A stretch of DNA of 63,307 nt, filler included. It is 9 parts of 9 records of this genome, joined end to end, with 100 filler letters (N's around TTAATTAATTAA, not from the genome) between each part and the next. Parts side by side here need not be neighbours in the genome. Positions count along the whole stretch, not along the records: positions 52,597 to 58,450 come from SRR20825010_7159; 8 more parts are not named here. One strand, 5' to 3'. Positions 1 to 63,307 of the stretch are shown piece after piece. Each line of letters starts with the position of its first letter. The stretch's first letter is position 1. Position numbers and translations under genes: made by a program. Below the pieces are notes generated by a model, which had not been told where the DNA came from, ran no database searches, and worked only from the letters and a program-made list of their open reading frames with translations.

Positions 1-693
1 GGTGGTGTGCAGGGTGCCGAACACCAGGTGACCGGTTTCCGCCGCCGTCAGGGCCAGGCGGATGGTTTCCAGGTCCCGCAGCTCGCCGACCAGGATAATG
101 TCCGGGTCTTCCCGCAGTGCGGAGCGCAGGGCTTCGTTGAAGCCCAGGGTGTCACGATGCACTTCCCGCTGGTTCAGCAGGCACTTCTTGGATTCGTGTA
201 CGAATTCGATGGGGTCCTCGATGGTGAGGATGTGCTCATAGCGGCTGTCGTTGATGTAGTCGATCATCGCCGCCAGCGTGGTGGACTTACCGGAGCCTGT
301 TGGGCCCGTAACCAGCACCAGACCTCGTGGCACAGAGGCGATGTCCTTGAACACCTGCCCCATACCGAGGTCTTCCATCGTCAGTACCTTTGACGGGATG
401 GTCCGGAAGACAGCACCGGAGCCACGGTTCTGGTTGAACGCGTTAACACGGAAGCGGGCGACACCAGGCACCTCGAAGGAGAAGTCGGTCTCCAGGAACT
501 CTTCGTAGTCCTTGCGCTGCTTGTCGTTCATGATGTCGTAGATCAGCCCATGGACTTCTTTATGCTCCATTGGCGGAAGGTTGATGCGGCGGACATCGCC
601 ATCAACACGGATCATCGGGGGAAGGCCGGCAGACAGGTGCAAGTCTGATGCGCCCTGTTTGGCCGAAAAGGCAAGCAGTTCAGTAATATCCAT
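1..693 (-). CDS. pilT: Type IV pilus retraction ATPase PilT (3' end runs off the window)
   Basis: Hand translation of minus strand from ATG at 693: MDITELLAFSAKQGASDLHLSAGLPPMIRVDGD... Walker A GPTGSGKSTT, TIEDPIE, ALREDPDIILVGE; divergent from yggS as is typical. Confidence 0.97.
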   Translation of the reverse strand, partial: MDITELLAFSAKQGASDLHLSAGLPPMIRVDGDVRRINLPPMEHKEVHGLIYDIMNDKQRKDYEEFLETDFSFEVPGVARFRVNAFNQNRGSGAVFRTIPSKVLTMEDLGMGQVFKDIASVPRGLVLVTGPTGSGKSTTLAAMIDYINDSRYEHILTIEDPIEFVHESKKCLLNQREVHRDTLGFNEALRSALREDPDIILVGELRDLETIRLALTAAETGHLVFGTLHTT

Positions 694-838
694 AGGGGTC
701 CTCGGAAGGCTTTTTTCTTTTATCCCGGTATGCGCCGGCTCCGGTCATTGGCACTGAACGGCTTCACTTGGCATTTCAGTAACCTGCGGGTAACGTGTCA
801 GCGTATCAGAGACTGACCGGAATCGGCGGATTCGCACT

Positions 839-1531
839 ATGAGCAGCATAGCAGACAACATCGGGAGCGTAACCCGACGCATACAAAAAGCAACATTGAA
901 GGCCGGCCGCAGCGCGGGTTCCGTGCATCTGCTGGCGGTCAGTAAGACGCGCCCGGCCGACGAGCTTCGCACGGCTTACAGCGCCGGCCAACGGGAGTTT
1001 GGTGAAAACTACGTTCAGGAAGCTCTGGACAAAATGGAGGAGCTGAAGGAACTGGACGCCATCGAATGGCACTTTATAGGCCCCATTCAATCCAACAAGA
1101 CCCGCCAGATTGCCGAGGCATTTGCCTGGGCACACAGCGTTGACCGACTCAAGATTGCTCAGCGCCTGAACGATCAGCGCCCTTCCACTCTCCCGCCGTT
1201 GAATATCTGCCTTCAGGTGAACATCAACAATGAGGAGAGCAAGTCCGGTTGCGCCCTGGAGGATCTCACCGACATGGCAGACGCCATCGAAGAGATGCCA
1301 AATCTCTCGCTCAGGGGGCTGATGGCGATTCCGGACCCGGATCAGCCCGAGGCGGAGTTGCGCTCAAGCTTCCGCAAGTTGGCCAATGCGCTTAAACACA
1401 TGCGCCAGGAGGCCCCTGGTTGCGGCCCGCTGGACACCCTCTCCATGGGCATGTCCGGTGACCTTGAGATGGCCATTGAGGAGGGCGCAACCTGGGTAAG
1501 AGTCGGTACCGCCCTGTTCGGCCCTCGGTAA
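839..1531 (+). CDS. yggS: PLP homeostasis protein YggS
   Basis: LLAVSKT, FGENYVQE, WHFIGPIQSNK, LSMGMSGD, VRVGTALFG motifs. Confidence 0.97.
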   Translation: MSSIADNIGSVTRRIQKATLKAGRSAGSVHLLAVSKTRPADELRTAYSAGQREFGENYVQEALDKMEELKELDAIEWHFIGPIQSNKTRQIAEAFAWAHSVDRLKIAQRLNDQRPSTLPPLNICLQVNINNEESKSGCALEDLTDMADAIEEMPNLSLRGLMAIPDPDQPEAELRSSFRKLANALKHMRQEAPGCGPLDTLSMGMSGDLEMAIEEGATWVRVGTALFGPR

Positions 1532-1614
1532 CCGGAGGCTGACAGCCCCAGATCCTGTTATCATCAGCGGCAGACTGACAACTGACCACTACTGATCCAA
1601 ACGTGGAGTGAACC

Positions 1615-2448
1615 TTGAGCACATCACCAACGATTTCGTTTATCGGTGCCGGCAACATGGCCAGCGCCATCATCGGTGGCATGCTGGACAGCGGCTTCAA
1701 GGCCGCCAACATCTGGGTCAGCGCCCCCGATGACAACCATCTTCAATCCATCCGCAAACAATTTGGTGTCAGCGTCACCACCGACAATCGTTACTGCGCC
1801 GAGCAGGCGGACATGGTGGTTCTGGCGGTGAAGCCACAGGTTATGGCAAGTGTTTGCTCAGACATCGCCCCGGTGGTGCAGAACACCCGCCCGCTAATGG
1901 TGTCGATCGCGGCCGGGCTGGAAGCTTCCACCCTGGACGAGTGGCTCGGTGGCGGACTGCCGCTGGTGCGCGTGATGCCCAACACACCATCGCTGGTTGG
2001 TAAAGGGGCTGCCGGGCTCTATGCCAATGATCAGGTCAAGGAAAAGCAGAAGACCATGGTGGAGTCGGTCTTTAACAGCATTGGCTCGGCGCTCTGGGTG
2101 GAGGACGAATCCCTCCTGCATGCAGTGACTGCACTTTCTGGCAGCGGCCCCGCCTATTTCTTCCTGATGCTGGAAGCACTGGAAGAGGCGGCCACCGATG
2201 CCGGCATTGCCGGCGAAACCGCACGCGCACTGGCAATCCAGACCATGGCCGGCGCCGCCGAAATGGCAGGACGCAGTGAACACGACCCCGGCCAGCTCAA
2301 ACGCAATGTCATGTCTCCCGGTGGCACCACAGAACAGGCCATCCAGACCTTTGAAGAAGGTGGCATGAGAGAACTGGTCAAGAAGGCCTACTCAGCCGCT
2401 TACAAGCGCTCCGGGGAAATGGCCAAAGAACTCGCCAATAAACAGTAA
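1615..2448 (+). CDS. proC: Pyrroline-5-carboxylate reductase
   Basis: FIGAGNMA, RVMPNTP, TALSGSGPAY, VMSPGGTT. Confidence 0.97.
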   Translation: MSTSPTISFIGAGNMASAIIGGMLDSGFKAANIWVSAPDDNHLQSIRKQFGVSVTTDNRYCAEQADMVVLAVKPQVMASVCSDIAPVVQNTRPLMVSIAAGLEASTLDEWLGGGLPLVRVMPNTPSLVGKGAAGLYANDQVKEKQKTMVESVFNSIGSALWVEDESLLHAVTALSGSGPAYFFLMLEALEEAATDAGIAGETARALAIQTMAGAAEMAGRSEHDPGQLKRNVMSPGGTTEQAIQTFEEGGMRELVKKAYSAAYKRSGEMAKELANKQ

Positions 2449-2471
2449 CCAATAACGGGAGACACGGCTTC

Positions 2472-3053
2472 ATGCTGGCTGACATTCTGATCACCATTCT
2501 GCTCATTGCCTCGACGTTCTACCTGACGATCGTGCTGCTGCGCTTCCTGCTGCAACTGGCCAGGGCGGATTTCTACAATCCGATCTCGCAGTTTGTTGTG
2601 AAAGCCACCAATCCGCTGCTGCGCCCGCTTCGCCGCTTTATTCCCGGTTGGGGCGGTATCGACGGCGCAGCCCTGGTACTGGCAGTCATCATCCAGGCGA
2701 TCACCTTTTTCCTCATTCTTGTTGCCCTGAATAGCAGCATACCGGCAATTAACCCTCTCACCCTGCTCAGCTGGGCTATCCTCAACGTTCTTGATCTGAT
2801 CGTTAAGATCTACTTCTGGTCCGTCATTGCCGTCGTGGTCGTCAGCTGGATTGCGCCCCAAAGCGGTCACCCCGCCATCCAACTGGTAGCACAAATCACC
2901 GAACCCGTGATGCGCCCCGTACGCAATGTGATGCCATCCATGGGCGGCCTGGATCTGTCCCCGATTATCGTGTTCCTGATCCTCAATGTGGTTTCGGTGG
3001 TGATCGACCACATGAAGGTAGCCGCCGGCATGGGCTCCATCGTCGGAATGTAG
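2472..3053 (+). CDS. yggT: YggT family membrane protein
   Basis: ADFYNPISQFVVKATNP and GGLDLSP repeats; conserved yggS-proC-yggT order. Confidence 0.93.
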   Translation: MLADILITILLIASTFYLTIVLLRFLLQLARADFYNPISQFVVKATNPLLRPLRRFIPGWGGIDGAALVLAVIIQAITFFLILVALNSSIPAINPLTLLSWAILNVLDLIVKIYFWSVIAVVVVSWIAPQSGHPAIQLVAQITEPVMRPVRNVMPSMGGLDLSPIIVFLILNVVSVVIDHMKVAAGMGSIVGM

Positions 3054-3231
3054 ACCACCTCTCAAAAACACATTCCGTTACATATCAGGACAATAAACTA
3101 CTCTCACCTGCAGCTGGTTCATCTATCTGAATCAGCTGCATTTTTTGCCTTCTACACGTCGCCCTGCTATACAGACCCGTGATCGCCGCCGCAGATTTGC
3201 CGCGCCAATGCGGTAACATTAGCTATATTTT

Positions 3232-3246
3232 TGGCACAACTTTAGC
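3232..3246 (+). promoter_or_regulatory. Putative sigma-54 -24/-12 promoter of the dynamin-like gene
   Basis: TGGCACAACTTTAGC = GG-N10-GC, about 50 nt upstream of ATG 3297. Confidence 0.6.
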
Positions 3247-3296
3247 CAACCAAGATCCAACGCAGTCGCCCGGAAGTCGCGCAGAAGGATGGTCCG

Positions 3297-5261
3297 ATGA
3301 ACAAGCAAGGAACCCTGTCGCAGCAGGTAGAGGCCTACCACGGCTGGAAAAAAGAACTGATCAGGCAGATCGGTCGCTACCGTCTGTGGCTGCAGGACAA
3401 CAACCTGTTTTCAGACGATGTCAGCAACCGCATTCGTCACGGCCTTGAGCTGCTGATCGAAGACGAACTCACCATTGCTTTCGTGGGTGAGTATTCCCGT
3501 GGCAAGACGGAACTGATCAACGCCCTCTTCTTTTCAGAATACGGCCAGCGCATGCTGCCATCCCAGGCGGGCCGCACCACCATGTGCCCGACCGAGCTGT
3601 TCTTTGACCGCACGTCAAACAGCAACTACCTGTTGCTGCTTCCGATCGAAACCAGGACCGGCGAGCTCTCCCTGCAGCAACTGCGCAAACAGCCCGAACG
3701 CTGGGTCAAACACGACCTGGACGAGCGCGACCCGGAAATCATGCGGGAAGTTCTGGCGGAAGTGGCTCGCGTAAAGAGCGTCACTCCGCAGGAAGCCCGC
3801 AAACTGGGCTTCGACGAGGACATGCTGGAGCATGACCGCAACAAGCCGGGTAATGTCGTGGTGCCGGCCTGGCGCAACGCCCAGATCAGCATTCGCCATC
3901 CGTTGTTCGAACGCGGCCTGCGCATACTGGACACCCCGGGGCTCAACGCTCTCGGCTCAGAGCCAGAACTGACCATCAGTATGTTGCCTCGCGCCCACGC
4001 CATTATCTTCCTATTGAGCGCGGATACCGGCGTCACTGCCAGCGACATGACGATCTGGAAGGATCACATCGACACCGAGCACGCCGACCACCGCGCTGGC
4101 CGATTCGCAGTGCTCAACAAGATCGACGTGCTCTGGGACGACCTCCAGGGCGAGAAGCATACCCAGGAAGCCATTGACCGGGTGCGTGGCTACACCGCTG
4201 ACCACCTCGGCATGCGCCAGAACGACGTGATACCGCTGTCCGCCAAGCAAGGTCTGCTGGCCCGGGTCAAAGGCAACGAAGAACTGCTTGAACGTTCGAA
4301 CCTCGCCCAACTGGAACAGTTGATCATCCAGCGCATCCTGATGCACAAGGAACAGCTGATTACACAGAGCCTGATCAACGACCTGTTGGGCATGCTGCAG
4401 AACAGTCAGGCCGCCATGCAAAACCGGCTGGACGCACTGGAAGAAGAGCTGCAGGCCTGTTCTGGCGTCACCATGGACACTGACGCACTGCGGCGCTTGG
4501 CCGACCGCGCCCAGCGGGACTATGACTTCTACTACAAGAAGCTGATTACGCTCCGGTCCAGCCGCCGGCTGATGGATTCCCAGGGCGAGATGCTCAAGGG
4601 GCTGGTCAGCGAGGATCGGTTTGAGTCCCATGCCGAGAAAGTCCGCCAGAAGATGTCGAAGAGCTGGACCACTGCCGGCATGAACCACAGCATGGATCAT
4701 TTCTTCGAGCTGCTGGAAAATGATCTGAGCAACCTTCTCAGCGAAGGGCGGCTGGCCGAAAAAATGGTGGGCGCCATCTACCGCCGCTACAACGAAGACA
4801 CCCGGGCCCGTCACCTGGAGCCAATTCCATTACGGGCAGGTCGTCACGTTATTGCCATCCGCGAACTGCGCAAGAAGGCAAAACGCTTCCGCATCAGCCC
4901 CAAAAATCTGTTGACGGAGCAGTCGCTGCTGGTCAGGCGCTTCTTCAACGTGATGGTGGGCGAAGCCCGGACACTGCATCTGCGCGTGCGGGCCGATGTC
5001 GAACGCTGGCCATCGGAAGCACTACTACCAATCATGCAGTACTCCATGGAACAGAAACAGTTGCTGGAGCACCAGATCCGCCGCCTCCGGGACATGGTTC
5101 GCAGCGACCGCGACAGCCGGGCCGAACGCGAACGACTGCAGAACACCATCAGCGATCTGACGCGCCAGCTTGAACTGGCTGATGCCATGCAGCGGCAAAT
5201 CCGTAAACCGGCACCCACCCTGATCCAACAGAAGGTGGTCAACATTTCCGGCGCGGTCTGA
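3297..5261 (+). CDS. Bacterial dynamin-like GTPase
   Basis: G1 GEYSRGKT, G2 TTMCPT, G3 DTPG, G4 NKID, then a long helical C-terminal region. Confidence 0.85.
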   Translation: MNKQGTLSQQVEAYHGWKKELIRQIGRYRLWLQDNNLFSDDVSNRIRHGLELLIEDELTIAFVGEYSRGKTELINALFFSEYGQRMLPSQAGRTTMCPTELFFDRTSNSNYLLLLPIETRTGELSLQQLRKQPERWVKHDLDERDPEIMREVLAEVARVKSVTPQEARKLGFDEDMLEHDRNKPGNVVVPAWRNAQISIRHPLFERGLRILDTPGLNALGSEPELTISMLPRAHAIIFLLSADTGVTASDMTIWKDHIDTEHADHRAGRFAVLNKIDVLWDDLQGEKHTQEAIDRVRGYTADHLGMRQNDVIPLSAKQGLLARVKGNEELLERSNLAQLEQLIIQRILMHKEQLITQSLINDLLGMLQNSQAAMQNRLDALEEELQACSGVTMDTDALRRLADRAQRDYDFYYKKLITLRSSRRLMDSQGEMLKGLVSEDRFESHAEKVRQKMSKSWTTAGMNHSMDHFFELLENDLSNLLSEGRLAEKMVGAIYRRYNEDTRARHLEPIPLRAGRHVIAIRELRKKAKRFRISPKNLLTEQSLLVRRFFNVMVGEARTLHLRVRADVERWPSEALLPIMQYSMEQKQLLEHQIRRLRDMVRSDRDSRAERERLQNTISDLTRQLELADAMQRQIRKPAPTLIQQKVVNISGAV

Positions 5262-5430
5262 CCGGCGCCGGAAATGGTGGTTGCAGCCATGCAGGCCGGC
5301 CTTTAAACTGCTTGGCTGGCAATCGCCTGGCCATATCAATTAGGCCTGCACTTACATGCAGGTTTCCGCCCGGCCATTGCCTGAAACGTCTTCCAGATAA
5401 TACGGACTGAATCAGGAACCTGTCGCGCCA

Positions 5431-6579
5431 ATGCCCGATCCCTTGCCAACGGATTCTGTCGGGATAGTCACCCCACAGACACTGCACTTCGATACACCGA
5501 TCACTCTCGCCTGCGGTCAGACGCTGGAGAGTTACGATCTGGTGATTGAGACTTACGGCAAGCTGAATGCGGATGCCACCAACGCGGTATTGATCTGTCA
5601 CGCCCTCAGCGGCCACCACCATGCCGCCGGTTATCACAGCAAGGAAGACCGCAAGCCGGGATGGTGGGACAGCTGCATTGGCCCCGGCAAGCCCATCGAT
5701 ACCAACCGGTTTTTCGTTGTCAGCCTGAACAATCTGGGTGGCTGCCATGGCAGCACCGGACCCGGCAGCGTCAATTCGAAAACCGGCCAGCCCTACGGCC
5801 CTGATTTCCCGGTGATCACGGTACGCGACTGGGTCCACAGCCAGGCGTTACTGGCTGACCGGCTCGGCATTGAATGTTGGGCCGCCGTAGTGGGAGGCTC
5901 CCTCGGCGGGATGCAGGCGCTTCAGTGGAGCCTGGACTACCCGGACCGTTTGCGGCATGCCGTGACCATTGCTTCCACACCACGCCTGAGTGCCCAGAAC
6001 ATCGCCTTCAATGAAGTGGCGCGACAGGCGATCACGTCCGACCGTGAGTTCCACGACGGCCGCTACTATGAGCACGACACATTGCCGCGCCGGGGGCTGA
6101 TGCTGGCACGCATGGTGGGCCACATTACCTATCTGTCCGACGCCTCCATGGGCGAGAAATTTGGCCGCGAACTGCGCGACCAGGCCTACAAGTTCGGCTA
6201 TGACGCAGAGTTCCAGGTGGAGAGTTACCTGCGTTACCAGGGTGAGCGCTTCTCGGAGTCATTCGACGCCAATACCTACCTGCTGATGACCAAGGCTCTG
6301 GATTACTTTGACCCAGCCTACGAGCACGACAATGACCTGGCAAAGGCGCTGCTCCGTGCGCGCTGCGAATTCCTTGTCGTGTCGTTCAGCACCGACTGGC
6401 GGTTTACCCCGGCACGGTCCGAGGAATTAGTAAATGCCATGATCGCGGCCCGCTGCAAGGTCAGCTATGCTGAAATCGACGCACCCTGGGGGCATGACGC
6501 CTTCCTGATTCCCACACCACGTTACACCGCCATCTTCCATTCCTACATGGACCGGGTCGCACGGGAGGTAGGCGCATGA
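5431..6579 (+). CDS. metX: Homoserine O-acyltransferase MetX
   Basis: [15 protein letters not shown] nucleophile, FDANTY, GHDAFL. Confidence 0.96.
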
Positions 6580-7178
6580 GAACAGACCTGAAAATCATCG
6601 AGCAATGGATCAGCGCCGGCAGCCATGTACTGGATCTGGGCTGCGGCGACGGCACCCTGCTGGACTACCTGCAGCGGGAAAAAAGAGCAACAGGGTTTGG
6701 CTTGGAAATCAATCCGGACCATATCACCACCTGCATGGGTCGCGGGGTGTCCGTCATTGAGCAGAACCTGGACACCCAGGGCCTGGGGAACTTCGAAGAT
6801 CACTCCTTCGACACCGTGCTGATGACACAAGCCTTGCAGGCGGTCCGGCGCCCGGACATGGTCCTCGACGAGATGCTTCGCGTGGGCCGCGAGGGCATCG
6901 TAACCTTCCCCAACTTCGCTTACTGGCGATTGCGCTGGTACCTGATGCGCCGGGGTCGTATGCCTGAATCCGAAACGCTACCGTACAAATGGTACAACAC
7001 CCCTAACATCCACCTGTGCACCTTCAAGGATTTTGAAGCCCTCTGCTTCCGCAAGGACGTCCGGATACTGAACCGCACGGTGGTTGACGGTGAACACCAG
7101 GATCGTTGGCTCAGCCGCCTTTGGCCCAATATGTTGGGGCAGATCGCCATTTACCGGATAACCCGGGAGGAATCATGA
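6576..7178 (+). CDS. metW: Methionine biosynthesis protein MetW
   Basis: [12 protein letters not shown] motif, WYNTPNIH; overlaps metX stop. Confidence 0.95.
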
Positions 7179-7630
7179 CCATACATAGTCGCAATCACTG
7201 GCAGGCGATACTGTCGCTGGCGTGCCTGATTCTGTTCGCCAGCCAGAGCCATGCCGACTCAAAGGATTTTGGTGAATTCGAAGTACACTGGAGCGTTTTC
7301 CCAAGCACCTTCCTGGCCCCGGAAATTGCCCGCGAGAACAACCTTAATCGCAGCCGCGGCATCGGTATCGTCAACATATCCATCATGAGGGAAACCGAGG
7401 ATGGCGGCCTGGAGCCGGTATCAGGCCAGGTGGAAGGCAAGGTCATGAACGATATCCAGCAGGCCCGGTTCCTGGCGTTTCGACGCATCCAGGAAGGCAA
7501 CGCTGTCTATTTCATCGCCGAATACCAATACAGCAACGCCGAGTTGATGACCTTCCAGATCACCACCCGTCCCACGGGTGCCAGACAGGATCTGCCCATC
7601 CGTTTCACCCACACGCTGTTTAACGACTGA
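7175..7630 (+). CDS. DUF4426 family exported protein
   Basis: Signal peptide, [20 protein letters not shown]; usual position after metW; ATG 7175 with GGAGG RBS. Confidence 0.8.
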
Positions 7631-8241
7631 TGACTAACGCCACCAACAGACTGGTCATTGCCAGCAACAACAAGGGCAAGATCGCCGAACTCACAGACTT
7701 GCTCGGCCCACTCGGGCTGACGCCCGTAGCCCAGGGTGAATTGGGGGTTGGCGAGGCGGAGGAGCCAGCGGTCACCTTCGTGGAGAACGCCATCCTCAAG
7801 GCACGCCATGCCGCCCGGATCACCGGGTTGCCGGCCCTTGCCGATGACTCTGGCCTGGCGGTGGATGCCCTTGGCGGGGCACCCGGCGTCCGTTCGGCCC
7901 GCTACGCCGGTTACACAGCCAGCGACGCAGACAACGTCCGGGCACTGCTCGACGCGCTGAAAGACGTTCCCGAGGGCCAACGCACGGCCCAGTTCCACTG
8001 CGTACTGGTCTACCTGCGCCATGCCGATGACCCCACACCGGTGATCTGTCATGGCCGCTGGCCAGGAAGCATCCTGCCAGAGCCCCGGGGTGAGGGTGGT
8101 TTCGGGTACGACCCGGTGTTCCTGGTACCGGAAACCGGCACCAGTGCCGCTGAACTGCCCCGCGCCGAAAAAGGCCGTATCAGCCACCGCGGGCGGGCAC
8201 TGGCGCTGCTTCTGGACCAGTTGGGGAAAGAGCCGGGGTGA
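7630..8241 (+). CDS. rdgB: dITP/XTP pyrophosphatase
   Basis: ASNNKGK, ADDSGL, GFGYDP, SHRG. Confidence 0.96.
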
Positions 8242-9398
8242 CCATGACCCCGACGCACGACACAGCGGTGAGCACCCTGCCCCCGCTAAGCCTGTATATT
8301 CACGTACCCTGGTGCGTGAAAAAGTGCCCTTACTGCGACTTCAACTCCCACGCACTGACCGGCGACATTCCCGAGAACGACTATCTTGATGCAATCATGG
8401 AGGACCTTGCCGGTGACCTCGCATTAATTCAGGGGCGCCCGATCGAAACTGTCTTCATCGGCGGCGGCACGCCTTCGTTAATGTCGCCGGACTTCTACAA
8501 CATACTGTTCGACCGGCTGCGCACTCACCTGTCGTTTACTGACGATGCCGAGATTACACTGGAGGCCAACCCGGGCACAGTGGAACAGACTCGCTTTAAC
8601 GGCTTCCGTGGCGCCGGCATAAACCGGCTCTCACTGGGCATCCAGAGTTTCAACCCCCTGCGATTGAAGGCACTGGGGCGCATCCACGATGACAAGGCGG
8701 CCCACAGGGCTATCGAGGCCGCCCGCAATGCCGGCTTTGACAACTTCAACCTGGACCTGATGCATGGCTTGCCGGGCCAGACACCGGCAGACGCCCTGGA
8801 TGACCTGCGGGCGGCCATGTCGTGGCAACCCCCGCATCTGTCCTGGTACCAGCTGACCCTGGAGCCCAACACCGAGTTCTACAGCCGCCCGCCCCAACTG
8901 CCCGACGACGACCACCTCTGGGAAATCTATTGCCAGGGTGCCGACTACCTGCATCAGCAGGGGTTTACGGACTACGAGGTATCAGCCTGGAGCAGGCCTG
9001 GAATGGCGTCCCGCCACAACCTGAATTACTGGATGTTCGGGGATTATCTGGCGCTGGGCGCTGGTGCCCATGGCAAGGTTACCTTCCGCAACGGCGATAT
9101 CCGGCGTTTCTGGAAAACCCGGCAACCCGAAGCCTACATGAACCGCATCGGCAGCCGCACCGCGGGCAGCCAAATGGTCGAACTGGAAGAAAGGCCACTG
9201 GAGTTTCTGATGAATGCCTTGAGGCTGACGTCCGGTGTGCCGGAAAACCTGTTCACAGAGCGTACAGGTTTACCGTTGAGCAGAGTTGCGGTAAAACTTG
9301 AGGCGCTAAGAAAAGAAAACATGCTGGAACCGGGACGGATACAGACCACGGAACTCGGACAGCGTTATCTGAACAGTCTGCTGGAGCGCTTCCTCTGA
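8238..9398 (+). CDS. hemW: Radical SAM heme chaperone HemW
   Basis: [29 protein letters not shown]; follows rdgB. Confidence 0.94.
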
Positions 9399-9931
9399 TG
9401 TCACTGCCGCGCCTTATGACCCTGTTGCCCAAACGGCTCAACCTGAGCCTGGCGGCCACCGCCGTCCTGTTGCTGGTCCTGGTTGTGGTCAATCAGCCCC
9501 TGCAGACCGGTTCGGCTCCCCAGGGCATCGTCAGCCTTCAGATGGCCGCCACGGCGGACCAGTCCATGGCCATACTGCGCAGCTGGCGACAGGACGGCAT
9601 GCTATGGGCACAGATATCCCTTTGGCTGGACTTCCTGTTTGTACCCGCTTACCTGGCCACGCTGATTTTCCTGACCAATCACCTGATGCGGGACCGGCCG
9701 GGCGTTCGGGAACGTAACGTGGCACGCTGGGTGAAGGCCCTGTTTGTGACCGCGGGGGCCGGCGATCTAGCGGAAAACATCTTGCTACTCAATAATATGG
9801 ACCCGCCCACGGATATGGTCAGCCTGTCCGCCACGCTCTGCGCATTGGTGAAATTCACCGGCCTGATGCTGGGCTGCGCCGGATTGGTGATCATTCGTGC
9901 CGCCCGGCGCCATCCGCTGGCCCACGAGTAG
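9398..9931 (+). CDS. Hypothetical multi-pass membrane protein
   Basis: Translationally coupled to hemW; about four hydrophobic segments. Confidence 0.7.
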   Translation: MSLPRLMTLLPKRLNLSLAATAVLLLVLVVVNQPLQTGSAPQGIVSLQMAATADQSMAILRSWRQDGMLWAQISLWLDFLFVPAYLATLIFLTNHLMRDRPGVRERNVARWVKALFVTAGAGDLAENILLLNNMDPPTDMVSLSATLCALVKFTGLMLGCAGLVIIRAARRHPLAHE

Positions 9932-9956
9932 CAACTTCCGTCAGCGTACCGACAGC

Positions 9957-10673
9957 CTAGTTGGTGCGGTAAAACACCAGATCCCAGACGCCGTGCCCCA
10001 ACGTCTCGCCCCGTTTCTCAAACTTGGTGATCGGGCGGTCTTCCGGGCGCGGCGAATATTCGCCGATGTCCTGTGAGTTCGCAAAACCCTCGGATTCTCC
10101 CATGATCTCCATCATGTGTTCCGCGTAGTTTTCCCAATCGGTGGCCAGGTGCAGGATCCCGCCCACGCGCAGTTTATGGCGCAGGCGCTGGACGAATTCG
10201 TGCTGGATCAGCCGGCGTTTGTGGTGGCGCTTCTTGTGCCACGGGTCCGGGAAAAACACCATCACCCGGTCCAGCGCTGCATCGGGCAGGCACCGGTCGA
10301 TCACATCGTTGGCATCAATGGCGTAGACACGAACATTCTCCAGCCCCCGGTCTTCAATCTCTTTCAGCAGTGCACCAACCCCGGGCAGGTGCACTTCCAC
10401 GCCGATGAAGTCCTGCTCCGGTGCCGCTTCCGCCATGTCTGCCAGGGACTTGCCCATACCAAACCCGATCTCCAGGTTAAGCATGTTGTCCCGTCCAAAG
10501 ATCTGGCGTGGGTCAATCATGCCCTGTTCACGGGTCAGGCCGTATTTGGGCCAACTGCGGTCGTAGGCCTTTTTCTGGCCTTCGGTCATCCGCCCCTGGC
10601 GCAGCACGAAACTGCGTACGCCACGGCGGGTCGTCACGGGTGAATCGCCGGAAACATCGTTGTGATCGGTCAT
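9957..10673 (-). CDS. trmB: tRNA (guanine-N7)-methyltransferase
   Basis: [30 protein letters not shown]. Confidence 0.97.
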
Positions 10674-10749
10674 CTGACGTCCTCAACCGCCCTGTGCGGT
10701 TTTCCTTCAATGGGTTATGGCGACAGTTTACCAGAGGCCGCCCAGCGGA

Positions 10750-12273
10750 CTATACCGAAACCTGCGCATTCCGGGTCTGCTGCCGGTCCAGCTTGCGGTA
10801 ACTCAACGCCTCAACCAGATGGCCATTGCCAATGTGGTCGAGGCCGTCCAGGTCCGCCAGGGTCCGTGCCACCCGCAGGATGCGATGCAATGCCCTGGCA
10901 GAGAGCCCCAGCCGCTCCATGGCGGCGGATAACATGGCCTCGCCTGCTGCATCCACGCGGCAGTGCGTCTGCAGCTCACCGCCACTTAACGCGGCGTTTC
11001 CGGATCCTCGCTGCATTTGCCGCTCGCGGGCCTGATACACCCGGTCCCGCACAACCGTGCTGGACTCACCCCCACCGTCACGCTTCATCAGCACTTCCCC
11101 GCTCTGAACCGGCACTTCCACATGCAAATCGAACCGGTCCAACAGTGGCCCTGATATCTTTGCCCGATAACGGAGCACCTGCGGGGGTGTACACTGGCAC
11201 TCAATCGTCGGATGCCCCAGATAGCCACACGGGCACGGGTTCATGGCCGCCACGACCTGGAAACAGGCCGGGAAAGTCACCTGCCTTGCTGCGCGACTGA
11301 TGGCAATCTCGCCGGACTCCATGGGTTCCCGCAGCACTTCCAGCACCCGGCGCTCGAACTCTGGCAGTTCGTCGAGAAACAACACGCCGCGGTGCGCCAG
11401 GGAGATTTCTCCGGGGCGCGGACTGCTACCGCCACCCACCATGGCAACCGACGAGGCAGTATGATGGGGCGCGCGGTACGGCGGCCGGCTCCACTCTCCG
11501 TCCCGTACGGGAAGACCGGCCACGGAGTGGATGCTTGCTACCTCAAGCGCAGATTCGGTGGTTAGCGGTGGCAAAATACCCGGCAGACGGCTGGCGAGCA
11601 TGCTTTTACCAGTGCCCGGTGGACCAAACATCAGCAGGTTATGCCCGCCGGCGGCGGCGATTTCCAACGCCCGCCGCGGCACGCTCTGACCATGCACGTC
11701 CGCAAGGTCCGGACCGGCGTTCACGCCCGTGTCCGGCACCGCTGGCGCTACTGGGGAAATCCTTGCCCGATCACACAGGTGTTCGCAGACCGTCAGTAAA
11801 TGGCCGGCTGGCAACACATCGTCCTGACTGGCCAGTGCGGCTTCCGCGGCATTGGCCTGGGGGATCAGCAACCGACGCCCCTCGTTGCGAGCTGCCAGTA
11901 TCGCCGGGAGCACACCTTTCAACGGTCTCAGCGCACCATCCAGGGAAAGCTCTCCCACGCATTCATACTGTGCGAGGCTTTCCGCCGGAATCTGTCCGGA
12001 AGCGGCAAGAATGCCCAGGGCAATGGGGAGATCGAAGCGGCCGCCCTCCTTGGGCAGGTCCGCAGGAGCCAGATTGATGGTGATTCGGCGGGCGGGGAAT
12101 TCAAAGCCGGCGTTCATCAGCGCACTGCGAACACGCTCCCGGCTTTCACGAACCCCCGTTTCGGGGAGCCCGACGATGGACAGCGCCGGCAGGCCGCCTG
12201 ACAGGTGGACTTCAACGGTAACGGAGGGCGCTGAAACGCCAATACTGGCGCGGGTATGGACAACGGCAAACAT
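10750..12273 (-). CDS. comM: YifB/ComM Mg-chelatase-like AAA+ ATPase
   Basis: INLAPADLPKEG, GPPGTGKS, RAPHH, LFLDELPEF, NPCPCG. Confidence 0.93.
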   Translation of the reverse strand: MFAVVHTRASIGVSAPSVTVEVHLSGGLPALSIVGLPETGVRESRERVRSALMNAGFEFPARRITINLAPADLPKEGGRFDLPIALGILAASGQIPAESLAQYECVGELSLDGALRPLKGVLPAILAARNEGRRLLIPQANAAEAALASQDDVLPAGHLLTVCEHLCDRARISPVAPAVPDTGVNAGPDLADVHGQSVPRRALEIAAAGGHNLLMFGPPGTGKSMLASRLPGILPPLTTESALEVASIHSVAGLPVRDGEWSRPPYRAPHHTASSVAMVGGGSSPRPGEISLAHRGVLFLDELPEFERRVLEVLREPMESGEIAISRAARQVTFPACFQVVAAMNPCPCGYLGHPTIECQCTPPQVLRYRAKISGPLLDRFDLHVEVPVQSGEVLMKRDGGGESSTVVRDRVYQARERQMQRGSGNAALSGGELQTHCRVDAAGEAMLSAAMERLGLSARALHRILRVARTLADLDGLDHIGNGHLVEALSYRKLDRQQTRNAQVSV

Positions 12274-12332
12274 GACAACCTTCCATGGTTATAGGGAATA
12301 GCGGCTTGGCCGCCTGACGGGCGTCCTGCCTG

Positions 12333-12587
12333 TCAGCTACTCGGAAACTGCTTTTCCAGGTCAGCCACGCGCTTTTCCAGCGCTTCGACCTTTTCGCGGG
12401 TTTTCATCAGTACAGCTTGCTGGGCATCGAATTCTTCTCGGGTGACCAACTCAAGGCGCGACAGAACCGTCATCACTGTGGCGCGGGCCTGAGCTTCAAA
12501 GTCCTCACGGGCGGCACGGGCCATATCGGGAACGAACTGGCCGAACTGTCCCTGAAGCTGGGAAAAGAAATCCTGTGGACCTTTCAC
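12333..12587 (-). CDS. ubiK: Ubiquinone biosynthesis accessory factor UbiK (BMFP family)
   Basis: LELVTREEFDAQQAVL and C-terminal coiled coil; lies between comM and glnK. Confidence 0.9.
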   Translation of the reverse strand: MKGPQDFFSQLQGQFGQFVPDMARAAREDFEAQARATVMTVLSRLELVTREEFDAQQAVLMKTREKVEALEKRVADLEKQFPSS

Positions 12588-12754
12588 GAGTCACCTCTCA
12601 AAAATCACCGGTCAAAATCGCTGCGCTGGACTATACCTCGTCCTCGGCGGGCTTTTCGTCGTGCCTGAACGACGGTTCGGAGTGTAACACTAATGCCTCC
12701 CCTGCCATACTGTGGCCGTCGACAGTATAATGTGGCTCAGGCACCCCTAATGCT

Positions 12755-12814
12755 TGCACCGAGTTCGTGCATCATTATGGTTCGCCCAAGACAGACAAGC
12801 CCCGAAATGGTGCG
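12755..12814 (+). promoter_or_regulatory. Tandem NtrC enhancer sites
   Basis: TGCACCGAGTTCGTGCA (12755-12771) and AGCCCCGAAATGGTGCG (12798-12814) resemble TGCACC-N5-GGTGCA. Confidence 0.8.
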
Positions 12815-12878
12815 CCCTGACGATCCATTCTGGATCAACAGACAGCCAACTGTCTGATAGTTATATTATTTTTTGCGT

Positions 12879-12893
12879 TGGCACACCCGATGC
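12879..12893 (+). promoter_or_regulatory. Sigma-54 promoter of glnK-amtB
   Basis: TGGCACACCCGATGC, GG-N10-GC, preceded by an AT-rich tract. Confidence 0.85.
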
Positions 12894-12981
12894 TAAAAGC
12901 CTTGTACGCAATCCGCACAATTGGTGTGCGAGGTGGCAGCATCCCGACCTCAACAACGGGCCGAAGAGTTCCAGATGTTGA

Positions 12982-13344
<363 letters not shown>

Positions 13345-13416
13345 TCAAAGCCTGATCAACCAGACAGCCAACGCAAAAAATTTATAACTTGAAAAGCCTC
13401 GTGCGGAGGGCTTCAC

Positions 13417-14136
13417 ATGGAAAGCAATCTCAATCATATTTTTGAACTCCAGTATGCGCTGGATACCTTCTACTTCCTTATTTGCGGTGCCCTGGTCATG
13501 TGGATGGCCGCAGGCTTCTCAATGCTTGAAGCAGGCCTGGTACGTGCCAAGAACACCACTGAAATCCTGACCAAGAACGTCTCCCTGTTTGCCATTGCCT
13601 GCACGATGTACCTCATCTGCGGCTACGACATCATGTACGGTGGCGGTCTCTTCCTTAGCGGCGTTACCACGGTCGCTCAAATGGACGATGCGGCGATTGC
13701 CGGAGTCCTTGCTGCTTCCAACGAAGCCGGTTTTGGTGAGATGGGTGAATACGCCGGGGCTTCTGATTTCTTCTTCCAGGTTGTCTTCGTTGCAACCGCC
13801 ATGTCCATCGTTTCCGGTGCCGTGGCCGAGCGCATGAAGCTCTGGGCCTTCCTGGCTTTCGCCGTTGTCATGTGTGGCTTCATCTACCCGATGCAGGGCT
13901 CCTGGACCTGGAACGGCGATGCCGTATTCGGTATCTATGAGCTGAGCTACAGCGACTACGCAGGTTCTGGCATCGTACACATGGCGGGTGCCGCTGCGGC
14001 TCTGGCCGGTGTCCTGCTGCTGGGCGCCCGTAAAGGCAAGTACGGCGCGGATGGCCAGATCAAGGCCTTCCCTGGTGCCAACCTGCCGCTGGCGACTCTG
14101 GGCACCTTCATCCTGTGGATGGGCTGGTTCGGCTTC
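13417..14136 (+). CDS. amtB: Ammonium transporter (truncated at contig end)
   Basis: GFSMLEAG, SGAVAER, DYAGSGIVH, LWMGWFGF. Confidence 0.95.
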
Positions 14137-14236
14137 NNNNNNNNNNNNNNNNNNNNNNNNNNNNNNNNNNNNNNNNNNNNTTAATTAATTAANNNNNNNN
14201 NNNNNNNNNNNNNNNNNNNNNNNNNNNNNNNNNNNN
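14137..14236. other. Artificial contig linker (first of eight)
   Basis: N44-TTAATTAATTAA-N44; identical at 18350-18449, 34791-34890, 38141-38240, 42629-42728, 48700-48799, 52497-52596, 58451-58550. Confidence 0.99.
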
Positions 14237-15292
14237 CTACTAAGTGGCGTTTCCAATCCTGAAGATAAAATAAGTCGTGTTTTTTCATATGTTTTGAATA
14301 AAATGAATTGGAACGGTTATAACGGTTACTATTCAAACGAAGGGCTTAAATCTGCATATAAAAAAGGTTCTGGTAATGTAGCAGACATTAATTTAATGTT
14401 GGTAGCCATGTTGCGTCATGCAAACCTTGATGCAAATCCTGTATTAGTTAGTACAAAAAAACATGGTATCCCTTTGTTTCCGACGCGTAACGGCTTTAAT
14501 TATGTTATTGCAGCGGTAGATCTTCCTTCAGGAACGTTACTATTAGATGCAACCAATAAAGATGCTGAGATTGGAGTTTTAAAGTCGAATATATTAAACT
14601 GGCAAGGGCGTGTTATTAAGAGAGATGGCACTTCTGGTTGGGTTTCTTTAAGCTCAATTATTCCTGCGGTACAAAGTTCAATGGTAAATGCAGAAATTAA
14701 GCCAGATATGTCTATTTCAGGAAAAAATCAAAGCAGATTTACAGGAAATTATGCATTTAAATATAGGTCGGAATATAAAAGTTTGAATGAAGATGCACAG
14801 CGTAAAGCATTAGAAAAAGATACTGACCAAACAGAACTTGCTAATGTAAGTTTTGAAAATTTGAGCACGCTCGGTAAACCAGTTTCCTTACAATATGATT
14901 TTGAGTCATTAGATGCTGTAGAAAATGTAGCGGGCAAATTATATTTTTCACCATTGGTTTTTATGGCCACCAAGGAAACACCTTTTAAGCCAGATACGCG
15001 CCAGTATCCTATTGATTATGGATTCCCAATCAAGAATCGATATATTGTAAACATTGCTTTGCCTGAAGGATATGTTGTGGAGTCAATGCCCGAAAACGCA
15101 GTTTTTAATTTAGGTGAAAACGTGGGAAGTTACCGTTATTTAATTTCACAAGTAGGGAATAAATTGCAACTTTCAGTTGAGTTTTCAATAAATAAATCAT
15201 TTATTGCTGCTGAAGAATATGGGAATTTGAAAAAATTCTATGAACTTTTAATTGCGAAGGAAAACGAAAAAGTAATTCTTTCAAAAGCATAA
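14237..15292 (+). CDS. Transglutaminase-like (DUF3857/DUF3858-type) protein, 5' truncated
   Basis: GNVADINLML, NPVLVST, FNYVI, LLDAT, RQYPIDYGFP typical of the Bacteroidota family. Confidence 0.75.
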   Translation, partial: LLSGVSNPEDKISRVFSYVLNKMNWNGYNGYYSNEGLKSAYKKGSGNVADINLMLVAMLRHANLDANPVLVSTKKHGIPLFPTRNGFNYVIAAVDLPSGTLLLDATNKDAEIGVLKSNILNWQGRVIKRDGTSGWVSLSSIIPAVQSSMVNAEIKPDMSISGKNQSRFTGNYAFKYRSEYKSLNEDAQRKALEKDTDQTELANVSFENLSTLGKPVSLQYDFESLDAVENVAGKLYFSPLVFMATKETPFKPDTRQYPIDYGFPIKNRYIVNIALPEGYVVESMPENAVFNLGENVGSYRYLISQVGNKLQLSVEFSINKSFIAAEEYGNLKKFYELLIAKENEKVILSKA

Positions 15293-15618
15293 TGGATCTA
15301 AAAAACGCACAATTAGCAGTTGATACTTGGATAAAGGAACACGGTGTTCGTTACTTTAATGAACTCACAAATATGGCGCAACTTACAGAAGAAGTAGGTG
15401 AAGTTGCACGTATTATTGCCCGACGCTATGGCGAGCAAAGTGAAAAGGAATCAGACAAAGATAAAGATTTGGGCGAAGAGCTTGCAGATGTTATTTTTGT
15501 AGTTTTATGCCTAGCAAACCAAACAGGAATAGATTTAGAAAAGGCTTTTGAAAAGAAACTTGATCTAAAAACCAAACGTGACCACGATAGGCATCACGGA
15601 AATAAAAAGCTAAAATAA
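15292..15618 (+). CDS. MazG-like nucleotide pyrophosphohydrolase
   Basis: LTEEVGEVAR ... GEELADV motifs. Confidence 0.9.
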   Translation: MDLKNAQLAVDTWIKEHGVRYFNELTNMAQLTEEVGEVARIIARRYGEQSEKESDKDKDLGEELADVIFVVLCLANQTGIDLEKAFEKKLDLKTKRDHDRHHGNKKLK

Positions 15619-15861
15619 ATGTTTAAAAAAGTTATAAATACAAAAGGATTTTGGAAATCAGTATGTTTTTTAGCAATTGCTTTTGCAGTAGTTTTTGCAC
15701 TCATTAAATGGGCAATTGAAGGGTTTTCATTGGCATATTTCACTGAAAGAAATCCACTAATGTTTATAGCCACGTTATTATTAGCAGGCTTTGTATATGG
15801 CTTTTTTGTGACTTTCGGAAAGTTTAAATCAAAGCTCAGTGAAAAAGAATCAAGGCGATGA
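15619..15861 (+). CDS. Small hypothetical membrane protein
   Basis: Two hydrophobic helices, tightly coupled to its neighbours. Confidence 0.7.
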   Translation: MFKKVINTKGFWKSVCFLAIAFAVVFALIKWAIEGFSLAYFTERNPLMFIATLLLAGFVYGFFVTFGKFKSKLSEKESRR

Positions 15862-17090
15862 AAGCCATTCTAAAATCTGGAGTTTCTCCAAGCAAAACGA
15901 TAAACATTAACATAAGCGGTTCAAAAAGTGAATCGAATAGAATGCTGATTCTTCAAGCTCAATTTCCGAATATTTCAATTAAAAATATATCTGAAAGCGA
16001 CGATACAAAAGTATTACAGGAAGGTATTAAAACCTTTAATGGCACTGTAGATGTGCATCACGCAGGTACAGCAATGCGTTTTCTTACTGCATATTTTGCA
16101 GCAAAAAAAGGTGCTCAAATAACGCTTACGGGGAGTAAACGTATGCAGGAAAGACCGGTTGGAATTTTAGTAGATGCGCTAAAAAGTTTGGGTGCTGATA
16201 TTGAATACCTTAAAAATGAAGGTTTTCCACCATTAAAAATAACAGGAACAACACTTGAAAAAAGTGAGGTGAAAATTAAAGCTGATGTTAGCAGTCAATA
16301 TATTTCAGCATTAATGCTAGTTGCTCCAATGCTTCCCAACGGACTTCGTATTATTTTGGAAGGAAAAACAACATCGATTCCATATATTGAAATGACGCTT
16401 TCTCTTTTAAAGCAGCTTGGAATTAGTGGTGATTTCAACAACAATGAAATAATAATCCCGGCTACAAAAACGATAGAAAATACAACTTTGATTGTAGAAT
16501 CAGACTGGAGTTCGGCTTCCTATTTTTATAGTTTAGTTTCACTTTCAGAAAATTTAAAAATGGTTCTTGGAAGTTTTTCAGGAGCAAGTTTGCAAGGCGA
16601 TTCCGCTTTGGTTCAAATTTATGAAGCTTTAGGAGTGCAAACCGTTTTTAATGATTCAGACAAGACTATTTCGCTTTCTAAAAAACATACAGCCTTGCCA
16701 GATACCTTAATGCTTAACTTGGCTAACACTCCAGATTTGGCGCAAACCATTGCCGTAAGCTGTTTTGGATTGGGCATTGGTTGTAATCTTTCAGGACTTC
16801 ACACCTTAAAAATTAAAGAAACTGATAGACTTTTGGCTTTAAAAAACGAGTTAGAGAAGTTAGGTGCTAAAATTCAAGTGGATGACAGTACTTTAATTCT
16901 TCAAAAAGCAACAAAAATGAATGCAGCTGTGTCTGTTGAAACATATCAAGACCACCGAATGGCAATGGCTTTTGCGCCGCTTGCAGTAAAAACAAGCATT
17001 TTTATAAATGCAGCTGAGGTGGTTTCAAAATCGTACCCTAATTTTTGGAACGACCTTCAAAAAACAGGTGTCTCTTGTGAATTTTTGTAG
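15858..17090 (+). CDS. aroA: EPSP synthase
   Basis: SGSKSESNR, AGTAMRF, SSQYISAL, KETDR, DHRMAM, KSYP. Confidence 0.96.
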   Translation: MKAILKSGVSPSKTININISGSKSESNRMLILQAQFPNISIKNISESDDTKVLQEGIKTFNGTVDVHHAGTAMRFLTAYFAAKKGAQITLTGSKRMQERPVGILVDALKSLGADIEYLKNEGFPPLKITGTTLEKSEVKIKADVSSQYISALMLVAPMLPNGLRIILEGKTTSIPYIEMTLSLLKQLGISGDFNNNEIIIPATKTIENTTLIVESDWSSASYFYSLVSLSENLKMVLGSFSGASLQGDSALVQIYEALGVQTVFNDSDKTISLSKKHTALPDTLMLNLANTPDLAQTIAVSCFGLGIGCNLSGLHTLKIKETDRLLALKNELEKLGAKIQVDDSTLILQKATKMNAAVSVETYQDHRMAMAFAPLAVKTSIFINAAEVVSKSYPNFWNDLQKTGVSCEFL

Positions 17091-17252
17091 TTATTTACCC
17101 CAAATATGTAATTGTAAGAAGCTTGAGTACAATTAAAACTCATGTTTTGAGGATTCCTGAGTGAAATAAACCTTCATTTACTTGACAACGCCTATTCTGA
17201 GGTTGTATATTTGCAGCCTTTTAAAAATATAAAGACACGACGAATTATGGGA

Positions 17253-18302
17253 ATGAAACTTTCAAACTTCAGCTTTAATCTTCCAGAGGAATTATTGGCA
17301 GAATATCCAGCTCCAAATAGAGATGAATCACGTTTAATGGTTCTAAACCGAAAGGAAAAAACCATTGAGCACAAAACTTTTAAAGATCTTATTGATTATT
17401 TTGAGGAGGATGACGTATTAGTAACAAATAACACCAAAGTTTTCCCTGCACGTTTATTCGGAAATAAAGAAAAAACAGGTGCGCGTATTGAAGTTTTTCT
17501 TTTGAGAGAATTAAATTCTGAAACTCGTCTTTGGGATGTTTTAGTAGATCCAGCACGAAAAATTAGAATTGGTAATAAGTTGTATTTTGGTGATGATGAA
17601 ACATTGGTGGCTGAGGTTATCGACAATACAACATCTCGTGGAAGAACACTACGTTTTCTTTTTGATGGTTCGTATGAAGAGTTTCGTAATAAATTAACTG
17701 AACTTGGAGAAACGCCACTTCCTAAATACATAAAAAGAGAGGTAGAGCCTGAAGATGCAGATCGTTATCAAACTATTTTTGCTAAAAATGAAGGCGCTGT
17801 TGCGGCACCAACTGCAGGATTGCATTTTTCAAAGCATTTATTGAAACGTCTTGAAATTAAAGGTGTAAACGTTGCTGAGGTTACACTTCACGTAGGTTTA
17901 GGTACTTTTAGCTCTGTGGAAGTTGAAGATCTTTCAAAACACAAAATGGATTCTGAAGAAATGAGTATCGATCAAAAAGCGGTAGATATTATTAATACAG
18001 GAATTCAAAGAAAAAAACGGGTATGTGCTGTTGGTACAACTGCAATGCGTGCTTTGGAAAGTTCAGTTTCTTCAAACCATTCATTAAATACTTTTTCAGG
18101 ATGGACTAATAAATTTATTTTTCCTCCGTATGATTTTAGTATTGCAAACGCAATGGTTACAAATTTCCATACGCCAAAGTCTACTTTATTGATGATGGTT
18201 TCAGCATTTGCTGGACACGATTTTATTAAAGAAGCGTATGCCGAAGCAATTAAAGAAAAGTACAGGTTTTACACCTACGGAGATGCAATGTTGATTATCT
18301 AA
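17253..18302 (+). CDS. queA: SAM:tRNA ribosyltransferase-isomerase
   Basis: [37 protein letters not shown]; Bacteroidota -7 motif TATATTTG at 17206. Confidence 0.96.
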
Positions 18303-18321
18303 AACAACAAAACTTATTTAT

Positions 18322-18349
18322 AAAAAATCCCGATATATCGGGATTTTTT
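18322..18349 (+). terminator. Intrinsic terminator after queA
   Basis: AAAAAATCCCGATATATCGGGATTTTTT palindrome. Confidence 0.85.
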
Positions 18350-18449
18350 NNNNNNNNNNNNNNNNNNNNNNNNNNNNNNNNNNNNNNNNNNNNTTAATTA
18401 ATTAANNNNNNNNNNNNNNNNNNNNNNNNNNNNNNNNNNNNNNNNNNNN

Positions 18450-18834
18450 CGAAGATCTTACGCGTGCCGTGCTTGAAGGAGTTGCTTTTGGCTTGCGCGA
18501 CAGTTTTGAGGCATTGACTGCAACCAACGCCAGACTCAAGCAACTCATTGCCATAGGAGGAGGCTCCGCATCTCGCTACTGGATAGAGCTGATAGCCACC
18601 GTCCTCGGCGTTCCCCTGGCTCTTCCAAAAAGTGGCGAATTTGGTGCGGCTCTGGGTGCCGCAAGGCTTGGCATCGCCGCCGCAACCGGTGCCACTGCTG
18701 ACAGAATCATGTCCATCCCGGAAGTGCATGAAACCATTGATCCGAATGAAAGTTTGCGATCTGCATTCGACGTTGCCTATCAAAACTTCCGCAAGGCCTA
18801 TCCGCTCATAAAAGCCTGCCAGCAGCACTCATAA
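18450..18834 (+). CDS. xylB: Xylulokinase C-terminus (FGGY family), 5' truncated
   Basis: RAVLEGVAF, AIGGGSAS, GAALGAARL. Confidence 0.8.
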
Positions 18835-18941
18835 CGCGGTTTGAACACGACAGAGGATTTTTCGAAAACGGGGTTCATTTTGGGAAGACTACTTTCACAA
18901 AGTTATCATCTGCCTCTTAACACCCCGCCAAGAACCTCACC

Positions 18942-19709
18942 TTAAATCCACCCCTTCTGCCACCCCAAGCCGACCGACAGTCGCTCTGCCGAAGACGTTA
19001 CCAGACGGATTATATGTTCAAGTTCGGAATCATGCGTTCGGAACGCAGGTGCCGCAACGTTCAGGGCTGCAATTGCCGATCCGTCCATAGCGAATACAGG
19101 TGCTGCAATCGAGACCAGTTGATCGCTTACCTCGCCCCTGCTGAGACAATAACGCTGCTGTTGAATTTTCGATAGTTCAGCAAGGATAGCGCCACGCGTC
19201 CCCAAAGAGTTGGATGTGAATTTCTCCGGCTTTGCCGGCACACATCTTTCAATCGTTTCTCGGGGCTGAAAGGCCAAAAGAGCCTTCGGCGACCCGGCAT
19301 AAAGCGGACGGCGGCGTCCCACCACCGCATGCACACGCAGATCGCGAGATGGCTCGCATTTCGCGATACAAAGAGCTTCGTTGCCATCAAGTATTCTTAG
19401 CTGAACGGTCTCGTTCACCCGCTGGCATAATTCCTCCAGAATGGGGTTAGCCAGTTTAACCAGATCGATTTGCGAACTTGCCGTGATTCCGAGTACCAAC
19501 ATCGAATTTCCAAGCCGATAACCGTTCTCCTTATCCCGAATTACCACTTGGCGCTGTTCCATTGTATGCAACAAACGGAATGCTCTCGACTTTGTTAAGG
19601 CAGTTTTTTTAGCTAGATCGGTCACACCAGAATGTGGATACCGAGCAACAGCCATCAAAAGATCGAACGCCTTACTAACTGATTCTACTTGATAATTTTC
19701 ATTAACCAT
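18942..19709 (-). CDS. IclR family transcriptional regulator
   Basis: N-terminal HTH (SVSKAFDLL...KSRAFRLL), NETVQL, SIAAPVF; divergent from the transport operon. Confidence 0.92.
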   Translation of the reverse strand: MVNENYQVESVSKAFDLLMAVARYPHSGVTDLAKKTALTKSRAFRLLHTMEQRQVVIRDKENGYRLGNSMLVLGITASSQIDLVKLANPILEELCQRVNETVQLRILDGNEALCIAKCEPSRDLRVHAVVGRRRPLYAGSPKALLAFQPRETIERCVPAKPEKFTSNSLGTRGAILAELSKIQQQRYCLSRGEVSDQLVSIAAPVFAMDGSAIAALNVAAPAFRTHDSELEHIIRLVTSSAERLSVGLGWQKGWI

Positions 19710-19842
19710 TGAACGTCCCTCTTCGAAATTCAAAGTCATATTTTGTGTATCACAGAGCGAAACTCATAGAAAATAAATTTGACACAATACAAATACGTTT
19801 CTCATCATGCCTCCACGAGATCCGCTCTCGAGCATGTATAAA

Positions 19843-21483
19843 ACAAAAATAAAACACCCATCGAACTCCAGCCAATCAGGGAGCCACCTAGTGCTTTATT
19901 CACTGACACGACGTGCCTTAACGGGCTCGGTAATCGCACTTTTTGCAACATCGGCAGTTCCAGCCATTGCGCAAGAAGACACCACACTTTCTATCGGGAT
20001 GGCTGCCGTCATCACCTCGCTTGATCCGCACGAAGATTCAAATTCCCCCAACAACGCCACCAGCCGCCATATCTATGACAGCCTCATCAACCGGGGCGGA
20101 TCGGCTGAAAACAAACCGCAACTCGCGACTTCATGGGAGGTGCTCGACAGTACCCACTGGCGCTTCACACTTCGTGAAGGCGTCAAATTCCATGACGGTT
20201 CGACCTTTGGATCGGAAGACGTTGTTGCTTCCTTGCTCCGTGCACGTGACAAGGAAAGCAAGGCCTTTGCCTCTTACACCCGCAATATCGCGAAAGTGAC
20301 GGCAGACGGCCCAAATGCCGTCATCGTCGAGACCACTGTCGCAGATCCGATGATCCTGAACTCGCTGAGCCGTATCCGCATCATCAGCTCTGACTATGCA
20401 GATGCCGGTGTCGCTGATTTCGAAAACGGAAAAGCTGCAACAGGTACCGGCCCCTTCAAGTTTGCTTCCTACACTCCAGGGGACCGGATCGAGTTGGACC
20501 GCAATGATGACTATTTTGCAGGCCCCTCAGAATGGTCCCATGTCACAATCCGCATGGTTCCCGACAATGGCGGTCGTCTGGCATCTTTGCTTGCCGGTGA
20601 TCTCGACCTGATTGAAGCTTTGCCCGCAGAAGGTGTTGATCGCGTGGAAAGCAGTGATGGCATGCACATCATTCGCGGACAATCGACCCGTCTTGTATAT
20701 CTTGGCATGGACGTAGCTCGCGATCAGACGCCGTTCTTAACAGCAAAGGATGGCTCGGCACTTGAGACCAATCCGCTCAAGGACAAGCGCGTTCGCAAAG
20801 CGCTTCTTATGGCGATCAATCGTGATGCGATCGTTGATCGCGTAATGCGCAAAAACGGGACTGTTGCCGATCAGTTTGTTGCCAAAGGCTTTTTCGGTCA
20901 TTCTGAAGAAGTTGAAAAAGTCGCCTATGACCCGGAAGGCGCGCGCAAATTGCTGGCCGATGCTGGTTATCCGGACGGCTTTGCCATGACCATTCACGGC
21001 CCGTCTGGCCGCTATGTCAATGACAGCGAAGTCCTGCAGGCAGCCGGCCAGATGTTCTCGCGCATCGGCATTGACACCAAGGTCGAAGTCCTGCCGTGGT
21101 CGGTTTATTCCAACAAATACTCGGACGGTGAATATTCGCTGTTCCTGGGATCATGGGGCGTAAATACGGGCGAAGTATCCAATCCAGCTCTCGCCATCGT
21201 TGCCGGTCGCGATGCCGAAAAAGGTACCGGGCGTTATAACGGCAGCGGTATCAATATCCCGGAAGTTAATGCTTTGCTTGATGAAGCCACATCAACTTTG
21301 GAAGAAGCAGCACGCGAGCCGCTTTTGAAGGAAGTGTCAAAGCTGGTTTTCAACGATAACTGGTTGCTTCCGATGCACTACGAAAACGTGGTCATGGGCG
21401 CGAAATCCAATATCAGCTACAAGCCGCGTGGCGATAAATACACGCTGGCCTATGAAGTCCACAATTCCGCAAAAACGGAATAA
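19843..21483 (+). CDS. ABC peptide-family substrate-binding protein (DppA-like)
   Basis: SLDPH, FTLREGVKFHDG, GTGPF, RKLLADAGYPDG; signal with TRR; start codon uncertain (19807/19843). Confidence 0.9.
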   Translation, partial: TKIKHPSNSSQSGSHLVLYSLTRRALTGSVIALFATSAVPAIAQEDTTLSIGMAAVITSLDPHEDSNSPNNATSRHIYDSLINRGGSAENKPQLATSWEVLDSTHWRFTLREGVKFHDGSTFGSEDVVASLLRARDKESKAFASYTRNIAKVTADGPNAVIVETTVADPMILNSLSRIRIISSDYADAGVADFENGKAATGTGPFKFASYTPGDRIELDRNDDYFAGPSEWSHVTIRMVPDNGGRLASLLAGDLDLIEALPAEGVDRVESSDGMHIIRGQSTRLVYLGMDVARDQTPFLTAKDGSALETNPLKDKRVRKALLMAINRDAIVDRVMRKNGTVADQFVAKGFFGHSEEVEKVAYDPEGARKLLADAGYPDGFAMTIHGPSGRYVNDSEVLQAAGQMFSRIGIDTKVEVLPWSVYSNKYSDGEYSLFLGSWGVNTGEVSNPALAIVAGRDAEKGTGRYNGSGINIPEVNALLDEATSTLEEAAREPLLKEVSKLVFNDNWLLPMHYENVVMGAKSNISYKPRGDKYTLAYEVHNSAKTE

Positions 21484-21549
21484 AGCGAGACCCCGGGGGT
21501 GCCCTTGCACCCCCGATGTCCCGAAGACGATTTCCCCACGGAGACAAAA

Positions 21550-22401
21550 ATGCAAGAACTTGGAACGAGCGGTGCCGCTGCACGCGCGCGCGCTGTGTAT
21601 GACTATGGTGAAACGGCTATCTTCGCCTCCAAAGCCGATCCCCGTTTTCATATGCTGCTTTATGTTCCTCCTGCTGCTGCCGATGGTCGTAAAGTTGACC
21701 TTCTGGTAGCCGTTCATGGCACAGGTCGCACGTCAGCCATTGAATTCCGGGACGGATTTGCCGAATTCGGCCTGTATCATGATTGCGCCATTCTGTGCCC
21801 GATATTTCCGATGAATGTTCGTGGCGATGGTGCACGATCAGGTTACAAATACATGATCGAAGGCGATATCCGTTATGACGAGATCGTTCTCTCGATGGTC
21901 GCGGAAATGGCTGAGAAGTACCAACAGGACTGGTCGCGTTTCGCCATGTTTGGCTTCTCCGGTGGCGGTCATTTCACTCATCGCTTCGCCATCTTGCGCC
22001 CCGAAAACCTTTGGGCAGCCTGTATCGGTGCCCCCGGTTCCGTCACGCTGCTTGATCCTGATCGCGACTGGTGGGTTGGCGTGCGAGACCTTCAGGAAAA
22101 ATTCGGTCGACCGTTTGACGCCGAAGCACTTGCACGCGTACCGGTGCAAATGGTTGTCGGCAGTGTCGATCTTGAAAACTGGGAAATCATGCACGAGCCA
22201 GGATCGAAATACTGGATGGAAGGCGCAAACGATGCCGGAAACACCCGTCCGGAACGCCTTCGCAGCCTGAAGGCTTCGTTTGAGAGCGCCGGGGTTAATG
22301 TAACGTTTGAAGAAGTTCCCGGCGTTGCTCATGACCGATTAAAAGTACTGGGCCATGTGAAGGCCTTTCTTGCCGAACGCCTGAAGGAGATGCGTGCATG
22401 A
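21550..22401 (+). CDS. Alpha/beta serine hydrolase resembling poly(aspartate) hydrolase PahZ1
   Basis: VHGTGR oxyanion region, GFSGGGHFTHRF nucleophile elbow, C-terminal GVAH. Confidence 0.7.
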   Translation: MQELGTSGAAARARAVYDYGETAIFASKADPRFHMLLYVPPAAADGRKVDLLVAVHGTGRTSAIEFRDGFAEFGLYHDCAILCPIFPMNVRGDGARSGYKYMIEGDIRYDEIVLSMVAEMAEKYQQDWSRFAMFGFSGGGHFTHRFAILRPENLWAACIGAPGSVTLLDPDRDWWVGVRDLQEKFGRPFDAEALARVPVQMVVGSVDLENWEIMHEPGSKYWMEGANDAGNTRPERLRSLKASFESAGVNVTFEEVPGVAHDRLKVLGHVKAFLAERLKEMRA

Positions 22402-24026
22402 GCCGCAATGCCACAATTGTCGCGCCACAACCCGAAGCCGTAGAAGCCGGAGCAGAAGTTCTCGAACGCGGCGGGAACGCGATTGATGCTGCCCTTGCCT
22501 GTGCTTTCGTTCAGGGTGTCGTCGACCCACAGATGTCAGGGATTGGTGGCTTTGGTTCCATGCAGGTTTACATGCCCAAACGTGGCATTCATGAAATGCT
22601 GGAATTCTATGCCCTTGCCCCCGCAGCATCCACACCGGATATGTGGCTGAACAAGCTGCTGGGCCAAAGCCGCGACGGGTTCGGGTTCATACTCGAGGAC
22701 AATATTTCTGAAATTGGATACCTTGCCTGTTGTACACCCGGATCTCTCAAAGGCTATGAAACAGCATTGCGTGATTACGGCACATGGGAGTGGGGCGATC
22801 TCATCAAGCCTGCAATCCGCCATGCAGAAGAAGGCTTTATGATCCGCCCTCACATGCACTGGTACTGGACCAAGGATCAAACCAGTGACGGGCAGGTCAA
22901 CACACTCGACAAGCTTCGCTTTTCCGAAACAGGCAGGCGCATCTATTTCCACAATGATGGTAGTGTACGCGGTGTAGGAGACATTCTGCGCAACCCGGAT
23001 CTTGGGCAGACATTGCGCAGAATTGCCGAAAACGGCAACTCGGACATTTTCTATCATGGTGAAATCGCAGAACAGATTGCATCGGATTTCGCCCGAAATG
23101 GCGGACTGATAGGTCTGGATGATCTCGCACAATATTCCGTCTCAAAAGCAGCCCCCGTATGGGGCAGCTATCGCGGCCACAGGATTGCATCAAGCCCTCC
23201 CCCCGGATCCGGTTTTCCGATGATCGAGTTGCTCCATATTATGGAGAACTTCGACGTTGGCGCCATGACGCACGGTTCGACAGAGCATATCCGCACGCTC
23301 TTCGAGGCGATGAAGCGAATGACAATCGACAAGGACATGCATATGGGCGATCCCGAATATGTTCATGTTCCCGTCAAACAGCTTCTGTCAAAGGAGCATA
23401 CGGCAAAACTGGCGGAATCCATTCGCCGCGGCGAACGGGCCAATGTCGAGCGTCTGGACCTGTCGCAGCGTGACACAACCCACATCTCCGTTATCGACGC
23501 GGAAGGCAACGCCGTTGCCATGACCCATTCCCTTGGCAGTCCTTCCGGTGCAATCACGGATGGGCTGGGTTTCATGTATAATGGATTGATGGGGCGCTTT
23601 GACCCGCGCCCGGGCCGGGCAGCTTCGATTGCACCGCGCAAACGTCGCGCAAGTTCCGCAGCACCAACAATTGTCTTTGATGGCGAAAGCCCGTCGATTG
23701 TAATTGGCGCCCCTGGCGGCAGTTATATCGCCCCAAGCGTAGCCCAAGGCATCATGAACATGATCGATTTCAAAATGGATATTCATGAAGCCGTCTCGGC
23801 TCCCCGTATCGTCGGTGTCTCCAATTCGATAGACATATCCAATAGAACTCGACATTCGGTCGCAACCGACCTGCGCAATGACGGCTATACCGTTGTACGT
23901 TCTCCACAGGCTTATGCTTTTGCAGCATTACACGGCATTCAGGTGAAGGATGGGCAATCGGCTGGTGCAGCAGATCCGCAGCGTGATGGAATGGCGATCA
24001 GCATTAAAGCCCCAAAAAGGAGCTAG
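22398..24026 (+). CDS. ggt: Gamma-glutamyltransferase family Ntn hydrolase (no signal peptide)
   Basis: GGNAIDAA, SGIGGFG, DTTHISVID autocleavage Thr, GAPGG, GAADPQRDG. Confidence 0.92.
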   Translation: MSRNATIVAPQPEAVEAGAEVLERGGNAIDAALACAFVQGVVDPQMSGIGGFGSMQVYMPKRGIHEMLEFYALAPAASTPDMWLNKLLGQSRDGFGFILEDNISEIGYLACCTPGSLKGYETALRDYGTWEWGDLIKPAIRHAEEGFMIRPHMHWYWTKDQTSDGQVNTLDKLRFSETGRRIYFHNDGSVRGVGDILRNPDLGQTLRRIAENGNSDIFYHGEIAEQIASDFARNGGLIGLDDLAQYSVSKAAPVWGSYRGHRIASSPPPGSGFPMIELLHIMENFDVGAMTHGSTEHIRTLFEAMKRMTIDKDMHMGDPEYVHVPVKQLLSKEHTAKLAESIRRGERANVERLDLSQRDTTHISVIDAEGNAVAMTHSLGSPSGAITDGLGFMYNGLMGRFDPRPGRAASIAPRKRRASSAAPTIVFDGESPSIVIGAPGGSYIAPSVAQGIMNMIDFKMDIHEAVSAPRIVGVSNSIDISNRTRHSVATDLRNDGYTVVRSPQAYAFAALHGIQVKDGQSAGAADPQRDGMAISIKAPKRS

Positions 24027-24029
24027 GAT

Positions 24030-25004
24030 ATGGTCACCTCCTTAATCCGGCGCATGATACAGGCAGCCTTTGTCATCTTCGCGATGACGCTTATTGTTTT
24101 TATTGGTGTCAACGTAATCGGCAATCCAGTCGACATCCTTATCAACCCGGATCTCAATCAGGCAGAAAGAGCACTGGTCATCAAGCATCTGGGTCTCGAC
24201 CAGCCTTTATGGAGCCAGTATCTGAGCTTCATAAAGGGGCTGATGCAGGGAGATTTTGGCGACAGCTTTGTCTACAAGCGCCCAGCGCTGGAGGTCATTC
24301 TTGAACGGCTACCCGCAACGCTTGAACTGGCACTTTGCGCAATGGTTATTGCCATTGTTGTGGGTCTACCTCTCGGACTTTATGCAGGGCTTTATCCGGA
24401 ACGGATTTCGTCGCGCCTTATCATGACGGGTTCAATTCTGGGCTTTTCGCTCCCGACATTCTGGGTCGGCCTGATGTTTATATTGCTATTTGCAGTTCAA
24501 CTCGGATGGCTGCCTTCAAATGGGCGCGGGGAAACCGCAATGCTGTTTGGCACGCCATGGTCATTCCTGACTTCCGACGGTATTTCGCACCTGCTTCTTC
24601 CGGCATTGAATCTGGCGCTATTCAAAACCTCCCTCATCCTTCGCCTGACACGTGCCGGCGTGCAGGAAGTCATCATGCAGGATTTTGTCAAATTCGCGCG
24701 CGCCAAGGGCCTGAGTGAATCCCGGATCATTCTTGTGCATATCCTCAAGAATCTAATGATCCCGGTCGTGACAATCATTGGCCTGGAATTCGGGTCATTA
24801 ATTGCATTCTCTGTCGTGACAGAAAGCATTTATGGCTGGCCGGGAATGGGCAAGCTCATCATAGACAGCATCAATCTTCTCGATCGCCCCGTGATCGTCG
24901 CTTACCTGATGATGATGGTGATCCTGTTTGTGACGCTGAACTTCATTATCGACATCTGCTATACGCTGCTGGACCCTCGCGTCCGGCTCGAAGGAAAAGG
25001 ATAA
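24030..25004 (+). CDS. ABC permease DppB-like
   Basis: RLPATLEL, FARAKGL EAA loop, LDPRV. Confidence 0.92.
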   Translation: MVTSLIRRMIQAAFVIFAMTLIVFIGVNVIGNPVDILINPDLNQAERALVIKHLGLDQPLWSQYLSFIKGLMQGDFGDSFVYKRPALEVILERLPATLELALCAMVIAIVVGLPLGLYAGLYPERISSRLIMTGSILGFSLPTFWVGLMFILLFAVQLGWLPSNGRGETAMLFGTPWSFLTSDGISHLLLPALNLALFKTSLILRLTRAGVQEVIMQDFVKFARAKGLSESRIILVHILKNLMIPVVTIIGLEFGSLIAFSVVTESIYGWPGMGKLIIDSINLLDRPVIVAYLMMMVILFVTLNFIIDICYTLLDPRVRLEGKG

Positions 25005-25007
25005 TCC

Positions 25008-25946
25008 GTGATGGATGCCAAACTTGCCGACACCACAGGCGTTGACAACCCGGCATTGCTCGCCGATGCACCACCTCCCAGAAAGATTGGCCCTGCCATC
25101 ATCCGCTTCCTTTCGTCTCCAACCGCATTAATCGGAACTATTGGCCTGCTTGTTGTCGTTTTCGTAGCGGTTTTTGCACCACTTTTATCCCCGCAAAACC
25201 CCTATGACCTTATGCAACTCGACATCCTTGACAGTCGTCTGGAACCGGGTTCCGAAAGTTTTGCCGGTGTACCTTATTACCTTGGCACAGACGGTCAGGG
25301 GCGCGACATCCTGTCGGGCATCATGTATGGCTTGCGCACGTCGCTTATTGTCGGAATTGCGTCCGCACTGGTCGCTGCAATTATCGGCACGACCGCTGGT
25401 TTGCTCGCCGCCTATTCTGGCGGACGCATAGAAACGCTGACGATGCGTCTGGTGGATTTGCAGCTATCATTTCCAACTATCCTGATGGCCCTGATGATCC
25501 TTGCCATCCTTGGGAACGGGGTAACCAACGTCGTCATTGCGATAATCATTGCCGAATGGGCAACTTACGCTCGCACGGCACGTGGCACAGCTCTGGTTGA
25601 GCGCGAAAAGGAATTCATCGAAGCCGCACGCTGCCTGAGGATTCCGGGCTACCGCATTTTGCTGCGTCACCTGCTGCCAAATTGTCTCGCGCCGATCATT
25701 GTGATTGCAACAATGCAGGTCGCACGCGCCATTGGTCTGGAAGCAACCCTTTCGTTCCTTGGACTTGGGGCATCCGTCACCCAACCCTCGCTCGGAATGC
25801 TGATCTCGAACGGCTATCAGTATCTTCTTTCCGGTCTGTACTGGATCAGCTTTTTCCCAGGTATTGCGCTGTTGATCACAATCGTTTCCATCAACCTTGT
25901 TGGTGACCGTCTTCGTGATGTTCTCAACCCGAGGAATGCCCGATGA
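25008..25946 (+). CDS. ABC permease DppC-like
   Basis: LGTDGQGRD, EFIEAAR, LSFLGLG, GDRLRD. Confidence 0.92.
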   Translation: MMDAKLADTTGVDNPALLADAPPPRKIGPAIIRFLSSPTALIGTIGLLVVVFVAVFAPLLSPQNPYDLMQLDILDSRLEPGSESFAGVPYYLGTDGQGRDILSGIMYGLRTSLIVGIASALVAAIIGTTAGLLAAYSGGRIETLTMRLVDLQLSFPTILMALMILAILGNGVTNVVIAIIIAEWATYARTARGTALVEREKEFIEAARCLRIPGYRILLRHLLPNCLAPIIVIATMQVARAIGLEATLSFLGLGASVTQPSLGMLISNGYQYLLSGLYWISFFPGIALLITIVSINLVGDRLRDVLNPRNAR

Positions 25947-26917
25947 AACCATTACTTGATGTTCGCGGTCTGGTCACCGAGTTTCCCATTGGTGGAAATC
26001 AGGGTCTGCGCGCAGTTGACGAAGTCTCTTTTAAGCTAAACCGCGGAGAAGTCCTTGGATTGGTGGGCGAAAGCGGCTCCGGGAAAAGCGTTACAGGTTT
26101 TTCAATCATGGGGCTGGTAGACAAGCCCGGCAAGGTAAGCTCAGGTCAGATTCTTTTTGACGGCGAAGACTTGGCCACACAATCCTATGAACAGATGCGC
26201 AGCCTGCGGGGACGCAGAATTGCCATGGTGTTTCAGGATCCGATGATGACGCTCAATCCGGTACTTCGGATTGGCACTCAAATGACCGAAGCGATCCATG
26301 CGCACGAGAAAGTCTCTCCATCGCAGGCCCGGATACGCGCCCGTGATGCGTTGGGGATGGTGGGCATTCCTAGCCCGGAAGAACGTCTGGATGCCTACCC
26401 GCACGAATTTTCGGGTGGGATGCGACAACGCGTCGCCATTGCAATTGCCCTTTTGCATCGCCCGGATCTGATCATTGCCGACGAACCAACAACGGCACTT
26501 GACGTAACGATTCAGGCCCAGATCATTTCCGAGTTTCAGAAACTGACAGAAGAACAGGGAACTGCAGTCATCTGGATCACCCATGACCTGGCTATCGTAT
26601 CGGGTCTGGCTGACCGGATTGCCGTCATGTATGGCGGCCGGATTGTCGAATCTGGTGACATCACCACAGTCCTTGAAGCCCCGCATCACCCATATACCCG
26701 CGGCTTGATACGTTCAGTACCATCCGAAAACAGCCGAGGCACTCGCCTTGCGCAGATTCCCGGCGTCACTCCAAGCCTCGCACGCATGCCCGAAGGATGC
26801 ACATTCCGCACCCGTTGCGAACGTGCAACCGACGCCTGCCGGGTCCGTCCGGGACAATTCGGAAACGAGCTGGACTATCATCGCTGCTTCCATCCGTTCG
26901 AGGAGAAACTCGCATGA
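25943..26917 (+). CDS. ABC ATPase DppD-like
   Basis: [29 protein letters not shown]. Confidence 0.93.
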
Positions 26918-27936
26918 GCCTCCCTAATACCCCTCAAAACGAGTCCCCCCTTCTCGAAATCCGCAAGGTTTCGCGCCATTTCGGTTCAAAACCGGATATC
27001 GCCACAAGAATATCGATTGCTCTGGGGGCGGCAAAACCGCCACCCGTAGTTCACGCTCTTGACGCAGTCGATTTGGTCATTCGCCGTGGCGAGGTTCTGG
27101 GTCTGGTTGGTGAAAGCGGCTGCGGAAAATCCACGCTCGGACGGATTGCTGCCAACATTCTTCAACCGTCATCAGGATCCGTATTTTGGAAAGGGACCGA
27201 CCGATCAAAGTTAAATGGTCGTGCATTGCGTGACGCGGATCTGGCGGCACAAATGATTTTCCAAAACCCGATGGCCGCGCTTAACCCGCGCATGAATATA
27301 GAAACGCTGGTATCAGAAGCGCCAGCCATTCATGGCATGATCAAAGGCAGCCGGGCCGCCTATGTTGACGAATACCTGCAAAAAGCAGGCTTCGATCCGG
27401 ACATGAAACGACGCCTGCCTCACCAGTTTTCCGGCGGACAGCGCGCCAGGGTCAACATTGCCCGCGCACTTGCCGTACGCCCCGACTTTCTTGTATGCGA
27501 CGAAAGCGTGGCGGCACTCGACGTATCCATTCAGGCGCAAATTCTAAACCTGTTTATGGATCTTCGGGAACAGCTTGATTTGACATATCTGTTTGTCAGC
27601 CATGACCTTGGTGTTGTCGAACATATTTCGGATCGGGTCGCCATCATGTATCTCGGGCGTGTGGTTGAAGAAGCCCCGGTTGAAGAGGTTTTCGCAAAAC
27701 CAAATCATCCTTATACACAGGCACTTCTGGCTGAAGTCCCACGTATCAGACCCGGAAAACGGAAATTCGAGGCAATCAAGGGCGAATTGCCAAGTCCGAT
27801 CAATCCTCCACCGGGATGTCATTTTCATCCGCGCTGTCCCTTCGCAACGGAACGTTGCCGTACCGAGATCCCAAAACGAAAGGAAATTGCACCGCATCAC
27901 TATTCCGCCTGTCATTTGAACGACGAGGCAGCATGA
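26914..27936 (+). CDS. ABC ATPase DppF-like
   Basis: GESGCGKS, FSGGQRAR, GCHFHPRC; ATG overlaps previous stop. Confidence 0.93.
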   Translation: MSLPNTPQNESPLLEIRKVSRHFGSKPDIATRISIALGAAKPPPVVHALDAVDLVIRRGEVLGLVGESGCGKSTLGRIAANILQPSSGSVFWKGTDRSKLNGRALRDADLAAQMIFQNPMAALNPRMNIETLVSEAPAIHGMIKGSRAAYVDEYLQKAGFDPDMKRRLPHQFSGGQRARVNIARALAVRPDFLVCDESVAALDVSIQAQILNLFMDLREQLDLTYLFVSHDLGVVEHISDRVAIMYLGRVVEEAPVEEVFAKPNHPYTQALLAEVPRIRPGKRKFEAIKGELPSPINPPPGCHFHPRCPFATERCRTEIPKRKEIAPHHYSACHLNDEAA

Positions 27937-28979
27937 GCCCGAAAACCCTATGGCAAAGCAACAGCACGTTCGCATTTGCCCTTATAATCGGGACCATAGG
28001 AGGCGGCCTTTTCACCTGGCTTGGACTACCGCTGTCATGGATGCTTGGCTCCATGACAGCGTGTGGACTTGCGGCAATATTGCGATTACCGATCGCGGGA
28101 TCCCGACGTGCAAGGCCCCCAATGTCTGCAATCATTGGCGCCATGCTGGGTACCCAGTTTGGACCGGATGCCGTGGCGGGAATTGTGCATTGGTGGCCGG
28201 CATTGATCGGTCTGGCCATCTATCTACTGATCGCGGCGACACTTTGCTATTTTTACCTTGTGCGGATCGTAAAGCTTGACCCGGTAACAGGGTACTTTTC
28301 CGCCATGCCTGGCGGATTGATTGATATGGTCTTGCTTGGTGCCGAACGTGGTGGGAATGAACGCACCATTGCATTGATGCATTCCTCAAGGATTTTTCTG
28401 GTCGTTTTCAGCCTGCCGCCTCTTCTCTCACTTGTAACCGGCATTGACGCTGGTACACGAGCTGCAGCATATCGTCCGCTTGATGGTCTTGTCGCAATAG
28501 ATGCAGCATGGTTTGTTTTTGCCATAGCCGCAGGGGCACTTCTCGGCCGACTGATACGTCTGCCCGCCCCTTATCTTATCGGCCCGATGCTTGCGAGCGC
28601 CATCCTCCATTGGATGAATATAACAGCATTCATCGTTCCCTCGGCGGTGATTGCGATCGCCCAGATCGTGCTTGGAACAACTGTTGGCTGCCGCTTTGTC
28701 GGGACCGCACCACGCTATATTCTACGCATATTGCTGACCTCGGCCGGCTCGACACTAATTTTACTGGTAGTGGCACTTTGCATGGCTTTTGCCCTGCAAT
28801 ATGTCCTGGACATACCAATAGAAGGAATCTTCCTGGCCTTCTCCCCAGGCGGTCTGGCCGAAATGAGCCTGGTTGCTTTGGCGCTCAATCTGGAAGTTTC
28901 ATTTGTCACACTGTGTCACATCAGCCGCATCGCAATGGTTGTTATGGGTGCATCGTTGGTTTCACGACTTAGACAGTGA
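27933..28979 (+). CDS. AbrB-family duplicated membrane protein
   Basis: Two repeats with PGGL motifs (SAMPGGLIDM, FSPGGLAEM); very hydrophobic. Confidence 0.85.
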   Translation: MSPKTLWQSNSTFAFALIIGTIGGGLFTWLGLPLSWMLGSMTACGLAAILRLPIAGSRRARPPMSAIIGAMLGTQFGPDAVAGIVHWWPALIGLAIYLLIAATLCYFYLVRIVKLDPVTGYFSAMPGGLIDMVLLGAERGGNERTIALMHSSRIFLVVFSLPPLLSLVTGIDAGTRAAAYRPLDGLVAIDAAWFVFAIAAGALLGRLIRLPAPYLIGPMLASAILHWMNITAFIVPSAVIAIAQIVLGTTVGCRFVGTAPRYILRILLTSAGSTLILLVVALCMAFALQYVLDIPIEGIFLAFSPGGLAEMSLVALALNLEVSFVTLCHISRIAMVVMGASLVSRLRQ

Positions 28980-29065
28980 AATAAAGCAAATTTGTTTGCA
29001 CTCAGGGATAAGGCACCTTTGCCAGTTTGCACCAACGGTGTCCAATCCGCCTTAAGAGTGGAAAT

Positions 29066-30244
29066 CTAAACAGCGACTTCCCTCATAACTTTGATTAACG
29101 CCGATTTTGCTTCGAAACCAACGCCGGGAATTTCGGGCAATCCGACATACCCATCTTCGACCGCAATACCATCGGCAAAGCCGCCGAAAGGCTGGAATAC
29201 ATCGGGATAGCTTTCATTCCCGCCCAAATGCAGCCCTGCTGCAATATTCAATGACATCTGATGCCCGCCATGCGGCACCACCCGGCGCGAAGACCATCCA
29301 AGGCCTTTCATGACATCAAGTGTCCGCAAATATTCAACAAGCCCGTATGAAAGCGCACAATCAAACTGTACCCAATCACGATCTGGGCGCATGCCGCCAT
29401 GGCGGAGCAAATTACGCGCATCCTGATGTGAGAACAGGTTTTCGCCGGTCGCCATCGCACCGTCGTAATAATTGGCCAACTCGGCCTGCAGCGCGTAATC
29501 CAGTGGATCTCCTGCTTCTTCATACCAGAACAAACCATAAGGTTTCAGCGCCTTTGCATAGGTCACTGCAGTTTCCAGATCGAACCGGCCATTGGCATCG
29601 ACAGCCAGATATTGCCCATCCCCGACAATGTCGAGAACGGCATCAATACGGCGCAGGTCTTCATCAAGGGATGTCGCACCAATCTTCATTTTCACGACCT
29701 TGTAACCGCGATCAAGATAGCTTCGCATTTCATCCTGAAGCTGTTTGTGATCCTTACCCGGATAGTAGTAACCACCTGCGGCATAAACCCAGACCTTCTT
29801 GTCTGCAACACCACCGCGATAGCGATCCGCCAGCAGTTTCCAAAGTGGCACACCGGCAATCTTCGCCACCGCATCCCAAACCGCCATGTCGATGGTACCC
29901 ACCGCAACCGAACGTTCACCATGTCCCCCCGGTTTTTCGTTGGTCATTAGCGTTTTCCATATCGCAAACGGATCAAGATTGTCATTTTCCCGGTCGATCA
30001 GGCTTTCGGGATCGGCTTCGAGCACACGGTTGATAAAACGATCCCGCATTAACGCGCCCTGTCCGTAACGGCCGTTGGAATTAAATCCGTAACCAATCAC
30101 CGGTTTCCCATCGCGAATAACATCCGTCACCACCGCAACAACCGAGCAGGTCATTTTAGAGAAATCAATATAGGCATTTGCAATTGGCGAAGCGATTGAG
30201 GCCGTCTTTTCACAGATATCAACAATGCGCATGACGGTTTTCAT
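29066..30244 (-). CDS. tarD: D-tartrate dehydratase (mandelate racemase/enolase superfamily)
   Basis: NAYIDFSKMT, GFNSNGRYGQG, NEKPGGHGERS, KMK, PHGGH closely match the characterised Bradyrhizobium TarD as I recall it. Confidence 0.85.
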   Translation of the reverse strand: MKTVMRIVDICEKTASIASPIANAYIDFSKMTCSVVAVVTDVIRDGKPVIGYGFNSNGRYGQGALMRDRFINRVLEADPESLIDRENDNLDPFAIWKTLMTNEKPGGHGERSVAVGTIDMAVWDAVAKIAGVPLWKLLADRYRGGVADKKVWVYAAGGYYYPGKDHKQLQDEMRSYLDRGYKVVKMKIGATSLDEDLRRIDAVLDIVGDGQYLAVDANGRFDLETAVTYAKALKPYGLFWYEEAGDPLDYALQAELANYYDGAMATGENLFSHQDARNLLRHGGMRPDRDWVQFDCALSYGLVEYLRTLDVMKGLGWSSRRVVPHGGHQMSLNIAAGLHLGGNESYPDVFQPFGGFADGIAVEDGYVGLPEIPGVGFEAKSALIKVMREVAV

Positions 30245-30348
30245 CCCTGTATCTTGAGTTTTGTTTGAATACCGTCATGTTACGGCTTGTCATCCGAATA
30301 CGGCCAATGCCAATCTGGCCTTTGGCTATACCGAAACGGCATTACAAA

Positions 30349-31263
30349 ATGGAACTTCGCTGGCTAGAGGATTATCTGGTGCTGGCCGAAACACTGAACT
30401 TTTCGCGGGCATCAGAAATCCGTCACATCACACAACCCGCCTTCAGCCGCCGCATACGGGCACTTGAGGATTGGGTTGGCACGCCGCTCTTTTCAAGAAC
30501 CACCCACGTTGTTGCCTTAACTCCGGCAGGCGAACATTTTCGCATTCATGCCGAAGCATTGGCACGGCAATCCCATCAATTGCGTCGCGACACGCATGAA
30601 ATCGGCCAAAGCACAAAATCAGGACTGACTTTTGCCGCTACCCACGCGTTGTCCTTTACCTTCTTTCCCGGCTGGGTCAGAAGGTTTGACGATATGCTGA
30701 CAATGGGAACATTCAATCTTGTGTCGGATAGCCTGGAACGTTGCGAGCAATTCATGCTGCGCGGCGATGCACAATTTCTGCTGTGTCATTATCATCCCGC
30801 CATGGGAAGCGCGCTCGATGACAACGGCTTTGCCCGCATCAAGGTCGGGCAGGATATCCTGATCCCGATGTCCGCCCCTGCCCCGGACGGCACAGCCAAA
30901 TGGCACCCCGGTCTCGGCACCAACATTCCCTGGCTGGCATACAGCACACAATCCGGACTTGGCCGCATAGTTACCGCCGAAGAAGCCCCAAAACATGCAA
31001 AGCTCGCCTCAAAGGCCGGGTTTACATCGCATCTGGCTGCAACCCTGTTATCGATGGTCAAAGCAGGCACAGGGATCGCGTGGCTGCCCCGAACACTTGC
31101 CGCATCGGAACTGGAGGAAGGCAGTCTTGTTCCATTTGGCGGACCGGAATTGCAAATCCCTGTTGATATTTGCCTTTTCCGTCCGAAAGCACGGCAAAAG
31201 CACCTGGTCGAAAAATTCTGGGAAAATGTCTCGGAAAACGAACTGAATGCGTCAAAGAAATGA
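30349..31263 (+). CDS. LysR family regulator
   Basis: MELRWLEDY...NFSRAS...TQPAFSRRIRALE; divergent from tarD. Confidence 0.93.
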   Translation: MELRWLEDYLVLAETLNFSRASEIRHITQPAFSRRIRALEDWVGTPLFSRTTHVVALTPAGEHFRIHAEALARQSHQLRRDTHEIGQSTKSGLTFAATHALSFTFFPGWVRRFDDMLTMGTFNLVSDSLERCEQFMLRGDAQFLLCHYHPAMGSALDDNGFARIKVGQDILIPMSAPAPDGTAKWHPGLGTNIPWLAYSTQSGLGRIVTAEEAPKHAKLASKAGFTSHLAATLLSMVKAGTGIAWLPRTLAASELEEGSLVPFGGPELQIPVDICLFRPKARQKHLVEKFWENVSENELNASKK

Positions 31264-31314
31264 CCTGCCTGCACCCCCAGGCACAAGCAGGTCATTGGAC
31301 CGGCGGCACACGAA

Positions 31315-32394
31315 TTACAGTGTCAGGACAGCATCCGCAATCGCCTTGCCACAGGAAACAGTATCGGCCTTGCCCTTAAGGTCGCCGGTCCGCAGATTTT
31401 CATCAACCAGCACCGCTTCAATAGCCCTCATAATCCCGTCATGGGCATCCTTGTGACCAAGATGGTCAAGCATCATCGCACCGGCCCAGATTGCGCCGAT
31501 AGGATTGGCAATCCCCTTGCCCGCGATATCAGGGGCAGAACCATGGACCGGTTCGAACAGCGACGGGAATTTACGTTCCGGGTTGATATTGCCTGATGGT
31601 GCGATACCGATGGTCCCGGTACAGGCAGGCCCCAAATCCGACAGGATATCCCCAAACAGATTGGACGCTACCACCACGTCAAAACGATCCGGATTCAGGA
31701 CGAAATGTGCCGTCAGGATATCGATATGGTATTTGTCCCAACTGATATCAGGATAGTTTTTTGCCATTTCGACAACCCGTTCATCCCAATAGGGCATGGT
31801 AATTGAAATACCGTTCGATTTGGTCGCCGATGTCAGTCGTTTGCGCGGACGTTTCTGCGCCAGATCAAAAGCATATTTCAGGATACGATCAACCCCGGTG
31901 CGCGACATGACCGTTTCCTGCACGACAATTTCCCGATCCGTGTCGGGGTACATTTTTCCCCCGATCGAGGAATACTCGCCTTCGGTGTTTTCACGCACGA
32001 CATAGAAATCGATATCTCCAGGCTTTCGCCCGGCCAGCGGCGAGGGAACACCGGGCATCAGTCGCGCCGGGCGCAAACTGACATATTGATCGAAATCACG
32101 GCGAAACTGGATCAACGAGCCCCAAAGCGAAATATGGTCGGGCACGGTATCGGGCCAGCCAACAGCTCCAAAAAAGATCGCGTCATGAGTGCCAACCTGC
32201 TCTTTCCAATTGTCTGGCATCATCTGGCCATGCTTGAGGTAATACTCGCAGGATGAAAAATCGAAATGATCGAAATGCAGATCAATCCCGAATTTTTTGC
32301 TCGCGGCTTCGAGGACGCGCACTCCTTCAGGCATGACTTCGGTCCCGATACCATCGCCCGGAATGACTGCAATTTTGTGTGTTTTATTCGACAT
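31315..32394 (-). CDS. ttuC: Tartrate dehydrogenase/decarboxylase (copy 1)
   Basis: IPGDGIG, PDHISLWG, RENTEGEY, TKSNG, NLFGDILSD, EPVHGSAPDI. Confidence 0.9.
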   Translation of the reverse strand: MSNKTHKIAVIPGDGIGTEVMPEGVRVLEAASKKFGIDLHFDHFDFSSCEYYLKHGQMMPDNWKEQVGTHDAIFFGAVGWPDTVPDHISLWGSLIQFRRDFDQYVSLRPARLMPGVPSPLAGRKPGDIDFYVVRENTEGEYSSIGGKMYPDTDREIVVQETVMSRTGVDRILKYAFDLAQKRPRKRLTSATKSNGISITMPYWDERVVEMAKNYPDISWDKYHIDILTAHFVLNPDRFDVVVASNLFGDILSDLGPACTGTIGIAPSGNINPERKFPSLFEPVHGSAPDIAGKGIANPIGAIWAGAMMLDHLGHKDAHDGIMRAIEAVLVDENLRTGDLKGKADTVSCGKAIADAVLTL

Positions 32395-32415
32395 AAGCAT
32401 TTCCTTGATCATCGT

Positions 32416-33744
32416 TTATCTGTCAGCAGTTTCACCCGTTAAACCGGTTACAAGAACCGCACGGAAATCGTTAACGTTGGTCAGCGTCGGGCCGGTGACG
32501 ATACTGTCACCAAGTCGTTCGAAAAAACCATGCCCGTCATTTTGCGCCAGGGCCTCTGTGACACTTATCTCCATTGATTTCGCTCGCAACAGGGTATCTG
32601 GCGCGATAATGGCACCGGCAATTTCTTCGATCCCGTCAATACCGTCGGTATCTCCTGCGACAGCATGAACAGATGCTTCACCATTCAGCATTGCCGCAAG
32701 CGATAGCAGGAATTCCACATTCCGCCCGCCCCGACCGTTGCCACGCACCGTCACGGTTGTCTCTCCGCCCGACAACATCACGCATGGAACGGTAAACGGT
32801 TGTCCGTAACGCACCACCTGACGGGCAATTCCCCCGATCACACGCCCGACATCTCGGGCTTCGCCCTCTATGGCGTCCCCCAGAATATGGGCCGCAATAC
32901 CATATCCTCGCGCGACCTGTGCTGCGGCCTCCAGGGCCATTTGCGGGGTCGCTACCAGTATTGCCTCGGCCCGTGCCAAACGCGAATCTCCCGGCTTTAC
33001 GGTTTCGCTTTCACCCGATTGCAAAAGATCACGAATATGCCTCGGAATATCGATACCATAGCGGTTCAGGATCGCTAGGGCATCGGCACAACTTGTCGGA
33101 TCGGCGACAGTCGGGCCGGATGCAATATCCAGCGGATCATCCCCCGGCACGTCGGAAATCGCCAGCGTCACCACACGGGCGGGATGGCAGGCAGCAGCCA
33201 ACCGCCCACCCTTGATTGCCGAAAGGTGGCGACGTACACAGTTCATTTCGCTGATATTTGCACCCGATTTCAAAAGCGCACGTGAAATATCCTGTTTCTC
33301 CAGCAATGTTACCGGCGATAACGGATCGACCAGCAAGGCCGATCCGCCACCCGAAATCAGGCAGATCACCAGATCCTTTTCGCCTAGCCCCGAAACGAGT
33401 TCCCGAATACGCCTTGACGCGTCAACACCGGCAGCATCCGGAACCGGATGACCTGCTTCGATGATGGTGATTGCTTCCGTTGGCACGGCGTGACCATAAC
33501 GGGTCACGACAATACCTTCGAGCGGCCGCCCCCAATGTGCCTCAACCGCACGGGCCATTTTGGCCGCCGCCTTGCCCGCACCGATCACGACCGTACGCCC
33601 ATCTCGGGGCGGGACGGGCAAAAAGCGCGGAACGCAATGGTCCGGATCCGCGGCACGGATGGCCGCATCAAACATCTCCCGAAGCAGCGCACGTGCCCCG
33701 GCATCAGTGAAAACATCTGGTATTTTACGTTCCGCCATTGTCAT
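32416..33744 (-). CDS. ttuD: Glycerate 2-kinase (MOFRL family)
   Basis: GAGKAA, ISGGGSAL, SDVPGDD, SGGETTV, GGRN, TGPTLTNVND. Confidence 0.9.
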   Translation of the reverse strand: MTMAERKIPDVFTDAGARALLREMFDAAIRAADPDHCVPRFLPVPPRDGRTVVIGAGKAAAKMARAVEAHWGRPLEGIVVTRYGHAVPTEAITIIEAGHPVPDAAGVDASRRIRELVSGLGEKDLVICLISGGGSALLVDPLSPVTLLEKQDISRALLKSGANISEMNCVRRHLSAIKGGRLAAACHPARVVTLAISDVPGDDPLDIASGPTVADPTSCADALAILNRYGIDIPRHIRDLLQSGESETVKPGDSRLARAEAILVATPQMALEAAAQVARGYGIAAHILGDAIEGEARDVGRVIGGIARQVVRYGQPFTVPCVMLSGGETTVTVRGNGRGGRNVEFLLSLAAMLNGEASVHAVAGDTDGIDGIEEIAGAIIAPDTLLRAKSMEISVTEALAQNDGHGFFERLGDSIVTGPTLTNVNDFRAVLVTGLTGETADR

Positions 33745-33751
33745 ACGCCGA

Positions 33752-34790
33752 TCAAAGATTGTCGCCATGAATGGCCGCAATCACCGCATCCGTCACCTGA
33801 CGTGTCGTGGCCTTGCCGCCAAGATCAGGTGTGTGCAACAGCGGATCGGCTGTAACGCGTTCCACGGCACGCATCAGGCGCGCCGATGCTGCCACCTCGC
33901 CCAGATGATCAAGCATCATGACCGCGCTCCAGAAAGTCGCCACCGGGTTGGCAATCCCTTTACCGGTAATATCGAAAGCCGAACCATGGATGGGCTCGAA
34001 CATCGACGGAAACTTTCCTTCGGGATTAAGATTTGCCGTCGGGGCAATGCCAAGCGATCCGGCCAAGGCCGCCGCAAGGTCCGACAGAATATCGGCATGC
34101 AGGTTGGTCGCAACGATGGTATCGAGCGTTTCGGGGCGCAGGGTCATACGCATGGTCATCGCGTCAACCAGCATCTTGTCCCATTGGACATCGGGATATT
34201 CTATTGCAACTTCGGCTGCGATTTCATCCCACATGACCATGCCATTGCGCTGTGCATTTGATTTGGTAACCACAGTCAGTTGCTTGCGCTTGCGCGACCG
34301 CGCCAGATCAAAGGCAAACCGCATGATACGCGTGACACCTGCCCGGGTGAAAATCGAAACTTCGGTTGCGACCTCTTCGGGCAACCCGACATGCGAACGT
34401 CCCCCCTGTCCGGCATATTCGCCTTCGGAATTTTCACGGACGATCACCCAGTCAAGCTCGCTTTGTTTCACATTGCGAAGCGGACTTTCGATCCCCGGAA
34501 GAATGCGGGTCGGTCGAACATTGGCGTATTGGTCAAACGGCTGACAAATCGCAAGCCTCAAGCCCCAAAGCGTTACATGGTCCGGTACATCCGGTGCCCC
34601 GACAGCCCCGAAATAGATGGCATCATGGTTCCGGATCTGCTCGCGCCCGTCAGCTGGCATCATGACACCATGTTTCTTGTAATAGTCCGATCCCCAATCG
34701 AAGCTATCGAACGTCACATTGAAACCGCCATCGCGCTTTGCCAATACGTCAAGGACTTCGACACCGGCCGCAACAACCTCTTTACCGATC
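33752..34790 (-). CDS. ttuC: Tartrate dehydrogenase paralog (copy 2), 5' truncated
   Basis: PDHVTLWG, RENSEGEY, TKSNAQ, NLHADILSD, EPIHGSAFDI. Confidence 0.85.
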
Positions 34791-34890
34791 NNNNNNNNNN
34801 NNNNNNNNNNNNNNNNNNNNNNNNNNNNNNNNNNTTAATTAATTAANNNNNNNNNNNNNNNNNNNNNNNNNNNNNNNNNNNNNNNNNNNN

Positions 34891-34935
34891 ATTCCGATCA
34901 TGCTGCCTGATGAAGCCCGCCCGATCGAAGATTAA
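34891..34935 (+). CDS. C-terminus of a Trm112-like (UPF0434) protein
   Basis: Hand translation IPIMLPDEARPIED*. Confidence 0.65.
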   Translation: MPIMLPDEARPIED

Positions 34936-34950
34936 GGCAAGGCACATCGC

Positions 34951-35331
34951 ATGTCACAGGACGGCTTCACACCGGAATTCACCCCCGTTGAAATCAACTA
35001 TTTGCGCGATGACCGCATTCTTGAGGTCGTGTGGGATGACGGCGTTTCAACGCGTCTGAGTGCTGAATTGCTGCGGGTTGAAAGCCCGTCCGCCGAAGTT
35101 CAGGGCCATCACCCAAGCGAAAAGAAAATCATCGCCGGACGCCGCCATGTCGGGATCATGGATATTGTCCCGGTTGGCAATTATGCCGTGCGGATCAGTT
35201 TTGATGATTTGCATGATAGCGGGCTTTATAGCTGGCAATACCTGCGTGAATTGCACAGCACGAAAGACACGTTGTGGGCCGATTATCTTGCCGCCCTTGA
35301 CGCGCGTGGCCTGTCACGCGATCCGGCCTAA
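34951..35331 (+). CDS. DUF971 (gamma-butyrobetaine hydroxylase N-terminal-like) protein
   Basis: AELLRVESPSAEVQGH, VGNYAV, FDDLHDSGLYSW. Confidence 0.9.
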   Translation: MSQDGFTPEFTPVEINYLRDDRILEVVWDDGVSTRLSAELLRVESPSAEVQGHHPSEKKIIAGRRHVGIMDIVPVGNYAVRISFDDLHDSGLYSWQYLRELHSTKDTLWADYLAALDARGLSRDPA

Positions 35332-35440
35332 CGGCATTTCAGTTAAATCACGTTCTGTGTCTCAGACTAAAACGGCCCCACCAAAGGCAGGGCCGCTTTA
35401 AAATCGGTTGCCGACAGCGTAAAACGCCGCTTAGCCGACC

Positions 35441-36091
35441 TTAGAACCGATAGCCGACACCAACACCGAACAGCCACGGGTCAAGGTCTGCTTTTGCATT
35501 TACCGCGCCGTTATTTACCGAAACATCGGTGCTGAGATAGATCTTTTTGACATCCACATTCAATGACCATGGACCGGAAATGGCATAATCAAAGCCAGCC
35601 TGAAAAGCATAGCCAAAGCCATCGTCATACTTGACCGAGTTGAACTGGCCCGGCTTTGAATCATAGAAAAACGTATAATTGATACCAGCGCCGATATAAG
35701 GGCTAAAGCGCTGATCCGCCATAAAGTGATATTGTGCGGTCAATGTTGGCGGCAACAAGCGAACACTGCCAAGATCCTTGCCGTCGTTCCAGGTGACATC
35801 ATGCTTGGATGTGCCTGCAATCAGCTCAAGCGCAATGTTGTCGGTGATGAAGTAAGAAAAATCCACCTCGGGAATAACGTCGTTATCAACGCGGCCTTCA
35901 CCGGCCAGTGTATTGCTGTCGATATCTTCATCGGGCACGACGCCCAATACGCGGCCACGGATAAGAATATCACCCGCCTGCTTGGTCTTGAACTCTGCGT
36001 CCTGTGCCTGTGCTGCGCCACCCACAAGCATGGTTGCACCCAAAATTGCCACCACGGCAGCTGCCGACATCCGTTTATGGGAAAATGTCAT
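35441..36091 (-). CDS. ompW: OmpW outer membrane protein
   Basis: Signal peptide, LLPPTLTAQYHF, PYIGAGINYT, C-terminal GYRF. Confidence 0.93.
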   Translation of the reverse strand: MTFSHKRMSAAAVVAILGATMLVGGAAQAQDAEFKTKQAGDILIRGRVLGVVPDEDIDSNTLAGEGRVDNDVIPEVDFSYFITDNIALELIAGTSKHDVTWNDGKDLGSVRLLPPTLTAQYHFMADQRFSPYIGAGINYTFFYDSKPGQFNSVKYDDGFGYAFQAGFDYAISGPWSLNVDVKKIYLSTDVSVNNGAVNAKADLDPWLFGVGVGYRF

Positions 36092-36155
36092 GTCCTAATC
36101 CCCTGTCATTAAATTGAACTCGCGGGGAAACTGCGCCTAAGCCTTTGCTGACTTG

Positions 36156-36169
36156 TTGACACATATCAA
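36156..36169. promoter_or_regulatory. FNR/FixK box upstream of ompW
   Basis: TTGACACATATCAA compared with consensus TTGAT-N4-ATCAA. Confidence 0.75.
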
Positions 36170-36317
36170 CAAAGGTCGACGAAAAACGACATGATTTTGA
36201 ACGGTTTTAACTGACCGGCGATCATAAACCATCTACGCGCTCTGAATTTCCTGAAATTCGCCGTCTGCGCACATTTTAATCACAACGACTGACAGAGCAG
36301 CCTTTAGCCCAAACCGG

Positions 36318-37541
36318 TCAGAGAGATTTTCCCTGCATCAATTTGGGCAAGGTTCCGGCATAGCCCATGGCATGGGACATAAATGTCTTTTTAAGGGGTG
36401 GGATTTTCTGAACCACGGCCAGCCCGATATCGCGCGCCCAACGGATCAGGGCGATATCGTTGGAAAACAGCCGATTGGTCAAATCGGTGACCGCCAGCAT
36501 CACGGTATTATCGAACCGGCGCCATTGTTCATATTCGGCCAAAACATCCGTGCTTCCGATATCGCGGCCAAGACGGCGCGCATTGACCAGAATTTCGGCC
36601 AGAACCGCGACATCGCGAATGCCCATATTAAGCCCCTGACCTGCAATCGGATGCATCCCGTGCGCCGCATCGCCAATCAGGGCAATCCGGTCATCTGTGT
36701 AGTGATAGGCATGCTGCAGCCCCAACGGATAGCAAAAACGCGGACCAACAACTTCGAGATCGCCAAGATAGCCATCAAAGCGACGGTGCAATTCATCGAC
36801 AAAGGTTTCTTCATCAAGATTGACCAGATAATTGCCAAGCTCTGTGCTTTCGGTCCAGACGATAGAGCAGCGATTATCCGTCATTGGCAGAATGGCAAAC
36901 GGCCCAGCAGGCAGGAAATGCTCAACGGCCAAGCCATTATGGGGCTGTTTGTGCTTTACCGTGCAGACCACCGCACTTTGTTTATAGGCCCACTGATAGG
37001 TTTTGATCCCCGCCCAGTCCCGCAACATCGAATTACGGCCTTCGGCACCAACGGCAAGCGGTGCACGGATGGATTGGCCATCGGCAAGCCTTATGGTCAC
37101 ACCACCCTGATCACGGGCGATTTCATCAACCCGTGCCGGGGCAATCATTTCAACCAGATCGTTTTGGGCAATCGCACGATAAAGCGCACCACGGGTAACA
37201 AGGTTTTCAACGATATAACCCAGTGGCTCGTCACCAAGATCATGATGGTCATAATGGAGGAAAAGCGGGCTTTTGCCGTCTGCAATCCGGATATCCAGGA
37301 TCGGCTCGGCCGCATCGGCCATGTTTTTCCAAGCACCAATAACGTCCAATACGGATTTCGAGGCCGCGGCAATCGCACAGGTCCGACCATCATAATTGGC
37401 ACTCAGGATGGTTTTGGGATCGGCATAGTCAATCACCACCGACTTCATACCGCCATGGGCAAGGGCAAGCGCCATCGCCGCACCGTTCAACCCACCGCCC
37501 AGAATAACGACATCGGTATGAAGTGCCTGCTGATCCTGCAT
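36318..37541 (-). CDS. UbiH/UbiL-type FAD ubiquinone hydroxylase
   Basis: GGGLNG, GAEGRNS, GDAAHGMHPIAGQGLNMG; likely start MQDQQ. Confidence 0.9.
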   Translation of the reverse strand: MQDQQALHTDVVILGGGLNGAAMALALAHGGMKSVVIDYADPKTILSANYDGRTCAIAAASKSVLDVIGAWKNMADAAEPILDIRIADGKSPLFLHYDHHDLGDEPLGYIVENLVTRGALYRAIAQNDLVEMIAPARVDEIARDQGGVTIRLADGQSIRAPLAVGAEGRNSMLRDWAGIKTYQWAYKQSAVVCTVKHKQPHNGLAVEHFLPAGPFAILPMTDNRCSIVWTESTELGNYLVNLDEETFVDELHRRFDGYLGDLEVVGPRFCYPLGLQHAYHYTDDRIALIGDAAHGMHPIAGQGLNMGIRDVAVLAEILVNARRLGRDIGSTDVLAEYEQWRRFDNTVMLAVTDLTNRLFSNDIALIRWARDIGLAVVQKIPPLKKTFMSHAMGYAGTLPKLMQGKSL

Positions 37542-38057
37542 TTCGCAAATTCCTGTTTGGTCATGGCCTTGGTCGCGGCCCTGGTCAATGATCCCGGTCT
37601 TACGCCAGTTGATCGCGTTTACACGTTGATCTGACGCAAGAAGCCCGCACAATTGATACTGCCCATCTTTACCCCGCTCCGTACGGGACGACAACCCGCA
37701 CCGATCATTCGGTAAGGCAAATCTTCAACCTTGTGAGACGGACATGCATCATCACGCACTTAAAGGTCGGTCCACGGGCCTGAAATGGCTTGAACACGCC
37801 GCGAACCAACCATGAACCAACCCGAATATTCCCCGGAGTTCGTACAAAGCACCGTTAAGCGCCTTATCCACACCCTTGAAGCACAACACCTTTTCCAACT
37901 TGTGTTTATTTGATTAAAAAATACGCACAATTTTTAAACAGAGGTAAATTCTGTGCATATTTTAATCCGGCGACCCGCGCAAAACGTCATCCCCCAACCA
38001 AAGCGATTATTCATTTTTTCCTTATTAATCAGATGATTAACAGTTTTATTTTGAGTC

Positions 38058-38072
38058 TGGCACGATTCTTGG
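38058..38072 (+). promoter_or_regulatory. Possible sigma-54 promoter for a gene beyond the contig end
   Basis: TGGCACGATTCTTGG (GG rather than GC at -12), followed by GGAGG near the contig end. Confidence 0.45.
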
Positions 38073-38240
38073 TTTGTGGGGTGAGACTGCGAAATCGTGA
38101 TTACCACGTTGGTACTCAACGGATATGCCGGGAGGTCGCANNNNNNNNNNNNNNNNNNNNNNNNNNNNNNNNNNNNNNNNNNNNTTAATTAATTAANNNN
38201 NNNNNNNNNNNNNNNNNNNNNNNNNNNNNNNNNNNNNNNN

Positions 38241-38270
38241 TCACAGGTTCAATCCCTGTCGCGCCCACCA
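38241..38270 (+). tRNA. 3' part of a tRNA-Val gene (5' part cut by contig start)
   Basis: T-arm ACAGG-TTCAATC-CCTGT and acceptor strand CGCGCCC-ACCA. Confidence 0.8.
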
Positions 38271-38583
38271 TTTTCCAGAATGATATCCAGTTTTCCGCGG
38301 CACTTATCCCCAGAATCCCTGTCCGGCCCGCAATGTCCGGGCCGGTTTCTGTTGCATGTCAGGGGCATAATCTGCCAGATTCCTATTGCTTTAAAAAAGC
38401 AACGAGGCCCGGAAAGGTTGCAGCCAATCCGGACCCCAATAGCAAGGCCGACGTCCATCCCTGTCAGGTAACGTCGGATTTGCGGAAAGACAGGCCGCTA
38501 AGCCATCCCCTTGCAAGGTAAGCTTACCGGCCTCGTCTTTCTCCTTCAACAACAAAGACAGGGAGAAAGGCTGATTATCCACG

Positions 38584-38793
38584 ATGGAGATCAGGATCAC
38601 TGTTGTGCCGAACCGGCGATCGCCAAAGGTTTCGGAGGAAATGGCCGGACGTATCCGCGCGCTTTATCGATTAGGCTATACCCAGCACGACATCGCTGCA
38701 CTGCTTGGCGTCAACCAAGGCCGCGTGTCAGAGGTGGTGCGGTGCAAAGTTCACCCGACAGTCCCACCAACCCAGGGCGACCTTTTCCAATAG
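38584..38793 (+). CDS. Small HTH protein (69 aa)
   Basis: GYTQHDIAALLGVNQGRVSEVV helix-turn-helix; purine-rich RBS upstream, hairpin terminator at 38802-38823. Confidence 0.75.
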   Translation: MEIRITVVPNRRSPKVSEEMAGRIRALYRLGYTQHDIAALLGVNQGRVSEVVRCKVHPTVPPTQGDLFQ

Positions 38794-39032
38794 TAGAGTC
38801 CCCGGCCCGCTTAGGCGGGCCGGTTTGTTCACCCGATCATCCCCGCGTTAGATTCGCTGGCAGCGGCTCAATGTTCTGAAGGATGATCGCCTCACCCACT
38901 TTGCGGCCCTCGCCGCCGTGCAGGGTTTAGGTCGGCCGTACATCGACGAAGCGAGTTCATGAAAACAGATCCCACGCCTCGGGGCGGTCATTGAGCGATA
39001 GGACACCGACCGGGATCTTAGCTACCCTCCCA

Positions 39033-39081
39033 GCCTTCACATGGCAGTGGGTCACAGGTTCAACCCCTGTCGCGCCCACCA
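39033..39081 (+). pseudogene. Displaced tRNA-Val(CAC) 3' half (att remnant)
   Basis: GCC-TTCACAT-GGC anticodon loop, T-arm and CCA; no D-arm or 5' acceptor strand. Confidence 0.75.
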
Positions 39082-39148
39082 TTTTCCAGGAATGACATCA
39101 ACGACTCGCCTGCCGCCTCATGTCGGCCTCCGGCATTGATGGCAAGCA

Positions 39149-40504
39149 TCAGCCGGCCAGTCGGTCCTCGATGATCTGCGCCGCGTTGAGCCCGCTCTGG
39201 TAGGCGCCGTGGACGGTGGCGTGGTACTCGAAATTGGTGTGCTCGCCGGCAAGCAGGATTGTATCGGCGATGGGTGTCGCCAGGTCGTCGAAATGCTTCG
39301 GCTGCGCGCCGACCGCGCTGTAGGAATAGGCGCCCCGGCTGTTGGGGTTTTTCGACCAGCGCGTGGCGAGATGGCCCGACGGCTCCGGGACATCGGCGCC
39401 GAACATGGTGCGGACGGCATCCATGCAGTCCGCCACCATCGCGGCGTCGTCCATCGCCTCGACCTTCCGGGCATAATCGCCGACACACAGCCCGAGCAGG
39501 ATGTTTTCCTCGCTGAACGTGCGGTAGTTGAGGAAATAGTTCCAGCGGCCGCGGGCTTCAGTCATCAGGCCGAAATACTGGACATCCTCGGGCCAGTGGG
39601 CCTTGTCGAACTTGAGCGCCAGCTTGGTCACATTGCCCATGCCGATCTTCTCGATGCCGCGGCGATGGGTTTTCGGCAGCGGCGGGTCGAACCGGACGTC
39701 GCCGGCCTTGAGCACGCCAAGCGGCACCGTGCAGATCACGAAACTCGATTCGAAATCCCCCGCATCGGTGGAGACGACGGCGCCCTCGCCCTTCTCGTAG
39801 GCAACGGCGGTGACACGGGTGTTGAACCGGATGTCGAGGCCCCGCGCCATCGGTTTGACGATGGCATCGTATCCCGCGGCCAGCACCACATCCTCGCCCG
39901 GATAGACGCCGTCCTCGTCGAAGTAATAGGCCGAAAGCTTGTCGATCGGCCCGCCGGTCGAGAACTCGGTATAGGCCGACGTCATCCAGTTGACGATCGG
40001 GTCGGACTTGAGCTTGCCGCCCATCCGCGAGATCGCCTTTGAAAGCGCCATGTCCGAATCGAGTTCGTCGTCGATTGCCGCGTAGAGCCTTTCCAGCCGC
40101 TTGTAGCCCGCCACGATGTCAGCGTCGGCTACCGGCTCGCCATTCGCCGCGAAGGCAAGGAAACTGTCGTCGTCGGTGACGAACGGCCCTGCATCGACCG
40201 CTTCGGCGAGCGCCGAAACCGGGTTGCCGTCCGGGCCGTGGATCCAGCCCGCACCGACCTCGAACGGCGCGCCAAGCGTCCAGTCGGTGCGGACACGCCC
40301 GCCGGCAATGCCGTCCGCCTCTATAACGATGGTCTCGTATCCCAGTTCGACCAGGCGCTGCGCGGCGGCGAGCCCGGCGATTCCGGCCCCGATGACGATG
40401 ACATCCACATCGGCGATCGCCGCCCTGGTTGTACGCGGCCGCAGGATCGGCAACGCGGCCGTGCCGAGAAGGCCTGCCTTGAGGAGGTGGCGGCGCGAAA
40501 TCAT
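39149..40504 (-). CDS. Tat-exported flavin amine oxidase (monoamine/polyamine oxidase family)
   Basis: MISRRHLLKAG twin-arginine signal, GAGIAGL, GGRV, GAGWIHG, RGAYSY, AGEHT, TVHGAY. Confidence 0.88.
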   Translation of the reverse strand: MISRRHLLKAGLLGTAALPILRPRTTRAAIADVDVIVIGAGIAGLAAAQRLVELGYETIVIEADGIAGGRVRTDWTLGAPFEVGAGWIHGPDGNPVSALAEAVDAGPFVTDDDSFLAFAANGEPVADADIVAGYKRLERLYAAIDDELDSDMALSKAISRMGGKLKSDPIVNWMTSAYTEFSTGGPIDKLSAYYFDEDGVYPGEDVVLAAGYDAIVKPMARGLDIRFNTRVTAVAYEKGEGAVVSTDAGDFESSFVICTVPLGVLKAGDVRFDPPLPKTHRRGIEKIGMGNVTKLALKFDKAHWPEDVQYFGLMTEARGRWNYFLNYRTFSEENILLGLCVGDYARKVEAMDDAAMVADCMDAVRTMFGADVPEPSGHLATRWSKNPNSRGAYSYSAVGAQPKHFDDLATPIADTILLAGEHTNFEYHATVHGAYQSGLNAAQIIEDRLAG

Positions 40505-40895
40505 GGGGTTTTCTCCTCGAAAGAACAGCGTTGGCCAATGGTAGCGTCGACACCGGGCCCTGGATAGGGGCCGCCTGCCGCGGGCGCCGGTTCTGTGCCC
40601 CCCGCCCCCGAATCGACGCGGCGCATCGGCCCGAATCGACGCCGCCAACCGGTCCCGGCCTCACCCTCCGACACCGGAAGCCGGGGGTTTGCCACAGACT
40701 TGAGCCGGCTAACATCTTAGCTATTGCGGAAACCGTCAAAAAGGGATTGGATCGCCTGCGGGAGCAGTGCGGTTGCTGCTGTCATCCCACCGTCATCGAC
40801 GGCGCTTAGGTGCTTACGTCCCGGTGACCAGTCACCCGAGGCCGCATCGTGCGGATAATAATCAATCCGCTTCGGCGGAAACAGGAGCGTTCGAA

Positions 40896-42008
40896 ATGTC
40901 GAGACTTCAAAAGCTTGGCGTGGTGCTTGCCACCACCACAGCCTTCACAATGAACTTTGCCGGCGCGGCCTTCAGCCAGAACATGGACGAGCTCGTCGCA
41001 GCCGCCAAGGCCGAAGGCATGCTCACCACCATCGCGCTGCCGCACAGCTGGTGCGGCTATGGCGAGGTGATCGCCGGATTCAAGGCGAAGTACCCCGAGA
41101 TCACCGTCAATGAGCTCAACCCCGACGCCGGCTCCGCCGACGAAGTCGAGGCCATCAAGGCGAACAAGGACAACAAGGGTCCGCAGGCGCCGGACGTCGT
41201 TGACGTCGGTCTCGCCTTCGGTCCGCAGATGAAGGCCGAAGGCCTGCTGCAGCCCTACAAGGTCTCCACCTGGGACGAAATTCCGGACTCCATCAAGGAT
41301 GCCGACGGCTACTGGTATGGCGACTATTACGGCGTGATGTCGTTCCTGGTGAACAAGGATCTCGTGGCCAACACGCCCGCCGACTGGTCCGACCTGCTGA
41401 AGCCGGAATATGCCGGCCAGGTGGCGCTTGCCGGTGATCCGCGCGCATCCAACCAGGCGATCCTGGCCACTCTGGCCGCTGGTCTGGCAAATGGCGGCGC
41501 CGCAGGCAAGGAAGCCGGCGAAAAGGGCCTCGAGTTCTTCGCAGAGCTCAACAAGGCCGGCAACTTCGTCCCCGTGATCGGCAAGGCCGGCACGCTGGCC
41601 CAGGGTGCAACCCCGATCGTCGCCATGTGGGACTACAATGCGCTGTCCGCCAAGGACACGCTCGCCGGCAACCCGCCGGTCGAGGTCGTGGTTCCGGCTT
41701 CCGGCGTCCTCGCCGGCGTCTATGTGCAGGGCATCTCGGCCTACGCGCCGCACCCCAACGCCGCCAAGCTGTGGATGGAGTATCTCTACTCCGATGAAGG
41801 CCAGCTCGGCTGGCTGAAGGGCTATTGCCACCCGGCCCGCTTCAACGCCATGGTCAAGGACGGCAAGGTCCCGCAGGAACTGCTCGACGCGCTGCCGCCG
41901 GCTGAATCCTACGAGAAGGCCTACTTCCCCACACTCGAGGAAGTCGACGCCAACAAGGCCGCTGTCGTTGCCGGATGGGACGCCGTCGTCGGCGCCAACG
42001 TTCAGTAA
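40896..42008 (+). CDS. ABC substrate-binding protein (PotD/AfuA-like cluster)
   Basis: Signal peptide, APDVVDVG, WSDLLKPEY, APHPNAAKLWMEYL; AGGAG RBS. Confidence 0.88.
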   Translation: MSRLQKLGVVLATTTAFTMNFAGAAFSQNMDELVAAAKAEGMLTTIALPHSWCGYGEVIAGFKAKYPEITVNELNPDAGSADEVEAIKANKDNKGPQAPDVVDVGLAFGPQMKAEGLLQPYKVSTWDEIPDSIKDADGYWYGDYYGVMSFLVNKDLVANTPADWSDLLKPEYAGQVALAGDPRASNQAILATLAAGLANGGAAGKEAGEKGLEFFAELNKAGNFVPVIGKAGTLAQGATPIVAMWDYNALSAKDTLAGNPPVEVVVPASGVLAGVYVQGISAYAPHPNAAKLWMEYLYSDEGQLGWLKGYCHPARFNAMVKDGKVPQELLDALPPAESYEKAYFPTLEEVDANKAAVVAGWDAVVGANVQ

Positions 42009-42082
42009 CCTGACCGCCTGAACAACCGCCCCGCGGCCGCCGCGGGGCGGATCCTGTTTTCTGCTTGACCGAACATGGCCTG

Positions 42083-42628
42083 ATGACCGCGCAGCCCTCC
42101 CCCGACATCAAGACGCACAGGCCGGTGCCCTTAAAGGACAGGCTGCCGCTGCACTGGCTGGGACTTGTTCCCTTCGCGCTGTTTGTGGCGCTGTTCCTGC
42201 TGGCTCCGACCATGTACATCGTGGTGGGCGCGTTCCGCACCGTCGACGGCAGCTTCACCTTCGACAATCTGATCGGGCTCAACACCGCCTCGATCCGCTC
42301 GGCCTACTGGATTTCGATCAAGATCTCGCTGGCCTCGGCCTCGCTCGGTTGCCTCATCGGCTTCTGCATGGCAGCCGCGATGACGCTGGGCGGCCTGCCC
42401 AAGGTCATCCGCGGGCCGCTGCTGACCTTTTCCGGCGTCGCCTCCAATTTCGCCGGCGTGCCGCTGGCCTTCGCCTTTCTCGCCACCCTTGGCCCGATCG
42501 GCCTGGTGACGGTGTTCCTCAAGACCAACCTCGGCATCGACCTGCGCCTCATGGGCTTCAACATCCTGAGCTTCTGGGGCCTGACGATCACCTACCTGTT
42601 CTTCCAGATCCCGCTGATGATCCTGATC
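42083..42628 (+). CDS. ABC permease, 3' truncated
   Basis: Hydrophobic helices, SGVASNFAGVPLAFAF, follows the binding protein. Confidence 0.85.
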
Positions 42629-42728
42629 NNNNNNNNNNNNNNNNNNNNNNNNNNNNNNNNNNNNNNNNNNNNTTAATTAATTAANNNNNNNNNNNNNNNN
42701 NNNNNNNNNNNNNNNNNNNNNNNNNNNN

Positions 42729-42910
42729 GCCGTGACCGGATCGGTCATGATCGTTGCAGGATTGGAATTGATCAGCGTCACAATGATGCCTTCTTCACGA
42801 AGAGACCTGGATGCTTGGGAGCCTGCGTAATCAAATTCGCATGCTTGACCAATAACGATGGGACCTGAACCAATGATGAGAACGTGCTTGATACTGCTAT
42901 CTTTAGGCAT
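42729..42910 (-). CDS. carB: Carbamoyl-phosphate synthase large subunit N-terminus (truncated)
   Basis: [30 protein letters not shown]...[10 protein letters not shown]. Confidence 0.95.
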
Positions 42911-43191
42911 TAGAGAGGGAGATTGAAGAGAAAGTTTTGCTTAAGTCCAAATTGGGGCAAAATTAAAAAAATAATCCGAAGGGGCATGGTAAAACTGGAA
43001 AGAAATCCAAAAAGCTTTCAAAAGACGGTGTAATAATAACCTGACTTTGTTTCGAAAAACGCAAAAAATTGAACACCAATAATTGGCAAACCAATAATTC
43101 ACCTTTATTATTGTCGAATCATCAAGAACGCATAAAATATTATTAGCCTTCCTATTTTCCCAAAAAATCAACTCAGTAAACCATCCTATTG

Positions 43192-44187
43192 ATGAACAAA
43201 AGAATAATCACACTTGGCGAAATCATGCTCCGCCTATCCACACCTAGGCATGAGCGCTTTGTAAATACACAATCTTACGAAGTCAATTATGGCGGTGCAG
43301 AGGCAAATGTGGCTGTTTCTCTTGCTTTTTGGGGACTTTCAGCGGCGCATGTCACCTCATTCCCTGACCATGAAATCGGAAAAGCAGCTGTAAACACATT
43401 GAGATTCTCGGGAGTGGACACTTCTTTTATTCGATATAATGAAGGAAGAATGGGCGTTTACTTTGTAGAAAATGGAGCTATGCAACGCTCTTCAAAAATC
43501 ATATACGACCGCTTTGATTCTGCTTTTGCTCAGGTCAATGTCAAAGATTTTGACTGGGAAAAGATATTCGAAGGTGCAGATTGGTTTCACTGGACAGGAA
43601 TTACACCTGCCATTTCCCAATCCGCTGCAGACCTATGCAAAGCTGCAGTGCAAGCTGCTTCAAGGCTAGGTGTGAAAATCAGTGCTGATATCAATTATCG
43701 AAGAAATTTATGGCAGTACGGCAAAGGTCCGATGGACATTATGCCTGAACTGATCAAACCATCTCATCTGATCATAGCTGGCCTTACAGACTTCGAAAAC
43801 TGTATGGGAATCACAGAAACGGACTATTTGCAAGCTTGTGAAAAGGCAAAATCCATGTGTCCATCTTTAAAATATGTTTCGACCACACATCGTGATTCTA
43901 TCAGCGCGTCTGAAAACGAGCTAAACGGAGTACTTTGGAATGTAGAATCTCTGCTAGAATCCAAAACTTACGAAATGACTCATATCGTAGATAGAATCGG
44001 AGGAGGAGATGCTTATATGGCTGGGCTGATTTATGGCTTACTTCACCTGGATGATCAAAATGCGCTAGACTTTGCCATTGCGGCATCAGTACTCAAGCAT
44101 TCGATCCCAGGAGATGCCAACTTCGTCTCCATTGACGAAGTGAATCAGCTGGTGGAAGGAAAAAATGTAGGTAAACTTTTACGATAA
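43192..44187 (+). CDS. kdgK: 2-keto-3-deoxygluconate kinase (PfkB)
   Basis: GEIMLRL, GGAEANVA, TGITPA, DINYR, DRIGGGDA. Confidence 0.9.
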   Translation: MNKRIITLGEIMLRLSTPRHERFVNTQSYEVNYGGAEANVAVSLAFWGLSAAHVTSFPDHEIGKAAVNTLRFSGVDTSFIRYNEGRMGVYFVENGAMQRSSKIIYDRFDSAFAQVNVKDFDWEKIFEGADWFHWTGITPAISQSAADLCKAAVQAASRLGVKISADINYRRNLWQYGKGPMDIMPELIKPSHLIIAGLTDFENCMGITETDYLQACEKAKSMCPSLKYVSTTHRDSISASENELNGVLWNVESLLESKTYEMTHIVDRIGGGDAYMAGLIYGLLHLDDQNALDFAIAASVLKHSIPGDANFVSIDEVNQLVEGKNVGKLLR

Positions 44188-44286
44188 AAACCATTATGAA
44201 ATCGAGAATGACTCAAAAGGCACATTCTGGAATGGTTTTAAATCCTACGAGATTCCATATGACCCTAAAAAAACAATAATAAACAT

Positions 44287-44949
44287 ATGAAATTTTCAAA
44301 CAATGAAATGCTACAGGCCATGAGTGACACGGGGATGATCCCTGTTTTCAACCATGTAGATATAGAAGTGGCAAAAGGCGTACTCGACGCCTCATACAAA
44401 GCGGGAATTAGAGTTTTTGAATTCACTAACCGAGCGACAAATTCTCTGGAGGTTTTCAAAGTACTATATGATTACGCTGGCAAATACTCGGATCTGGTGA
44501 TGGGCATTGGTACTATTTTCACCAAGGATGTTGCTTCAGACTTCATCGACGCTGGAGCGGATTTTATTGTTTCTCCAGCTTTGATCCCAGAGCTAGCCGT
44601 GTTCTGCAATTCAAAAGAAATCTTTTACGTTCCAGGATGTGCCACGATGTCTGAGATATTTCAAGCGAAAAAACTCGGAGCTACACTGGTGAAAGCTTTT
44701 CCAGGAAATGTGGTAGGATCAGCATTTGTAGCTGCTGCTAAGTCTGTATATCCTGAGCTTCACATCATGCCAACAGGCGGTGTAGAACCTACGGAAGAAA
44801 ACCTCAAAGAATGGTTTGATGCTGGTGTGTATTGCGTGGGAATGGGCTCTCAGCTATTCAAAAAAGACTGGATCAAGAATCAGCAATACGATCTCTTGGA
44901 AGACAAGATTGCGGAGACTTTAAAGATTATACAGGGTTGTAAATTGTAA
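44287..44949 (+). CDS. eda: KDPG/KHG aldolase
   Basis: EFTNR, GIGTI, GADFIVSP, KAFPG, MPTGGV. Confidence 0.92.
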   Translation: MKFSNNEMLQAMSDTGMIPVFNHVDIEVAKGVLDASYKAGIRVFEFTNRATNSLEVFKVLYDYAGKYSDLVMGIGTIFTKDVASDFIDAGADFIVSPALIPELAVFCNSKEIFYVPGCATMSEIFQAKKLGATLVKAFPGNVVGSAFVAAAKSVYPELHIMPTGGVEPTEENLKEWFDAGVYCVGMGSQLFKKDWIKNQQYDLLEDKIAETLKIIQGCKL

Positions 44950-45016
44950 GTATTGTAAGTGGTAAAAAGTAGTAAGTGGTAAGTGGTATTCTATAATTAC
45001 TTACCACTTACAATTT
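44941..45016. repeat. GTAAGT(G) short-unit repeats with an inverted copy between convergent genes
   Basis: ttgtaagt, gtaagtggtaagtgg on the left; ttacttaccacttacaattt on the right. Confidence 0.6.
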
Positions 45017-45523
45017 TTACTTTTTTGCAGAAGTGATCAACTCATAATATTGTTCCAACATAGCCACTCCATAATTTTTTGATTTCATCTCACTGATCTT
45101 ACGGAAGCCCATCTTTTCATACAAACTAACCGCAGCTTCTAATCCTGAAGTAGTATATAAATAAGCTGCATCATAGTTACGATCATAATAAAAATCCATC
45201 CATTCCTTCATCAGTCTGCTTCCGATTCCAAATCCACGAAATTCTTTCGCCAGGATGAAGTACCTCAACTGCGCACGGTTTGCCGGCCTATGCATAAGTA
45301 AGACAAAGCCCACCATTTTCCCGTCGCTCTCTACTACCCAAACTTTGTCTTTTTTCAAATTGTAAGCTCGATAGAATTCCAGCAAACTTTCCATCACATA
45401 AGCTTCAAATCCAATCCCAAAATCATGCTCTTCTGAATAAACTCTGCCATGCAATGCAGCCACCTGACCAAGATCACCTGGAGCAAGTGTGTTTCGAATT
45501 AAAAAATCAGGAGACTTTTGCAT
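45017..45523 (-). CDS. GNAT acetyltransferase
   Basis: QLRYF, FRGFGIGSRL acetyl-CoA motif, LYEKMGF. Confidence 0.88.
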   Translation of the reverse strand: MQKSPDFLIRNTLAPGDLGQVAALHGRVYSEEHDFGIGFEAYVMESLLEFYRAYNLKKDKVWVVESDGKMVGFVLLMHRPANRAQLRYFILAKEFRGFGIGSRLMKEWMDFYYDRNYDAAYLYTTSGLEAAVSLYEKMGFRKISEMKSKNYGVAMLEQYYELITSAKK

Positions 45524-45624
45524 CCATTTAAAATAGGAAATAATGGTGGAAACTTAATCTTAGGAGCACTAAAAAAAAGAATTAATCACAGAGTTCCTTC
45601 CTAATTAGAGTTGACTACAAATTC

Positions 45625-46719
45625 TCACAAAAACTTCTCTGGAATATCAAAAACCGCTATTCCAGGATCCTCATCGGTCGTGATTCCGTAGATTTTCCCC
45701 AATTCTTCATCTACAACCATATCTGCCACAGAAATATCTAAATTAAACCTACCTACCACTTCTCCAGTATGCGTGAGGACATAGATGATCTTTGCTATTT
45801 CATTGGTTTCTCTGATTTGTTTTTCTGTTACACCTCCATATAAAGCATAAATATATTTCTCTCCAATGGAAACGTCTCCGTAACCATATGGATATTCAGG
45901 ATTGAAAATAACTGCAGATTTACTACTTGAGTATCGAATTTTAAAGTCTGGCACTTCAAGTCTTGGACCCTCTACTATATCAAAAGTCTTTGAATCATAA
46001 TGAAATATTTCTATCCTATCCCGATAGCCGTTTGCCTTCACAAACAAGCCCAGCTTTTGATTTACTTTGAGCCTCCCTTTATTAATTTCACCCATATGGT
46101 AGTTTATATCAGGATCAGTATAATCGATAAGGTGATCAGCATTAGGTATTTTTTCCCAATTTCCATAGCCTGCAATTCTTTTTCCATTCAACATAGAGAA
46201 TTCAACCAAACGGTTCGAATCATTGGCCATAATCCCAATCACTGTGGAATCGGTTGCATGGAACATTCTATACATTTCAAACAATTCTTGGGGCTGTTTA
46301 TATTCTTTGATTCCAAGTCTTAAGGTATCACGCAGTGAAAAATCTGTAAATTTTTTACTCATACTACTGTAAACAGTAAATGTGCTGTCAGAAAACCCTG
46401 GTTCAACAAGAGTAGCATCAGGGATTTCAAATGGGCCAAAACCTGTCACACCTTTCGGGAATTTATAGGTTAATGGGTTTTTCTTTATTACATGAAGTAA
46501 TGGTAAATCCGGTGATAACCTGCTTCCTTCGGAAATGATTAAATAATCCCCTACCACATTCAAGTGTCGTGGCATTAAAAGTTCAGAAAAATAGGTCTTG
46601 TGTCCAATCAGATGGTAAACATTTTCATTTTCAAGAATAAATGGATTTTTATTATCCGAATTGGTACAGGCTAACGAGAAGAGGGATAAAACAAGAATAA
46701 CTATAGCTGATTTTTTCAT
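45625..46719 (-). CDS. Lipoprotein, probable BF3164-like beta-propeller
   Basis: Lipobox LSLFSLA-C; GFGPFE, YIYALYGG, VVDEELGKIYG blade-like motifs. Confidence 0.7.
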   Translation of the reverse strand: MKKSAIVILVLSLFSLACTNSDNKNPFILENENVYHLIGHKTYFSELLMPRHLNVVGDYLIISEGSRLSPDLPLLHVIKKNPLTYKFPKGVTGFGPFEIPDATLVEPGFSDSTFTVYSSMSKKFTDFSLRDTLRLGIKEYKQPQELFEMYRMFHATDSTVIGIMANDSNRLVEFSMLNGKRIAGYGNWEKIPNADHLIDYTDPDINYHMGEINKGRLKVNQKLGLFVKANGYRDRIEIFHYDSKTFDIVEGPRLEVPDFKIRYSSSKSAVIFNPEYPYGYGDVSIGEKYIYALYGGVTEKQIRETNEIAKIIYVLTHTGEVVGRFNLDISVADMVVDEELGKIYGITTDEDPGIAVFDIPEKFL

Positions 46720-46785
46720 TAAGTCGGTAATGTAATTTTTAAACTTCTAAAGGCTTTAAAATAATTACTAGTAGTGCTTTAAGTC

Positions 46786-46840
46786 ATAACCTTAGAAAAA
46801 ATGCCAATAGAATATCTATTGGCATTTTTTCTAAGGTTAT
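46786..46840. terminator. Perfect 26-bp stem-loop directly after the peptide gene
   Basis: ataaccttagaaaaaatgccaataga-ata-tctattggcattttttctaaggttat. Confidence 0.8.
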
Positions 46841-46846
46841 TGCAAA

Positions 46847-47071
46847 TCAATAAACTGTACAAGTAGGCTGACTACCCCAAATTTTTATATCATCTGGCCA
46901 CTCTCCGCCTCCTTTATCAACACAACCTAAGCCCCATAATGATTGGCAGCAAATCCAATCCAATTCCTCTTCCACTTCTGCCTGCGCACTAGAAGGGTTT
47001 CCCACAAAGAAAGTAAAGGACATGGCAAAGACCCCTAAACTGAGACCGAATGCTTTCATTTTGTTTTTCAT
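46847..47071 (-). CDS. Small secreted Cys/Trp-rich peptide (74 aa)
   Basis: Signal peptide ending SAQA; mature part has 4 Cys (CC..C..C). Confidence 0.75.
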   Translation of the reverse strand: MKNKMKAFGLSLGVFAMSFTFFVGNPSSAQAEVEEELDWICCQSLWGLGCVDKGGGEWPDDIKIWGSQPTCTVY

Positions 47072-47274
47072 AATAAAATTGTTTTGGTTAAAAGAATAGT
47101 TTAAACTAAAAAATAGCCAACCAACTAAGATTATTAATTACGGGAGTGGAGTTTTTTTTTTTGCAGAAGGTAAATAGTTGATATTAACCAATTAATCTAT
47201 CACCTAAATACCGGCACATTAAGAATAATTGCAGAAATATCTTCTTTTCAAGAACTAATTAACGGGTATTACAT

Positions 47275-47300
47275 AGGCTTCGACTTCGCTCAGCCTGACA
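47275..47300. repeat. REP-like imperfect palindrome
   Basis: AGGCTTCGACTTCGCTCAGCCTGACA resembles a Bacteroidota intergenic repeat (from memory); single copy here. Confidence 0.5.
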
Positions 47301-47364
47301 TTACAACCGCGAGCTTTGTGGTAAAACAAAAAAAATAGCCGTCCAAAATTGAACGGCTATTCGA

Positions 47365-47802
47365 TTAACCTTCGGTATAGTTGAAACTATCAACTTGCTC
47401 CTTGATCCAGTCGTAGTATTTTTCCTTGCGGAATTCGACCCAGTCCTTTTTGTATTTGGAATCTTCGATCAAAAACTTAAAGGCAGTATTTGCTTTTGGC
47501 TTGGTAAGCGAACTCACCAAATCATCTGCTAAATTTTTTTCTTTGACCCTACGGTCAATAAAATCCTGCATCATCTGATGCTCTTGAGCAGGCTCCATCT
47601 GGGTAAACTCGGCGTAATTGTCCGGGTTTTCTTCTATCTCCTCCAGTGCATCTTCTTCTGCCTCAGTCAGATCATAATTATAATAATCCTCATCATCCGG
47701 CATCTGATGAATTCTTTTCTTGTCGATCTGATAGAAACAGATCATTCCTTTGAGTAATTGGGTTGAGATAAGGTCTATCTCCTTTTCAGTAAGCGAAAGC
47801 AT
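47365..47802 (-). CDS. UPF0158-like acidic protein
   Basis: MMQDFI..., AFKFLIEDS...W pattern; terminator aatagccgt..acggctatt at 47333-47361. Confidence 0.65.
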   Translation of the reverse strand: MLSLTEKEIDLISTQLLKGMICFYQIDKKRIHQMPDDEDYYNYDLTEAEEDALEEIEENPDNYAEFTQMEPAQEHQMMQDFIDRRVKEKNLADDLVSSLTKPKANTAFKFLIEDSKYKKDWVEFRKEKYYDWIKEQVDSFNYTEG

Positions 47803-47895
47803 TGATGGTTTACAAAATTTTCAGAAAATAGTGAAAGTCGAATTCTGATCAAATTCTAGTTTAATAAAGCAATTGAAGCGCCAATATAGTTGGAT

Positions 47896-48543
47896 TTAAT
47901 CACTTGAATCAAGAATTATTGAAAGCATTTCACTATCAATTTCATGTCCACCCCGAAAAGTCAGCTTTTTCACATCTTTCCCAAGGTTTTTGATCAAATC
48001 CTGCTGTATCTCAATACTTTCTGGAGTTACAAATTCATCCTGATCCCCCAAAACCAAGGAAAGTTTTGTTTGAGAAAATTTCTCTCGAGCATCTTCTAAA
48101 GCCATATCCTGTGCAAATCCTCCCGCCCATAGCACCAATTGATCCACTTCGCCTGTCCATCTACTTGCCCAGCGTGTTGCTGTCGCCGCTCCCTGAGAGA
48201 ATCCCAGCAGGTTGATTTTTGGGATATTCTTATACTGCGAAAGTAAATCCTCCATCAACAGATCTAAGTAATTATGGTTGTTTTGGATGGCTGTTTCCCG
48301 TTCATGCTTCGTCATCCAGTTTGCTCCTACTCTTCCCGAAAACCCAGTGAGGTATCCGTAATTCGTTGCTTCAGGTACTACAAAAAGCCGATCGGAGGAA
48401 TCGAAGCCCTGAAACTTCCTTATAAAAAACTCGGCTAATTGCCCGTACCCATGCAACAGCAGCCAGATTGCCTTCTCTTCAAAAGTAGGCTCATGTGAGA
48501 CGGAATACTGCGCTCGATACTGAAAACTGATACTTTTCTTCAA
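47896..48543 (-). CDS. Alpha/beta hydrolase (phospholipase/carboxylesterase)
   Basis: LHGYGQ, GFSQG, GDQDE, GGH. Confidence 0.88.
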   Translation of the reverse strand: MKKSISFQYRAQYSVSHEPTFEEKAIWLLLHGYGQLAEFFIRKFQGFDSSDRLFVVPEATNYGYLTGFSGRVGANWMTKHERETAIQNNHNYLDLLMEDLLSQYKNIPKINLLGFSQGAATATRWASRWTGEVDQLVLWAGGFAQDMALEDAREKFSQTKLSLVLGDQDEFVTPESIEIQQDLIKNLGKDVKKLTFRGGHEIDSEMLSIILDSSD

Positions 48544-48547
48544 AATT

Positions 48548-48699
48548 CTAGGCGTTCAGATCGTCAAACTTAAAAGGCAAAAGGGTCTGAATTCCAGGAA
48601 AGCGAAGTACGCTTCCATCCGGATTTTGAATCAGAATAGAAATTGGTCGATTAAATCGCATTTCCATCTCATTGATCGTCTGCCGACAAAGCCCACAAG
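48548..48699 (-). CDS. cdd: Cytidine deaminase C-terminus (5' truncated)
   Basis: Hand translation CGLCRQTINEME...LLPFKF. Confidence 0.75.
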
Positions 48700-48799
48700 N
48701 NNNNNNNNNNNNNNNNNNNNNNNNNNNNNNNNNNNNNNNNNNNTTAATTAATTAANNNNNNNNNNNNNNNNNNNNNNNNNNNNNNNNNNNNNNNNNNNN

Positions 48800-49486
48800 G
48801 TGATGGGCCGGCACGCGGGGTTCCTGACCGCGGCCAGCGCGCTGGCGCGGCGGAGCGACCGGTACGAGGGCTCGACCGATGGGCCGCAGCTGGTGTACGT
48901 GCCCGAGGTGCCCTTCGACACCGAGCGGTTCGTGCAGGACGTGGCCGAGATCTACGACGCCAAGGGCCGGTGCCACATCGCGGTGAGCGAGGGGATCGGC
49001 GACAAGGACGGCAACTCGATCGGCGCGACGCTGATCCAGAACGCGCAGACCGATGCGCACGGCAACGTGCAGCTGTCGGGATCGGGCGCGCTGGGTGATG
49101 CGCTGTCGAACCTGCTCAAGGAGAAGCTCACGCCGACCGGCGGCACCAAGCTGCGGGTGCGGGCCGACACGTTCGGCTACATCCAGCGGTGCTGGCCGGA
49201 CGCCTCGCCGGTGGACATGGCCGAGGCCCGCGGGTCGGGCCGGTTCGCGGCTGCGCTGGCGATGTCGGGCGATGTGGACGGCAGTGTCGCCATCGAGCGG
49301 GTCAGCCCCATCGGCGGCGACCAGCCCTACGCGGCGCGGTTCAAGCGGATCGAGCTCTCGGCGGTCGCGGCCAAGACGCGGCACATGCCGGCCGAGTTCA
49401 TCAAGGGGCACAACGACGTGTCGCCGCTGTTCCTGGACTACTGCCGCCCGCTGGTCGGGCCGTTGCCGACGTTTGAGCGGTTCTAG
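48800..49486 (+). CDS. pfp: Phosphofructokinase family enzyme, probably PPi-dependent (5' truncated)
   Basis: MGRHAGFL, YVPE, AVSEG, DAHGNVQLSG, RADTFGYIQR. Confidence 0.85.
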   Translation: MMGRHAGFLTAASALARRSDRYEGSTDGPQLVYVPEVPFDTERFVQDVAEIYDAKGRCHIAVSEGIGDKDGNSIGATLIQNAQTDAHGNVQLSGSGALGDALSNLLKEKLTPTGGTKLRVRADTFGYIQRCWPDASPVDMAEARGSGRFAAALAMSGDVDGSVAIERVSPIGGDQPYAARFKRIELSAVAAKTRHMPAEFIKGHNDVSPLFLDYCRPLVGPLPTFERF

Positions 49487-49516
49487 ATCGTGACGAAGGG
49501 GTCGGGGCCGACGGCG

Positions 49517-50404
49517 TTAGTTGTCGTCGGCCGGCTTTTTGCGACGCCGGTCGGGGTCGGTGACGGTGTCAGAGACGCGGACGCGCCGCCGGGCCATCTT
49601 GCGGAGCGGCGCCGGCAGGTCGAGCGGGTCTCTGGGGTGCTCGTCGAGGTAGAAGCCCTGGGCGGCGTCGGGCAGCTCGGCGAGGCCGGCGCGGATCGCG
49701 AACCGGGCGAGGTCTACACGGTTGCCGGCGCGGAGCTTCTGGCCGAGCCGGTCGCGGTGACGCTCGATGGTGCGGACGCTGAGGTCGAGCCGCTCGGCGA
49801 TCTCGGCGTGGGTCATGCCGCCGCCGAGGAGGATGAGCACGTCGAGCTCCCGCGGCGAGAGGGTCGCGAGGATGCCCGGGTCGTGGGTCTCGAGTTCGAC
49901 GACGTCGAGTGTCTCGTCGGCCAGCAGCTCGGCGCGCTCCCAGGCGTGCATGCGGCGGGCGATGATCAGGGCGAACGTCTGTCCGCTGCCTCCCTGCACG
50001 GGTCGGACGGTGACGAACTGGCGGATGCCCTGGACGAGGCTCTCGTAGGCGACGCCGCGGCCGGTGTCGCAGACGCGGGTGAACAGCCGGAGCCGTTCGT
50101 CGATCGCGCTGGTCGATGCGGCGTCTTTGACGGTGTTGCGTGCGGTGTTGGCCGCGCCGGGGTCGCGTCCGCTTCTGACGGTCTGCTGCCATCGGAAGAA
50201 GCGGTTGGAGAGTTCGTTGGCGAAGTGGATCTTCCCGTCACGGTCGCAGACGGTGACTGCGGCGTCGGCATCGGCGCACAACGCTCTCCAGACGCTTTCG
50301 TCGGAGACGAATGCCGGGACCTCGTGATCTGATTGGGGATTCTGCAACTTCGGGTAGAGTCTATCGCTCGTGCCGTTGGTCAGAGTAGAGAGATTCATGA
50401 ACAT
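49517..50404 (-). CDS. PAS-domain LuxR-type regulator
   Basis: DRDGKIHFAN PAS motif; LSPRELDVL...EIAERLDLSVRTIERHR HTH. Confidence 0.85.
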   Translation of the reverse strand: MFMNLSTLTNGTSDRLYPKLQNPQSDHEVPAFVSDESVWRALCADADAAVTVCDRDGKIHFANELSNRFFRWQQTVRSGRDPGAANTARNTVKDAASTSAIDERLRLFTRVCDTGRGVAYESLVQGIRQFVTVRPVQGGSGQTFALIIARRMHAWERAELLADETLDVVELETHDPGILATLSPRELDVLILLGGGMTHAEIAERLDLSVRTIERHRDRLGQKLRAGNRVDLARFAIRAGLAELPDAAQGFYLDEHPRDPLDLPAPLRKMARRRVRVSDTVTDPDRRRKKPADDN

Positions 50405-50760
50405 CCTTGCGTGCGAGGAGGAACTCCCGGCAGCCGCGGAAGGGGCTGGCCGAGAGGCGAACGCGTGCGGAGTGGCCAGCAGACACCATGCCCGCTGGGG
50501 GTTTCTACGCGCGTGGAAACACGGATATCGTTTTGCCGCGGCCCAACAGAATCGTCGTGCCGGAACTCGCTTTCTTCGTCGAAAGCTGCGAAGTCATACG
50601 GCCCGGAATCGGTCCGCGTCCAGAACTGGTTCGCTGATTCGTGCGGTGCGGTTGCATGCGCCGGGAAAACGCGTATATACCCCCACGCATATGAGAAGCG
50701 GATGTCGTTAGAACGGTCCGACGCGACGTGCGGGGAGATGCGTGTTGTGCAGGAGCGAAA

Positions 50761-50793
50761 GGCGGCCGCGTTCTTGTGCAGAACGCGGCCGCC
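50761..50793. terminator. GC-rich hairpin after the DUF1579 pair
   Basis: ggcggccgcgttct-tgtgc-agaacgcggccgcc. Confidence 0.7.
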
Positions 50794-50817
50794 GTGTGTT
50801 GGGAACAGGGATGTTGC

Positions 50818-51333
50818 TCAGGCGCGCGCGTAGGTGAGGTGCATGGCCTTGCGCCACTCGCCCGGCGTGAACTCGAACGACATCTCCATCTCGTGCGAGT
50901 TGTCGTCGTGGAGGGTGATGATCGAGCGTTTCTGCATCGGCTTGCCGGTCTCGGGGTTGGTCATCGAGCCGAGCATGGTCCAGACTTTGCCCGAGTCGTC
51001 GACCTGGCCCTGCTCGGTCTGGAAGAAGGTGCAGGCGTTGTCGATCCAGAGGCCCTCGTAGCGGTTGTCGATGGTGTTGTAGCCCCAGTAGCCGCGGCCC
51101 TCGAAGTTGGGGAAGGGGCCGTCGGTGGCGTCGCCTTTGTAGGACTGGTGGAGGAAGCGCCCGCCGAGGTCGAGTGTGTTGGTCATGGTGCCGGTGGAGA
51201 CCATCGGGTCTCCCGGGCCCATCCACATGGTGACCTTGGCGTGGAAGGTGCCGACGAAGGGCTTGAAGCGCTCGTGGGCTTCGGTGATGGCGCCGGAGGC
51301 GGTGCAGTCGGGGGTCGTCGTGTCGCTCGACAT
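50818..51333 (-). CDS. DUF1579 family protein (no signal peptide)
   Basis: LGGRFL, FEGRGYWGYN, WIDN; real start MSSDTT just after the upstream stop. Confidence 0.8.
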   Translation of the reverse strand: MSSDTTTPDCTASGAITEAHERFKPFVGTFHAKVTMWMGPGDPMVSTGTMTNTLDLGGRFLHQSYKGDATDGPFPNFEGRGYWGYNTIDNRYEGLWIDNACTFFQTEQGQVDDSGKVWTMLGSMTNPETGKPMQKRSIITLHDDNSHEMEMSFEFTPGEWRKAMHLTYARA

Positions 51334-51335
51334 GC

Positions 51336-52037
51336 TTACTTCCTCGTGTAGGTGATGGTGCCGGACTTGTGCATTTCGCCGGTCATGGGGTTGGGCTCCC
51401 AGAACTCCATCGTGGTGTTGTCGGTCGAGACGTCCTTGATGATGTGCTTGACGGGGGCGGTCTCGGGTCCCTCGGCGCCGGGGTAGACGGCCTCGCCGGT
51501 CCATGTGAGGGTGTCGGTGTCCTCGTCGTAGGTGCCCTCCATGGTCATGAACCCGGTGCCGAAGTTGTCCATCCAGACGTTGACGAACTTGCCTTTGGTC
51601 TTGTCGAAGCCGATGGCACCCATGCCCTCGAACTCCATGCCCATGAAGTCGGGCATGGTGAAGTGCTGGGTGACGTAGCGGCCGCCGAGGACGGACTGGG
51701 CGACGGAGGTGCCGGTGCCGGTCATCGGCTCGGGTCCGCCCATGGAGAAGCTGGTGGTGCAGTCCCACTCACCGGTCATGTGCTTGAGCAGCTTGTGCTC
51801 CTCGACCGGGGCGGCCCATTCCTGCATGGCCGCCATCATCATCGCGGGGTCCATCTCCAACTCCGGCTGGGTGTAGGAGGCGTTGACGACCTGGCCGGTG
51901 AAGGGCGAGGTGGGCTCGACCGCCTGGGTGGGGGTCGCGTCGAGGGCGCGGGTGGCGACGACGCCGGCGACGAAGCAGCCGGTGCCGAGAAGGAAGTACC
52001 CGCCGAGAGCGGAACCGGTGCAGCAGCGCATAGACAT
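51336..52037 (-). CDS. DUF1579 family protein (N-terminal hydrophobic segment)
   Basis: EEHKLLKHMTGEW, LGGRYV, FEGMGAIGFD, WMDN; AGGAGA RBS before ATG 52037. Confidence 0.82.
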   Translation of the reverse strand: MSMRCCTGSALGGYFLLGTGCFVAGVVATRALDATPTQAVEPTSPFTGQVVNASYTQPELEMDPAMMMAAMQEWAAPVEEHKLLKHMTGEWDCTTSFSMGGPEPMTGTGTSVAQSVLGGRYVTQHFTMPDFMGMEFEGMGAIGFDKTKGKFVNVWMDNFGTGFMTMEGTYDEDTDTLTWTGEAVYPGAEGPETAPVKHIIKDVSTDNTTMEFWEPNPMTGEMHKSGTITYTRK

Positions 52038-52248
52038 AGGTGAATCTCCTGTGAGTGACGCAAATTGGACACAGATGCCAAAGACCGGAACCCCACGTCG
52101 GCACGCGCCAACCATCCGGTCAGGTCCCAGAAGTTTACCGAGATCGCGAGCCGAACTCGCGGGAATCTTGCGAACATATGCATTTTGTTCGGTACACCGC
52201 GGTGCGGTTGCGACAGCTTGAGGACCGGAATGCGCCGTAAGTCGAGTC

Positions 52249-52496
52249 TTAGCAGGGCTTTACGGGCACTCGCTCGGCGATGGACAGGCCGAAGGCGTCG
52301 AGCTGGGGATATTCGGCGTCGCTGTTGGTGAGGAGCCGCATGTTGCGGATGCCCAGCGCTCTGAGGATCTGCGACCCTGTGCCGTACTCGAGCGTGGCGT
52401 GGGGGATGGAGTGGATCGGGGCGTCGGTGGTGTCGGTGCCGAAGGGACGGCTGAGGCGCTGGCTGAGGGCCTCGCCCACGCCGTGCGGGCGGAGGT
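52249..52496 (-). CDS. C-terminus of a RibBA-like riboflavin protein (GTP cyclohydrolase II domain)
   Basis: YGTGSQILRALGIRNMRLLTN...FGLSIAERVP. Confidence 0.75.
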
Positions 52497-52670
52497 NNNN
52501 NNNNNNNNNNNNNNNNNNNNNNNNNNNNNNNNNNNNNNNNTTAATTAATTAANNNNNNNNNNNNNNNNNNNNNNNNNNNNNNNNNNNNNNNNNNNNGCGC
52601 CAAAAGGGTCCCTTTCCTGACGTGGTAGCGGAAGTTTTGTGAGTTAAAGAACACCAACTTTGGAGTAAGT

Positions 52671-54299
52671 ATGTCCGACGGAAAAAGTCTTGACAAGGCC
52701 AAGGAGATGGCCAAGGCTAAGGCCGAGGAACTGAGGGAGGAGATTTCGGAAGGCAACCTCACGGTGCAGGCAGCCGCCAGGAATCTCAAGTCAGTGATGG
52801 GGTCCAACCCTACCTTGGCACATGTCTATGCAGCTTTGAAGCGGGTGCCGGATACCGTTTCTATCGGAGAGCTGTATAACAGGGATAGGACAGGTGTACT
52901 TTTATTCAGGAAGGATAGTTTGCCAAGGGGCAAACAGGCAGATGCGGAAGCCGAGAGTGAGGGTGACAACGATGATAATTTCGAGGTGACCAACCTGCCA
53001 AAGGAATTCAGGAAGATTCCAAGGAAGATCTTCGAGGAACTGCTGAAGAAGAATGGGTTGGAGGAGGATGAGGAAAAGACCGCCGACAACCTTCCCAGCT
53101 TCCCCGAACCTGGATCGGTGAGTGTGAGGTCGTTGAGCGCTGCTATCAGCGAGAGAGCGGCTCAGTCCCACTACGTCATCATCGAGACAGCGGCAAATGG
53201 TAGGGAGATGCGGAGTGGGAACGCGGCCGTGACCGTCACCTCTGCGCGCTCAACTGTTGCCCAGGCAGCCAAGAGTGTCTGGAATTTCGAGGCCATCAAG
53301 GAAGCTGGCATCCAGGTGCTGGACATCGGCGAGGCCATGGCCGAGAGGCTGAACCAGGAAGGAAAAGTGGTAGTACCTGTGCTCACGCTGGAAGAGGATG
53401 CCATCCTGGTCGACATGCTGCTAGCGTTGTGCCCATCCAAGACCATGGTGGAGAGGTACTCCAGCGAGGATGCGGAGCTGAACCCCAACAGGAGGTTCGA
53501 TCTGTATCATGAGATGATCCGTGAGTACGACAACCAGTACGCCCATGATGCCCTGTCGCGTGCCCTACAAGAGCACCAGAAGATCAACGACGCGATCTCA
53601 AACGACAAGTTTAGCAACGAATACATGACTACCTGGATGGAGGAGGTGTTGAACGTGGCCGACAAGGGTAATGCTCTGCTGATGCGCATCGCCAGGTCCG
53701 CGGAGAAGGATGTCTCGAAGACCATCCAGGACCAACTCGTGATGACGCCCTTCATGGTGTCTGCGAAGATCTACACCAGGATCAATGACATCCCCACGGG
53801 CAAGATCAAGAACTACATTCTCACGCTTACCGAAGCTGAGAGGAACCTGTACCGAAGGGATGCTCGCGCCTGGGTTGTGGCCATCAGGACCAAGGAGAAC
53901 GAGAGCAACACCAAGTACCGGTTCCATCGCGATCAAGTGGCGGCAGTGTGCAGGACCGAGGTCAATGCCATTGACACTGGCCGGAAGAAGTTCACTGGCA
54001 AGCGAGATCGCGAGGAGGACGAAGAGGATGAAGACTCCGATCGCAAGATCAAGGTTGCCGAGGACAATCGCAAGGCTCGCGAGGAACGTCTCCAGAAGGC
54101 CGCCGACAAGAAGGCTGCTGCAGAGGAGAAGAAGAAGAAAGAGGCAGAGAAGAAGAAGAACGAGGAGAAGAAGAAGAAGCAGAATAAGCACCGGAAAGGG
54201 AATGTGACCTTCAAGAGACAGTGTCACCTTTGCCAGAGTGAGGAGCACCTGCTTCGCGATTGTCCGAGCCTTGAAAAGGCTCAAGCCGCCATCAACTAG
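52671..54299 (+). CDS. gag: Gag-like protein with C-terminal zinc knuckle
   Basis: 542 aa, K/E-rich stretch then CHLCQSEEHLLRDC (CX2CX4HX4C). Confidence 0.85.
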   Translation: MSDGKSLDKAKEMAKAKAEELREEISEGNLTVQAAARNLKSVMGSNPTLAHVYAALKRVPDTVSIGELYNRDRTGVLLFRKDSLPRGKQADAEAESEGDNDDNFEVTNLPKEFRKIPRKIFEELLKKNGLEEDEEKTADNLPSFPEPGSVSVRSLSAAISERAAQSHYVIIETAANGREMRSGNAAVTVTSARSTVAQAAKSVWNFEAIKEAGIQVLDIGEAMAERLNQEGKVVVPVLTLEEDAILVDMLLALCPSKTMVERYSSEDAELNPNRRFDLYHEMIREYDNQYAHDALSRALQEHQKINDAISNDKFSNEYMTTWMEEVLNVADKGNALLMRIARSAEKDVSKTIQDQLVMTPFMVSAKIYTRINDIPTGKIKNYILTLTEAERNLYRRDARAWVVAIRTKENESNTKYRFHRDQVAAVCRTEVNAIDTGRKKFTGKRDREEDEEDEDSDRKIKVAEDNRKAREERLQKAADKKAAAEEKKKKEAEKKKNEEKKKKQNKHRKGNVTFKRQCHLCQSEEHLLRDCPSLEKAQAAIN

Positions 54300-54317
54300 G
54301 AATCCGGGCCTGGTCGT

Positions 54318-57300
54318 ATGGGAGGATTCATGCATGCCATCATGAAGGATGTGCTGCACATATTCCCAGACAACCAGGCCGTACCAATAACCGCTGTAGG
54401 TTCTGACACAAAGGCCTACTGCGAGAACTGGAGGAGGATTACAGGAGGACGTGGGTCAGTTGAAGGTTTGGGAGGAGCCAAATCGACAGACGCTACTCAC
54501 TTGGTGGACTTGAGGTTACCATTACTGGTGAAAGGAGGAGACACATGTGCGTTCATCCTGATCAAGGACGCGTTGTACTGCCCCAGCATGCCACGCACTT
54601 TCCTCAGTGTTGATCAGATGGATGCGCAAGGAATCCTTGTGGAGGCCAGTCGACACAGGGACAAGGAGAAGAGGGCCACGACTCGCAAGAAGGGACAGAA
54701 TGTCAGGCCCGACACTAGCAAGTACGTCATGGTGGATGTGCACGGCAAGGAGGTCGAATTGATGGTGGAGAGAGCCCTGGAGGGGACGGGTGGAGAAGCA
54801 TTTGTGGCGCCGAGGCCGGAAGACACATTTGCCACCACACTATCCAACATCACCGGTACCATCAGTGCGGAGCAGATCCAGAAGATCAATACCCAGGTGA
54901 ACAACATCAGGATGGTTGACCTTGATCTACCAGACTGGGACAACATTGCCAAGAACTACCCCTTGCCCACTGTGAAGGATGACAACAATCAGGTTCCAGT
55001 TGGTCAGCCAGTGCTAGCACCCAAACGCACCAACCTGACTGCTCAGCAACATCACGAGGCACATTGTCACTTCGGTTGTGGGGTGCTTCGGTACGTGGAC
55101 AAGCCGTCACAGAATGCAGATATCAAGGAATTCCTCAACAAGAAGAACACCGAGATGTGTGAGCATTGCCTCAAGCACCAGAAGCGCAACAAACATGTAC
55201 GCGAGGGGACGGAGGAGTGGCCACAGTTGTACCAAGCGCCGGAGGAGGGAGAGCCAGGAGCGGCCACCCAGACCGACACTGGTGTGATGATGCCTCTCGA
55301 GAAGGTGCCAGGACGAACTGCGAAGCGACGGAGAAAGGACGTGATGGGTCACACATGCATGCAAGTTTTTGCAACACCAGCCGGGGCCGTATCTCACCTG
55401 GATGCCTTCCCCATGCCGGACAAGAGTGCACGACACGTCGCCGCCGCTATCAGGAAGGCCGTCCTGCGCCATGGCAAGATGAATGGACTGATTCACGACG
55501 GGTCACAGGAGCAGATCTCGCGAGAGGTGAAGGATCTACTCGTGGAGCTTGGAATTCCCGACCTGCCCACCCCGAAGTACACTCCCCAGATGAGGACGAG
55601 AGTGGAAACGGCGATGCGACTAGTGCACAAGGTCCGTGCATGTTTGTCGCGGGCAGCGTTACCTGTGGATTTTGCGCTGTTAGCGTACGAGCAGATTGTG
55701 TTCCAGTACAACGACATACCGCGCAAACAAAGGCAGAAGGTGTACCGCCATCAACTCGTGAAGGAGGAGGACGGAATTGTGACGCTGAAGGTGAACAAAA
55801 GAGAAGAAGATTTTGTTATCAAGTCATCCAATGAAGTGCTTTTCAATCGCAAGCGCGAGTACACACCCATACCGTTTGGACTGTTTGTGCGCGTGGGAGT
55901 GCACGCACCTCGCACGGAATCCAAGCTGGAGCCCGAGAAGGGAGTCGGCCCAGGAAGATTGGGATTCCATGTGGGCTATGCGGCTGGAGGACAAGCTCAT
56001 CGTGTGATGTATATCGACGTGTTGAGAACCGCGAAGAAGGCCAAGATCGACACCGTCACCGACGTGGAGCCACTGTGGAAGAAGGGCTATGCCGGGGAGG
56101 AGGTTTGCAAGCTGCTCAACTTGCGCTTTGACATGGACGCAATCGACGATTTCGTCAATGACGCCCTCACCCGCGCTGATCGTCAAGAGGAGGCTGTTGC
56201 TCATCAGATGCCAACCATCGAAGAGCATCAGGGAGGAGAAGAAGACGATGCCGGTGAGGATGTTGAAGAGGACATACAAGGCGAGGTGGCCGATGATGCA
56301 GCCAGCGGAGACACGGAGTTCTTCTCTGCGAACAGCGACGCGGTCAGTGTCAATGCACTTTGGGGACAACCGACAGTAGTCTTACCAGAGAAGATCGGTT
56401 TTGTCAATGCCTCGGTGTTGGCCATCAAGGCGAAGAAGCAGAAGCAGCGCGAGGAACATCTAGCGGTACCTCATCAGCCACTTCCGGAAGGCTATGAGTA
56501 TTCCGACATCCCTGAGATCCGTGCCATGCAAGAGCAACCTTTTGACGAGGAAAAGTTTTGTCAATGGGTACGGGCAACATATGTCAATGAGGACTTACCA
56601 AAGGCGCCGCGCAACGAGAAGGCCATTCTCAAGATGGACGAGAAGTGGGCTGTTGCATGGGCCCATGCCCTGCTCAAACAGAACAAGACGTACACCAGGC
56701 CTGAAGCAGATACAGTATTGGTTAGGTTGGACGATGTGCCCGAAGGGAATGTCATCTTACCGGAAATCATGCTGTTCCACAACAAGATGGACGGGCCCAA
56801 GTTCGTCAAGTGCAAGTGCCGAGTGGTCTGCGATGGTTCGAAGACGCCCGACACTGGCGAGTTCTATGGTGGCACGGCCAAGTCATCGACAAGGAGGTAC
56901 TCGTCTGCCATCCAGGCAGCAGTACCAGGCTACAGGAGCGACTCATCTGACTTCGAAGGAGCATATCAGATGGCCGAGTCGTATCCGCCGACGTACACCT
57001 GGGGACATAAGAAGATCAGAGACAAGGACGGCAGGCCGATGGTGAAGCAGAACCGTAACCTCATGCCAGGGACGAGACAAGGACTACCCGACTGGAACCT
57101 CACCTTCGGTGCCGAGGCGGTGACACAGGGCATGGTACAGGACATCTTCGACTCCACGCTTTTCAGGTGGAATCCGTACCCGGACTGCCCACACGCCTGG
57201 CATGGACGCAAGTACTGGCGCTACAACCCAAAGAAGCACGTCTTCCGAAGGTTCCCAGGCATGGGCGACATACCCAAGCGGTGCCCGATGTGTGAGGGCC

Positions 57301-58367
57301 CTCCACTACGTCTCCCATGGCTAGCCATCAGTGGCCATGTTGACGACAACAAGAACACCTACTGGTTCATGGACAGGAAGGGATTAGCCAAGAAGAAACT
57401 CGACGACATCTTGGCCAAGTTCCTGACCACGGCACTAGTACCACTTGAGAACGGAGCAACCTACCTGGCAGTGGAGCACTACGTGGAGGAGGATGGCACA
57501 GTCAGTCTGTGGCAGCCCCACGCCATCGACAAGCTTGTGGAGTACACCGGGATGGTGGAAGCCAAGCCAGCCTACACTCCGGCACCAGCAGGGGAGCGAC
57601 TATCCAAGGAAGACATGCCGCAGTCGGATGAGGAGCGCCGCGAAGTGGCTGCCATCTACGGCACCAACATGCGGGAGATCGTTGGCCAGTGCCAATGGAT
57701 CCGCTCGGAGACGCGCGACGATATCGACCTGGCTCTGCGTGACGTGGCAAGGTATCAGCACGACCCTGGAGTCAAGACATGGAAGTTTCTACTTCACCTG
57801 GTGAGGTACCTCAAGGGCACTCGCAACAAGAGGAAGACCTTCAGCCGAAATGGCTTCAACTCCATCTATGATGCCCTCCGAGTGGAGCACCAGGCGGACT
57901 CGGGACATGGCGACGTCCCACACACCTACCAGAACACCACGGGCCATGTGGAGTTCATCTGCGGTGGTGTACTCAATGCTGGGAGCGAGACCCAGAAGTC
58001 CAACACCATCAGCTCAAGGGATGCGGAGATCACTGCACAGAGCACGTCAGTTATTCAGGCAAGATACTGGCGACTCATCTCTGCGTCATGGGGCATACCT
58101 GTGGAAGAGCCCACCCGCATAGCGTTGGACAACAAGGCGGCGTGGCTCAGGTTGTCCAAACCTGACGCTGCAGCAGGTCGCGGCAAGCACCTCAACCTCA
58201 AGTTCTTCTTTGTCAAGGACGCCATAGACGAGGGAGTTGTTGAGGTGTACTGGCTCGCTGGTGACGAAATGTCTGCCGATATTCTCACCAAGCACCTTCA
58301 CCGTGGTGCGCATGAGCGCCACGTGAGGAGATGGGGCATTTATGACCCCACCTCCGCCTCTGGTTAA
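54318..58367 (+). CDS. pol: Pol polyprotein (PR-IN-RT-RNase H)
   Basis: PR DALYCPSMPRTFLSV; IN HEAHCH/CEHC, TD, HDGSQE, YTPQMRTRVE; RT KCRVVCDG, DFEGAY, PGTRQG, HVDD; RH DSG, SSRDAE, DNKAA, KHLNLKFFFVKD, ADILTK. Confidence 0.92.
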   Translation: MGGFMHAIMKDVLHIFPDNQAVPITAVGSDTKAYCENWRRITGGRGSVEGLGGAKSTDATHLVDLRLPLLVKGGDTCAFILIKDALYCPSMPRTFLSVDQMDAQGILVEASRHRDKEKRATTRKKGQNVRPDTSKYVMVDVHGKEVELMVERALEGTGGEAFVAPRPEDTFATTLSNITGTISAEQIQKINTQVNNIRMVDLDLPDWDNIAKNYPLPTVKDDNNQVPVGQPVLAPKRTNLTAQQHHEAHCHFGCGVLRYVDKPSQNADIKEFLNKKNTEMCEHCLKHQKRNKHVREGTEEWPQLYQAPEEGEPGAATQTDTGVMMPLEKVPGRTAKRRRKDVMGHTCMQVFATPAGAVSHLDAFPMPDKSARHVAAAIRKAVLRHGKMNGLIHDGSQEQISREVKDLLVELGIPDLPTPKYTPQMRTRVETAMRLVHKVRACLSRAALPVDFALLAYEQIVFQYNDIPRKQRQKVYRHQLVKEEDGIVTLKVNKREEDFVIKSSNEVLFNRKREYTPIPFGLFVRVGVHAPRTESKLEPEKGVGPGRLGFHVGYAAGGQAHRVMYIDVLRTAKKAKIDTVTDVEPLWKKGYAGEEVCKLLNLRFDMDAIDDFVNDALTRADRQEEAVAHQMPTIEEHQGGEEDDAGEDVEEDIQGEVADDAASGDTEFFSANSDAVSVNALWGQPTVVLPEKIGFVNASVLAIKAKKQKQREEHLAVPHQPLPEGYEYSDIPEIRAMQEQPFDEEKFCQWVRATYVNEDLPKAPRNEKAILKMDEKWAVAWAHALLKQNKTYTRPEADTVLVRLDDVPEGNVILPEIMLFHNKMDGPKFVKCKCRVVCDGSKTPDTGEFYGGTAKSSTRRYSSAIQAAVPGYRSDSSDFEGAYQMAESYPPTYTWGHKKIRDKDGRPMVKQNRNLMPGTRQGLPDWNLTFGAEAVTQGMVQDIFDSTLFRWNPYPDCPHAWHGRKYWRYNPKKHVFRRFPGMGDIPKRCPMCEGPPLRLPWLAISGHVDDNKNTYWFMDRKGLAKKKLDDILAKFLTTALVPLENGATYLAVEHYVEEDGTVSLWQPHAIDKLVEYTGMVEAKPAYTPAPAGERLSKEDMPQSDEERREVAAIYGTNMREIVGQCQWIRSETRDDIDLALRDVARYQHDPGVKTWKFLLHLVRYLKGTRNKRKTFSRNGFNSIYDALRVEHQADSGHGDVPHTYQNTTGHVEFICGGVLNAGSETQKSNTISSRDAEITAQSTSVIQARYWRLISASWGIPVEEPTRIALDNKAAWLRLSKPDAAAGRGKHLNLKFFFVKDAIDEGVVEVYWLAGDEMSADILTKHLHRGAHERHVRRWGIYDPTSASG

Positions 58368-58550
58368 TCTTTTCCAGGGGCTAGGCCCTTCCATTTTTCT
58401 GTCTCATCTTTGTTTTGTGTTTGGTAAACACAACATCTGTTGGTACTAGGNNNNNNNNNNNNNNNNNNNNNNNNNNNNNNNNNNNNNNNNNNNNTTAATT
58501 AATTAANNNNNNNNNNNNNNNNNNNNNNNNNNNNNNNNNNNNNNNNNNNN

Positions 58551-58692
58551 CTCCAGTACACAGCCTATTGGCCGTATGGGGAAGCCTGCAGAAATAGGCG
58601 CATTGGTACTTTATTTATGCTCGGATGAAGCCTCTTTTGTTACGGGAACAGATTTTCCAATAGATGGGGGATTTATCACTTTGAACAACTAA
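58551..58692 (+). CDS. SDR oxidoreductase C-terminus (5' truncated)
   Basis: QPIGRMGKPAEIGALVLYLCSDEASFVTG..IDGG. Confidence 0.85.
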
Positions 58693-58696
58693 TTCA

Positions 58697-59545
58697 ATGA
58701 AATTAATACGATTTGGAGAAGCTGGTTTGGAGAAACCAGGAATAGAACTTGATGGGGTACGCTACGATGTAAGTGGTTTTGTTAATGATTATGACGAAGA
58801 TTTTTTTGCTGGAGACGCATTGGTTCAGCTCCAATCTACTTTTGACAAAGAGAAAGCTCCCATAGTATCAAACATTATTAGGCTAGGTGCTCCGGTGAAG
58901 CGTCCGGGGAAAATAATTTGCATAGGTCTGAATTATCGTAAGCATGCTGCAGAAAGTGGTATGGACGAACCTGCAGAACCTGTAGTTTTTTTCAAAGCAA
59001 CTTCCTCCATGATGGGGCCGAATGATACCATTATCATCCCAAAAAATAGTAAGAAGACAGACTGGGAAGTAGAACTGGCGGTAGTCATCGGCAAAAGAGC
59101 CAATTATATCTCTAAAGAGGAAGCATTGGATCATGTAGCCGGCTACATGCTGCACAACGATGTGAGCGAAAGAGAATTTCAAATAGAGCGTGGTGGACAA
59201 TGGGTCAAAGGAAAAAGCTGTGACACTTTCGCGCCATTAGGGCCTTATTTGGTTACCAAGGATGAGATAGCAGATCCTAATAACATGAGGTTGTGGTTAA
59301 CCTTGAATGGCAAGAAAATGCAGGATGGCAATACCAGTGACTTTATTTTCAATGTTCAGCACGTGGTTTCTTATCTATCGCAATTTATGAGTTTGATGCC
59401 TGGAGATATTATTTCTACCGGTACACCGGAAGGCGTTGGCTTCGGGCAAAAACCTCCATTTTATTTGAAAGATGGGGATGTGATCGAGTTGGGAATTGAT
59501 GGCTTGGGTAGTGCAAAACAAGAAGTCCAAGACTACGCGTCCTAA
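58697..59545 (+). CDS. Fumarylacetoacetate hydrolase family protein
   Basis: CIGLNY, DWEVEL, NDVSER, KSCDTFAP, TGTPEGVG. Confidence 0.92.
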   Translation: MKLIRFGEAGLEKPGIELDGVRYDVSGFVNDYDEDFFAGDALVQLQSTFDKEKAPIVSNIIRLGAPVKRPGKIICIGLNYRKHAAESGMDEPAEPVVFFKATSSMMGPNDTIIIPKNSKKTDWEVELAVVIGKRANYISKEEALDHVAGYMLHNDVSEREFQIERGGQWVKGKSCDTFAPLGPYLVTKDEIADPNNMRLWLTLNGKKMQDGNTSDFIFNVQHVVSYLSQFMSLMPGDIISTGTPEGVGFGQKPPFYLKDGDVIELGIDGLGSAKQEVQDYAS

Positions 59546-59615
59546 TAGAATTACCTCAATGAACCAAGATTAAAACTAGGATAGCCTGATAAGCACTAGG
59601 ATCCAAAAACTAAAG

Positions 59616-60398
59616 ATGAAATTAGACTTAGAACAAAAAGTATTTATAGTCACTGGCGGTGCAAAAGGCATAGGAGAAGCCATTACATTAGAATTGGCCA
59701 GTGAAGGTGCGATTCCTGTAATCGTCGGGCGTTCAGAAAACGCAGCCAAACAGTTAGCAGATCGTATTCAGGCAGCTGGCGGAAAAACGATGGTTATCGT
59801 GGCTGAGCTTGGGGAAGGTGACGGTTGCAAATCTATTGTAGATCAAACTATAGCAACTTTTGGAAGATTGGATGGTGTGATAAACAATGCCGGTGCAAAT
59901 GATGGCGTGAGTTTAATCAGTGGTGGCTCATCTGCTTTCAGGGACTCCTTGATGAAAAACCTGACTCACTATTATGATCTGGTGCATTATGCAGTGCCTT
60001 ATCTCAAGGAAACCAAAGGAGCAATCATCAATATCAGTTCAAAAATTGCTTTGACCGGGCAGGGAGGAACTTCTGGCTACGCTGCCTGTAAAGGAGCTCA
60101 GCTAGCCCTCACCCGAGAATGGGCTGTGGAGTTGGCTCCCTTCGGTATTCGTGTGAATGCAATTCTCCCAGCAGAGGTGATGACACCACTATATGCGAAG
60201 TGGTTGAATACCTTTGAAGATCCGGCAGCTAAGATTAAGGCGATTGAATCTAAAATTCCTCTTGGTCAACGCATGACCACTCCGGAAGAAATTGCAGCCA
60301 TGACTGTGTTTTTACTATCCGGCCGAAGTGGACATACCACCGGTCAATGGCTATCTCCTGACGGCGGCTATGTGCACTTAGACCGCGCAATTACCTAA
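59616..60398 (+). CDS. SDR, probable L-fucose dehydrogenase
   Basis: TGGAKGIG, NNAGANDG, YAACK, EVMTPLY, DGGYVHLDRA. Confidence 0.75.
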   Translation: MKLDLEQKVFIVTGGAKGIGEAITLELASEGAIPVIVGRSENAAKQLADRIQAAGGKTMVIVAELGEGDGCKSIVDQTIATFGRLDGVINNAGANDGVSLISGGSSAFRDSLMKNLTHYYDLVHYAVPYLKETKGAIINISSKIALTGQGGTSGYAACKGAQLALTREWAVELAPFGIRVNAILPAEVMTPLYAKWLNTFEDPAAKIKAIESKIPLGQRMTTPEEIAAMTVFLLSGRSGHTTGQWLSPDGGYVHLDRAIT

Positions 60399-60446
60399 TT
60401 GCCCAGACTAACCAAACCTAAAATGAATTAAACTCCTGTCATATTG

Positions 60447-60702
60447 ATTTTTTCTGGTCGATTGAATGAGGAGAAAATAGCACCAATCAGAGATCTGTGG
60501 AAAAGCAAAATTGTACTCAAAGGAGTTGCCTCGGATGCAGATGCTGAGAAGGCGATTCGACTGGGATTGGATGGAATTATTGTATCCAATCACGGAGGGC
60601 GACCATGCAATCGGCATGTTGAAAACCCAATTGCAGCAAGTGATGGAACAGGTGTGCTGTATGGAGGTCGGGGATTTTATGGATACACTGGCCAAATTCT
60701 AA
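60447..60702 (+). pseudogene. Internally deleted FMN alpha-hydroxy acid dehydrogenase (lldD-like) remnant
   Basis: LKGV...[11 protein letters not shown] in one frame joined to the C-terminal [20 protein letters not shown] in another; N-terminal two-thirds absent. Confidence 0.8.
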
Positions 60703-60731
60703 GTACAGGTACCTTCAAAAGATGGTGCTTC

Positions 60732-60769
60732 ATAAAACTCCATGATCTTCATTGATCATGGAGTTTTAT
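60732..60769 (+). terminator. Intrinsic terminator
   Basis: ataaaactccatgatc-ttcatt-gatcatggagttttat. Confidence 0.8.
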
Positions 60770-61011
60770 TTTATGAAATCTACCAAATGCAACAGTGGTT
60801 CTGCTGTGGTGAAATAATATTAAGGCGAAAATACTTATCCCTGACTTCTATGAAGTTAAACCACTCAATGCGAGAAATAGGTTTTTGTGCACAGGTGTGT
60901 ACATGTTAAAACAGGTAATTGTATTTGTTGTTAATCCTCATTTGGTAGCTTAGTAATCGATTGCGGACGTGATTTTGAAAGCAATTAATAATTAACCCAA
61001 AATAAAACCAA

Positions 61012-62799
61012 ATGAAAAACCTGTTTAGACCGCTAGTCATTCTAATCGGATTGGCTATGACGATTCAGAGTGAAGTATTTGCTCAACAAAAACCCAACGT
61101 CATTTTTGTGATCACAGATGATCAGGGAATGGGTGACCTGGGGTCAATGGGAAATAAAATTATCAAAACCCCCAACCTTGATGCTTTTCATGAGGATGCT
61201 GTGAGGTTTACCAATTATCATGTTTCTACCACTTGTGCTCCTTCCAGAGGTGCTATCATGACAGGTAGATATACCAATAGACTCAATGTTTTTCACACGA
61301 TCAGCGGGCGTTCTTTGTTGTATGAAGATGAAGTGATCCTGCCGCAGATTTTTGCTCAAAATGGCTACACCAATGGCATGTTTGGCAAGTGGCACTTAGG
61401 TGATAATTATCCATTTCGTCCGGAAGATAGAGGATTTCATGAGGTAGTTCGGCACGGTGGCGGTGGAATCGCTCAAGGCCCTGATTACTGGGACAATGAT
61501 TACTTCGATGATACCTATTGGCACAATGGGGAGCTTGAGAAATACGAAGGCTATTGTACCGATGTATTCTTTAATGAGGCGATGGACTTTATTGAAGAAA
61601 ACAAAGAAAAACCATTTTTCGCTTATATAGCCACCAATGCGCCACATGGCCCACTTAACGTGCCTGAGGAATATTACAATTTATATAAGGATTTAAGCGA
61701 AGAGGAGCTGCCTGATAATTTCAAGCGCTTTTACGGTATGATTACTAATATTGACGACAACTTTAAGCGCTTGCAGCAAAAGCTGGAGGATCTCAATCTG
61801 ACTGATAATACGATCCTGATTTTTACTACAGATAATGGTACAGCAGGTGGAAATAAGGTATATGATGGGGGTTTGAGAGGGGCAAAAGGGAGTATCTATG
61901 AAGGTGGTCATCGTGTGCCTTTATTTATTCGCTGGCCTGACGGACAGTTGACAGGAGGTAAAGACATTGATAAGTTGGTAGCTCATTATGATTTACTACC
62001 TACGTTTGTGGATTTGCTTGGATTTGATTTCAGTCCGGTAAAGCCTCTTGATGGATCTAGCCTCAAGCCCTTACTTACAAATAGTGCTAAGCCTTGGCCA
62101 AACAGAATCCTCTATGTTGACACTCAAAGACTACAGAACCTGAACAAATACAAGGATTACTCAGTGATGGATGATCGCTGGAGATTAGTCAATGGCACCG
62201 AGCTGTATGACATGGAAAATGATAAAATTCAATCCAAAAATGTCATCGCCCAGAATCCATTGGTGGCAGAGAAACTAGCTGTAGGTTACGAAAAATGGTG
62301 GGAATCCATCATGGCAGAAGGTCCAAATGAGCGCTATGCGTACATTAAAGTGGGGTCGAGCAAAGAGAACCCTAGCCGTATTTCTGCTCACGATATGTTG
62401 ACAGGAAAGCATGAAAGTTCATGGCATCAGAATGGAGCTATTACAGCTTCTCAGGTGACTGGAAGATGGAAAATCGAATTTGTAGAGGATGGTGAATATG
62501 CTATTACACTTCGAAGATTTCCTAGAGAAAGCGGCTTGGCAATCAATGCAACTTTCCCTTCCCAAAAGAAAACCATAGAACTGGAAAACGATAAGCCTGC
62601 AAGTGTTAAAGATGATTTTGAAAAAGCTTACCTATATGTTGCTAATCTGGAGAAATCCGAAAGTATTCAGAAAGACCAGGAAGAAGTCACGTTTACAGGA
62701 CAAATCTCTGCAGGCAAGTATGACATGGAAGCTCAACTTATTGACGCAGACAAGAGAGTATATCCAGCTTACTACATCTATATAGAAAAGTTGAAATAA
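61012..62799 (+). CDS. S1 family sulfatase
   Basis: Signal peptide, TDDQG, CAPSR formylglycine motif, GKWHLG, TDNG, YEGGHRVP. Confidence 0.95.
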   Translation: MKNLFRPLVILIGLAMTIQSEVFAQQKPNVIFVITDDQGMGDLGSMGNKIIKTPNLDAFHEDAVRFTNYHVSTTCAPSRGAIMTGRYTNRLNVFHTISGRSLLYEDEVILPQIFAQNGYTNGMFGKWHLGDNYPFRPEDRGFHEVVRHGGGGIAQGPDYWDNDYFDDTYWHNGELEKYEGYCTDVFFNEAMDFIEENKEKPFFAYIATNAPHGPLNVPEEYYNLYKDLSEEELPDNFKRFYGMITNIDDNFKRLQQKLEDLNLTDNTILIFTTDNGTAGGNKVYDGGLRGAKGSIYEGGHRVPLFIRWPDGQLTGGKDIDKLVAHYDLLPTFVDLLGFDFSPVKPLDGSSLKPLLTNSAKPWPNRILYVDTQRLQNLNKYKDYSVMDDRWRLVNGTELYDMENDKIQSKNVIAQNPLVAEKLAVGYEKWWESIMAEGPNERYAYIKVGSSKENPSRISAHDMLTGKHESSWHQNGAITASQVTGRWKIEFVEDGEYAITLRRFPRESGLAINATFPSQKKTIELENDKPASVKDDFEKAYLYVANLEKSESIQKDQEEVTFTGQISAGKYDMEAQLIDADKRVYPAYYIYIEKLK

Positions 62800-62947
62800 T
62801 TCATATTGCCCTATTGACGAATACTTAAAATGCTGAAAAGGATTGCAGCTGCTGTTTAGGTGCTAGATTCTTTGTATTCACAAAAGGTGCTTCATAGAAT
62901 CATTGCCTTTAAATCGATTTCCAGCAAGAAGTTAGATTCCAGATAAT

Positions 62948-63307
62948 ATGAATAACTCTAGAACCAATAAACCTGCTTTTCTAATTCATTTGCTAGTGGT
63001 TACCCTGCTTTTTTTATTCCAAAAAGTAGACGCACAGGAAACAAAAAGACCCAATATAGTAGTGGTTTTAGCCGATGATATGCGCTGGGATTACCTTGGA
63101 GCCATGGGTGCAAATGACATCATTCAAACTCCTAATCTGGATAAATTGGCAGCTGAAGGAACCTTGTTTAGTAATGCATTTGTGACATCTGCTATTTGCA
63201 CGCCGAGTAGAACTTCCATACTCACGGGAATGTATGAGCGAAAGCATGGAGTCACCTTTGGGTCAAATTCTGTGATGACCGAAGAGGCTTGGGGCAATAC
63301 CTATCCC
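62948..63307 (+). CDS. Second S1 sulfatase (3' truncated)
   Basis: Hand translation ...AQETKRPNIVVVLADDMR...TPNLD...CTPSRTSILTG. Confidence 0.9.
   Translation, partial: MNNSRTNKPAFLIHLLVVTLLFLFQKVDAQETKRPNIVVVLADDMRWDYLGAMGANDIIQTPNLDKLAAEGTLFSNAFVTSAICTPSRTSILTGMYERKHGVTFGSNSVMTEEAWGNTYP

Follow-up and report, generated by a model that had tools for sequence, protein, structure and literature searches.

A candidate programmed stop-codon readthrough junction between gag and pol in a divergent Ty1/copia retrotransposon

The element and its coding domains

The window analyzed here, the whole stretch of 63,307 nucleotides, includes a separate contig (52597..58450; 5,854 bp; GC 0.55) that is bounded on both sides by N-run/TTAATTAATTAA spacers and carries the internal region of a Ty1/copia LTR retrotransposon on the plus strand, the strand of all features described below. 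It encodes a gag ORF of 542 amino acids ending in TAG (52671..54299) and a pol ORF of 1,355 amino acids ending in TAA (54300..58367). The contig ends near both ORF ends and lacks an LTR pair; the longest repeat common to its two ends is 8 nt, and no repeat of at least 40 bp was found in the whole window. Among terminal features, for which two LTRs, a target-site duplication and a PPT are the criteria, only a tentative PBS-like sequence, TGGTAGCGGAAG (52623..52634), is present. The CA that usually precedes a PBS is missing, and the first 7 nt are identical to the tRNA-Met PBS of GalEa copia elements (PMC5445492).

Gag carries a CCHC zinc knuckle near its end (CHLCQSEEHLLRDC; 54222..54263), which matches PF13696 with an E-value of 0.00068, under the curated cut-off. 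None of 7,997 scored protein candidates was a Gag homologue, and single-sequence structure models of the Gag core and of the protease region were uninformative (pLDDT 42 and 33, respectively).

Pol has the Ty1/copia order PR-IN-RT-RH, with protease at pol residues 84 to 117, integrase at 279 to 592 and RT/RH at 801 to 1340. The copia-type protease region spans pol residues ∼20 to 117 (54357..54650); hhalign against 21 copia proteases aligned residues 84 to 117 (probability 92%, E 5.4e-7), and the Atlas match was Pol_BBD at 0.92. Placed by eye, the catalytic Asp is probably D24 (DNQA), with D36 as the alternative. ESG at pol residues 1 to 3 was considered as the protease DSG motif and set aside as a low-confidence match (global hhalign probability 50%). 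The integrase (55047..56075) has an HHCC motif, in which the His pair was read by eye, and a DD(35)E triad of D326, D400 and E436 with 35 residues from the second D to E; these positions were counted, and the CEHC of the HHCC motif taken, from a weak pairwise alignment to P0003 (E 0.001, 21% identity). The RT, with GHVDD at 57333 to 57347, and an RNase H ending in ADILTK, of the ADxxTK type, together cover 56700..58334. In the Atlas, RT/RH matched RVT_2 clusters at 0.97 with 201 to 204 of 256 features shared, and a library search gave 17,006 matches, the best 150 of which were 24 to 35% identical; the top matches inspected were copia polyproteins. A Pfam search gave no match for RT/RH. The catalytic motifs of both integrase and RT/RH are retained, as judged from the pairwise alignment and alignment A1, respectively. 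The RT also contains an insertion of ∼41 to 46 residues (57168..57314) with a C-P-H...H and a C-x2-C motif, which is missing from all four aligned RTs covering that stretch and is possibly a metal-binding module.

Altogether, these features identify a very divergent Ty1/copia element on a eukaryotic contig. Library, protein and contig searches yielded no relative above 35% identity. A protein search with Pol gave two matches among 7,999 candidates, and neither a search with Pol residues 1 to 560 among 8,000 shorter proteins nor a PDB sequence search gave any. In a tree of 150 RT segments, the query has a long branch and P0021 as its neighbor (support 0.97, 33% identity). The nearest Atlas protease and RT/RH clusters are eukaryotic and include few diatom records, a likeness to the diatom CoDi elements (Ty1/copia) that is based on taxa from one to three records per cluster. 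No sister locus was found in the viral contigs or in the prokaryote genome contigs scanned. Among metagenome contigs, none of the 56 pattern matches to the full Pol query was confirmed, while a query with alignment A2 matched 5 of 220, all at 24 to 32% identity. Only one of these distant relatives, L001 (32% identity), has a visible junction, and its gag-pol is one open frame. Thus, the element is known from one contig, as a single copy.

A single in-frame UAG followed by a predicted hairpin

The gag frame is open from 52629 to 54299, and the same frame continues from 54300 to 58367 for 1,355 codons. Stops in this frame of the contig occur only at 52626, 54297, 58365 and 58425, compared to 62 and 60 stops in the other two frames. 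Gag-pol thus comprises 1,898 codons with one stop, the TAG at 54297..54299 (context AAC UAG GAA UCC), and no frameshift; the sequence from 54291 to 54320 reads ATC AAC TAG GAA TCC GGG CCT GGT CGT ATG. These findings bear out a sequence-only reading in which gag and pol share one frame that is split by a single TAG, stays open for 1,355 codons beyond it and contains an ATG 18 nt downstream of it (54318). That reading also placed the stop shortly after the zinc knuckle, which holds, although the gap from the last knuckle Cys to TAG is 11 codons rather than the 10 it gave.

The stop lies between the knuckle and the protease, in a zone of 35 codons (1.8%) if D24 is the catalytic Asp or 47 codons if it is D36. 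Of the 414 sense codons in gag-pol that are one substitution away from TAG, two are within this zone. The distance from the knuckle to the catalytic Asp, 35 codons here, is 27, 33, 34, 41, 43, 46 and 118 codons in single-ORF copia polyproteins (n = 7 usable out of 16 full-length polyproteins picked), suggesting that no noncoding gap was added at the junction. Three in-frame ATGs (54318, 54330 and 54342; Met7, Met11 and Met15) precede the likely catalytic Asp.

A 7-nt spacer, GAAUCCG (54300..54306), separates UAG from a predicted extended hairpin of 74 nt and 26 bp (54307..54380; −36.8 kcal/mol) that encodes pol residues 3 to 27. Its basal helix, GGCCUGGU/ACCAGGCC, consists of eight Watson-Crick pairs, the first four of which are G-C, and the basal pairs have probabilities of 0.89 to 1.0 across three sequence contexts. 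The UAG itself is not stably double-stranded in the predicted folds. The hairpin is more stable than expected from shuffled sequences (z −3.65, 1 of 200 as stable) and from synonymous-codon shuffling (z −3.6, 3 of 2,000); among the 289 sliding windows taken along the element it ranks 2nd, and under synonymous-codon shuffling it ranks 3rd of 206. When codons are ranked by downstream fold using window sizes not fitted to the hairpin, TAG ranks 19 of 1,897, 48 of 1,893, 63 of 1,890 and 60 of 1,886; rank 1 of 1,868 was obtained with a window fitted to the hairpin, and in 60-nt windows TAG is unremarkable (ranks 110 and 538 of 1,898). Structured RNA is also found elsewhere in the element, with z below −3 in 11 of 289 windows. 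The end of pol is spanned by a second strongly structured region, an array of four hairpins in direct succession (58252..58382; z −4.08 for 58240 to 58389, 0 of 200 shuffles as stable).

The stems originally suggested at the junction fared less well. GAATCC and GGATTC are complementary, but their pairing is not a likely structure: its probability is 0.00 in each of three larger contexts, and a fold constrained to contain it is 16.4 kcal/mol less stable. This pairing, 54300-05 with 54324-29, is the only crossing (pseudoknot) stem noted, and it would require a 1-nt loop across ∼15 bp. It was rejected as a stimulator on these pairing and energy results and because, directly behind the stop, it would lie inside the ribosomal mRNA channel (PMC13517186). 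Similarly, TTCATG and CATGAA are complementary but do not form the favored fold (forcing costs 6.2 kcal/mol). The segment 54297 to 54340 folds no better than shuffled sequence (z +0.67, 151 of 200 as good). Long-range pairing of the tombusvirus type was also considered for the hairpin loops and rejected; the best complements were 6 to 8 nt, scattered, and none was in the 3' array. A 10-bp helix is possible between 54306-54315 and 58379-58388, and three others of similar strength exist elsewhere. An Rfam search gave one chance match and none at the junction.

Comparison with known in-frame stops

Type III readthrough contexts generally have UAG-G, and published stimulators have spacers of 7 to 9 nt (PMC3159437) and structures beginning near +12 with consecutive G-C pairs; a narrower definition lists the hexamers UAGGGV, UAGGUA and UAGGAU (PMC13517186). 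The junction has UAG followed by G in the Beier-Grimm sense (UAG GAA) and a hairpin predicted to start at 7 nt, in which positions +11 to +14 form G-C pairs, while UAGGAA is one base off the listed hexamers. On this basis, the junction may well work like a type III signal without being a strict member of the class.

Moloney murine leukemia virus (MoMLV) similarly has UAG between gag and pol in an AC-UAG-G context (GAC UAG GGA compared to AAC UAG GAA here) and a structure start at +11/+12 with consecutive G-C pairs. However, MoMLV is a retrovirus with an 8-nt purine-rich spacer and an H-type pseudoknot, as in gammaretroviruses, whereas in the copia element the spacer is 7 nt long and mixed rather than purine-rich, and the predicted structure is a simple, extended hairpin; moreover, readthrough is experimentally shown in MoMLV and predicted from sequence here. 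Tca2 (pCal), a Ty1/copia element of Candida albicans, shares the same-frame gag and pol, the one stop and, beyond a short spacer, a predicted structure (PMC2194720) but differs in having UGA, the spacer AAAACAGG (PMC4139406) and a predicted pseudoknot. The Tca2 junction is conserved in eight strains, yet in yeast a reporter carrying it showed no readthrough (PMC2194720). The Ty3/gypsy elements Tj1, Tcry1 and Tosmo1-3 of fission yeasts also have an in-frame stop between gag and pol, which for Tj1 is cited as essential for transposition; they differ in superfamily and in their type II-like GAA-TGA-CT context, and the available part of the source mentions no downstream hairpin (10.1101/2022.12.06.519325). 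Long stem-loops without a pseudoknot, 7 to 9 nt past the stop, are known from VEEV (an alphavirus), CTFV (a coltivirus) and furoviruses (PMC3159437; PMC13517186), which are RNA viruses with UGA-CGG/CUA contexts rather than a retroelement with UAG-G. Thus, in-frame gag/pol stops are already published (Tca2, Tj1/Tosmo, MuLV), and what sets the present case apart is an orphan copia lineage in which UAG is combined with a long, simple hairpin.

Readthrough and its alternatives

We suggest, with a probability of about 0.7 and from one copy, that the junction directs programmed readthrough of the stop codon between gag and pol, the best-supported reading. Several lines of evidence favor it: the stop position, the knuckle-to-Asp spacing, the hairpin rank, the published geometry and the retained IN and RT/RH motifs. 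Against it stand the single copy, UAGGAA outside the listed hexamers, a stem at +11 rather than +12, the unremarkable 60-nt windows, the negative Tca2 reporter and the single open gag-pol of L001. The candidate proposed in the sequence-only reading is therefore retained and, with a long hairpin at a 7-nt spacer, has a stronger case than was then known; calling it a new readthrough signal was an overstatement, since the type III layout is known and in-frame gag/pol stops occur in several retrotransposons. Pol shares the frame of gag and therefore does not require frameshifting. In the proposed mechanism, the majority of ribosomes would terminate at UAG and release Gag. With UAG in the A site, the G-C-rich hairpin 7 nt downstream would be at the ribosomal mRNA entrance and would slow termination, so that a near-cognate tRNA would occasionally decode UAG and Gag-Pol would be made at a low fixed ratio. 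The analysis shows the frame, the stop position, the intact ORFs and the predicted hairpin with its statistics; we infer fixation of the stop across the family, formation of the hairpin in vivo and a stimulatory effect of the hairpin on readthrough.

It is unlikely, in our assessment, that the stop is fixed and Pol is made by a route that bypasses it, i.e., by reinitiation or internal initiation (with Met7, Met11 or Met15 as the start), from a weak internal promoter, by splicing out the UAG or by A-to-I editing. All three ATGs do precede the likely catalytic Asp, but two are paired in the predicted hairpin (U and G at probabilities of 0.94 to 1.0), and the first is preceded by C at −3. For splicing, CTAG/G would be usable as an acceptor, but a pyrimidine tract is missing before the AG, and GTRAG fits 2 of 33 phase-0 GT sites in gag, ∼1.18 kb upstream, so that most of Gag and the knuckle would be lost. 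A-to-I editing of UAG is a conceivable bypass route, against which stands that the UAG is not stably double-stranded. The Tca2 junction had weak promoter activity along with its negative reporter result, although free Pol would require a separate route of particle entry (discussed in PMC2194720).

Quite improbable is an isolated nonsense mutation, or an error of assembly, in an element whose gag-pol is normally a single ORF, with a hairpin that is there by chance or in another role. The single contig, the commonness of single-ORF gag-pol in copia elements (L001 and seven polyproteins) and the structured RNA elsewhere in the element fit this explanation, whereas the 1,898 codons are free of any other stop or frameshift. 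The chance is ∼1 to 2.5% for a stop in the junction zone and ∼1 to 3% for an equally stable downstream fold, giving a joint chance on the order of 1 in 1,000 or less if the two are independent, an independence that is lost if, for some unrelated reason, the gag/pol boundary was already marked by the hairpin. In some protist genetic codes UAG is a sense codon, and the host might likewise decode UAG as an amino acid genome-wide, making gag-pol one ordinary ORF. We consider this highly improbable: the 1,898 codons contain a single UAG, compared to 52 CAG and 19 CAA, and it lies exactly at the gag end. At most one UAG in 53 has a probability of 1e-4 if UAG makes up 20% of the CAG/UAG pool, and of 0.026 at 10%.

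Beyond programmed readthrough itself, a more elaborate scenario is doubtful: that a deep, unsampled microbial-eukaryote copia lineage, with a Cys/His insert in its RT, independently evolved a gammaretrovirus-like UAG cassette in which a hairpin replaces the pseudoknot and its 3' arm lies over the protease active-site codons, a competing conformer between spacer and internal loop possibly providing a two-state Gag/Gag-Pol switch.

Retroelements need much Gag and little Pol, and among copia elements with an in-frame stop, the Tca2 junction directed no reporter readthrough. At ∼85 nt, the junction described here is compact, and its predicted stimulator is clear and at textbook spacing, enabling a direct test of structure-stimulated UAG readthrough in a copia element. 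While such a strategy is not new and the evidence comes from one contig, programmed readthrough at this junction, if true, would add a type III-like signal that arose independently, outside retroviruses and plant viruses.

A divergent copia element with an in-frame stop between gag and pol

The window consists of nine unrelated contigs (GC 0.35-0.67) separated by N-runs with the linker TTAATTAATTAA, and therefore the genes adjoining the element in the window are uninformative on its host. The element's own contig (52597-58450; 5,854 bp; GC 0.55) has four stops in the gag-pol frame over its whole length, compared with 62 and 60 for the two remaining frames. By ORF reading, gag (+ strand) extends for 542 codons from the ATG at 52671 to the TAG at 54297-54299, and pol (+) continues in the same frame to the TAA at 58365, with the same 1,355 open codons that the sequence-only reading had counted. 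The coordinates of that reading were also correct; however, the CCHC knuckle (54222-54263, +), the sole match in a Pfam search and below the cut-off, lies 11 rather than 10 codons upstream of the TAG. A repeat search detected no LTRs on this contig. A PBS-like TGGTAGCGGAAG is present at 52623-52634 (+), 26 nt inside the contig start and without CA in front. The contig terminates in TGTTGG..., with no purine tract before it; the Tca2 LTR starts identically (PMC4139406).

A search with the reverse transcriptase/RNase H (RT/RH) region against 1.84 billion representatives returned 17,006 matches, of which the best 150 had 24-35% identity and those inspected were copia polyproteins. The domain order of pol is protease, integrase, RT, RNase H. 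In a profile comparison, pol residues 84-117 (counted from 54300) align to a profile of 21 copia proteases with a probability of 92%; integrase residues D326, D400 and E436 were placed via a weak pairwise alignment, and the catalytic residues of RT and RNase H align in register. In the Atlas, the neighbours of RT/RH are RVT_2 clusters (0.97) and those of the protease are eukaryotic clusters (0.95), with a few diatom records; this placement is a lead on lineage rather than a host assignment. The likely catalytic motif of the protease is DNQA instead of D[ST]GA (54369-54380, +), with the Asp placed by eye; this reading is similar to a DNQS motif of diatom elements. For Gag (542 aa, 52671-54296, +), which has a long Lys/Glu-rich stretch upstream of the knuckle, protein search detected no relative. 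Directly before GHVDD, RT contains an insertion of ~41-46 residues with C-P-H...H and C-x2-C (57168-57314, +) that is missing from all four aligned copia RTs covering these positions and is possibly a metal-binding module.

Predicted RNA structure at the junction

The stems GAATCC/GGATTC and TTCATG/CATGAA, previously proposed to follow the stop, are complementary as described but are not part of the favoured fold: region 54297-54340 has a z of +0.67, GAATCC has a pairing probability of 0.00, and forcing GAATCC or TTCATG costs 16.4 or 6.2 kcal/mol, respectively. Folding instead favours a 74-nt hairpin at 54307-54380 (−36.8 kcal/mol; z −3.65; 1 of 200 shuffles as good), the basal helix of which comprises 8 bp, with G-C as the first four pairs and P of 0.89-1.0 in windows of 200-600 nt. 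The 3' arm encodes the DNQA motif. The hairpin is not dictated by the encoded protein: 3 of 2,000 synonymous recodings fold equally well. Within the element, shuffle z computed with 30 shuffles per window places it second of 289, with 11 of these windows having a z below −3; by synonymous-codon z it is third of 206. Among all codons, the TAG ranks 1 of 1,868 when the window is fitted to the hairpin, a choice that biases this rank; 19 of 1,897, 48 of 1,893, 63 of 1,890 and 60 of 1,886 with unfitted windows of 80-120 nt; and 110 and 538 of 1,898 with 60-nt windows, which are shorter than the hairpin needs. No other predicted RNA structure in the element is as strong as a set of four back-to-back hairpins across the end of pol (58252-58382, +), for which packaging, export or a 3' signal are candidate roles.

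Readthrough and its alternatives

We favor, at a probability of roughly 0.7, a model whereby the UAG and hairpin, known from one copy, form a structure-stimulated readthrough site. The candidate readthrough put forward in the sequence-only reading is retained, with a different structure. The hairpin would stimulate readthrough of the gag UAG to give Gag-Pol. In published signals, stimulators start at +12 relative to the stop with consecutive G-C pairs and type III contexts generally require downstream structure (PMC13517186), stem-loop signals have spacers of 7-9 nt and type III is defined as generally UAG-G (PMC3159437), and MuLV reads through at about 5% with insertion of glutamine (PMC8310308). 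By comparison with the stimulators in PMC13517186, the first pair of the stem predicted here is at +11, and the pairs remain G-C up to +14. The predicted layout would work like a type III signal but lies outside the narrow hexamer definition; the structure predicted by nested-pair folding is a hairpin with no pseudoknot.

It is unlikely, though not negligibly so, that a fixed stop is bypassed by another route. Tca2 sets a precedent, with a junction promoter and no readthrough in a reporter (PMC2194720); however, two of three in-frame ATGs are buried in the predicted hairpin, and there is no good phase-0 splice donor nearby. Still less probable is a one-off mutation or error. The zone from the knuckle to the catalytic Asp covers 35 of 1,898 codons (47 if the alternative D36 is the Asp) and contains 2 of the 414 sense codons one change from TAG, while the fold downstream of the TAG is in the top 1-3% in the element. 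If independent, a random nonsense change in this zone and such a fold have a joint chance near 1/1,000 or less; independence might fail if the hairpin marked the gag/pol boundary for another reason. The knuckle-Asp spacing matches that in single-ORF copia polyproteins (27, 33, 34, 41, 43, 46 and 118 in the 7 that could be used out of 16 selected full-length proteins). A changed code with UAG as a sense codon globally is very improbable, given 1 UAG versus 52 CAG.

The main limit on confidence in the readthrough model is the single copy. Scans of viral, prokaryote genome and metagenome contigs, and a look-up of sequencing runs, found no reads, sister copies or close relatives. One metagenome contig scan by alignment gave five loci, all at 24-32% identity; the only one with a visible junction has gag-pol as a single open ORF. 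This locus (1-4963) is a circularly permuted copia contig with 32% identity in RT/RH.

Relation to known gag/pol junctions

In-frame stops between gag and pol are described for Tca2 (PMC2194720, PMC4139406) and for fission-yeast Tj1, Tcry1 and Tosmo1-3 (10.1101/2022.12.06.519325). Diatom elements are described with one or no stop or frameshift separating gag and pol (PMC2806351), choanoflagellate elements with a single frame or frameshift (PMC6875170), and GalEa elements with a single ORF (PMC5445492); a 2003 survey of gag-pol recoding signals is summarized in PMC5009743. A literature search, with most subscription papers outside its scope, found no copia element with a UAG and extended hairpin. 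A gag ending in UAG followed by a well-placed, stable predicted hairpin is a real feature of this divergent copia element. In-frame gag/pol stops are already in print, and the combination of UAG and extended hairpin is what sets this copia element apart from those in the literature searched.
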